From: a virus
UHGV virus genome: UHGV-1442331
Strand: one strand, 5' to 3'
Length of the DNA stretch: 17,777 nt
Shown piece after piece: positions 1 to 17,777 of this stretch. Positions within the stretch are counted from its first letter, which is position 1, and the number at the start of each line of letters is the position of its first letter. Below the pieces are notes generated by a model. The model was given only the letters and a program-made list of their open reading frames with translations. It ran no database searches and was not told where the DNA came from. Position numbers and translations under genes: made by a program.

Positions 1-49
1 ATCTACACTTCTAGCTTCGTCGGCAGCGTCAGATGTGTATAAGAGACAG
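1..49. other. Illumina Nextera adapter (P5 tail atctacac, 8-nt index ttctagct, read-1 transposase sequence tcgtcggcagcgtcagatgtgtataagagacag); not biological
   Basis: Exact match, recalled from memory, to the Nextera read-1 adapter at 17-49, preceded by the P5 tail and an 8-nt index-like block. Confidence 0.9.
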
Positions 50-510
50 CTTCTAACGTTGTGTATGGTAAGAAAACTGGTAACACCCCAGACGGTCGTC
101 GTGCTGGCGCGCCGTTCGGACCGGGTGCTAACCCGATGCACGGTCGTGACCAGAAAGGTGCTGTAGCGTCTCTGACTTCCGTTGCTAAACTGCCGTTTGC
201 TTACGCTAAAGATGGTATCTCCTACACCTTCTCTATCGTTCCGAACGCACTGGGTAAAGACGACGAAGTTCGTAAGACCAACCTGGCTGGTCTGATGGAT
301 GGTTACTTCCACCACGAAGCATCCATCGAAGGTGGTCAGCACCTGAACGTTAACGTGATGAACCGTGAAATGCTGCTCGACGCGATGGAAAACCCGGAAA
401 AATATCCGCAGCTGACCATCCGTGTATCTGGCTACGCAGTACGTTTCAACTCGCTGACTAAAGAACAGCAGCAGGACGTTATTACTCGTACCTTCACTCA
501 ATCTATGTAA
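50..510 (+). CDS. pflB: Pyruvate formate-lyase (formate C-acetyltransferase) PflB, C-terminal part; 5' end lies outside the window (reading frame starts at 52)
   Basis: Translation ...[37 protein letters not shown]...[31 protein letters not shown] matches the PflB C-terminus including the glycyl-radical motif RVSGYAV. The tracked ORF begins at a GTG inside the true gene. Confidence 0.9.
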
Positions 511-552
511 TTAGATTTGACTGAAATCGTACAGTAAAAAGCGTACAATAAA

Positions 553-578
553 GGCTCCACGAAAGTGGGGCCTTTTTT
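553..578 (+). terminator. Rho-independent terminator downstream of pflB
   Basis: Hairpin ggctccac-gaaa-gtggggcc (one G-U pair) followed by a tttttt run, about 45 nt after the pflB stop. Confidence 0.6.
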
Positions 579-700
579 AGCACGAGAGCCTTTTTTGTCA
601 GCTATCTATACTTTAAGGTGACTGCCAAAACAGACTCGACGTAGCCTTCGAGCTGCGCACCAACACGGCCTCAGATGGGCCACATCTGGAGAAACACCGC

Positions 701-727
701 AATGTCAGTTATTGGTGACATTTTTTG
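701..727 (+). pseudogene. pflA: 5' remnant of pflA (PFL activating enzyme): first 5 codons only, then the sequence diverges into prophage DNA
   Basis: atgtcagttattggt encodes MSVIG, the PflA N-terminus, at the expected ~190-bp spacing after pflB. The next codons read GDIF-stop instead of RIHSFE. Confidence 0.5.
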
Positions 728-791
728 ATATCTAATCACATGAAATAAAAGGATTTATTTCTGGTCACGTCCACACATTGACCACATCGAC

Positions 792-816
792 AAAAAAAGC
801 CCCTCGACTGAGGGGC
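792..816 (-). terminator. Rho-independent terminator downstream of ogr
   Basis: On the minus strand: GC-rich hairpin (gcccctc / gaggggc, 4-nt loop) followed by a T7 run, about 14 nt after the ogr stop. Confidence 0.6.
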
Positions 817-829
817 TTCCTGTTTCTAA

Positions 830-1048
830 TTACATCCACATAATTTGCTGCCCTGACGGCAACGGGTGCGGTCTTACGGCGTGGACTTCTCCCGGCTTCA
901 CGATGTATCGCTGTACCGACTCATAAGTGATGAACGTGGCGCTGCAATTCACGTTCTGGCACTGATGATAACGCTCTTTTGTCGTGTCAGTGATATAGCG
1001 ACTTGTACGCGCATGTGCGGCATGCTGGCATAAAGGACAATGAAACAT
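830..1048 (-). CDS. ogr: Ogr, zinc-finger late-gene transcriptional activator (72 aa)
   Basis: MFHCPLCQHAAHARTSRYITDTTKERYHQCQNVNCSATFITYESVQRYIVKPGEVHAVRPHPLPSGQQIMWM matches P2 Ogr with its C-x2-C...C-x4-C zinc motif. Start taken at the internal Met preceded by a gaggtg SD, not at the track start 1111. Confidence 0.9.
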   Translation of the reverse strand: MFHCPLCQHAAHARTSRYITDTTKERYHQCQNVNCSATFITYESVQRYIVKPGEVHAVRPHPLPSGQQIMWM

Positions 1049-1129
1049 CGCGAGCACCTCTTCCGGTTTTGTTGATGGTGCCATTTTAGTTAATTTATCC
1101 TTACAAAACAAACAGATAAAACAAAAACA

Positions 1130-2293
1130 TCACTCATCATCTTCTGTTTCGTACTCCACATCAGAAAGCCTGACCTCAAGCTCTAAGGACGTCGTGAAGC
1201 CGCTATTATTCAGAAAATGTGTCACCTTAGTGATTGTCCAGTCCTGCTCGTCTATGACGCGCTTAAAACCTGACACTTTGACCGGCGTTTCCGTGTAAAT
1301 ATCTGCCCGACCGGTAGCCAGGCTGATGGAGAACTCCGCAACGCCCCGTTGCAGTTTATCCCACTTCGCCTGAGCGGCGCGCATGGCCTGCGCTTTCGTG
1401 GCATATACCGTGGTCAGGGCAAAAACGTTGTCAGCCTCACCGGCCATGTATTCACCTTCACGCGCTTCCGGTACTTTAGGCGCTTTCTTCTGCCTGACCG
1501 GTTTCGCTTTCGGGTGCTCCAGTGCGCGCAGGTGTTTCTCTTTCTTTTTGCGTTTCAGTTTTACCTTCTGCTTTTGCGGCTTCGGGTCTTTGGTGTGTAA
1601 CCACTTTGCCGTTACGCCTGTGTAGGCTCCGCGGTCAGCAATCGCAAAATGATGACGGTCGCCGTCGCTGCGGGTGATGGTAATCTGCGGGATTTTTTTA
1701 CCGCTGGCCGTCACCCCCTGCCCCGCTTTGAGAAACAACAATTTTCCCATTTTTACCGACACCTCACCGCCGTTGCGTTCAGCAAGGCGGGTCAGGAATT
1801 TTGCATCAGACTCCTGCGACTGGTCGATGTGCGGGATTTTAATTCCGGCCAGTGACGGCGCGACACTGGCTTCCAGCCTGTTACGGGAGGCTATCACCTC
1901 AACAATCGCACCGAGCGTGGTGTCATGCCAGGAGCCTTCACGGCGGGAATTGAGCGTCCCGCGAAAATCTGCACTCCGGGCGCGGATGGTAACCACATCC
2001 GGCGCGCCCCGGTGTTCAACCTCATCAACGGTAAATTTCCCTTTGCATACCAGGGCAAAACCTTTCCAGCCGATATACACCGTCAGGACAGCGCCACGAA
2101 CCGGCAGCCCGACCTGCCCGTCGGCATCGTTCAGTTCAATATCAAGCTGGTCAGCCTCAAAGCCCCGGTTATCCGTCAGAGTCATGCTCATTAGACGGTC
2201 GCTGATATTGCCGGTAATATCCCTGCTGTCGAGCATCAGCATGTAATCCGGCGTCAGCGTACTGCCTGCATCAAATGTCAGTGCATCCAGCAT
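1130..2293 (-). CDS. D: Tail protein D (P2 gpD, 387 aa)
   Basis: 387-aa ORF matching P2 gpD in sequence and length, in the syntenic position between U and ogr. Confidence 0.9.
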   Translation of the reverse strand: MLDALTFDAGSTLTPDYMLMLDSRDITGNISDRLMSMTLTDNRGFEADQLDIELNDADGQVGLPVRGAVLTVYIGWKGFALVCKGKFTVDEVEHRGAPDVVTIRARSADFRGTLNSRREGSWHDTTLGAIVEVIASRNRLEASVAPSLAGIKIPHIDQSQESDAKFLTRLAERNGGEVSVKMGKLLFLKAGQGVTASGKKIPQITITRSDGDRHHFAIADRGAYTGVTAKWLHTKDPKPQKQKVKLKRKKKEKHLRALEHPKAKPVRQKKAPKVPEAREGEYMAGEADNVFALTTVYATKAQAMRAAQAKWDKLQRGVAEFSISLATGRADIYTETPVKVSGFKRVIDEQDWTITKVTHFLNNSGFTTSLELEVRLSDVEYETEDDE

Positions 2294-2772
2294 TATCCCG
2301 CCCCCGTCATACCTGTGAATTTAGTCGCCATACTGCCAGCCTTACCGATGAGCGATTCCGCCTGTTTACCGATATCGCCATAAAGCGCGGCCAGTGATTC
2401 ATCAACGCGGGTGAGCGACAGCGTAAAATCAATTTTCCGGGGTGTGCCGTCTGCAAAGAAAATACTCCCTGTTTCACTCACCCTGCTGATGACATACATG
2501 CCGTAAATCATGCCGGTGCCATCCAGCAACGGCCACGCCCGACCTTCCTCTGCCATCAGCCTGAGCGTGGTCATCGTCAGCTTTCCGCCGGTCAGTTCGG
2601 GATAAAGCACACCGGCAAGCGTGATGTTTTCCTCGCCAACACCGAGAAACTGAAAGGCATCCCGTTTACCGATACGGGAATTTGACGGCCAGCGATAATC
2701 TGATTCACGCTGCATGGCCTGGTGTGGCAGCGTCTGGCGCATAAAAACAAACATACCTAACGCGAGCATCAT
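2293..2772 (-). CDS. U: Tail protein U (P2 gpU, 159 aa)
   Basis: 159-aa ORF in the P2 position; its stop overlaps the D start (ATGA-type coupling). Confidence 0.85.
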   Translation of the reverse strand: MMLALGMFVFMRQTLPHQAMQRESDYRWPSNSRIGKRDAFQFLGVGEENITLAGVLYPELTGGKLTMTTLRLMAEEGRAWPLLDGTGMIYGMYVISRVSETGSIFFADGTPRKIDFTLSLTRVDESLAALYGDIGKQAESLIGKAGSMATKFTGMTGAG

Positions 2773-2786
2773 TTTTCGTCACCTCC

Positions 2787-5234
2787 TTAACCGTCATGCA
2801 TCATGCTGGCACGGGCGCGCGCACGTTTATCCCGCTCGTATTTTTCGAGCGCATCCTGTAACTGGCGGTCAAGCTGTGTTCCCGGCGCAGAACCACCCGT
2901 CAGGTTAATGTGATATTCGTTTTTACTCTGGTCCACATAAGAGCGACCAGCCGGTGCCGTGACCGGCTGATAAGCCTGATAGCCTGCATAAGAGCTGGTC
3001 GCCGGAATATAACCACCGGTGCCATACGTGGCGGCATGAGTCCTTGCGGCGGTCTGGTCAAGTGTGTCTGACTCTTTGTTGATAACACCGAGTTTTTCCA
3101 GTACCCAGTCAATACCGCTGCGCAGTTTGTTGAACGCATTAAGCGGCAGCATCAGCGCGTCAGCCAGTGCCTGCCCGAACATGACGCCCGTGTCACGGCA
3201 ACGGTTCAGGGTGTCCTGGGTGGCTTTAACCGGGGCAATCAGGTTTTTAAACCACTGCCACGCGGCCTGTAACTTTTCGCCCAGCCAGTCAAACACCGGT
3301 TTCAGTGGCGTGAACAGCTCCCCCACCGGCGCAAATGCCGCTTTCAGCCCTTCAACCACACCGCCAAAGAATGCGCTGACAGGCTCCCAGTATTTACGGA
3401 TAAGCAACGCCCCGGCGACAATGGCGGCCACCACAGCCACAACCGGCCAGCTAATCGCCCCGATGGCCGTCATAACGGCACTACCAACCGTCGTGAAGAT
3501 TGCCCCCATTGCGCCTGCTGCCGCGATGATGGCATTGATGCCGGTGATAACCGGCCAGGCTACAAGACCAATTGCACCGATGATGCCAGTAAGCGCCAGC
3601 GCACCACCGGCAATGAGGCCAATGGTTGACGCCAGTGATTTGTTTTTCTGTATCCAGCCGTCGAGTTTTAACACATACTTTGTGGCCGTCTGCGTGAGCT
3701 TACGCAGCGCGCCTTCCTGCTGGTCAAACAGGTCAGTCCCCACCGCCTCATAAGCGGACTGAAACTCCTTAAAGTCACCGCCGAGGTTATCCTGCATGAT
3801 TTTAACCAGCTCTTCCGTTTTACCGTCCGAGGCTTTCAGCGTGGCGGTCAGCGTATCCAGTTTTCCGCTTGCTGCCGCTGCCAGTAAAACGTTCGCTGAT
3901 TTCAGGGCTTCCTCACCAAAAATGGTTTTAAGGTATTCCCCCTTCTGAGACGTTCCCAGCTTGTGTTTATCAAAGCTGGCCTGAATCTCTTTCAGAATGG
4001 TGAACAACGGACGCATATTTCCCTTTTTGTCCGAGGTTTTAACGCCAAGCTCTTTGAGTGCATCCCATGCTTTTCCAGTCGGTGCCTGTAATCGGGTGAC
4101 AACGGCACTGCTACCCGTACCCGCCATTGACCCCCTGATGTTATTGTCATGCAGCACACCTGTCATGGCCGCTGCCTGCTCAAGACTTACACCTGCCGTC
4201 CTCGCAACCGGCCCGAGGTAAGTCAGTGCATCACTGAGCCCCTGAAAATCAGCCGCCGACTTATTCATCGTTGCCGACAACACGTCGCCCACATGGCTGA
4301 CATCATCATTTGACAGTTGAAAGGATGCCTTAGTCCCCAGCAACAGTTGCGCGTTTTCTTCCATCGACCGCTGATTCGCCAGTGCCATATTCAGCGTGAC
4401 CGGCGTTGCCGCCTGAATAGCCGCAGCATCTCCACCCGCTTTCGCAATGATAATCTGCGCACCGGCCGCATCATCCGCCGAGGCGGCGGTATTATCGCCG
4501 AGCTGGCGCGCCTGCTTGCGTAGTGCAGCCATTTCGGCGGAGTCTTTTGCCACACCGAGCACAGCCTGCAATTCTGAGTTTTTCTGCGCAAACTCATAAC
4601 CGGGCATCAGTAGCTTAACACCGGCCATCGTTCCCGCCGCCGCAATCCCCACACCGGCAGCGCCCACTGAGGCCATATTTCCGGCCAGTTCCTTTCCGGC
4701 CTGATAACGCTGTTTGACTGCGTTAAGTTTTGCCTGTTGCGCACTGACACGCGCCAGCGCGTCGCGCTGACGGTTAAGCTGTGCGGTGGTTTCACTGATA
4801 CGGTTTTTCAGTCCCTGCTCATCATGTGCAAGATTGCGGGTATTAATTCCCACAGCGGCCAGTTCCCGCTGCTGGCGTTTAACGGAATCCGTCAGGCGGT
4901 TATATTTCGCCTGTAAGTCCTCCGCCGCACGCTTTGCGGATTCCAGCACTTTCGCCTGAGCACGTGTCGGACGTTCGGTGTTTTTAAACTGTGTGGCAAG
5001 GGCTTCGGCTTCCTGCCGCGCCTTTTCAAGTGCATGACCAGTCACGGCGAGCTGTGCACTGGTCTTGCGAAATCCCTCAATACGGGATGCCTGACCGTTC
5101 AGCTCGCGCAGTGATTTTTGTGTTTCCCGGATATCCCCCGACAGCGACTTGCTCGCTGTACGGATGGATTTAAACGGGCGGGATGCCTGGTCAACAGCCC
5201 TGAGCAATACCTGTAATTTTACATTGTTACTCAT
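2787..5234 (-). CDS. T: Tail tape measure protein (P2 gpT, 815 aa)
   Basis: 815-aa ORF, the same length as P2 gpT, with a coiled-coil N-terminal half, Ala/Gly-rich hydrophobic middle and conserved C-terminus. Confidence 0.9.
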   Translation of the reverse strand: MSNNVKLQVLLRAVDQASRPFKSIRTASKSLSGDIRETQKSLRELNGQASRIEGFRKTSAQLAVTGHALEKARQEAEALATQFKNTERPTRAQAKVLESAKRAAEDLQAKYNRLTDSVKRQQRELAAVGINTRNLAHDEQGLKNRISETTAQLNRQRDALARVSAQQAKLNAVKQRYQAGKELAGNMASVGAAGVGIAAAGTMAGVKLLMPGYEFAQKNSELQAVLGVAKDSAEMAALRKQARQLGDNTAASADDAAGAQIIIAKAGGDAAAIQAATPVTLNMALANQRSMEENAQLLLGTKASFQLSNDDVSHVGDVLSATMNKSAADFQGLSDALTYLGPVARTAGVSLEQAAAMTGVLHDNNIRGSMAGTGSSAVVTRLQAPTGKAWDALKELGVKTSDKKGNMRPLFTILKEIQASFDKHKLGTSQKGEYLKTIFGEEALKSANVLLAAAASGKLDTLTATLKASDGKTEELVKIMQDNLGGDFKEFQSAYEAVGTDLFDQQEGALRKLTQTATKYVLKLDGWIQKNKSLASTIGLIAGGALALTGIIGAIGLVAWPVITGINAIIAAAGAMGAIFTTVGSAVMTAIGAISWPVVAVVAAIVAGALLIRKYWEPVSAFFGGVVEGLKAAFAPVGELFTPLKPVFDWLGEKLQAAWQWFKNLIAPVKATQDTLNRCRDTGVMFGQALADALMLPLNAFNKLRSGIDWVLEKLGVINKESDTLDQTAARTHAATYGTGGYIPATSSYAGYQAYQPVTAPAGRSYVDQSKNEYHINLTGGSAPGTQLDRQLQDALEKYERDKRARARASMMHDG

Positions 5235-5654
5235 TCGTGTTTCCGCTTCGCCGGAGCGCCTTTTCGCGCCATGTGATGAGTTCGGTCAGGCTCATGGGAT
5301 ACAGTTCTGATGGCGGCCAGTGAAATACCACTGCCACATCCGCCATCAGGTCATCGACCGAGAGATTTTTTGGAAACGTCACTGCACCGAGTTCGGCGAC
5401 AAAAAACCGACCACCTTACCGGCCAGCGCCACAAGGTCAGGCAGTTCCAGCGCGGCGACTTCCTGCTCGGTCAGCATCGGTGCCGTCATGCGCGGCAGCA
5501 CCTTAATCAGTGCATCGACTTCGGAGTTCGCGACCGCTGCCAGACTGACACCACGCAGCGTCCCGGCATTGGGTTTCATCAGCGTGACCTGTTCGATAAC
5601 CTGCTCACCACGTTTGACCGGATTGTCCAGGGTAATGACATTTTCTTTGTTCAT
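5227..5654 (-). CDS. E+E': Tail assembly chaperone E+E' (142 aa), made by a programmed -1 ribosomal frameshift
   Basis: Hand translation in the -1 frame from the slippery site continues ...VAELGAVTFPKNLSVDDLMADVAVVFHWPPSELYPMSLTELITWREKALRRSGNTNE and stops at 5227-5229, giving 142 aa. The end overlaps the T start. Confidence 0.8.
5379..5654 (-). CDS. E: Tail assembly chaperone E (P2 gpE, 91 aa), zero-frame product
   Basis: 91-aa ORF MNKENVITLDNPVKRGEQVIEQVTLMKPNAGTLRGV... directly upstream of T, as in P2. Confidence 0.9.
   Translation of the reverse strand: MNKENVITLDNPVKRGEQVIEQVTLMKPNAGTLRGVSLAAVANSEVDALIKVLPRMTAPMLTEQEVAALELPDLVALAGKVVGFLSPNSVQ
5400..5406 (-). other. Slippery heptamer T-TTT-TTG for the E/E' -1 frameshift
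   Basis: Minus strand reads GGT TTT TTG (G-F-L) in the E frame, near the 3' end of E; this is the canonical tail-chaperone frameshift signal. Confidence 0.8.
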
Positions 5655-5710
5655 GGTTTTCTCACTTATGAATCGGGGTTAACCGGTCAGCCAGGCTGAC
5701 CGGATGAAAA

Positions 5711-6229
5711 TCACAGGCCGATATTGCGGCGGTGTTGCTCCAGCCGGTCGACGCCGTTCACCTTCTCAATCATGTTGATGGTGTCAATTTCGACCAGCTC
5801 CTTACCGTCCATCGTCAGCCGGAAATAAGTGCAGACCACGGAGATTTTCGACTCGGTATCTTCTCCCTGTTTCCCCTCGCCGGTGTCGATTTCTTTCTGA
5901 CGTCCACGCATGACCACCTCGACGGCCACCGTTTCGCCGGTATCGTCGCGCTGGTAAGAGCCTGCAAAACGAATCGGTACGGCATCCACACCGGTTGCGG
6001 CGTAAAGTTCCCAGATAACCGAATCCGGGAAGCCCCCGAGCGACCACTCCATTGACAGCGCATCGTCATCAAGGCCGAGGTCTACCGGTGCGCTGCCGTT
6101 CATCCCCGCACCGCGATAGTTTTCGAGCTTACGGGTCAGTTTTGGCAGCGTGACGGACTTTGCAACGCCCTGATAGCTGTAGCCGTTCAGAAAGACGTTC
6201 ATTAACTTGAGTTTGCGCGGCATTGCCAT
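5711..6229 (-). CDS. FII: Tail tube protein FII (172 aa)
   Basis: 172-aa ORF matching P2 gpFII in sequence and length. Confidence 0.9.
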   Translation of the reverse strand: MAMPRKLKLMNVFLNGYSYQGVAKSVTLPKLTRKLENYRGAGMNGSAPVDLGLDDDALSMEWSLGGFPDSVIWELYAATGVDAVPIRFAGSYQRDDTGETVAVEVVMRGRQKEIDTGEGKQGEDTESKISVVCTYFRLTMDGKELVEIDTINMIEKVNGVDRLEQHRRNIGL

Positions 6230-6241
6230 CGGTCAGGCTCC

Positions 6242-7432
6242 TTAATTGCTGTTAACCGAGGTGACCAGATTTGCCAGATATTTATCAGTAATACGCTGGC
6301 GCAGGGTCAGGTTTTCGAGAGGAGGCACCGGGGTATAGTCATAGTCGATATACAGTTTTCCGGCCTTGAGGGTTTCCGCATCGTTGGATTCTTCGCTGAA
6401 CCAGCAGGTCGCATCCACGATATAGCCGTTTGTTTTCAGCTCACGGAATTTGGCATTGATGCCGTCAACGATGTCGCGAATCAGCGTTGCGGTGATGGGC
6501 TTATCCACCGCCCACATGTGCGCCTCAGCCATCGTGTCGGCCAGCACCTGCGCGGTGCGGGTGTAGTTTTCAAAGAGGAACAGTGGGTCATCAGAGCAGG
6601 TACGGTTACCCCAGAAGCGGAAACCGTCACGGCGAATCAGCGTTGTGACACCTGCCTCGTTCAGCAGGTCAGCATCGGTGCCGGACTCCTGCAAATCCCA
6701 GAATACAGAGGCGCTGATGCCGGTAACACCGTTTACCCCGACATTGGACAGCGTTTTATGCCAGCCCTGCTCCTGGTCGATTTTAGCGCGCAGACCCAGC
6801 GCACGGGCGGTGGCATACGCGGTGGCGGTGGTGCTGCTGACCGTATCCCATGCGAGGAAATCCGGCCAGATGACCATCAGCTCACGCTGGCTGAAATTCT
6901 GGCGGTAGGCTTTCACCTCGGAAATGGTTTTACAGCCCCATGCGCTGATATACCCGAAAGCGCGCAGCTTCTGACAGACTGATGCCAGTGCAACAGCCAC
7001 CTCTTTGGTGTCCAGTCCCGGCACGCCGAGAATACGCGGTTTAACACCGGTTACCGACTCCGCCGCCAGCAGGGCTTTCAGTCCGGTGTACTGACCGTTT
7101 TCGTCGGTGGTGCCGATGATATTGGAAACGGTCTGCGCGAGTTTCGTTTCTTCGTCATCGCCGGTGCCGTCTTCCACGCGCACGACAACGGTGACCGGTT
7201 TTGACTGGTCGGCGATGGCCTGCAACGATGCCGCCAGCGTGCCTTTTTTACCGGCCTTTGCAATTGCGCTCTGCACATTGGTAATCAGCACAGGTTTATT
7301 GAGGGGGAAGGTTTCCGCATCCGCATCGCTAGCCGTACAGACCATGCCGACAACGGCAGTGGATACGGTGGAAATGACGCGGGTGCCGTCGTTAATCTCC
7401 AGCACCTGCACGCCATGATGATAGTCACTCAT
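6242..7432 (-). CDS. FI: Contractile tail sheath protein FI (396 aa)
   Basis: 396-aa ORF MSDYHHGVQVLEINDGTRVISTV... matching P2 gpFI in sequence and length. Confidence 0.9.
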   Translation of the reverse strand: MSDYHHGVQVLEINDGTRVISTVSTAVVGMVCTASDADAETFPLNKPVLITNVQSAIAKAGKKGTLAASLQAIADQSKPVTVVVRVEDGTGDDEETKLAQTVSNIIGTTDENGQYTGLKALLAAESVTGVKPRILGVPGLDTKEVAVALASVCQKLRAFGYISAWGCKTISEVKAYRQNFSQRELMVIWPDFLAWDTVSSTTATAYATARALGLRAKIDQEQGWHKTLSNVGVNGVTGISASVFWDLQESGTDADLLNEAGVTTLIRRDGFRFWGNRTCSDDPLFLFENYTRTAQVLADTMAEAHMWAVDKPITATLIRDIVDGINAKFRELKTNGYIVDATCWFSEESNDAETLKAGKLYIDYDYTPVPPLENLTLRQRITDKYLANLVTSVNSN

Positions 7433-7525
7433 CCGTTTAACTCCGTGGTTAATGGGTGCAACTATTTTCTGTTGGGCAGTGCATGAGACGCTATTTGACC
7501 TGGCTGGTCAGTGGATGAAACAACA

Positions 7526-7555
7526 GATAAAGAAAAGGCGGGCAATTTGCCCGCC
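7526..7555 (-). terminator. Rho-independent terminator (minus-strand sense) between the accessory ORF and FI; probable end of the V-to-G late transcript
   Basis: Stem ggcgggc / gcccgcc with a 5-nt loop at 7537-7555, followed on the minus strand by ttttctttat. Confidence 0.5.
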
Positions 7556-7754
7556 TGTCCTGATTTGTACTCACTCATTTTCCGACTGACAATTTACATA
7601 GCCCAAACGCTATCAAATCTGACAGTCTGCTTTGGGTAAACTGATAATGGGCAGAGCTTTGTATGGCTAACTTCAGCATGATACCTTACAGTCAAGCTGA
7701 CAAAAGGCGGAATGATTATTCGTTGATACACATCCTCCTGTAAGGAAACAAAGC

Positions 7755-8525
7755 ATGTATAAAGAACTTATAGAACAGAGACTGAATGAGGCAAAAGCCG
7801 CCAGAGCTGCGCTGAGCAAGACTAATGGTGTAATTGTCGAAAAAACACATAACCCTGACCGCGGACTGTATCTCGTTAATTATGCCAATTTACTTATGAA
7901 CAGGCAGATAGACATCTTCGATGATGCGCTTCTCCTCCTCGAAAACGAACGATACCAAAGCGCTTGTATTGTTAGCCGAGGAATGATTGAAACTCATGCC
8001 TTCTCACGACTCTTAAACAAGAAAGTAGAGAAAATTTTGACTACCCAAAATGGCCACGCAAGTGTAGATAACGCTATCGAAGTTATATTGAACTTTACGA
8101 ATAGTTCTCGATTTAAAAAGTCAGAGCAAGAAAAGATTCAGAAAGGAGTATTTGACCCGAACGACTACATGTTTACTGAGGAGGCTAAATATCGTTTTGA
8201 AAACCTACTTGCTGTCAGTATGCATGTGATGACTGCTTTACGCGAACTCTATAAAGATGAGATGAAGCAGACTAATCAGATGGAAAGTGATTTTGAACTG
8301 ACTTATGACATACTTAGCGAATATGTTCATCCTTCACAAACGAGCATCTACCACTACTACACACCTGAAACCCACTTAGTTCCTACTTCAGTTGGTAATA
8401 TTCATGCTTATGTGCATGCTCAGCTACAATGTGTGAGAGCGCTACTTTTCATATTAGAAGCAAAGAGTCAACATTATTGGTCTACACAGTTAGCAAATGA
8501 GATGACCAAACGAGCTAAAGAGTAA
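7755..8525 (+). CDS. Hypothetical 256-aa soluble protein in the G-FI accessory slot (P2 Z/fun position); candidate phage-exclusion or defence gene
   Basis: ATG preceded by an aagga SD with 8-nt spacing. Opposite strand to every flanking late gene. Hand-counted GC about 33-47% in three 60-nt blocks, against a clearly GC-richer backbone. No TM segments; no domain recognised. Confidence 0.7.
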   Translation: MYKELIEQRLNEAKAARAALSKTNGVIVEKTHNPDRGLYLVNYANLLMNRQIDIFDDALLLLENERYQSACIVSRGMIETHAFSRLLNKKVEKILTTQNGHASVDNAIEVILNFTNSSRFKKSEQEKIQKGVFDPNDYMFTEEAKYRFENLLAVSMHVMTALRELYKDEMKQTNQMESDFELTYDILSEYVHPSQTSIYHYYTPETHLVPTSVGNIHAYVHAQLQCVRALLFILEAKSQHYWSTQLANEMTKRAKE

Positions 8526-8630
8526 GGCCTAAGCCCTGCAATGTGTTTATTTGAAAAATATTTCAATTTTTTCTTTGTATGCTGTAAATGACCTGAGCCC
8601 CTCTGACCAGAGAGCCTTGATGTTATCAAT

Positions 8631-8654
8631 GTCCGCTCTTGGCACAGAGCGGAC
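8631..8654. other. Perfect 8-bp stem hairpin (gtccgctc / gagcggac) in the intergenic region between the accessory ORF and G; no U-tract
   Basis: Inverted repeat seen directly; function unknown. Confidence 0.3.
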
Positions 8655-8715
8655 TGTCAGATTAGGGGTTACTCTGTGTTATAGATATGTGAGCTCACAC
8701 CAGAGTTTATACAGC

Positions 8716-9243
8716 TTATTGTGGCATTTCCGGCCATTCAGGATTTGCAGGATCCACACGACTGACCAGAACGCTGTAGCGTTCCCATGCTTCCAGTCGG
8801 CTGCGTTCCTCATCTGTTGCCATATTCAGCCTGACAGCGCGCTCCAGCGGCAAAATTACGGATTCAGCTTCGGAAAGCAAAGCTGCCTTCTGTAATTCCG
8901 CCTGTTGTTGCTGTTCATCTGCCGTATAAATCCGTTTAACCACAGCACCATCCTTAAACATCCATTTACCTGAGTCGTCAGCACGTCGGTTGGAGGTAAT
9001 ATCAGGAACCTCAACAACGCTAAAACCTTCAGGATTAAGCGTTGAAGCATCTCTGGTGATAGCGACAATAATATTATTTTCATCGTAAACAATCTTTATT
9101 GTGTCTGGCTGAAAGTTCTTCACTTCCTCATACCAGTTTTTTCCGTCTTCGGACCATAACCAGATAACATCAAAATTCTTTGTTAGCTGATATTGCTCTT
9201 TTGTTTTTGGATTACCTGACTTAATGTTCTTTAAATGCTGCAT
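8716..9243 (-). CDS. G: Tail fiber assembly chaperone G (175 aa)
   Basis: 175-aa ORF directly downstream of H, matching P2 gpG in sequence and length. Confidence 0.9.
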
Positions 9244-9246
9244 AAC

Positions 9247-11256
9247 TTACACCTGCGCAACGTTATACCATGTGCCATTGATGTATTTTTGTATCGGCCT
9301 GAAGATGGCTTCATCATCGCCATCCACTTCACCAATGATTCTTAATCCGGTAATCGTGTGTCCGGCTTTTTCATAACGACCACCTCGCGCCATCAATTGA
9401 ACAACTCGCGTACCCAGGCGAACATCTTTCACATAGCGGGAATCAAAATTCCCCCAGTTGCTGGGTTGCATCTGACCGTTAACAGCAAATATTACCGAGT
9501 TATCTGTATTTCGCTGGCTATAGAAATGCCATCCGGCCTCATCGCCTAACTCTGCAACCACTGGACGGGTGGAAGCACCCCATAAATTAAAGGTAATATT
9601 CTTCGTGGATGTGTTAGAGCTGGATAGCGAGAACTTTTTACTATCCCCTGCCTGAATATTTTTAAAAGCAATAGCCACTCCATTCTGAAAACGGAATACT
9701 CGCTGACTGTTAGCATAAACATCAAGAATACCGTCTCCATTCTGTTTAAATCCGGTATCATTATCACCAAGAACAATTGAGCTACCACCTAGTGCATTCG
9801 TCGTACCAACTCCAAAACAGCCATTAATGACGGCATTAACAAGAATATTTAGTGCATCCCATTTCAACGTCATCAGGTCTTTTGTTGTGGTACTCTGGCG
9901 GCTTCTCCATTTGAAATATTCATTGCCGTTATCCCCCGTTTCAAACCACATGTATGAATCAGTGTCACCATCGGCATCATTTTTAAATCCAATCTTCGCC
10001 CAGTCAGTATTTCGAATCCAGGCAAGGATTGAGTCGTTTTCAAAAGTAAGTCCACCGGACAAGGTATCGCCATTTTTTTGCACGGCGTTCCCGGCTCGGT
10101 TTACCGTTTCCTGTAAACCGAGATATTCGATAACGGCGGCAACGGTCGATTTAGCCAGAATATCCCGCCCGACTTTTGTCAGGGTCGCCAGGCTGGCAAC
10201 ATCATTCCCCGTAAAATACGGAAACCTGTCTGCCGCAGTAGCAAGCCCCGCCAGCGCCGTCAAAGTGGCATCTTTCGGTTGCTTACCCGCAAGCGCATTA
10301 GTCATGGTGGTAGCAAAATTCGGGTCATTGCCCAGCGCCGCCGCCAGCTCGTTCAGCGTATTCAGTGCGTCAGGCGACGAGTCTACAAGGGCGGCAATCG
10401 CGGCCATAACGAAAGCCGTGTTTGCGATCTGAGTATTATTCGTTCCCTGTCGCGCAGTTGGCGTCGTTGGCGTTCCGGTCAGTGCAGGGCTGTTTAATGG
10501 CGCTTTTTTGTTCGTTTCATCCATTACCGTCTTAACGGCTTTTGGTGTTGCGGCGAGCGTTTCAGACGTGCTGTTGGTGGCACTACTGAGCTGGACAAGG
10601 CCTTTTCGCGCTGTGGTGGCGTCCTGTGCGGTATATTTCCCGTTAGCCAGGTCATATGCGGCCTTAACCGCTTTCGGCGTTGCAGCCAGTGTTTCAGACG
10701 TGCTGTTGGTCGCACTGCTTAACTGAGTAAAACCTTTTGCGGTCAGCGAGGCGTCCGGGTGACGTCGTGACTGTTCATGTTCTGCAATTTTGTCATCAAC
10801 GTAATCCTGCGTCGCCATCACCGTTGTGGTGTCAATGGTCAGCTCCACTGAGGCCACACTGCTGACGATGATGACCATGCGACAGGTCTGCGAACGCCCT
10901 GAGCCTTCGGCAAGAGCTGGCTTATAACTTTCGGCCATGTTCGCCACGGCAATTAATGTTCCCGCATCATCGTACAGGCCAAGCTCACGCATCCAGAAAC
11001 CGCCCACCTCCGGCGGAATAACCAGCTCTGCGATAATATAATTACTGTTTCGTTTGTCCTGGCTGATTTTGTTCAGCGCATGTCGCCAGACTTCATGGAT
11101 AAGCCCGGTCTGTCCGGCATCCGGGACAGGCAATTTACCACCGCCATCCCCGACGGCCATCGTGGTAATGTTGACCTTCCGCCCTCCCGGCGCGGTTGCC
11201 GCTGCCAGCTTTGCTGCACCGGCAGTGGTGATAACGGTTCTGAATTTTGTGCTCAT
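9247..11256 (-). CDS. H: Tail fiber protein H (669 aa)
   Basis: 669-aa ORF MSTKFRTVITTAGAAKLAAATAPG... matching P2 gpH, including the duplicated QLSSATNSTSETLAATPKAVK motif. Confidence 0.9.
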   Translation of the reverse strand: MSTKFRTVITTAGAAKLAAATAPGGRKVNITTMAVGDGGGKLPVPDAGQTGLIHEVWRHALNKISQDKRNSNYIIAELVIPPEVGGFWMRELGLYDDAGTLIAVANMAESYKPALAEGSGRSQTCRMVIIVSSVASVELTIDTTTVMATQDYVDDKIAEHEQSRRHPDASLTAKGFTQLSSATNSTSETLAATPKAVKAAYDLANGKYTAQDATTARKGLVQLSSATNSTSETLAATPKAVKTVMDETNKKAPLNSPALTGTPTTPTARQGTNNTQIANTAFVMAAIAALVDSSPDALNTLNELAAALGNDPNFATTMTNALAGKQPKDATLTALAGLATAADRFPYFTGNDVASLATLTKVGRDILAKSTVAAVIEYLGLQETVNRAGNAVQKNGDTLSGGLTFENDSILAWIRNTDWAKIGFKNDADGDTDSYMWFETGDNGNEYFKWRSRQSTTTKDLMTLKWDALNILVNAVINGCFGVGTTNALGGSSIVLGDNDTGFKQNGDGILDVYANSQRVFRFQNGVAIAFKNIQAGDSKKFSLSSSNTSTKNITFNLWGASTRPVVAELGDEAGWHFYSQRNTDNSVIFAVNGQMQPSNWGNFDSRYVKDVRLGTRVVQLMARGGRYEKAGHTITGLRIIGEVDGDDEAIFRPIQKYINGTWYNVAQV
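10531..10725. repeat. Imperfect ~63-bp direct repeat (two copies, ~133 bp apart) inside H, encoding the duplicated peptide QLSSATNSTSETLAATPKAVK
   Basis: Copies at about 10531-10593 and 10664-10725 aligned by hand, roughly 83% identical; mirrored by the plus-strand ORF 10508..10726 showing LTAFGVAASVSDVLLVALL twice. Confidence 0.75.
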
Positions 11257-11266
11257 TATTCCTCAC

Positions 11267-11797
11267 TTATCCGGGGTAAACCGTAATTACATCGCCGTCG
11301 TAAGCCACACAACCGGCGAACAGGTAGCCGGGAATGTCCCGGGTAATGTTCAGGCCAATAAGGTGGCGGCTTGCAGGTTTGGCATCGGCAATCAGCCGTT
11401 CCATTTCCTGATACATTGCCTCTGTGATACCGCTTTCCAGTACACCAATATCAAGCCGGAAGGTGCCGGGCGGGTCACTGTTTTCCCACCACTCCGTCAC
11501 GTTGATGAGATAGCCGAGCGGCTCCACCACACGCCGGATTGCGCCGATAGTGCCTTTATGACAGTGGATGAAATAGGCATCGCGAATAACGGCGCGTTTG
11601 GTCGCTTCCGGCCACTTTTCATCCCACCTGTCGACCGAAAACGCCCACGCCAGCCACGGCAGCAGATTTGCCGGACAGGTGTCCGGGCTCCACAGTTCAC
11701 GAATACTGACCGGCGTTTTTTCAATTTCCGCACAGGCTTTTGCGGCAGCAATTTCAAGCGGTGATGAGCCGGTCGGCAGCAGGCGCGAATCACTCAT
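11267..11797 (-). CDS. I: Baseplate assembly protein I (176 aa)
   Basis: 176-aa ORF in the P2 position between J and H, matching gpI length. Confidence 0.85.
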   Translation of the reverse strand: MSDSRLLPTGSSPLEIAAAKACAEIEKTPVSIRELWSPDTCPANLLPWLAWAFSVDRWDEKWPEATKRAVIRDAYFIHCHKGTIGAIRRVVEPLGYLINVTEWWENSDPPGTFRLDIGVLESGITEAMYQEMERLIADAKPASRHLIGLNITRDIPGYLFAGCVAYDGDVITVYPG

Positions 11798-12698
11798 CCG
11801 AGCCTCCGGTCACGACGCGGTATTCGGTACAGAAAGACGCCTGCGTACTGTTGAGCACAATGTCGGCCAGTGGTGCGGCCAGCTCGACACGCTGCACGCC
11901 TTCCACATGCAAAGCGGCATAAATGGCAGACAGACGGATGTCGCGCCCCAGCCGGTGCTGCGCCGTGATGTACGCTTCCAGTTTTTTCACGGCAGCAGCG
12001 CGGATGGGTTCGCTTTCGGGACCAGGGTAAAGGTAAAGCGTGGCGTTTATCTGGTATTCAACAATGGCGGCAGACTGCACGGTCACGCGGTCGGCCACCG
12101 GCCTGACGTCCTCGCCATTAAGGGCGTTACGCACCACGGCCAGCAGGTCTTCGGATGCCACACCGTTATTTTCACGTGACAGCACAGAGATGGTGACGCA
12201 GGCCGGAGACAGACTGGTGACAGAAATATCCGCGACACGCCCGTCGGCACTGCGACCATGATACTGATAGGCCCCCACCGACCCGGCGACGCTTAAACCT
12301 TCAAACGCCTGCTGAATACGCAGACGATAATCAGTATCAGATTCCATCACGGCCGGTGTCGGCGGGAGGGTCGAATCATCTGCCGGGGTGATAATCAGGC
12401 GTGTGGTGTTGTAATTGGCACCAATCACATCAAGGTCATTACCGGCGGCACAGGCCAGCATCACCGCCCGTGCAGCCTCATTCACACGCTGACGCCAGAT
12501 AAGCTCACGATAAGCATTTTCCTCCAGCAGTTTGACGAGAGGCTCGGATTCCAGCGTCAGGGTACGGGCGACCGCCTCCTGCTGGTCTTCCGGGTAAAGG
12601 GAAATCAGTGTCGCCTTGCGTTCAGCGAGAATGGTTTCAAAGTCCAGCTCCTCGACCACATCCGGTGCGGGTAGCTGGTTCAGGTCGATAATCGGCAT
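11790..12698 (-). CDS. J: Baseplate wedge protein J (302 aa)
   Basis: 302-aa ORF matching P2 gpJ length and position; overlaps the I start. Confidence 0.85.
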   Translation of the reverse strand: MPIIDLNQLPAPDVVEELDFETILAERKATLISLYPEDQQEAVARTLTLESEPLVKLLEENAYRELIWRQRVNEAARAVMLACAAGNDLDVIGANYNTTRLIITPADDSTLPPTPAVMESDTDYRLRIQQAFEGLSVAGSVGAYQYHGRSADGRVADISVTSLSPACVTISVLSRENNGVASEDLLAVVRNALNGEDVRPVADRVTVQSAAIVEYQINATLYLYPGPESEPIRAAAVKKLEAYITAQHRLGRDIRLSAIYAALHVEGVQRVELAAPLADIVLNSTQASFCTEYRVVTGGSDE

Positions 12699-12702
12699 GG
12701 TT

Positions 12703-13050
12703 TCAACTCACAGGGATGGTTAACGAAAGTGGCTGGCCGGTGTCGTTGTGCTGGCCGGTTAACGTGACCGTCATTCGCCCGTCAAAACTGCGCTCAGTGG
12801 TGACGGATGACAGGGTGACGCGGGGTTCCCATTTCAGCACCGCCATGTAACAGGCGACCTTAATCTGCAACTCAAGCGCCGGGGTCTGCGGCTGGTCAAT
12901 CATTGATGCCAGCAACGAGCCGTAATCACGACGCATCACCCGTGAGCCGACCGGTGTGCGCAGGATATCGCCGATACTCTGGCTGATATGCTCAAGGTCA
13001 GTGACAGTCAGGCCATCACTGCGATTCATTCCGAGATAACGCGCTGTCAT
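12703..13050 (-). CDS. W: Baseplate wedge protein W (115 aa, gp25-like)
   Basis: 115-aa ORF matching P2 gpW length and position. Confidence 0.85.
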   Translation of the reverse strand: MTARYLGMNRSDGLTVTDLEHISQSIGDILRTPVGSRVMRRDYGSLLASMIDQPQTPALELQIKVACYMAVLKWEPRVTLSSVTTERSFDGRMTVTLTGQHNDTGQPLSLTIPVS

Positions 13051-13682
13051 AAAGGACTCCCGGTTGTGCCGCCGCTGTCGCCGGGGTGTTTATGGGTATG
13101 CAGTACCTTACCGTTTGATGAGAGTTCACCGCCGGTGTGTTCAATGTTGCCGCGCATCGTCCCGCCCTTCTGCACTTCCAGCGTGCCGGTAATCAGCCTG
13201 TTGGTGCAGACCACCTCCGGGGTGTCCAGGGTGACGCGGGTTGATGCTTTCACCATGACCACCGGCACCGTGGCAGTAACAGAATCAGAAGCCGTCACGC
13301 TGGCCGTTTTAATTCCGCTTACCGTGAGTGCACTGGTTTCGGGTTCATATTCAATCACCGCCCCGTCAGGGAAACGGATATGCAGGGCATCCGCCGACAC
13401 AGACGGCGAGGGGTTATCGCCGGAATAAATCCCCGGCAGAACGAACGCCGTGTCGAGTTCACCGCCCACGGCCAGAATCAGCACCTGCTCCCCCACGGAA
13501 GGTGCCCACCATGTGCGCGAACGACCGGCACGATGGGTCAGCCACTGAAGCCAGTCAGTGCACATGCCGCCGGTCTGCACACGGCAGCGACCGGCGTTAA
13601 GGTCGGTTTCGACGATAATGCCGGTGCGAATCATGTTGCGCAGTGCGCGCGCGAGTTCCTGAATATTTGCGAGAGTGTTCAT
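13047..13682 (-). CDS. V: Baseplate spike/assembly protein V (211 aa from the internal Met)
   Basis: MNTLANIQELARALRNMIRTGIIVETDLNAGRCRV... matches P2 gpV. The track ORF starts 6 codons earlier (13700); the 211-aa start is chosen to match P2. Confidence 0.85.
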   Translation of the reverse strand: MNTLANIQELARALRNMIRTGIIVETDLNAGRCRVQTGGMCTDWLQWLTHRAGRSRTWWAPSVGEQVLILAVGGELDTAFVLPGIYSGDNPSPSVSADALHIRFPDGAVIEYEPETSALTVSGIKTASVTASDSVTATVPVVMVKASTRVTLDTPEVVCTNRLITGTLEVQKGGTMRGNIEHTGGELSSNGKVLHTHKHPGDSGGTTGSPL

Positions 13683-13765
13683 GCATGTGAGATTGCACAA
13701 TATATAAAAGTTATGCTATCTGGATTCATTTGTAGAACTACCAGACAACATTCAAGGAGAGCGTA

Positions 13766-14551
13766 ATGGTCAGCTATAATGTGACTAATGTGTGGGGGCT
13801 AATCGTTTTTTTCCTTTGTAGCTTTGCAGTATTAGCATTTTTTAGCTTTGGTAAAAGTAACCTTATGAGGCTTATTGCACATTATTTCAATTTTGGATAT
13901 TCAGACAAAAAATTAAAAAGACTTGACCGCGAGTGGCGCGACATTCAACTATTTAAAATAATTAACGGAATCAATGTATCAGGCATTGAAAATGTGAGAA
14001 TGATACAGCAGGGACTGATTGATGGAAAACTAAAAACATCGTATTTTTTCCTTACTCGCATCTGGGGTGACATAACAAAACCACCACACATAATTAAAAC
14101 AATAATTGTAATTCTGGCCAGTATTTTTTACATTCTCCTCGCATGTTATATACACAACAAACAATCCGCTATAGTAAGAGATGCCATAGGCATACCATAT
14201 AAAAATATGATGTACTATGTTTATAGTGACAAAGTTCTTTTATCCTTCAACAATAAAACAGTTGAATTCAATAAAACTTATAGCCTTGCCGATTGCAAGA
14301 GACTGCAAAACGTATTTATAAAAGACACACTTCCTGAGATCGCCTGCAATAAGCTCTTACAGCTAAACGAGGAGGACTCCGAATGGTTAAGCCAGGAGAT
14401 TAAAGATAATAACAGTCACAAAAAAGCATTATTAATACTATCCCTCGTCTATTTCACTTCAGGTCTGGTTATATTCCTGTCATATACAAAATTCTTTTAC
14501 GCCAATAAGAAGGTTTTAGAATACAAAGCATCAAATAAAAATCACTCATAA
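13766..14551 (+). CDS. Hypothetical 261-aa integral membrane protein (three predicted TM helices) in the S-V accessory slot (P2 orf30 position); candidate lysogenic-conversion, exclusion or defence gene
   Basis: ATG preceded by a strong aaggaga SD with 5-nt spacing. Opposite strand to the late genes. Hand-counted GC about 23-38% in three 60-nt blocks versus about 65% in a block of V. Hydrophobic stretches VWGLIVFFLCSFAVLAFFSF, IIKTIIVILASIFYILLACYI and ALLILSLVYFTSGLVIFLSY. Confidence 0.75.
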   Translation: MVSYNVTNVWGLIVFFLCSFAVLAFFSFGKSNLMRLIAHYFNFGYSDKKLKRLDREWRDIQLFKIINGINVSGIENVRMIQQGLIDGKLKTSYFFLTRIWGDITKPPHIIKTIIVILASIFYILLACYIHNKQSAIVRDAIGIPYKNMMYYVYSDKVLLSFNNKTVEFNKTYSLADCKRLQNVFIKDTLPEIACNKLLQLNEEDSEWLSQEIKDNNSHKKALLILSLVYFTSGLVIFLSYTKFFYANKKVLEYKASNKNHS

Positions 14552-14557
14552 ACCTCT

Positions 14558-14592
14558 AAACATTGAGCGACCAGCATGGCCGCTCAATGTTT
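14558..14592. terminator. Probable bidirectional terminator between the membrane-protein ORF (+) and S (-)
   Basis: Perfect 12-bp inverted repeat aaacattgagcg / cgctcaatgttt with an 11-nt loop, 7 nt after the plus-strand stop and about 30 nt after the S stop; flanks are A/T-rich. Confidence 0.5.
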
Positions 14593-14622
14593 AATTGCGC
14601 ATCAGCCTCTGCCTGGATAAAA

Positions 14623-15075
14623 CTAACGCTCAAGGTGAGCCAGGATAATCTCTTCAATCATCTGCACATCCTCACCGGTAAAGCCGAGCAGAGGACGCGC
14701 CGGATAATCAATTTTCTTACCGTCTTTCCGGGTTTCTTCCGACAGACCGAACTGATGCACACTGGCGATTTTCGGCGACTTCCCGCCGTAAAATTCCATT
14801 GATGCCTGTTCCGGGCTGGCACGGATATGCAAAAAACGACTGGTGATAAGTTTCGCAAACATTTTTCGCTTAACACGACCGGTCTTTTTTCTGGCGCTCT
14901 GCTGCTGGCGTGGCGCGTAGGGTGTGCCGTCCGGGGCTTTCTGTGCCATCACCCGACGCTGCTGACTCTGCCGCAGACGCTTCGCCAGCTCTGCACTCAG
15001 CCGCCGACGCCCTGACGGTGACAGCGACTCAATCAGTCCGGTCAGCCGGTCTTCAAAACGCTTAAACTCATTCAT
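14623..15075 (-). CDS. S: Tail completion protein S (150 aa)
   Basis: 150-aa ORF matching P2 gpS length and position downstream of R. Confidence 0.85.
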   Translation of the reverse strand: MNEFKRFEDRLTGLIESLSPSGRRRLSAELAKRLRQSQQRRVMAQKAPDGTPYAPRQQQSARKKTGRVKRKMFAKLITSRFLHIRASPEQASMEFYGGKSPKIASVHQFGLSEETRKDGKKIDYPARPLLGFTGEDVQMIEEIILAHLER

Positions 15076-15535
15076 CCCACTTGCTCACCAGTTCGCCATT
15101 GATATAAAGCTCCATCGGGCGGTTGACCGGCTCCGGCGGCGGGGGTTCCGGGATATTCTTCACATGCAGCGCGCCGTCCACCTCACTGACCAGCGTGCGC
15201 TCGGTCAGCATCAGGCTGATGCTGATATCAAAGCTGCTGTCATTGTTGATGTCTGCATAAAACGTGAAGCCCTTTTTCTGGCCTGCGTCGGTGGTCATGA
15301 TGTCGGGCTGATTTTCCCGCAGCCACGCCAGCACCGGCACAATGAGCAGGTCAAAATCACCGGTAAAGTCGGTCACAATGACATTGAGCGTGTAACGCTT
15401 TTCGAATGACAACGACGCCGCCAGCGTGGAGGCAATACTCCCGTTATCCACGAATATCCGCAGCATATCGGGGTTAGTTTTCAGCACCGTGACGGCATCA
15501 GTCAGCGCCCTGCGCAGGCTGTCGGGTTTGAGCAT
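15068..15535 (-). CDS. R: Tail completion protein R (155 aa)
   Basis: 155-aa ORF matching P2 gpR length and position; overlaps the S start. Confidence 0.85.
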   Translation of the reverse strand: MLKPDSLRRALTDAVTVLKTNPDMLRIFVDNGSIASTLAASLSFEKRYTLNVIVTDFTGDFDLLIVPVLAWLRENQPDIMTTDAGQKKGFTFYADINNDSSFDISISLMLTERTLVSEVDGALHVKNIPEPPPPEPVNRPMELYINGELVSKWDE

Positions 15536-15788
15536 CGTTTTCGTCCTGACAGTGTTTAATCATTTTTACCTGGCTGGCACAGCGTGCCAGCGCGTTCTCA
15601 AGCTGCCGGATATCGGCACTTAAATCGCCGTTCGTCTGCGGGTCACTGCCCGGCATCGGGCAAAGGCTCACTTTCGGGCAGGCGTTGTGGACAATCACTG
15701 GCGTCAGTGCAGGCGGGGCGCTGGTGCAACCGGCGCACAGCATCAGGCAGGTCAGCACCATACCAGCGGCGAAAATCTTCGTTTTCAT
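15498..15788 (-). CDS. lysC: LysC, outer-membrane lipoprotein o-spanin (Rz1-like, 96 aa), embedded out of frame in the 3' part of lysB and running into R
   Basis: Internal start MKTKIFAAGMVLTCLMLCAGC with lipobox L-C-A-G-C, preceded by a gagg SD; 96 aa as in P2 LysC. Confidence 0.8.
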   Translation of the reverse strand: MKTKIFAAGMVLTCLMLCAGCTSAPPALTPVIVHNACPKVSLCPMPGSDPQTNGDLSADIRQLENALARCASQVKMIKHCQDENDAQTRQPAQGAD

Positions 15789-16068
15789 TGAGTAACCTCG
15801 TGATGGTTTTCTCGCGCTGTGCTTCACGCTTCGCGGCGTTCTCCAGCTCCTGACGCAGAGCCACCTGCGCCAGCTCGTTTTTGTCTGCCCTGGTGAGGGC
15901 AACATGAAGCTGATTTTTCAGCATGGTGATGGTCGTCTGCTGTTCACTGGCGACGTTGTTCACCCTGTCCAGCGAGGCGCACAGGCTGGCGTTTTCATGC
16001 TTCGCCAGAAACAGCCCCACCACCGCCAGCGATAACAACACAACCATCACAATCATCAGCTTTGACAT
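15643..16068 (-). CDS. lysB: LysB, inner-membrane i-spanin (Rz-like, 141 aa)
   Basis: 141-aa ORF with an N-terminal TM segment (LMIVMVVLLSLAVVGLFLA) and coiled-coil periplasmic region; P2 LysB length. Confidence 0.85.
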   Translation of the reverse strand: MSKLMIVMVVLLSLAVVGLFLAKHENASLCASLDRVNNVASEQQTTITMLKNQLHVALTRADKNELAQVALRQELENAAKREAQREKTITRLLNENEDFRRWYGADLPDAVRRLHQRPACTDASDCPQRLPESEPLPDAGQ

Positions 16069-16481
16069 GGTTCCCGCCCCTCAAGACGCTGACGGCAGGC
16101 CTTACGTATCAGCCGGAAGAACACCGACGCCACGAGATAAATCAGCGCGGTAAAAATCCACCCGGCAGCGACCAGCGAGATAAATGTCGCCACCATCACC
16201 ACCAGAGCCGCCGCCCGTCTGCACCACGGCACCGGCTGCAAAAACAGCGACATGACAATCTTCACGGCCAGCGACTCCGCTGGCAGCTCCCGCCCGTAGC
16301 GTTCCAGCACATACTCAGTGGCATAAACGCCGACACCACCGGCAACCATACAGATAACCGTCGCCAGAATCGCCCAGGTGGCGACAAAACTGACGGCCAC
16401 GCTCTGCGGGTAAATCAGGGACAGTGCCAGCATCAGCGCCAGCGATACGTTCAGCATCAGTGAAAGGGATAATTTCTTCAT
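16056..16481 (-). CDS. lysA: LysA, lysis-timing membrane protein (141 aa)
   Basis: 141-aa multi-TM ORF in the P2 position between K and lysB. Confidence 0.85.
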   Translation of the reverse strand: MKKLSLSLMLNVSLALMLALSLIYPQSVAVSFVATWAILATVICMVAGGVGVYATEYVLERYGRELPAESLAVKIVMSLFLQPVPWCRRAAALVVMVATFISLVAAGWIFTALIYLVASVFFRLIRKACRQRLEGREPCQS

Positions 16482-16495
16482 GGTGTTTACTCCGT

Positions 16496-16993
16496 TTAAG
16501 CCGGTACGCCGCCGGCGGTACGCCAGACGGTGACCAGTTTTTCCAGTGAATGCTCACGCTGACCGTAACCGGCACCCGGCAGGGACGCCCAGATATTGCG
16601 ACAGCGTGAAATGGCGCGCTCAATGCGTCCCGCCCGGATGTCATCCAGTGCACCGCGTTCGCGGATCAACTGCATGGCGAGTCTGTCCTGTGACAACGGA
16701 CTGAAATCAGGCAGGGCAAGCTGTTTGCGGTAGTGCGGCCAGAACAGGTAAAGCTGCTGATAGCGACCGGAGGCCGTGGATTTTTCACCGCGACGGTTAA
16801 ACACCTTCGCCGGTCGGCCATGCGCGAACGGGTGGTCACTGTAGTCGGTGAAGATTTCCGGCTTTCCGTCCAGTCCGGTGACTATCACGTCATAGCCCCG
16901 GTTTTTCGTCAGCGGATGATTCGCCGTCCCTTCGGACACGGCCAGCATGTCGAGAAAGGCGGCGATATTCTGATGCGTGTTAATTACCGGCAT
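16496..16993 (-). CDS. K: Endolysin K (165 aa)
   Basis: 165-aa ORF MPVINTHQNIAAFLDMLAVSEGTANHP..., the P2 gpK endolysin by sequence and length. Confidence 0.9.
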   Translation of the reverse strand: MPVINTHQNIAAFLDMLAVSEGTANHPLTKNRGYDVIVTGLDGKPEIFTDYSDHPFAHGRPAKVFNRRGEKSTASGRYQQLYLFWPHYRKQLALPDFSPLSQDRLAMQLIRERGALDDIRAGRIERAISRCRNIWASLPGAGYGQREHSLEKLVTVWRTAGGVPA

Positions 16994-17274
16994 TACGGTT
17001 TCCCCCTGCCCTTAAAGCGGCGCTGAATGGCAATCTCAATCACCTGATAACCGGCGATACCCAGCATGGAGCCGATGCCGCACACCGCAGGCAGTGACAG
17101 GTCAGGAAACTGCACCAGAACAACACCGGCAACCATCGAGACAAAACCACCGAGCAACATGCGCCCGATAAACAGACGCGGGGTGATGGGTTCACCACCG
17201 GCAAGCACCTTGCCGACAACAATCAGCACCCCAATCATGAAAAGCGACAGGACGCTTTTTTCTTCTGCTGTCAT
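16993..17274 (-). CDS. Y: Holin Y (93 aa)
   Basis: 93-aa ORF with TM segments, directly upstream of K; P2 gpY length. Confidence 0.9.
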   Translation of the reverse strand: MTAEEKSVLSLFMIGVLIVVGKVLAGGEPITPRLFIGRMLLGGFVSMVAGVVLVQFPDLSLPAVCGIGSMLGIAGYQVIEIAIQRRFKGRGKP

Positions 17275-17277
17275 GCG

Positions 17278-17481
17278 TTACTCCCACAGATTGACAGTTT
17301 CAGCCACGGGCGCGGTCTGAACGTCGGGCAGTTCGACGGCGGTGCCGTGTGGCAGCACCGCACCCAGTTCAGACAGTCCCGGATTTGCGGCGAGCACGGT
17401 CTCAACCACGCCCTCAGTGCGCCCGTAATACCGGACACAGATGGCGTCGAGCGTGTCGCCCTGTAGCGCAAAGGTCTTCAT
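17278..17481 (-). CDS. X: Tail protein X (67 aa)
   Basis: Internal start MKTFALQGDTLDAICVRYYGRTEGVVETVLAANPGL... gives 67 aa as in P2 gpX. The longer 90-aa track ORF is rejected. Confidence 0.85.
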   Translation of the reverse strand: MKTFALQGDTLDAICVRYYGRTEGVVETVLAANPGLSELGAVLPHGTAVELPDVQTAPVAETVNLWE

Positions 17482-17750
17482 CAGATTTGACTCACGATGC
17501 AGCGCGGCTTGTCCTGGATGCGCGCCACCGCCCAGCGCATATCCCGCCACAGTTCATCAATGGTGCTGTCAATGCTGTCAGCCTTCTTGTCGCCTTTCGC
17601 ACTGGCATCCACGCCGCGATAACGCTCATAAAGCGACGCGGTCGCCATCGCACACACAGCGCGCTCGTAGTAAAAAACCTTGATGCTTTCACCGTCGATG
17701 TCGTCCGCCGGGACGTCCGCCAGACGCGTAAAACCGGCGGCAATTTTCTG
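17481..17750 (-). CDS. L: Capsid completion protein L, C-terminal part only; 5' end lost at the contig or adapter boundary
   Basis: In-frame ORF ending in a stop that overlaps the X start (TGATG), in the P2 position. The first residues of the track ORF (MYKRQ) are adapter-derived. Confidence 0.75.
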   Translation of the reverse strand, partial: QKIAAGFTRLADVPADDIDGESIKVFYYERAVCAMATASLYERYRGVDASAKGDKKADSIDSTIDELWRDMRWAVARIQDKPRCIVSQI

Positions 17751-17777
17751 CTGTCTCTTATACACATCTGACGCTGC
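17751..17777. other. Illumina Nextera adapter, reverse complement (ctgtctcttatacacatctgacgctgc); not biological
   Basis: Exact match, recalled from memory, to the reverse complement of the transposase mosaic-end/read-1 adapter. Confidence 0.9.

What the first reader, a model, noticed from the sequence alone, without database searches (positions are those of the whole stretch)
690..830. Prophage-host junction inside the first codons of pflA
Seen: pflB 3' end, its terminator, and a pflA start (MSVIG) are intact, but after about 716 the sequence stops matching pflA and reaches the ogr terminator and ogr within ~115 bp. Established: in P2, ogr lies next to attP, so the ogr end is a prophage boundary. 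Inference: either this P2-like phage integrates at the 5' end of pflA (unusual; it would separate pflA from its promoter and start unless the attachment core rebuilds them at the other prophage end), or the join is an assembly chimera. The P2 att core as I remember it is not present here, but I am not certain of that sequence.
Basis: partly seen in the sequence, partly recalled or inferred. Interest (0 to 1): 0.55.

Follow-up and report, generated by a model that had tools for sequence, protein, structure and literature searches.

The report
P2-like prophage end inside pflA start
This is the genuine left end of a P2-like prophage that inserts into the first five codons of the E. coli gene pflA, and the phage brings its own start codon plus a 20-codon leader at its other end, so the gene stays open; this is a recurrent and tidy arrangement, not an assembly error.

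Summary
Host sequence (pflB 3' end, terminator, pflA promoter region, ATG TCA GTT ATT GGT) runs to window base 716. Phage DNA follows, and ogr stops at 830. The same junction occurs in 393 of 5426 complete E. coli genomes, and the matching int-side junction in 405, so it is not a chimera.

Comparing empty site, free phage, left junction and right junction gives a 13-bp core, GTCAGTTATTGGT (window 704-716). It begins at the G of the pflA ATG. The integrase is 53% identical to P2 Int. P2's 27-bp core is absent, but the ogr-side arm is nearly identical to P2's annotated Int arm site and to part of its IHF site.

The core does not rebuild the pflA start; ATG becomes AAG at the int end. Instead the phage supplies an in-frame ATG 20 codons upstream, 31 bp after the int stop, giving a 265-aa PflA.

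This design recurs with 76-100% identical integrases in Klebsiella, E. albertii, Scandinavium, Pseudescherichia, Rahnella, Serratia, Dickeya and Pectobacterium (the ECA29-type integrase). It also survives without a prophage in Salmonella (pflB-sopD2-int remnant-leader-pflA) and in other lineages.

Expression and function of the fusion are inferred, not shown. I rate it a new member of a known kind, of moderate interest.

The parts
1..49 (.). Untrimmed Illumina adapter at the contig end: P5 tail ATCTACAC, 8-base i5 index TTCTAGCT, then Nextera read-1 sequence TCGTCGGCAGCGTCAGATGTGTATAAGAGACAG. It is not genomic sequence.
   Evidence: Read. Identification rests on my own knowledge of Illumina/Nextera adapter sequences. 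E. coli pflB identity begins at about base 50.
50..510 (+). 3' end of pflB (formate C-acetyltransferase), with its stop codon TAA at 508-510
   Evidence: ORF 61-510. The same sequence is annotated as pflB in NZ_CP051001, BL21 and NZ_AP028880.
552..579 (+). pflB terminator hairpin (aggctccac gaaa gtggggcct) followed by a T-run
   Evidence: Read by eye and identical in the empty site. The simple terminator scan did not flag it, so this is sequence reading plus inference.
580..701 (+). Host pflB-pflA intergenic region, which holds the native pflA promoter region and Shine-Dalgarno (GGAG 688-691). The prophage now separates it from the pflA body.
   Evidence: Identical to the BL21 empty site up to base 716. 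That pflA has its own promoter here is established knowledge, not tested.
702..728 (+). Stub ORF left at attL: the native pflA ATG and codons 2-5 joined to phage DNA, MSVIGDIF then stop
   Evidence: Direct reading; the same sequence occurs at attL in NZ_CP051001.
704..716 (.). Attachment-site core GTCAGTTATTGGT, 13 bp identical in attB, attP, attL and attR. In attP it is flanked by the inverted pentamers ACCAA and TTGGT.
   Evidence: Four-way comparison: attB, attP, attL, attR, aligned.
717..740 (.). Phage arm segment specific to the pflA-type attP; it has no counterpart in P2
   Evidence: Present in the free phage P24A7b. P2-like phages with a different attP/int match the window only from about 733 onward. 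Homology to P2 itself starts at 741.
741..759 (.). Segment identical to the ogr-proximal half of the IHF site annotated in P2 attP
   Evidence: P2 record annotation mapped onto the window by pairwise alignment.
763..790 (.). Sequence identical to P2's annotated Int arm-type binding site (P arm): GGTCACGTCCACACATTGACCACATCGA
797..818 (.). ogr / F-operon terminator hairpin AAGCCCCTCGACTGAGGGGCTT. It reads as a terminator for ogr on the minus strand and also scores as terminator-like on the plus strand, facing the orphaned pflA promoter.
   Evidence: The plus-strand hit is. It matches the 'rho-independent terminator for ogr transcript and F operon' annotated in P2.
830..1048 (-). ogr, the late-gene activator (72 aa)
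   Evidence: Pfam Ogr_Delta E=1.1e-21. Annotated as ogrK in E. coli genomes. About 98% identical to P2-like phage ogr regions.
1130..2293 (-). gpD-like late control/tail protein, the first large prophage gene after ogr. P2-like tail and lysis genes continue to the end of the window.
   Evidence: ORF list. The syntenic annotation 'phage late control D family protein' occurs.

Best explanation
Window 704-716 is the core of the left attachment site of a P2-like (Peduovirus) prophage. Its tyrosine integrase recognises a 13-bp target, GTCAGTTATTGGT, lying on codons 1-5 of pflA. Recombination between attP (between int and ogr on the phage) and this attB puts ogr next to pflB, which is the junction seen in the window. 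It puts C-int next to the body of pflA at the far end, which lies outside the window. The native pflA promoter, ribosome-binding site and ATG stay behind at the left junction. There they head an 8-codon stub that ends before the ogr terminator. At the right junction the pflA ATG is lost (AAG). The phage arm supplies a substitute: an ATG 31 bp after the int stop codon and 19 more codons in frame with pflA codon 2. Lysogens would therefore make a 265-aa PflA with a phage-encoded 20-residue N-terminal leader. No terminator is predicted between the C-int operon and the leader. Transcription is therefore most likely read-through from the lysogenic promoter, or from an unidentified promoter in the 3' end of int. 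Shown here: the junctions, the core, their recurrence, the open reading frame and its conservation. Inferred: that the leader ATG is used, that the fusion protein is active, and where its transcript starts.
For: 1. Recurrence. attL is found in 393 and attR in 405 of 5426 complete E. coli genomes. Every genome has the pflB-pflA sequence.
2. Four-way att comparison with a 13-bp common core.
3. Free phage genomes carry the attP. These include P24A7b, P24E6b, 11W, 12W, D8, S164, vB_YpM_46 and pro483/pro147, 20 records with >=99% identical Int.
4. The Int has Int_N and Phage_integrase domains and is 53% identical to P2 Int. The ogr-side arm equals P2's annotated Int arm site and half of its IHF site. 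A GTCCATAA x2 direct repeat at the int stop corresponds in position to P2's P' arm site.
5. Complete examples of pflB-ogr...C-int-pflA (798 bp, 265 aa) exist in NZ_CP051001 and NZ_AP028880.
6. The leader design is conserved. Integrases 76-100% identical sit directly upstream of a leader-pflA ORF in E. albertii, three Scandinavium species, Pseudescherichia vulneris, Rahnella, Pectobacterium atrosepticum (integrase identical to that of SCRI1043), Dickeya dianthicola and Serratia marcescens. Klebsiella pneumoniae has a 265-aa PflA with the E. coli-type leader on 336 contigs.
7. Across 12 diverged leader sequences there are 0 stop triplets in the leader frame, against 30 and 33 in the other two frames. 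One leader has 18 codons rather than 20 and is still in frame.
8. Fossils lacking a prophage keep the leader. In Salmonella the order is pflB-sopD2-int remnant-leader-pflA in two lineages whose pflA bodies are 92% identical. In L097/L098 the order is pflB, then 431 bp including int codons 269-331, then leader-pflA. L099/L100 and L092 also keep it.
9. No plus-strand terminator is predicted between C/int and the leader.
Against: There are no expression data. The Shine-Dalgarno before the leader ATG is weak (GAAG/AGAG, read by eye). No convincing or conserved sigma-70 promoter was found upstream.
Leader codons show no third-position excess, so the peptide sequence itself is barely constrained. 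Part of the conservation (codons 1-4, 7 and 11) could reflect DNA-binding sites of Int or Cox rather than coding.
The leaders are not phylogenetically independent, so the 0/30/33 stop count overstates significance. Per-sequence shuffles give only P = 0.13-0.27 each.
A review states that the related prophage ECA29 disrupts pflA (PMC13492144).
The window does not contain the int end, so the reciprocal junction in this particular genome was not seen.
Confidence: 0.85

Rival explanations
1. Assembly chimera: the assembler wrongly joined a pflB-containing fragment and a P2-like phage fragment, perhaps helped by the poor read trimming seen at the contig end.
For: Window bases 1-49 are untrimmed Illumina/Nextera adapter, so the assembly input was not clean. 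The int end of the prophage is not in the window.
Against: The same junction, base for base, is present in 393 complete E. coli genomes, many from hybrid or long-read assemblies. The reciprocal junction is present in 405. The join falls exactly at a 13-bp sequence shared by free-phage attP and the host site, as expected for site-specific recombination and not for a random misjoin.
Confidence: 0.02
2. True integration, but it inactivates pflA. The 265-aa ORF would be an annotation artefact, lysogens would be PflA-deficient, and pflA would be restored only on excision. This would be gene disruption or 'active lysogeny', as stated for ECA29.
For: The native promoter, ribosome-binding site and ATG are removed from the gene body. 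The Shine-Dalgarno before the leader ATG is weak and no clear promoter was predicted. The review PMC13492144 lists ECA29 as disrupting pflA.
Against: The frame from the phage ATG into pflA is open in every lineage examined. This includes the ECA29-type locus (265 aa) and an 18-codon variant. Stop triplets by frame are 0/30/33. Degraded prophages and prophage-free fossils in Salmonella and other genera still keep the leader fused to an intact full-length pflA. That is hard to explain if the fusion were dead, because excision can no longer restore the gene there. The next in-frame Met in PflA lies inside the CX3CX2C cluster motif, so no shorter functional start is available (sequence reading).
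Confidence: 0.1
3. The element at this site in the source genome is a decayed, immobile remnant rather than an active prophage, so the junction is a fossil rather than a working attL.
For: Two closed genomes inspected carry deleted versions. NZ_CP051001 has an IS30 insertion and lacks most late genes. NZ_AP028880 lacks capsid genes and has a frameshifted sheath gene.
Against: Over its 17 kb the window shows an uninterrupted series of P2-like late ORFs of normal length, from D down through the tail, baseplate and lysis genes. Nearly identical att regions occur in phages isolated as virions. The part of the prophage outside the window could not be inspected, so this question stays open. It does not change what the junction is.
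Confidence: 0.25

Closest known systems
Bacteriophage P2 Int/attP system (Peduovirus P2; attP between ogr and int; preferred host site locI)
   Same: The gene order ogr-terminator-arm site-IHF site-core-Cox region-int is the same. Window 741-850 is almost identical to P2, including its annotated Int P-arm site. The integrase has the same domains, and its first 60 residues, which by analogy bind the arm sites, are highly similar to P2 Int.
   Different: The integrase is only 53% identical overall. P2's 27-bp core is absent and is replaced by a 13-bp core. The target lies inside the start of a protein-coding gene. The int-side arm encodes a leader ORF that fuses to the host gene.
Prophage ECA29 of Pectobacterium atrosepticum SCRI1043, a P2-like prophage reported at pflA
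   Same: The SCRI1043 integrase (P0259) is 78% identical to the Rahnella member of this integrase group. It sits 40 bp upstream of pflA with the same layout: cox, C, int, then a 20-codon leader fused at AAG TCA GTA ATC GGT CGC.
   Different: A review describes ECA29 as disrupting pflA (PMC13492144); the primary paper was not available. The sequence shows a re-formed 265-aa ORF rather than a truncated gene. The leader peptide is diverged (MNNSNTCFSTEKPDIAEAVK).
Gene-end-restoring integration, in which a phage inserts in a gene and carries a copy of the displaced end. Examples recalled from my own knowledge: tRNA genes, and icd for phage 21 and e14.
   Same: A core lies inside a gene, and phage DNA next to the core keeps the gene open after insertion.
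   Different: In those cases the 3' end is replaced by a near-homologous copy. Here the 5' end is replaced, and the phage segment is not homologous to the displaced promoter, ribosome-binding site or ATG. It adds 20 new residues.
Phage HK022 at torS, where the host gene is driven by a phage promoter after integration (cited in review PMC13492144)
   Same: Integration upstream of or at the 5' end of a host gene replaces the native promoter with phage-derived control of an anaerobic-metabolism gene.
   Different: For HK022 a promoter replacement has been reported experimentally. Here transcription from the phage is only inferred, and the coding sequence is also altered.
The Salmonella sopD2 islet between pflB and pflA
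   Same: It contains a degraded 3' end of the same integrase type, the arm-type GTCCAT motif, and the same 20-codon leader fused to pflA codon 2 with no ATG at the E. coli start position.
   Different: No prophage remains. An effector gene of the SopD family lies between pflB and the int remnant. The arrangement is shared by two diverged Salmonella lineages, so it appears fixed.

Membership tests
Tyrosine-integrase (lambda/P2-type) site-specific prophage attachment site | A short identical core is present in the empty host site, in the free phage, and at both prophage ends | tested here: met
   GTCAGTTATTGGT is present in attB, attP, attL and attR, aligned.
Tyrosine-integrase (lambda/P2-type) site-specific prophage attachment site | A tyrosine recombinase gene lies adjacent to attP and at one prophage end | tested here: met
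   A 331-aa Int with PF24624 and PF00589 domains lies next to attP in P24A7b and next to pflA in lysogens. It is not within this window.
Tyrosine-integrase (lambda/P2-type) site-specific prophage attachment site | Recombination between attP and attB is catalysed by the Int, shown experimentally | not testable with these tools
   Support is indirect only: the same phage type occurs as free virion genomes and as prophages at this site.
Phage P2 attP (P2 Int specificity, locI-type core) | The 27-bp P2 core AAAAAATAAGCCCGTGTAAGGGAGATT | tested here: not met
   No match in the window with <=3 mismatches. The core region differs in the alignment.
Phage P2 attP (P2 Int specificity, locI-type core) | P2-type arm sites and IHF site on the ogr side | tested here: met
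   Window 763-790 is identical to P2's annotated Int P-arm site, and 741-759 to half of the IHF site.
Phage P2 attP (P2 Int specificity, locI-type core) | The integrase is P2 Int or a near-identical protein | tested here: not met
   53% identity over 326 residues. Phage records with this Int are either >=99% or <=60% identical, which marks a discrete type.
Gene-end-restoring integration | The host ORF remains open and full length across the junction | tested here: met
   A 265-aa ORF with no stop occurs in E. coli, E. albertii, Scandinavium, Pseudescherichia, Rahnella, Pectobacterium and Dickeya, and a 263-aa ORF in Serratia. RefSeq annotates it as pflA.
Gene-end-restoring integration | The phage-borne segment is a homologous copy of the displaced gene end | tested here: not met
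   Upstream of the core, attP and attB are unrelated, and the start codon is not reproduced: AAG in the E. coli, Scandinavium, Dickeya, Pectobacterium and Serratia types. Only the Rahnella type keeps ATG.
Gene-end-restoring integration | The restored gene is expressed and functional in the lysogen | not testable with these tools
   Support is indirect: the frame is maintained and the leader is retained in prophage-free fossils.
Assembly chimera | The junction is unique to this assembly and has no recombination signature | tested here: not met
   393 closed genomes share it, and the break coincides with the att core.

The most novel reading that the evidence does not exclude
Lysogeny by this phage group rewires pflA rather than merely sparing it. 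PflA is the activase needed for pyruvate formate-lyase and other glycyl-radical enzymes. In lysogens it would be transcribed from the prophage's lysogenic operon (Pc-C-int read-through, or a promoter inside the int 3' end) and translated from a phage leader. Anaerobic formate metabolism would then be coupled to prophage state. The rewiring would have been fixed more than once after prophage decay, including in Salmonella, where the fossil junction sits beside the effector gene sopD2. The near-invariant Cys at leader position 7 could then have a role of its own.
Probability: 0.3. Interest if true: 0.6.

Novelty: new member of a known kind. Interest (0 to 1): 0.42.

Why it matters
The finding settles what the junction is and gives a base-precise attB/attP for a common P2-like integrase type. 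That type occupies about 7% of complete E. coli genomes and also occurs in Klebsiella and at least eight other enterobacterial genera.

It shows that insertion into the very start of a metabolic gene need not destroy it, because the phage carries a substitute translation start. That bears on how prophage "gene disruptions" are scored in genome surveys. The ECA29/pflA case appears to be mis-scored in this way.

It also explains why PflA is annotated as 265 aa rather than 246 aa in lysogens and in the Salmonella genomes inspected, and it dates the sopD2 islet next to pflA to an old insertion of this phage type.

Finally, it offers a simple natural system for testing how a prophage takes over expression of a host gene.

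Tried and rejected
1. Literature. Eight full-text searches used pflA with P2-like, prophage, integrase, integration site or attB, plus ECA29, pro483, sopD2 with pflA, and STM0971 (one further query failed on a term that was too short). None found a description of the E. coli pflA attachment site or of the leader fusion. Most pflA hits were false matches such as pFLAG or Pflanzen. The primary ECA29 paper and the 2004 paper on P2-like integration sites were not held.
2. IMG/VR scan with an integrase alignment. Most prophage contigs are trimmed exactly at the int stop, so only about 10 of 80 loci gave junction sequence. More distant relatives are not at pflA: the 70% identical one (L087) sits upstream of pyrE, and the 60% identical one (L090) lies next to sequence that is not pflA.
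3. Promoter search upstream of the leader. The tool scan and my own scan of nine aligned upstream regions gave only weak candidates, ending near -179 and -40, that are not consistently conserved. I do not claim a promoter. In the int remnants, a block corresponding to int codons about 275-285 (TTTTATAnTGAATGGAGGTAAnATA) stays conserved even where int is a pseudogene. This is suggestive but unexplained.
4. Codon-position test on the leader. There is no third-position excess, so I dropped the claim that the leader peptide sequence is under purifying selection. I keep only the weaker claim that start, frame and absence of stops are maintained.
5. Short-query protein search. It mostly returned PflA fragments but yielded extra leader variants. 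The apparent 16-residue leader of P0002 proved to be a gene-calling choice; the DNA has the usual 20 codons.
6. PADLOC, PHROGs and Pfam on the two plus-strand cargo ORFs gave no functional assignment.

Full report
**1. What is in the window.**
Bases 1-49 are untrimmed Illumina adapter: the P5 tail, an i5 index and the Nextera read-1 sequence. I identify these from my own knowledge of the adapters; they are read. From about base 50 the sequence is the 3' end of E. coli pflB, with its stop at 508-510. A hairpin and T-run follow at about 552-579, then the pflB-pflA intergenic region. The pflA Shine-Dalgarno GGAG is at 688-691 and ATG TCA GTT ATT GGT at 702-716.

The empty site in BL21 continues CGC ATT CAC TCC. 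The window instead continues GAC ATT TTT TGA, so host identity ends exactly after base 716. The ogr stop lies 114 bp further on. ogr itself is 830-1048 on the minus strand (Ogr_Delta zinc finger, E=1e-21) and is preceded by its terminator hairpin at 797-818. The rest of the window is an unbroken series of P2-like late ORFs on the minus strand.

**2. It is not a chimera.**
Window 560-900 is present at >=80% coverage and about 99% identity in 393 of 5426 complete E. coli genomes. The reciprocal junction (int, a short spacer, pflA) is present in 405. Two closed genomes were inspected. Both show pflB, ogr, late genes, cox, C, int and pflA in that order, with pflA annotated at 798 bp (265 aa) instead of 741 bp. 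Phages sequenced as free genomes match the window from base 700 onward.

**3. The attachment sites.**
- Free phage P24A7b reads ...GCTACCAA GTCAGTTATTGGT GACATTTTTTGA....
- The empty host site reads ...ACCGCAAT GTCAGTTATTGGT CGCATTCAC....
- The left junction has the host left flank and the phage right flank.
- The right junction has the phage left flank and the host right flank.

The common core is therefore GTCAGTTATTGGT, window 704-716 (alignment). It starts at the G of the pflA ATG. In attP it is bracketed by the inverted pentamers ACCAA and TTGGT, a plausible pair of core-type Int sites around an overlap region (sequence reading, inferred).

**4. Relation to P2.**
The integrase of these phages has the Int_N and Phage_integrase domains. 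It is 53% identical to P2 Int, with the N-terminal ~60 residues much more similar than the rest. The P2 record annotates a terminator, an Int arm site, an IHF site, the 27-bp core, a Cox region and a second Int arm site between ogr and int.

Window 741-850 is almost identical to P2. Positions 763-790 equal P2's Int P-arm site and 741-759 equal half of the IHF site. The 27-bp P2 core is absent. At the int stop, the direct repeat GTCCATAA x2, spaced 11 bp, lies where P2 has its TGTCCAC x2 P' arm site.

So this is the P2 attachment architecture with a swapped module of integrase, core and int-side arm. The integrase type is discrete. Twenty phage records have >=99% identity, two have 60%, and the rest have less.

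**5. What happens to pflA.**
At the right junction the sequence is ...ACC AAG TCA GTT ATT GGT CGC..., so the ATG is not rebuilt. The phage arm carries an ATG 31 bp after the int stop, in frame: ATG AGT AAT TTA ACT AAT TGT AAT ACA ACA GAA AAT ACC GCT GCG GCG GGG GCT ACC AAG. This gives MSNLTNCNTTENTAAAGATK fused to SVIGRIHSF... and a 265-aa ORF.

There is no other ATG, GTG or TTG in frame between that ATG and the core. The next Met in PflA lies inside the CX3CX2C iron-sulfur motif (sequence reading). If PflA is made in lysogens, it must therefore start at the phage ATG.

At the left junction, which is the one in the window, the orphaned native promoter, ribosome-binding site and ATG head an 8-codon stub, MSVIGDIF (702-728). 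This runs toward the ogr terminator, which also scores as terminator-like in that direction.

**6. The design is conserved across genera.**
A scan of one genome per species found integrases 76-100% identical in several species. In every case the integrase lies directly upstream of pflA with a 20-codon in-frame leader:
- E. albertii (100%).
- Three Scandinavium species and Pseudescherichia vulneris (79-80%).
- Rahnella ecdela (76%).

A protein search with the Rahnella integrase followed by locus retrieval added three more:
- Pectobacterium atrosepticum. The integrase is identical to that of SCRI1043, the strain reported to carry ECA29.
- Dickeya dianthicola.
- Serratia marcescens.

These have leaders of 20, 20 and 18 codons, all in frame.

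Klebsiella pneumoniae has a 265-aa PflA with the E. coli-type leader on 336 contigs. Fragments from Citrobacter portucalensis and from unnamed sources add further leader variants. In the Rahnella type the native ATG is retained as the last leader codon.

Over 12 diverged leader DNAs, stop triplets number 0 in the leader frame and 30 and 33 in the other two frames. These sequences share ancestry, so the contrast is not a clean probability. Per-sequence shuffles give 0.13-0.27 each. There is no third-position excess. The peptide is therefore loosely constrained apart from codons 1-4, Cys7 and Glu11. What is maintained is the start, the frame and the absence of stops.

**7. Fossils.**
In Salmonella enterica the order is pflB, a SopD-family gene on the opposite strand, a degraded int 3' end, the leader, and pflA. 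AAG CCG stands where E. coli has ATG TCA. Two Salmonella lineages share this arrangement. They are 92% identical in the pflA body, 91% in the sopD gene and 75% in the leader. The arrangement is thus old and apparently fixed.

Contigs L097/L098, from an unnamed enterobacterium, have pflB, then 431 bp containing only int codons 269-331, then leader-pflA. L099/L100 and L092 are similar.

In these genomes excision can no longer restore the native start, yet pflA remains full length behind the phage leader. This is the strongest available argument that the fusion is expressed and works. All the fossils keep at least the last 50-70 codons' worth of int DNA. A block corresponding to int codons about 275-285 stays conserved even where int is a pseudogene. 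That hints at a promoter there, but neither promoter scan gave a convincing, conserved hit.

**8. Mechanism: shown versus inferred.**
- Shown: the junctions, the core, their recurrence, the module relationship to P2, the open fusion ORF and its conservation, and the fossils.
- Inferred from established P2 biology (Pc drives C and int toward attP; the Pc promoter and gene order are annotated): in the lysogen the C-int transcript can run into leader-pflA, since no plus-strand terminator is predicted in between.
- Inferred: the leader ATG is the translation start, and the 20 extra residues are tolerated. In favour, Providencia and related PflA proteins carry unrelated 16-18-residue N-terminal extensions (P0128, P0133).

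**9. Comparison with what is known.**
The closest system is P2 Int/attP, with the same architecture but a different core and target. The closest described case is ECA29 in P. atrosepticum. A review lists it as disrupting pflA (PMC13492144), but the sequence of that integrase's locus shows the same re-formed 265-aa ORF.

Restoring a gene end after insertion is a known strategy, usually at 3' ends and with a homologous copy. Here the 5' end is replaced by a non-homologous leader. Promoter replacement by an integrated phage has been reported for HK022 at torS (same review).

I found no description of the E. coli pflA site or of the leader fusion in the searchable library. Key subscription papers were not available, so prior description cannot be excluded.

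**10. Verdict.**
The junction is a real and common prophage junction, correctly spotted. The interesting part lies at the other prophage end, where a phage-encoded substitute start keeps pflA open, conserved across at least ten genera and fossilised in Salmonella. I rate it a new member of a known kind, of moderate interest.

Noticed in passing
window 1-49: The contig begins with untrimmed Illumina library sequence: ATCTACAC, the i5 index TTCTAGCT, then TCGTCGGCAGCGTCAGATGTGTATAAGAGACAG. Genomic pflB sequence starts at about base 50. This is adapter contamination in the assembly.
   Followed up: partly
L094 1456-3060; L095 1970-3560: In Salmonella enterica a SopD-family effector gene (sopD2 by position) lies between pflB and pflA. 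Beside it are a degraded int 3' end and the same phage leader fused to pflA. Salmonella pflA therefore seems to carry a fixed phage-derived start, and the islet looks like the remains of a pflA-integrating P2-like prophage.
   Followed up: partly
L102 3440-3620 (Pectobacterium atrosepticum, integrase identical to that of SCRI1043): The ECA29-type integrase is followed 40 bp later by an intact 265-aa leader-pflA ORF. This is at odds with the statement in a 2026 review that ECA29 disrupts pflA.
   Followed up: partly
Leader codon 7, e.g. L005 4046-4048; 15 leader variants: Cys at leader position 7 (TGT/TGC) is kept in 14 of 15 otherwise diverged leaders, and codons 1-4 and Glu11 are also conserved. 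It is unexplained whether this reflects a role of the peptide or a DNA-binding site (Cox or Int) in the attP arm.
   Followed up: no
L095 3290-3330, L097 3310-3345, L092, L099 (alignment): In prophage-free fossils the DNA corresponding to int codons about 275-285 (TTTTATAnTGAATGGAGGTAAnATA) stays conserved although int is a pseudogene. It may be a regulatory element for pflA, but promoter scans were inconclusive.
   Followed up: partly
window 7755-8525 (+): A plus-strand ORF of 256 aa sits between the tail sheath gene and the tail-fibre assembly gene, which is the P2 Z/fun cargo position. It has a DUF5677 domain (E=1e-9) and no PADLOC or PHROG hit. The syntenic slot in strain N61 holds a different gene, so this is a variable cargo locus.
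   Followed up: partly
window 13766-14551 (+): A second plus-strand cargo ORF of 261 aa sits between baseplate gene V and the virion morphogenesis genes. It matches phrog_2407 (unknown function, E=1e-148) and has no Pfam or PADLOC hit. It is also present in strain N61.
   Followed up: partly
L087 2487-2810: A 70%-identical relative of the integrase is not at pflA. It sits upstream of a gene starting [23 protein letters not shown] (pyrE-like), which suggests a switch of target site within this integrase clade.
   Followed up: no
L001 29628-30779; L101 6561-7752 and 16594-17501: Prophages at this site in closed E. coli genomes are often decayed: an IS30 insertion and loss of most late genes in NZ_CP051001, and capsid-region deletion with a frameshifted sheath gene in NZ_AP028880. 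Both junctions and the 265-aa pflA are nevertheless retained.
   Followed up: no

Follow-up and report, generated by a model that had tools for sequence, protein, structure and literature searches.

The window analyzed here, namely, the whole 17,777-nucleotide stretch of the viral genome UHGV-1442331, contains a cargo gene lodged on the plus strand between two minus-strand late genes of a P2-like phage, G and FI, with which one late operon ends and the next begins (Table 1). The gene identities are borne out by Pfam for G (Caudo_TAP), H, FI (sheath), V, S and Ogr. The cargo region (7600-8600) has a GC content of 37-41% compared to 55-60% in the late genes, for which FI served as the reference, that is, an AT-rich composition unlike that of the phage backbone, as is expected of cargo at this P2 hot spot.

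Table 1. Features of the G-FI region of the window, with positions counted from the first letter of the whole stretch
Feature	Positions	Strand	Description
FI	6242-7432	-	tail sheath, first gene of the next late operon; Pfam Phage_sheath_1, Phage_sheath_1C, Gp18_domIII_N
pF	7457-7526	-	Ogr-dependent late promoter for FI-FII-E-T-U-D, from P2 record features and upstream homology; coordinates approximate, from alignment to the P2 annotation (activator site ~7497-7526, start site ~7457)
tV T-tract	7526-7535	-	minus-strand sequence TTTCTTTATC; directly adjacent to the pF activator site
tV stem-loop	7536-7556	-	9-bp stem with 7 G-C pairs, 3-nt loop; predicted intrinsic terminator of the V-W-J-I-H-G late operon
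Target duplication, FI-side copy	7559-7565	.	degenerate, 7 bp; cctgatt, late-sense AATCAGG
FI-side terminal inverted repeat (TIR)	7566-7640	+	outer end TGTACTCACTC...; core AATCTGACAGTCTGCTTTG at 7616-7634
Candidate cargo promoter	7619-7648	+	sigma-70 type, CTGACA-18-GATAAT; -35 element inside the TIR core
Cargo gene	7755-8525	+	256-aa DUF5677 protein, all-helical, putative HEPN-like fold
Weak AT-rich hairpin	8551-8577	+	TTGAAAaataTTTCAA plus T-run; apparent remnant of a cargo-sense terminator
G-side TIR	8625-8713	-	outer end TGTATAAACTC...; contains stem-loop 8632-8655
Target duplication, G-side copy	8714-8720	.	degenerate, 7 bp; gcttatt, late-sense AATAAGC; includes the G stop codon
G	8716-9243	-	tail-fibre assembly, last V-operon gene; Pfam Caudo_TAP, E = 1.5e-36

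The first-pass annotation had placed the only strong minus-sense terminator downstream of G at 7526-7555, beyond the plus-strand cargo, and both this assignment and, essentially, the boundaries held up in the scans and in the folding analysis. The site, denoted tV (AGGCGGGCAaatTGCCCGCCT followed by TTTCTTTATC on the minus strand, with the stem at 7556-7536), ranked first among the 21 terminator-like sites that a consensus scan detected in the window, and its predicted fold has a free energy of -20.5 kcal/mol (z = -4.8), with none of 200 shuffled sequences being equally stable. As is typical of intrinsic terminators, the G+C-rich stem, which is more stable than shuffled sequence, is followed immediately on its 3' side, on the minus strand, by a U-rich tract (TTTTCTTTAT), and the hairpin lies at the end of a transcription unit, where the structure is conserved and not the sequence alone. 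When the late-sense strand was scanned for hairpins with T-tracts from the G stop codon (8716) to FI, tV was the sole strong hit, at -18.3 kcal/mol, the remaining candidates being weak (-5.8 to -6.8) and followed by poor tails; an Rfam scan of 7300-8900 yielded nothing beyond a chance sub-threshold match on tV.

Comparison with related phages places this hairpin in its original context. In seven P2-like loci with an empty G-FI site, the same hairpin is located 4-6 nt past the G stop codon and is followed by the Ogr-dependent pF; therefore, tV is the ancestral V-operon terminator. In one relative (L012), the hairpin (GACGGGC/GCCCGTC) differs from tV by a compensatory G-C to A-T change, and three others (L077, L078 and L079) carry differing hairpins with T-tracts at the same position, such as aacgggcc...ggcccgtttttttt in L077, where the sequence is another one and the T-tract is kept. 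Judging from these features, tV is predicted to be the genuine Rho-independent terminator of the V operon.

The present location of tV, with more than 1 kb between it and G, is readily understood from the anatomy of the insert. The DUF5677 gene is enclosed in a 1.15-kb element (7566-8713) with imperfect terminal inverted repeats of ~88 nt, which were detected with nhmmer at 7564-7640 on the FI side (E = 8e-19) and at 8715-8625 on the G side (E = 3e-21); the FI-side repeat has lost the inner hairpin part through an 18-nt deletion relative to the copy in Escherichia coli ws5-3 described below. Across the occupied loci, a left flank of ~100 nt and a right flank of ~95 nt are common to all, with unrelated cargo in between, and these flanks are mutually inverted over ~88 nt, with an alignment score of 26 compared to 6.5 +/- 1.1, and at most 10, for shuffled sequences. 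The empty sites read CAATAAA(C/T) joined to ACAGGCGGGC, and the P2 heptamers, AATAAGT and AATCAGG, together with these empty sites, were used to read the FI-side copy of the target duplication. The geometry is exact: apart from the 7-bp duplication, an occupied site, in which AATAAGT, the element (TGTA...TACA), AATCAGG and ACAGGCGGGC follow one another, corresponds to the empty site base for base, and in the window itself 5 of the 7 positions of the duplication match. The element has two of the features expected of a transposable element, namely, terminal inverted repeats at both ends and a duplication of fixed length with a matching empty site. Because the duplication in the phage is degenerate, we infer transposition at the G-FI site from the geometry and from the relatives. 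The point of insertion is 2 nt from the tV hairpin, and it is because the cargo is carried on a TIR element inserted there that it lies upstream of tV. A Hin/Gin-type invertible segment was considered as the origin of the flanking repeats and rejected: the invertase-bearing loci form a separate class without these flanks.

Elements of the same kind are found outside P2-like phages. Eight non-P2 copies, with no P2 genes nearby, are flanked by perfect 7-bp duplications; they are located on chromosomal islands and plasmids and come from Kosakonia, Acinetobacter, Klebsiella, Pantoea, Yersinia, E. coli and one uncultured-bacterium metagenome-assembled genome. E. coli ws5-3 carries the same DUF5677 cassette, 87% identical and again enclosed by such repeats, in a tRNA-Ser island, and a terminator-like hairpin occurs within about 15 nt of the insertion in five of the seven cassette insertions examined. 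The copy number is low, with one to three places per matching E. coli genome when the P2-flank and non-P2 types are taken together. Among the loci retrieved for this analysis, complete elements contain cargo only, with no transposase inside or beside them; IS30-family genes present in two loci (L096 and L098) were rejected as the cognate transposase, being parts of a separate insertion sequence inserted into the repeat. Neither the repeats (TGTATTAGCTCAG..., which contain recurring CTGACRG motifs) nor the 7-bp duplication matched a nameable family, and a full-text literature search with the repeat sequences returned chance primer matches only. Tentatively, and with rather less than even confidence, we propose that the G-FI hot spot goes back to an ancient insertion by an unnamed and undescribed family of non-autonomous cargo carriers, the cargo of which is exchanged via the repeat cores. 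The proposed family would be characterized by ~88-nt imperfect repeats with TGT...ACA termini, CTGACRG repeats, an inner hairpin, a 7-bp duplication and frequent insertion next to hairpins, and would be scattered at low copy number over chromosomal islands, plasmids and phages of Enterobacterales. Part of this family, or of its role at the hot spot, may reportedly have been described already by Nilsson et al. 2004. Such an origin, together with exchange of cargo by recombination between repeat cores in either orientation, would explain both the distal terminator and the mixed orientation of the cargo.

The cargo protein itself scores 39 bits against DUF5677 in Pfam, where the cut-off is 27.1. 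In an alignment of 32 sequences, R75 and E79 are invariant and the histidine at position 81 corresponds to tyrosine in the family consensus, so that an invariant R...H pair at the spacing of the HEPN Rx4-6H catalytic motif is absent from this alignment. Scans of the protein with PADLOC, PHROGs and NCBIfam gave zero hits, and the one Bacillota DUF5677 gene that has been assayed fell outside the set of active defence genes (PMC12632615). The promoter that the first-pass annotation had suggested for the cargo gene is present at exactly the position indicated and has the best sigma-70-like score in the window (10/12); however, the scan found 16 such sites in the window compared to 13.9 +/- 3.5 in shuffled sequence, that is, no excess, so the promoter is plausible by position yet unproven. 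In the ws5-3 cassette, the -10 element is conserved and the -35/-10 spacing is not. We treat the site as a plausible candidate that, given its match to the consensus, could be active. At the other end of the gene, the ws5-3 copy has a better cargo-sense hairpin (AAGCCCtgcaatGGGCTT), which in the window was destroyed by a 3-nt deletion at ~8545.

What happens to late transcripts past G is less straightforward than the position of tV. It had been noted at first pass that no U-tract terminator follows G directly; this is correct, with the addition that there is a strong stem-loop without a U-tract 61-84 nt past G. This structure (8632-8655; -17.9 kcal/mol, z = -4.8; tail AUUGAUAAC) is part of a highly structured region, the first 150 nt past G folding with -48.3 kcal/mol (z = -4.6). 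As the V terminator, it was rejected in the canonical sense, because the window copy lacks a U-tract and the copies in P2 and others are degenerate; in some relatives (L035 and L068), the equivalent stem-loop has a T-rich tail. Beyond G, the late-sense RNA would remain untranslated over 1159 nt, with stretches of C/G > 1.5 at 8325-8209 and 8156-8079 that are among the top 5-10% of the window, and this 1.16-kb stretch is likely to be a Rho substrate. Rho-dependent polarity, suppressed by P4 Psu, has been reported for P2 late operons (PMC3821671). It is conceivable that late transcription ends soon past G, by the action of Rho and/or at the stem-loop, in which case tV would be a redundant relic of the empty site and there would be little or no antisense RNA to the cargo; the long untranslated stretch with its C-rich patches, the Psu-suppressed polarity, the folding of the first 150 nt and the T-rich tails in those relatives are all compatible with this possibility. 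We nevertheless regard it as somewhat unlikely. The first ~300 nt past G are not C-rich and the rut-like patches start only ~400 nt downstream, inside the antisense cargo, which means that transcripts would traverse the 3' half of the gene or more, and the stem-loop is subject to the objections already given. In addition, nearly all loci with antisense cargo have an intact tV (-16 to -18.5 kcal/mol), the weakest being that of the P2/L060 lineage, where another terminator is present upstream, although this last observation is anecdotal as it concerns one lineage. The arrangement is convergent, without a canonical intrinsic terminator but with a stem-loop of -17.9 kcal/mol and rut-like C>G patches in between. 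The first-pass proposal that V-to-G transcripts run antisense across the cargo is thus tenable insofar as the cargo lies between G and tV with no canonical intrinsic shield, but Rho or the stem-loop may end some of these transcripts inside the cassette; late read-through into the cassette is plausible, its extent being inferred.

A stronger proposal had been made as well, namely, that this layout is the pattern expected of a lysogenic-conversion gene, which would be transcribed in the lysogen from a promoter of its own and silenced during lytic growth by read-through from the V operon, via interference or antisense RNA. The convergent layout without an intervening intrinsic terminator, the best promoter-like site of the window upstream of the cargo, and the AT-richness of the cargo, which is typical of P2 conversion genes, are in line with such a selected design. 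The survey of the G-FI site, where about 50 unrelated cargo families occupy about 45 loci and the cargo varies among otherwise near-identical phages, as is characteristic of a hot spot, adds that, in 9-10 of the 11 layouts with antisense cargo (the window being one of them), a canonical late-sense terminator ahead of the cargo is absent. The same survey, however, shows no preference for antisense cargo across independent insertions: among 32 distinct cassette layouts, 18 have cargo pointing in the direction of the late genes, 11 are antisense and 3 are mixed, and tV is retained in all of them, so that sense cargo, which is the more common, is followed by the same distal terminator. In P2, moreover, a late-sense terminator separates G from the conversion gene fun(Z) and shields the latter; no gain from silencing is apparent where a gene comes last in an operon; Rho action is to be expected on the untranslated RNA; and the insertion point of the TIR cassette fully accounts for the geometry. 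The claim of a selected pattern accordingly finds no support in the comparison, and we consider such a design improbable. In this sample, no single cargo family was found in both orientations, which would be a direct sign of inversion or swapping. The published hot-spot papers are chiefly concerned with the A-Q locus and contain nothing on terminators or orientation at G-FI, and the HQ103 RNA-seq paper covers host genes only.

The hairpin might also be kept for some other role, as an upstream element of pF, as a landing signal for cassettes or as a barrier against sense-cargo transcription in the lysogen. Indeed, the T-tract adjoins the Ogr activator site, the cassettes often lie near terminator-like hairpins (the five of seven cases mentioned above), and, in sense-cargo loci, the hairpin is the sole barrier between constitutive cargo transcription and FI. 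Yet phages with an empty site carry the hairpin right past G, where ending the operon is its obvious job, and diverged phages retain a hairpin with a T-tract while its sequence changes. Nor does pF need the hairpin, since it occurs without one in those P2-like loci that carry an invertase gene at this position. All in all, a primary role of this kind appears very improbable.

The explanation that we favor, and consider probable as a whole, combines tV, the insertion of a TIR cassette and antisense entry as a by-product. A non-autonomous 1.15-kb element would have been inserted at the G stop codon, 2 nt upstream of the tV hairpin, with a 7-bp duplication, in one ancestral event common to all occupied P2-like phages, and the cargo would have been swapped many times since, in both orientations, probably via the inverted-repeat cores. 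RNA polymerase leaving G would then enter the cassette antisense to the cargo without meeting a canonical intrinsic terminator; some transcripts probably end within the cassette, either because Rho acts on the 1.16 kb of untranslated RNA or because the polymerase pauses at 8632-8655, and those that escape would be stopped at tV. Late interference with cargo expression, if any, would be a by-product rather than a conserved regulatory design. The retention of tV could have a cause unrelated to late read-through, such as insulation of pF from sense-oriented cargo in the face of quick cargo turnover.

The DUF5677 insert, then, is an ordinary moron at the known G-FI position, and the cassette family is the more interesting by-product of the analysis. 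The results identify where, in P2-like prophages with an occupied site, the V operon is likely to have its true end and indicate that the proximal terminator annotated in P2 cannot be assumed for others. For the engineering of G-FI payloads in P2-based delivery phages, as well as for the reading of prophage RNA-seq data, late read-through into the insert and a fixed stop at tV are to be expected. Should the hot spot prove to be a landing pad derived from a transposon, with repeats that also occur in islands and plasmids, it would provide a route for accessory and defence genes among chromosomes, plasmids and P2-like phages, and the repeat profile would be a simple signature for finding such cargo.

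Several known systems are relevant for comparison. The classical moron, as in lambdoid phages, is a promoter-gene-terminator unit between late genes. The insert in the window resembles it in being an extra gene of differing base composition between two phage genes, with a putative promoter of its own and possible expression in the prophage, but has no good terminator of its own after the 3-nt deletion and is bounded by ~88-nt inverted repeats and a target duplication, which classical morons lack. Carriers resembling MITEs, such as Tn3-derived TIMEs and integron mobilization units, are non-autonomous, TIR-bounded cargo elements and share with the present family the TIRs, the target-site duplication, the absence of an internal transposase, the variable passengers and the spread over chromosomes, plasmids and phage; the family described here differs in its low copy number, in repeats and a 7-bp duplication that fit no nameable family, and in that no partner transposase was found in the loci searched. 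Another case comes from E. coli CFT073: in its P2-like prophage phi-b0847, one AT-rich gene, the neaT moron, occupies 'moron position 2' between G and FI. It is described as running counter to the tail genes on either side, with expression driven by the native promoter region upstream (Wiles et al. 2013, PMC3573123); neaT encodes an acyltransferase, unlike the DUF5677 cargo, and terminators, read-through and flanking repeats are not discussed in that paper. A further counterpart is the fun(Z) locus of P2 itself ('TO region', moron position 2), where AT-rich, non-essential cargo is found at the same position, opposite to the late genes, between the same conserved flanks, and where the pF activator site is closely preceded by a hairpin homologous to the distal one. 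The cargo is unrelated (the 528-aa Fun(Z) versus the 256-aa DUF5677 protein), and, in P2, a good late-sense terminator, annotated as that of the V operon, separates G from the 3' end of fun(Z), whereas the window has no proximal one; conversely, the distal hairpin is degenerate in P2 (-10.7 kcal/mol) and intact in the window (-18.3 kcal/mol).

The window is from a P2-like (Peduovirus) prophage, of which it covers the half with the late genes, encoded on the minus strand; relative to P2, WPhi, L-413C and HQ103, the regions that flank its G-FI insert show 90-95% identity, and the central ~1 kb of the insert had no match in the phage collection. On the minus strand, AGGCGGGCAaatTGCCCGCCT followed by TTTCTTTATC ranked first among the terminator-like sites of the window in a consensus scan, and this hairpin, denoted tV, folds with -20.5 kcal/mol (z = -4.8). 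In a less stringent scan of the late-sense strand from the G stop to FI, tV (-18.3 kcal/mol) was accompanied by only three candidates, all weak (-5.8 to -6.8) and with poor tails. Both scans and the folding thus bear out the first-pass annotation, which had placed the sole strong minus-sense terminator after G at 7526-7555 and, correctly, saw no U-tract terminator directly after G. A strong stem-loop (-17.9 kcal/mol) lies 61-84 nt past G, with AUUGAUAAC as its tail.

The G-FI interval is empty, at 128-152 nt, in seven of 80 related loci taken from IMG/VR with FI as the query; in these, the same hairpin with its T-tract comes 4-6 nt beyond the G stop, and next is the region of pF, the Ogr-dependent late promoter of the FI operon. 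In the P2 record, the annotated Ogr activator site starts directly after the T-tract homologous to that of tV, and diverged relatives have a hairpin and T-tract of other sequence in the same place, with a compensatory stem change in one. Therefore, the hairpin is the ancestral terminator of the V-W-J-I-H-G operon; in the occupied phages, the cargo is inserted between G and tV. In one class of P2-like loci (including L004, L006, L008, L009, L017, L028 and L029), the 3' end of a Hin/Gin-type invertase appears, as we read the DNA, to adjoin pF upstream of FI in place of the tV hairpin, and since pF is retained there, it is independent of the hairpin.

Coordinates of the features in the window and in related loci
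Feature	Sequence	Position	Strand	Remark
Glycyl-radical-domain ORF	window	61-510	plus	
Terminator past ogr	window	797-818	plus	
ogr	window	830-1111	minus	
D	window	1130-2293	minus	
U	window	2293-2772	minus	
T	window	2787-5234	minus	
E	window	5379-5654	minus	
FII	window	5711-6229	minus	
FI	window	6242-7432	minus	
tV hairpin	window	7556-7536	minus	
Flanking heptamers	window	7559-7565, 8714-8720		match at 5/7 positions
Element	window	7566-8713		repeats 7566-7640, 8625-8713
Candidate promoter	window	7619-7648	plus	
Region of the inner-hairpin deletion	window	7632-7650		
Cargo (256-aa ORF)	window	7755-8525	plus	
C/G 1.5-2.0	window	8325-8209, 8156-8079		
Region of the lost cargo terminator	window	8526-8550		
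AT hairpin and T-run	window	8551-8577		
Stem-loop past G	window	8632-8655		
G	window	8716-9243	minus	
H	window	9247-11256	minus	
I, J, W	window	after H, before V	minus	
V	window	13047-13700	minus	
261-aa ORF	window	13766-14551	plus	
S	window	14623-15075	minus	
Locus with extra late-sense terminator and weak tV	L002 (P2)	2245-2271 of the G-FI interval		
Locus with extra late-sense terminator and weak tV	L060	2098-2118 of the G-FI interval		
Region with the extra 18 nt	L083 (ws5-3)	1483-1520		
Region with the cargo terminator	L083 (ws5-3)	2408-2440		
DUF5677 homologue region	L086	80-1552		
DUF5677 homologue region	L088	95-2443		
IS30-family transposase	L096	2425-3585	minus	
IS30-family transposase	L098	375-1535	plus	

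Just past ogr, there is a good plus-strand terminator, preceded by a glycyl-radical-domain ORF that, judged by size and domain, is possibly GrcA/YfiD; this stretch is probably host DNA and the attR end of the prophage. A second opposite-strand ORF, between S and V, contains several promoter-like sites and occupies the position of orf30 in P2; it has no Pfam match, and neither flank carries a repeat of the G-FI type. The V promoter must be located in or beside the 5' end of this ORF.

All occupied loci have in common ~100 nt after G and ~95 nt before tV, which enclose wholly unrelated cargo. Over ~88 nt, either flank is an imperfect inverted repeat of the other (alignment score 26 vs 6.5 +/- 1.1, maximum 10, in shuffles), with AATCTGACAGTCYGCTYTG as the best-conserved core, and the element has the termini TGTA...TACA. 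The empty site reads CAATAAA(C/T) followed by ACAGGCGGGC, and the occupied site CAATAAGT, the TGTA...TACA element, AATCAGG and then ACAGGCGGGC; read side by side, the two have precisely the geometry that a 7-bp target duplication, later diverged, would leave. The cargo is located upstream of tV because a repeat-bounded cassette landed there. Since the degenerate heptamers and the P2-type repeats are common to all P2-like copies, the simplest history appears to be one old insertion, after which cargo was swapped. E. coli ws5-3 carries, within a tRNA-Ser island, a non-P2 relative of the window cassette that is 87% identical, both repeat cores included, whereas its outer repeat parts are only ~70% identical; this pattern points to cargo exchange via recombination in the cores.

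An exact scan with the 19-nt repeat core yielded ~20 loci in Enterobacterales, of which almost none had G or FI in the vicinity, and a repeat profile search detected inverted pairs 0.7-6.3 kb apart. Eight non-P2 elements, in chromosomal islands and plasmids, have perfect 7-bp duplications (AATAATT, CTTAATA, CACTATT, GCTAATA, GCTAACT, CATAATT, GCTAAGG and TATTAGC). The cargo of these eight is varied (among it a LysR/MFS/dehydrogenase cluster, DUF2971, a CLC channel, a cupin, a nucleotidyltransferase), and no transposase was found in it. With one non-P2 repeat as the query, 79 plasmids and 1527 of 5426 complete E. coli genomes gave matches, at 1-3 places per genome; in only 242 of the genomes did a match extend over at least 80% of the repeat, and among the weaker ones there are probably the P2 hot-spot flanks, which by themselves are present in 1062 genomes. 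Both chromosomal copies inspected lie in tRNA-linked islands near integrases. The repeat-bounded cassettes, with TGT...ACA ends (listed beside the window: L083, L099, L113, L115, L117, L119, L121 and L122) may constitute an undescribed family of non-autonomous cargo carriers, which is worth following up.

In L096 and L098, an IS30-family transposase gene was confirmed (HTH_38 and rve), and the IS30-like end (TGTGAGTTCAACGGGTCGATGCAAC) is inserted, in either orientation, at the identical point of the inner hairpin of the repeat. The same junction sequence is present in L111, L113, L120 and probably L089, from other species, which suggests an IS that targets the cassette repeat.

Late transcripts from V to G had been expected to read antisense across the cargo and to silence it during lytic growth, as a pattern typical of a conversion or exclusion gene. 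Such a design finds no support in the comparison across phages: among 32 distinct layouts of the hot spot in loci retaining G, the content is in the late-gene orientation only in 18, antisense only in 11 (P2 and the window included) and mixed in 3, and tV is kept in all. Therefore, antisense placement is no general rule, and the distal terminator does not depend on orientation; silencing of the cargo is possibly a side-effect. Within the 11 antisense layouts, the only convincing late-sense terminator that separates G from the cargo is that of P2 (GAATGGCAAGTG...CACTCGCCATT plus TTTGTTTTTT, given in the P2 record as the terminator of the V operon), that of L060 being marginal, so the unshielded layout of the window is the common one for antisense cargo. 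The weakest tV hairpins are those of P2 and L060 (-10.7 and -9.6 kcal/mol; the remaining antisense-only layouts range from -16 to -18.5); these two have a common stem mutation and therefore count as one lineage, and this single lineage hints that tV is used where the shield is absent.

The RNA from the G stop to tV spans 1159 nt and contains no plausible translated ORF; its initial ~300 nt are not C-rich, and C/G reaches 1.5-2.0 in two windows inside the cargo gene. Rho-dependent polarity acts on P2 late operons and is suppressed by P4 Psu (PMC3821671). As our best estimate, polymerase would traverse the 3' part of the cargo gene at least, with a fraction released by Rho inside it and the rest stopping at tV.

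The sigma70-like cargo promoter proposed in the first-pass annotation (CTGACA-18-GATAAT) is in its place and is the top promoter-like match in the window (10/12), yet it stays a candidate, as the scan of the whole window gave 16 sites vs 13.9 +/- 3.5 in shuffles, that is, no excess. Its -35 hexamer falls within the repeat core. In the ws5-3 copy, which lacks this spacing, an extra 18 nt, the inner repeat hairpin, separates the core from the conserved GATAAT; these are deleted in the window, so the near-consensus spacing was created by deletion. A proper cargo-sense intrinsic terminator, AAGCCCtgcaatGGGCTT plus TTTATTTG, is likewise present in the ws5-3 copy; a 3-nt deletion destroyed it in the window, leaving a weak AT hairpin and T-run; therefore, cargo transcripts may run antisense into G and H.

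The only Pfam match of the cargo protein is DUF5677, and its family, of ~256 aa and a single domain, is widespread in Gammaproteobacteria. The protein model is confident (pLDDT 90.4) and all-helical, and the predicted fold is HEPN-like, without the catalytic motif. More distant DUF5677 homologues have toxin-antitoxin pairs and H-NS-like genes as neighbours and are located outside P2 prophages. The non-P2 loci L086 and L088 encode homologues with 60-70% identity beside PhdYeFM-PIN/RelB-ParE pairs, and L088 also has an H-NS-like gene. A Bacillota DUF5677 gene tested in another study did not belong to the active anti-phage genes (PMC12632615). It is only the context that makes a conversion or exclusion gene plausible.

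Site-specific recombination at this site, with links to other enterobacteria, was reportedly proposed by Nilsson, Karlsson and Haggard-Ljungquist in Mol Biol Evol in 2004. Recent surveys describe an accessory/defence hot spot within the tail genes, but not the terminators and repeats (PMC13586616). In P2-like phages, G-FI is known as 'moron position 2', and in CFT073 it holds neaT, an antisense gene as in the window (PMC3573123). The same arrangement is seen in P2 itself, with fun(Z) antisense at G-FI.

What the first reader, a model, noticed from the sequence alone, without database searches (positions are those of the whole stretch)
13683..14622. Strongly AT-rich three-TM membrane protein gene inserted divergently between S and V (orf30 slot)
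Seen: a 261-aa ORF with a strong SD, on the opposite strand to the late genes, with hand-counted GC of 23-38% against about 65% in neighbouring V. It has three hydrophobic helices separated by two ~80-90-aa soluble regions, and a perfect 12-bp stem hairpin follows it. Only about 83 bp separate its start from the V start, so its promoter must be packed back-to-back with the late promoter for V. Established: the S-V interval of P2 contains a non-essential ORF (orf30) of unknown function. Inference: the composition marks it as foreign cargo; small membrane proteins in prophages often act in superinfection exclusion or abortive infection. I cannot confirm identity with P2 orf30.
Basis: partly seen in the sequence, partly recalled or inferred. 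Interest (0 to 1): 0.7.

Follow-up and report, generated by a model that had tools for sequence, protein, structure and literature searches.

The report
Phage P2 orf30 membrane-protein gene
This is the long-known but still uncharacterised orf30 gene of phage P2, an optional AT-rich gene for a three-pass inner-membrane protein; it belongs to a small, fast-evolving family that occupies the same gap between two tail genes in P2-like prophages of several bacterial genera, so it is a good candidate for a prophage-encoded protection function, though not a new discovery.

Summary
Window 13766-14551 (+) is a 261-aa ORF with a strong SD and 33.7% GC, against 55-60% in flanking S and V. It has three hydrophobic helices and is followed by a stable hairpin.

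It is P2 orf30: 256/261 aa identical to AAD03281.1, which is annotated 'nonessential'.

It is optional. It is absent from about 70% of close P2 relatives, whose S-V gap is a 66-bp intergenic region. It is present in 464 of 5,426 complete E. coli genomes.

It is not random foreign cargo. Homologues only 20-25% identical, including a bona fide Pfam DUF6216 member, sit in the same S-V slot, divergently oriented and equally AT-rich, in P2-like prophages of Serratia, Sodalis and another enterobacterium. Three degraded prophages, E. coli B among them, keep the gene intact.

dN/dS is 0.45, so this is a real gene. The loops are constrained and the TM helices are nearly free.

Family-wide charge bias and an invariant Cys pair predict an N-out/C-in topology, a conserved cytoplasmic loop and a disulfide-bonded periplasmic α/β domain.

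No Pfam, PADLOC or PDB assignment was found. There is only a weak CorA-like fold resemblance.

Function is untested. The best guess is an inner-membrane exclusion protein of the lysogen, analogous but not homologous to P22 SieA, HK97 gp15 or T4 Imm.

The gene is already known. Interest is moderate.

The parts
13047..13682 (-). Flank: baseplate spike gene V (211 aa from the ATG at 13682)
   Evidence: ORF list. Matches P2 gpV in the annotated P2 record. 59.6% GC.
13683..13765 (.). 83-bp divergent control region between the V and orf30 start codons. It contains the P2-annotated Ogr activator site for the pV late promoter (window 13724-13751, acting on the - strand) and the orf30 Shine-Dalgarno AAGGAGAG (13754-13761, + strand).
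   Evidence: Sequence. P2 GenBank features mapped through the 98.9% identical alignment. No convincing sigma-70 promoter for orf30. The whole interval differs from the WPhi-type intergenic region right from the V ATG.
13766..14551 (+). orf30 coding sequence, 261 aa plus stop. An allele of P2 Orf30 and a member of PHROG 2407.
   Evidence: dN/dS is 0.45 over 9 alleles, against 0.06-0.12 for V, S, W and R.
13790..13852 (+). TM1 (residues ~9-29). The N-terminus is predicted periplasmic.
   Evidence: Hydropathy. The family N-terminus has no K/R. dN/dS is 1.16.
13853..14086 (+). Loop 1 (residues 30-107), predicted cytoplasmic and helical. It carries the family's most conserved motif, D59-x-QLF[KR]-xx-NG[IV]NV...DA...G87.
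   Evidence: Alignment A2, with G68 and G87 invariant. Net charge is +5 family-wide. dN/dS is 0.32. AF2 helices at 48-67 and 74-86.
14087..14155 (+). TM2 (residues ~108-130)
   Evidence: Hydropathy. dN/dS is 0.71.
14156..14422 (+). Loop 2 (residues 131-219), predicted periplasmic α/β domain: four β-strands plus helices, with the Cys177/Cys194 pair.
   Evidence: AF2 model with pLDDT 84 and pTM 0.75. Net charge is about 0, and all 29 family members have exactly two Cys in this loop, with C194 invariant. dN/dS is 0.30.
14423..14485 (+). TM3 (residues ~220-240), followed by a Lys-rich cytoplasmic tail (241-261, window 14486-14548)
   Evidence: Hydropathy. Tail net charge is +2.1 family-wide. dN/dS is 0.85 for TM3 and 0.26 for the tail.
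14557..14593 (.). Stable inverted repeat between the convergent orf30 and S genes. It is a potential bidirectional terminator and is annotated in P2 as the O-operon terminator.
   Evidence: The simple terminator scan did not call it, because no T-run follows on either strand.
14623..15075 (-). Flank: tail completion gene S (150 aa)

Best explanation
SHOWN.
- The interval is the orf30 cassette of a P2-type prophage: one AT-rich gene, its SD, a downstream hairpin, and the P2-type version of the pV late-promoter region. Together these replace the 66-bp S-V intergenic region of 'empty' relatives.
- The product belongs to a small family (Orf30 and its relatives, which reach into Pfam DUF6216) of ~250-270-aa proteins with three membrane helices.
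- In most lineages examined, the family sits in this same slot of P2-like prophages.
- The gene is under purifying selection in its two soluble loops and nearly free in its membrane helices.
- Alleles diverge or are exchanged far faster than the neighbouring tail genes.
- Degraded prophages keep the gene intact.

INFERRED (topology).
- N-terminus out and C-terminus in.
- Loop 1 is a conserved cytoplasmic helical domain.
- Loop 2 is a periplasmic, disulfide-bonded α/β domain.

INFERRED (function, my commitment).
- It is a moron-type lysogenic-conversion gene.
- Its inner-membrane product protects the lysogen by interfering with an incoming phage at the periplasm/inner-membrane step of genome delivery. 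This is superinfection exclusion in the manner of P22 SieA, HK97 gp15 or T4 Imm, by analogy only and not by homology.
- The variable periplasmic domain and membrane helices would provide target specificity, and the conserved cytoplasmic loop a common function.
- The target is probably not P2 itself.
For: Identity.

Optional, cassette-like nature with exact boundaries at the V ATG and the S stop.

Family size and architecture:
- 5 clusters at 90% identity.
- 44 representatives out of 1.84 billion proteins, all with the same layout.
- P0029 passes the DUF6216 gathering score (28.9 > 27.3 bits, end to end) and matches the Orf30 profile at E 7.9e-14.

Same slot, orientation and AT contrast (30-38% against 52-63% GC):
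- Serratia loci L010, L011, L016 and L012.
- Sodalis locus L023.
- Loci L024-26 and L027.
-.

Fast turnover:
- E. coli against Serratia: V 64-67%, R 57-59%, W 55% and S 43-45% identical, but Orf30 only 22-24%.
- Two Serratia prophages with V 94%, W 99%, R 97% and S 91% identity have Orf30 homologues only 45% identical.

Selection:
- ω is 0.45 overall.
- The loops and tail are 0.26-0.32, and the TMs 0.71-1.16.

Topology: charge bias and the 2-Cys rule hold in 29 of 29 members.

Retention in decayed prophages:
- E. coli B/REL606, where S is truncated and the head genes are deleted.
- S. rubidaea L012.
- L027.

Precedents from papers:
- HK97 gp15 is a moron inside the tail operon that inserts in the inner membrane and blocks superinfection (PMC3594210).
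- P22 SieA is a 3-TM inner-membrane protein with sequence types under 30% identical, and it blocks DNA injection (PMC10883804). In the P22 record it is encoded convergently, right after ejection-protein gene 16.
- T4 Imm binds the tape measure protein (bioRxiv 10.64898/2026.03.06.709160).
Against: - No experiment or database annotation links this family to phage resistance. PADLOC-DB v2 gives no hit for the protein or for the family, and PHROG 2407 is 'unknown function'.
- There is no homology to P22 SieA (hhalign probability 0.2%).
- No convincing lysogeny-type promoter was found upstream in P2 or the window, so expression from the repressed prophage is unproven.
- From my own knowledge of classical P2 genetics, P2 vir1 and heteroimmune P2 hybrids plate on P2 lysogens. 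Exclusion of P2's own tail type is therefore unlikely, which weakens the 'linked to its own tail genes' logic.
- Enterobacter homologues are solitary chromosomal genes outside prophages.
- Recent large surveys of P2 defence hotspots do not single out this slot (PMC9122126; PMC13586616).
- Retention in three decayed prophages could be chance.
Confidence: 0.35

Rival explanations
1. Abortive-infection or ion-channel type membrane effector. Orf30 would oligomerise into a pore or leak that is opened on infection, as with RexB, or as with CorA-type membrane effectors of other defence systems. This kills or arrests the infected lysogen rather than blocking entry.
For: - This fits a β-sheet-plus-helix domain leading through a long helix into the membrane.
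- The gene stands alone both in prophages and in chromosomal sites, as many single-gene Abi systems do.
Against: - There is no GMN motif, and no second TM follows the α/β domain.
- The membrane helices, including TM3, are the least constrained part of the protein (ω 0.71-1.16). That is unexpected for pore-lining helices.
- The CorA soluble domain is cytoplasmic, whereas the matching Orf30 domain is predicted periplasmic.
- No PADLOC hit.
Confidence: 0.2
2. A phage-own accessory of the lytic cycle or of tail-gene expression. Examples are a membrane protein that tunes lysis timing, prevents re-adsorption or superinfection during lytic growth, or exists mainly because the cassette supplies the terminator and pV promoter between the O and V operons.
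For: - It sits in a conserved position inside the late tail-gene cluster across genera.
- In P2 the cassette carries the O-operon terminator and the Ogr site for pV.
- No lysogeny-type promoter is detectable in P2.
- The 3-TM N-out/C-in topology is formally that of class I holins (own knowledge).
Against: - It is annotated nonessential in P2.
- Most close relatives do without it, using a 66-bp intergenic region with its own hairpin.
- It is transcribed against the late operons. In Serratia and Sodalis its 3' end overlaps S, so late transcription would run antisense to it.
- It is kept intact in prophages that have lost their lysis and head genes.
- It occurs outside phages in Enterobacter.
- It is more than twice the size of holins and has large soluble domains.
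Confidence: 0.15
3. Lysogenic conversion of the cell envelope unrelated to phage defence. Examples are protection against colicins or tailocins, stress or host-niche fitness, or modulation of a host inner-membrane or periplasmic machine.
For: - The predicted inner-membrane protein has a disulfide-bonded periplasmic domain.
- It is carried by 8.6% of complete E. coli genomes from many hosts.
- Chromosomal copies in Enterobacter lie next to envelope, chemotaxis and redox genes.
- Morons are known to provide non-phage benefits, such as Lom/Bor and Cor against colicin M (PMC3594210).
Against: - No similarity to any known envelope-modifying enzyme or immunity protein.
- The very fast allele turnover, far faster than in the adjacent tail genes, is more typical of antagonistic coevolution with other mobile elements than of a housekeeping-type envelope function.
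Confidence: 0.15
4. A decaying or non-functional AT-rich remnant that only looks like a gene.
For: No function has been known since 1998. No promoter was found.
Against: - The ORF is full length in 461 of 464 E. coli genomes that carry it.
- ω is 0.45 overall and 0.26-0.32 in the soluble parts.
- Architecture, motif and Cys pair are conserved down to ~20% identity across genera.
- The AF2 model is confident.
Confidence: 0.03

Closest known systems
Bacteriophage P2 Orf30 (AAD03281.1; AF063097 9439-10224)
   Same: 256/261 identical residues, the same S-V slot and divergent orientation, and the same hairpin and pV/Ogr region. The window gene is an allele of it.
   Different: Five substitutions (K132E, A135V, I141T, N162K, T165A, written window to P2). 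The rest of the window is not P2 itself: the Z/fun slot carries a different gene.
Pfam DUF6216 (PF19723), a family of unknown function
   Same: Same length (~270 aa) and end-to-end alignment. 10 of 29 Orf30-family members hit it. One of them, the Sodalis protein P0029, passes the gathering threshold and sits in the same S-V slot.
   Different: The window protein itself gives no hit at E ≤ 1, so it is a divergent sister branch linked only through profile searches. DUF6216 carries no functional information.
P22 SieA (superinfection exclusion, inner membrane)
   Same: Prophage-encoded, with three predicted TM segments, and an inner-membrane protein. It has several sequence types under 30% identical. 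It is encoded on the opposite strand at the edge of the virion-gene cluster (PMC10883804).
   Different: 162 aa against 261 aa, with no large soluble loops. No detectable homology (hhalign probability 0.2%). SieA's function is demonstrated; Orf30's is not.
HK97 gp15 moron
   Same: A compositionally deviant moron inserted inside a tail-gene operon, encoding a small inner-membrane protein. It is dispensable for the phage and useful to the lysogen (PMC3594210).
   Different: gp15 is much smaller, has a single N-terminal anchor, lies in a siphovirus, and has been shown to block DNA entry. Homology to Orf30 was not tested here.
T4 Imm
   Same: An inner-membrane protein of a contractile-tailed phage that stops genome translocation by binding the tape measure protein (bioRxiv 10.64898/2026.03.06.709160). 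It is a mechanistic model for what Orf30 might do.
   Different: Imm comes from a virulent phage, is expressed early, and is small. No sequence comparison was made here.
CorA/ZntB/Mrs2 divalent-cation channels (fold only)
   Different: No GMN motif, and only one TM after the domain. The domain is predicted periplasmic rather than cytoplasmic, the TM helices are poorly conserved, and sequence searches find nothing.
Other P2 morons: old, tin, fun(Z)
   Same: AT-rich, nonessential genes in defined variable slots of P2-like phages. Those three are lysogenic-conversion genes that exclude other phages (PMC3091744; bioRxiv 10.1101/2024.10.15.618418).
   Different: Those slots hold very diverse, unrelated cargo. 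The S-V slot holds mostly one protein family or nothing. No exclusion phenotype has been assigned to orf30.

Membership tests
P2 Orf30 / PHROG 2407 | Full-length sequence match to P2 Orf30 | tested here: met
   98% identity over 261/261 residues. PHROG 2407 at E 1.4e-148, profile positions 1-261 of 261.
P2 Orf30 / PHROG 2407 | Location between S and V, transcribed opposite to the late genes | tested here: met
   The same holds for other alleles (L006, L017-L022).
Pfam DUF6216 (PF19723) | Score at or above the Pfam gathering threshold (27.3 bits) | tested here: not met
   No hit for the window protein at E ≤ 1. Only distant family members hit: P0029 28.9 bits, P0037 24.3, P0040 21.8.
Pfam DUF6216 (PF19723) | Transitive profile homology and shared architecture | tested here: met
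   P0029 is a DUF6216 member. It matches the Orf30-family profile at E 7.9e-14 over positions 15-258 and occupies the same genomic slot.
Moron (as defined in PMC3594210) | Base composition different from the surrounding phage genes | tested here: met
   33.7% against 55-60% GC.
Moron (as defined in PMC3594210) | Extra DNA absent from closely related phages | tested here: met
   WPhi and about 50 other Peduovirus records have only a 66-bp S-V spacer.
Moron (as defined in PMC3594210) | Own terminator | tested here: inconclusive
   A strong hairpin lies 5 nt after the stop, but without a T-run, and it is annotated in P2 as the terminator of the opposite-strand O operon. Serratia and Sodalis homologues overlap S with no hairpin between them.
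Moron (as defined in PMC3594210) | Own promoter active in the repressed prophage | tested here: inconclusive
   No sigma-70 consensus match upstream, with at best 7-8 of 12 positions. Expression data are not available with these tools.
P22 SieA-type superinfection exclusion proteins | Sequence or profile homology to SieA | tested here: not met
   hhalign of family alignment A2 against P22 SieA gives probability 0.2%.
P22 SieA-type superinfection exclusion proteins | Prophage-encoded inner-membrane protein with three TM segments | tested here: met
   By prediction only: hydropathy and the positive-inside rule.
P22 SieA-type superinfection exclusion proteins | Blocks DNA injection of superinfecting phage | not testable with these tools
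   Needs plating, K+ efflux or DNA-entry assays.
CorA/MIT metal-ion channels | GMN signature at the end of the first of two C-terminal TM helices | tested here: not met
   No GMN motif in the sequence, and only one TM (220-240) follows the α/β domain.
CorA/MIT metal-ion channels | Fold similarity of the soluble domain plus stalk helix | tested here: inconclusive
Known anti-phage defence systems (PADLOC-DB v2.0.0) | Match to any defence-protein HMM | tested here: not met
   0 families for the protein. Only three single-member chance hits (E 0.007-0.02) across 29 family members.
Class I holins | ~95-110 aa, three closely spaced TMs, encoded in the lysis cassette on the late strand | tested here: not met
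   261 aa with 78- and 89-residue loops, on the opposite strand and outside the Y-K-lysABC cassette. Only the N-out/C-in 3-TM topology is shared.

The most novel reading that the evidence does not exclude
Orf30/DUF6216 proteins are a so-far unrecognised family of single-gene, inner-membrane anti-phage proteins that P2-like phages carry in a dedicated slot between tail genes S and V. The family is fast-evolving, and alleles of different specificity are exchanged by recombination in the flanking tail genes. The periplasmic disulfide domain would recognise the incoming phage's membrane-penetrating apparatus. This would add a fourth lysogenic-conversion function to phage P2, after old, tin and fun, and give Pfam DUF6216 a function.
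Probability: 0.3. Interest if true: 0.6.

Novelty: already known. Interest (0 to 1): 0.35.

Why it matters
P2 is one of the best-studied temperate phages, and its other three AT-rich accessory genes (old, tin, fun) all proved to be anti-phage functions. orf30 is the only one left without a phenotype.

This work adds four things:
- It turns an orphan 'hypothetical protein' into a definable family with a link to DUF6216.
- It gives a predicted topology and two candidate functional regions.
- It provides a clear evolutionary signature: a slot-specific, rapidly diversifying family that survives prophage decay.
- It places the gene in about 9% of complete E. coli genomes, including E. coli B/REL606, the classical host for T-phage work.

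That makes a cheap and direct experiment worthwhile. If the gene is an exclusion protein, it would matter for interpreting phage host ranges on common lab and clinical strains, and for phage therapy.

If no phenotype is found, it remains an ordinary known moron.

Tried and rejected
- Pfam, PADLOC, NCBIfam and PDB-sequence searches found nothing for the protein or for the 29-member alignment, beyond sub-threshold DUF6216 hits and noise.
- Foldseek against afdb50 was unavailable.
- BFVD (viral structures) gave no hit with E ≤ 0.001.
- The search for related loci with the 29-sequence alignment failed because no stretch was conserved enough. The 7-sequence alignment found only three Enterobacter loci among the species-representative genomes.
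- The word-indexed homologue search is nearly blind for this family: 5, 14 and 1 hits.
- Literature:
  - No paper in the library assigns a function to P2 orf30.
  - The P2 defence-hotspot papers do not mention it.
  - The Christie & Calendar P2 review is not held.
  - Only two papers were listed for 'DUF6216'. The relevant one, bioRxiv 10.64898/2026.09.05.749240 on H-NS silencing of immunity genes, cannot be opened.
  - A term-count probe shows that preprint contains DUF6216 ×1, P2-like ×4, BL21 ×29 and transmembrane ×1.
- I checked whether that preprint could concern this gene. BL21(DE3) lacks the P2-like remnant at yegQ-yegR that E. coli B and REL606 carry, so the link is unresolved.
- Rejected: a late, Ogr-dependent rightward promoter for orf30. 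A start 55 bp from the Ogr-site centre would fall inside the ORF.
- Rejected: holin. Its size, its position and its strand all argue against it.
- Rejected: homology to P22 SieA.
Full report
**1. What is there**

The window carries the late region of a P2-type prophage on its minus strand. It is 96% identical to P2 over 90% of its length.

Between tail-completion gene S (14623..15075, -) and baseplate-spike gene V (13047..13682, -) lies one plus-strand ORF, 13766..14551, of 261 aa. An AAGGAGAG ribosome-binding site ends five bases before its ATG.

- The ORF is 33.7% GC. V is 59.6% and S is 54.7%. All three codon positions are depressed.
- Kyte-Doolittle analysis finds three hydrophobic segments at residues 9-29, 108-130 and 220-240.
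- Five bases after the stop codon sits an inverted repeat, 14557-14593, with 17-nt arms. It folds at -22.4 kcal/mol on the + strand and -29.9 on the - strand, z about -4.8.

The minor corrections are that the stem is 13 perfect base pairs plus three more, and that V averages 60% GC rather than 65%.

**2. Identity**

The 1.1-kb interval is 98.9% identical to P2 (AF063097) positions 9290-10390. The protein is 256/261 identical to P2 Orf30, annotated 'nonessential'.

The P2 record also annotates three features in this interval:
- the hairpin, as the putative terminator of the late O operon;
- the Ogr activator site of the pV late promoter, at window 13724-13751;
- the V transcription start, at the V ATG.

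The only family hit is PHROG 2407, unknown function. Pfam, PADLOC-DB v2, NCBIfam and PDB sequences give nothing. No paper in the searchable library assigns it a function, and it is listed as 'unknown' (PMC3091744).

**3. Optional cassette**

- Among 76 close P2-type phage records, 20 carry orf30. Of the rest, nearly all listed have an 'empty' slot.
- In WPhi the empty slot is a 66-bp spacer with its own GC-rich hairpin.
- The alignment shows that homology between the two slot states stops exactly at the V start codon and at the S stop codon. The P2-type cassette therefore replaces the whole intergenic region and brings its own hairpin and its own version of the pV control region.
- Phage R18C has a third state, an unrelated 246-aa soluble ORF on the late strand.
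- orf30 occurs in 464 of 5,426 complete E. coli genomes, always chromosomal. It is full length in 461, at 89-99% nucleotide identity, and always annotated 'hypothetical protein'.
- A flank-containing query matched 1,640 genomes, of which 459 had the gene. So roughly a quarter to a third of P2-type prophages carry it.

**4. The family and its genomic address (the main new result)**

The word-indexed search finds only five 90% clusters. An exhaustive profile search of 1.84 billion representatives finds 44, all ~250-270 aa with the same three-helix layout.

Ten of 29 aligned members touch Pfam DUF6216. One of them (P0029, Sodalis) passes its gathering score end to end, so Orf30 is a divergent branch of that uncharacterised family.

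I looked up the genomic context of nine lineages:
- **In the S-V slot.** The E. coli alleles, four Serratia homologues at 22-25% identity, the Sodalis DUF6216 protein and P0026, from another enterobacterium, all lie between S and V of P2-like prophages. In every case the gene is divergent from V and has 30-38% GC against 52-63% in its neighbours.
- **Next to V in a decayed element.** P0021 lies beside V and is followed by a second, tandem family member.
- **Exceptions.** Enterobacter homologues (35-40% identity) are solitary AT-rich genes in ordinary chromosomal surroundings. One metagenomic lineage is on short contigs.

The gene is dispensable and compositionally alien, but its family is a long-term, slot-specific companion of P2-like tail clusters.

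**5. Evolution**

- Between E. coli P2 and Serratia prophages, V is 64-67%, R 57-59%, W 55% and S 43-45% identical, but Orf30 only 22-24%.
- Between two Serratia prophages whose V, W, R and S are 91-99% identical, the Orf30 homologues are 45% identical. Either the protein diverges very fast, or distinct alleles are exchanged by recombination in the conserved flanks.
- Among nine E. coli-type alleles, Nei-Gojobori dN/dS is 0.45, against 0.06-0.12 for V, S, W and R. It is a real, selected gene with relaxed or partly diversifying constraint.
- By region, the two soluble loops and the C-terminal tail are constrained (0.26-0.32). The three membrane helices are nearly neutral (1.16, 0.71 and 0.85).
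- Three independent decayed prophages keep the gene intact:
  - E. coli B/REL606, where everything from S to the portal gene is deleted;
  - S. rubidaea L012;
  - L027.

**6. Protein anatomy**

Across 29 members:
- the N-terminus has no Lys or Arg;
- loop 1 has net charge +5;
- loop 2 has net charge about 0;
- the tail is +2.1;
- every member has exactly two cysteines in loop 2, with C194 invariant and C177 present in 26 of 29.

By the positive-inside rule this predicts N-out/C-in, a cytoplasmic loop 1 and a periplasmic, disulfide-bonded loop 2.

Loop 1 holds the family's best-conserved motif (D-x-QLF[KR]-xx-NG[IV]NV...DA...G), with G68 and G87 invariant.

AlphaFold2 with the 29-sequence alignment gives pLDDT 84 and pTM 0.75. 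It shows long helices through the membrane, a helical loop 1, and a four-stranded sheet plus helices in loop 2 that lead into a 58-residue helix containing TM3.

**7. Mechanism**

Nothing here tests function.

The features best fit a lysogenic-conversion protein acting at the envelope against other mobile elements:
- an optional AT-rich moron;
- a single gene that also survives alone;
- an inner-membrane location with a periplasmic domain;
- rapid allele turnover;
- survival in decayed prophages;
- the fact that P2's other AT-rich accessory genes all exclude phages.

Among such mechanisms I favour a block of genome delivery (confidence ~0.35). Prophage inner-membrane proteins of this general shape do exactly that:
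- HK97 gp15, itself a moron inside a tail operon (PMC3594210);
- P22 SieA, with three TMs and sequence types under 30% identical (PMC10883804), encoded convergently beside ejection-protein gene 16;
- T4 Imm, which binds the tape measure protein (bioRxiv 10.64898/2026.03.06.709160).

This is analogy only. hhalign finds no homology to SieA (probability 0.2%).

Weak points:
- No recognisable promoter in P2. Serratia-type loci do have a TACAAT/TAATAT-like -10 element 26-29 nt upstream of the ATG.
- No defence-database hit.
- From my own knowledge, P2 vir and heteroimmune hybrids plate on P2 lysogens, so P2 itself is probably not the target.

The rivals are:
- an Abi or channel-type effector (0.2);
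- a lytic-cycle or tail-operon accessory (0.15);
- a non-phage envelope function (0.15);
- a non-functional remnant (0.03).

**8. Verdict**

The object is an already known gene of unknown function. The added value is the family definition, the topology, and the evolutionary signature that make it a well-posed experimental target. Interest is moderate, at 0.35.

An unreadable 2026 preprint on H-NS-silenced immunity genes is the only relevant paper found that mentions DUF6216. It should be checked. BL21(DE3), its main strain by word count, lacks the B-type P2 remnant, so the connection is open.

Noticed in passing
window 7755-8525 (+), between G (8716-9243, -) and FI (6242-7432, -): The second classical P2 variable slot (Z/fun) is also occupied by an AT-rich (~38-43% GC), divergently oriented ORF of 256 aa. 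It is soluble and unrelated to P2 Fun(Z) (527 aa; BLASTP E 20), and it has no PADLOC hit. So the window is a P2 relative with P2-type orf30 but different Z-slot cargo, which makes this ORF another unannotated defence candidate.
   Followed up: partly
window 13682-13700 (V start region, - strand): The P2 record places the V-operon transcription start on the first base of the V ATG, and no Shine-Dalgarno sequence precedes that ATG in the window. V would then be translated from a leaderless mRNA. The ORF listing extends the ORF to an upstream TTG at 13700, which is probably not used.
   Followed up: no
L008 (WPhi) 1284-1349; L010/L011/L016/L012/L024/L027, about 110 nt upstream of the orf30-like ATG: There are two different insertion architectures. 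In P2 the whole WPhi-type S-V spacer (GGAAGGATGCCGCC...GC-hairpin...GGCACAAC) is replaced. In the Serratia, L024 and L027 prophages that spacer is retained next to V, and the orf30-like gene is inserted between it and S. In several of these the gene overlaps the S 3' end by 11-29 nt, with no hairpin between.
   Followed up: partly
L027 7001-7771 and 7900-8658: Two divergent family members (P0021 and P0044) lie in tandem next to V in a decayed P2-like element. This suggests stacking of alleles.
   Followed up: no
L028 (E. coli B-DidR) 14001-14786; identical in REL606, B and ATCC 11303; absent from BL21(DE3) (L031, yegQ-yegR): The defective P2-like prophage of E. coli B strains has lost everything from S to the portal gene but keeps an intact orf30 allele (92% nt identity to the window). 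It also carries an ABC-three-component system and a GT2 glycosyltransferase in the other variable slots. BL21(DE3) has lost the entire element. B and BL21 therefore differ in this gene, which could matter when comparing phage plating on them.
   Followed up: partly
L009 (phage R18C) 1381-2121: The S-V slot of R18C holds an unrelated 246-aa soluble ORF on the late strand, with CxxC...EHIIPxW...CxxCN motifs reminiscent of an HNH/zinc-finger nuclease. It has no PADLOC hit.
   Followed up: partly
L003 5968-6759, L004, L005 (Enterobacter spp.): The 35-40% identical homologues are single AT-rich genes (35-36% GC in a 55-65% GC background). They lie in non-phage chromosomal sites next to a methyl-accepting chemotaxis protein, an ECF sigma factor/DsbD cluster or an OMP gene. 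The gene can therefore exist and be maintained without any P2 context.
   Followed up: partly
literature (bioRxiv 10.64898/2026.09.05.749240): Of the two papers listed for 'DUF6216', the only relevant one is a September 2026 preprint on H-NS silencing of AT-rich immunity genes. It also mentions 'P2-like' (×4), BL21 (×29) and 'transmembrane' (×1). It could not be opened, so whether it reports a phenotype for a DUF6216/Orf30-type gene is unknown.
   Followed up: partly
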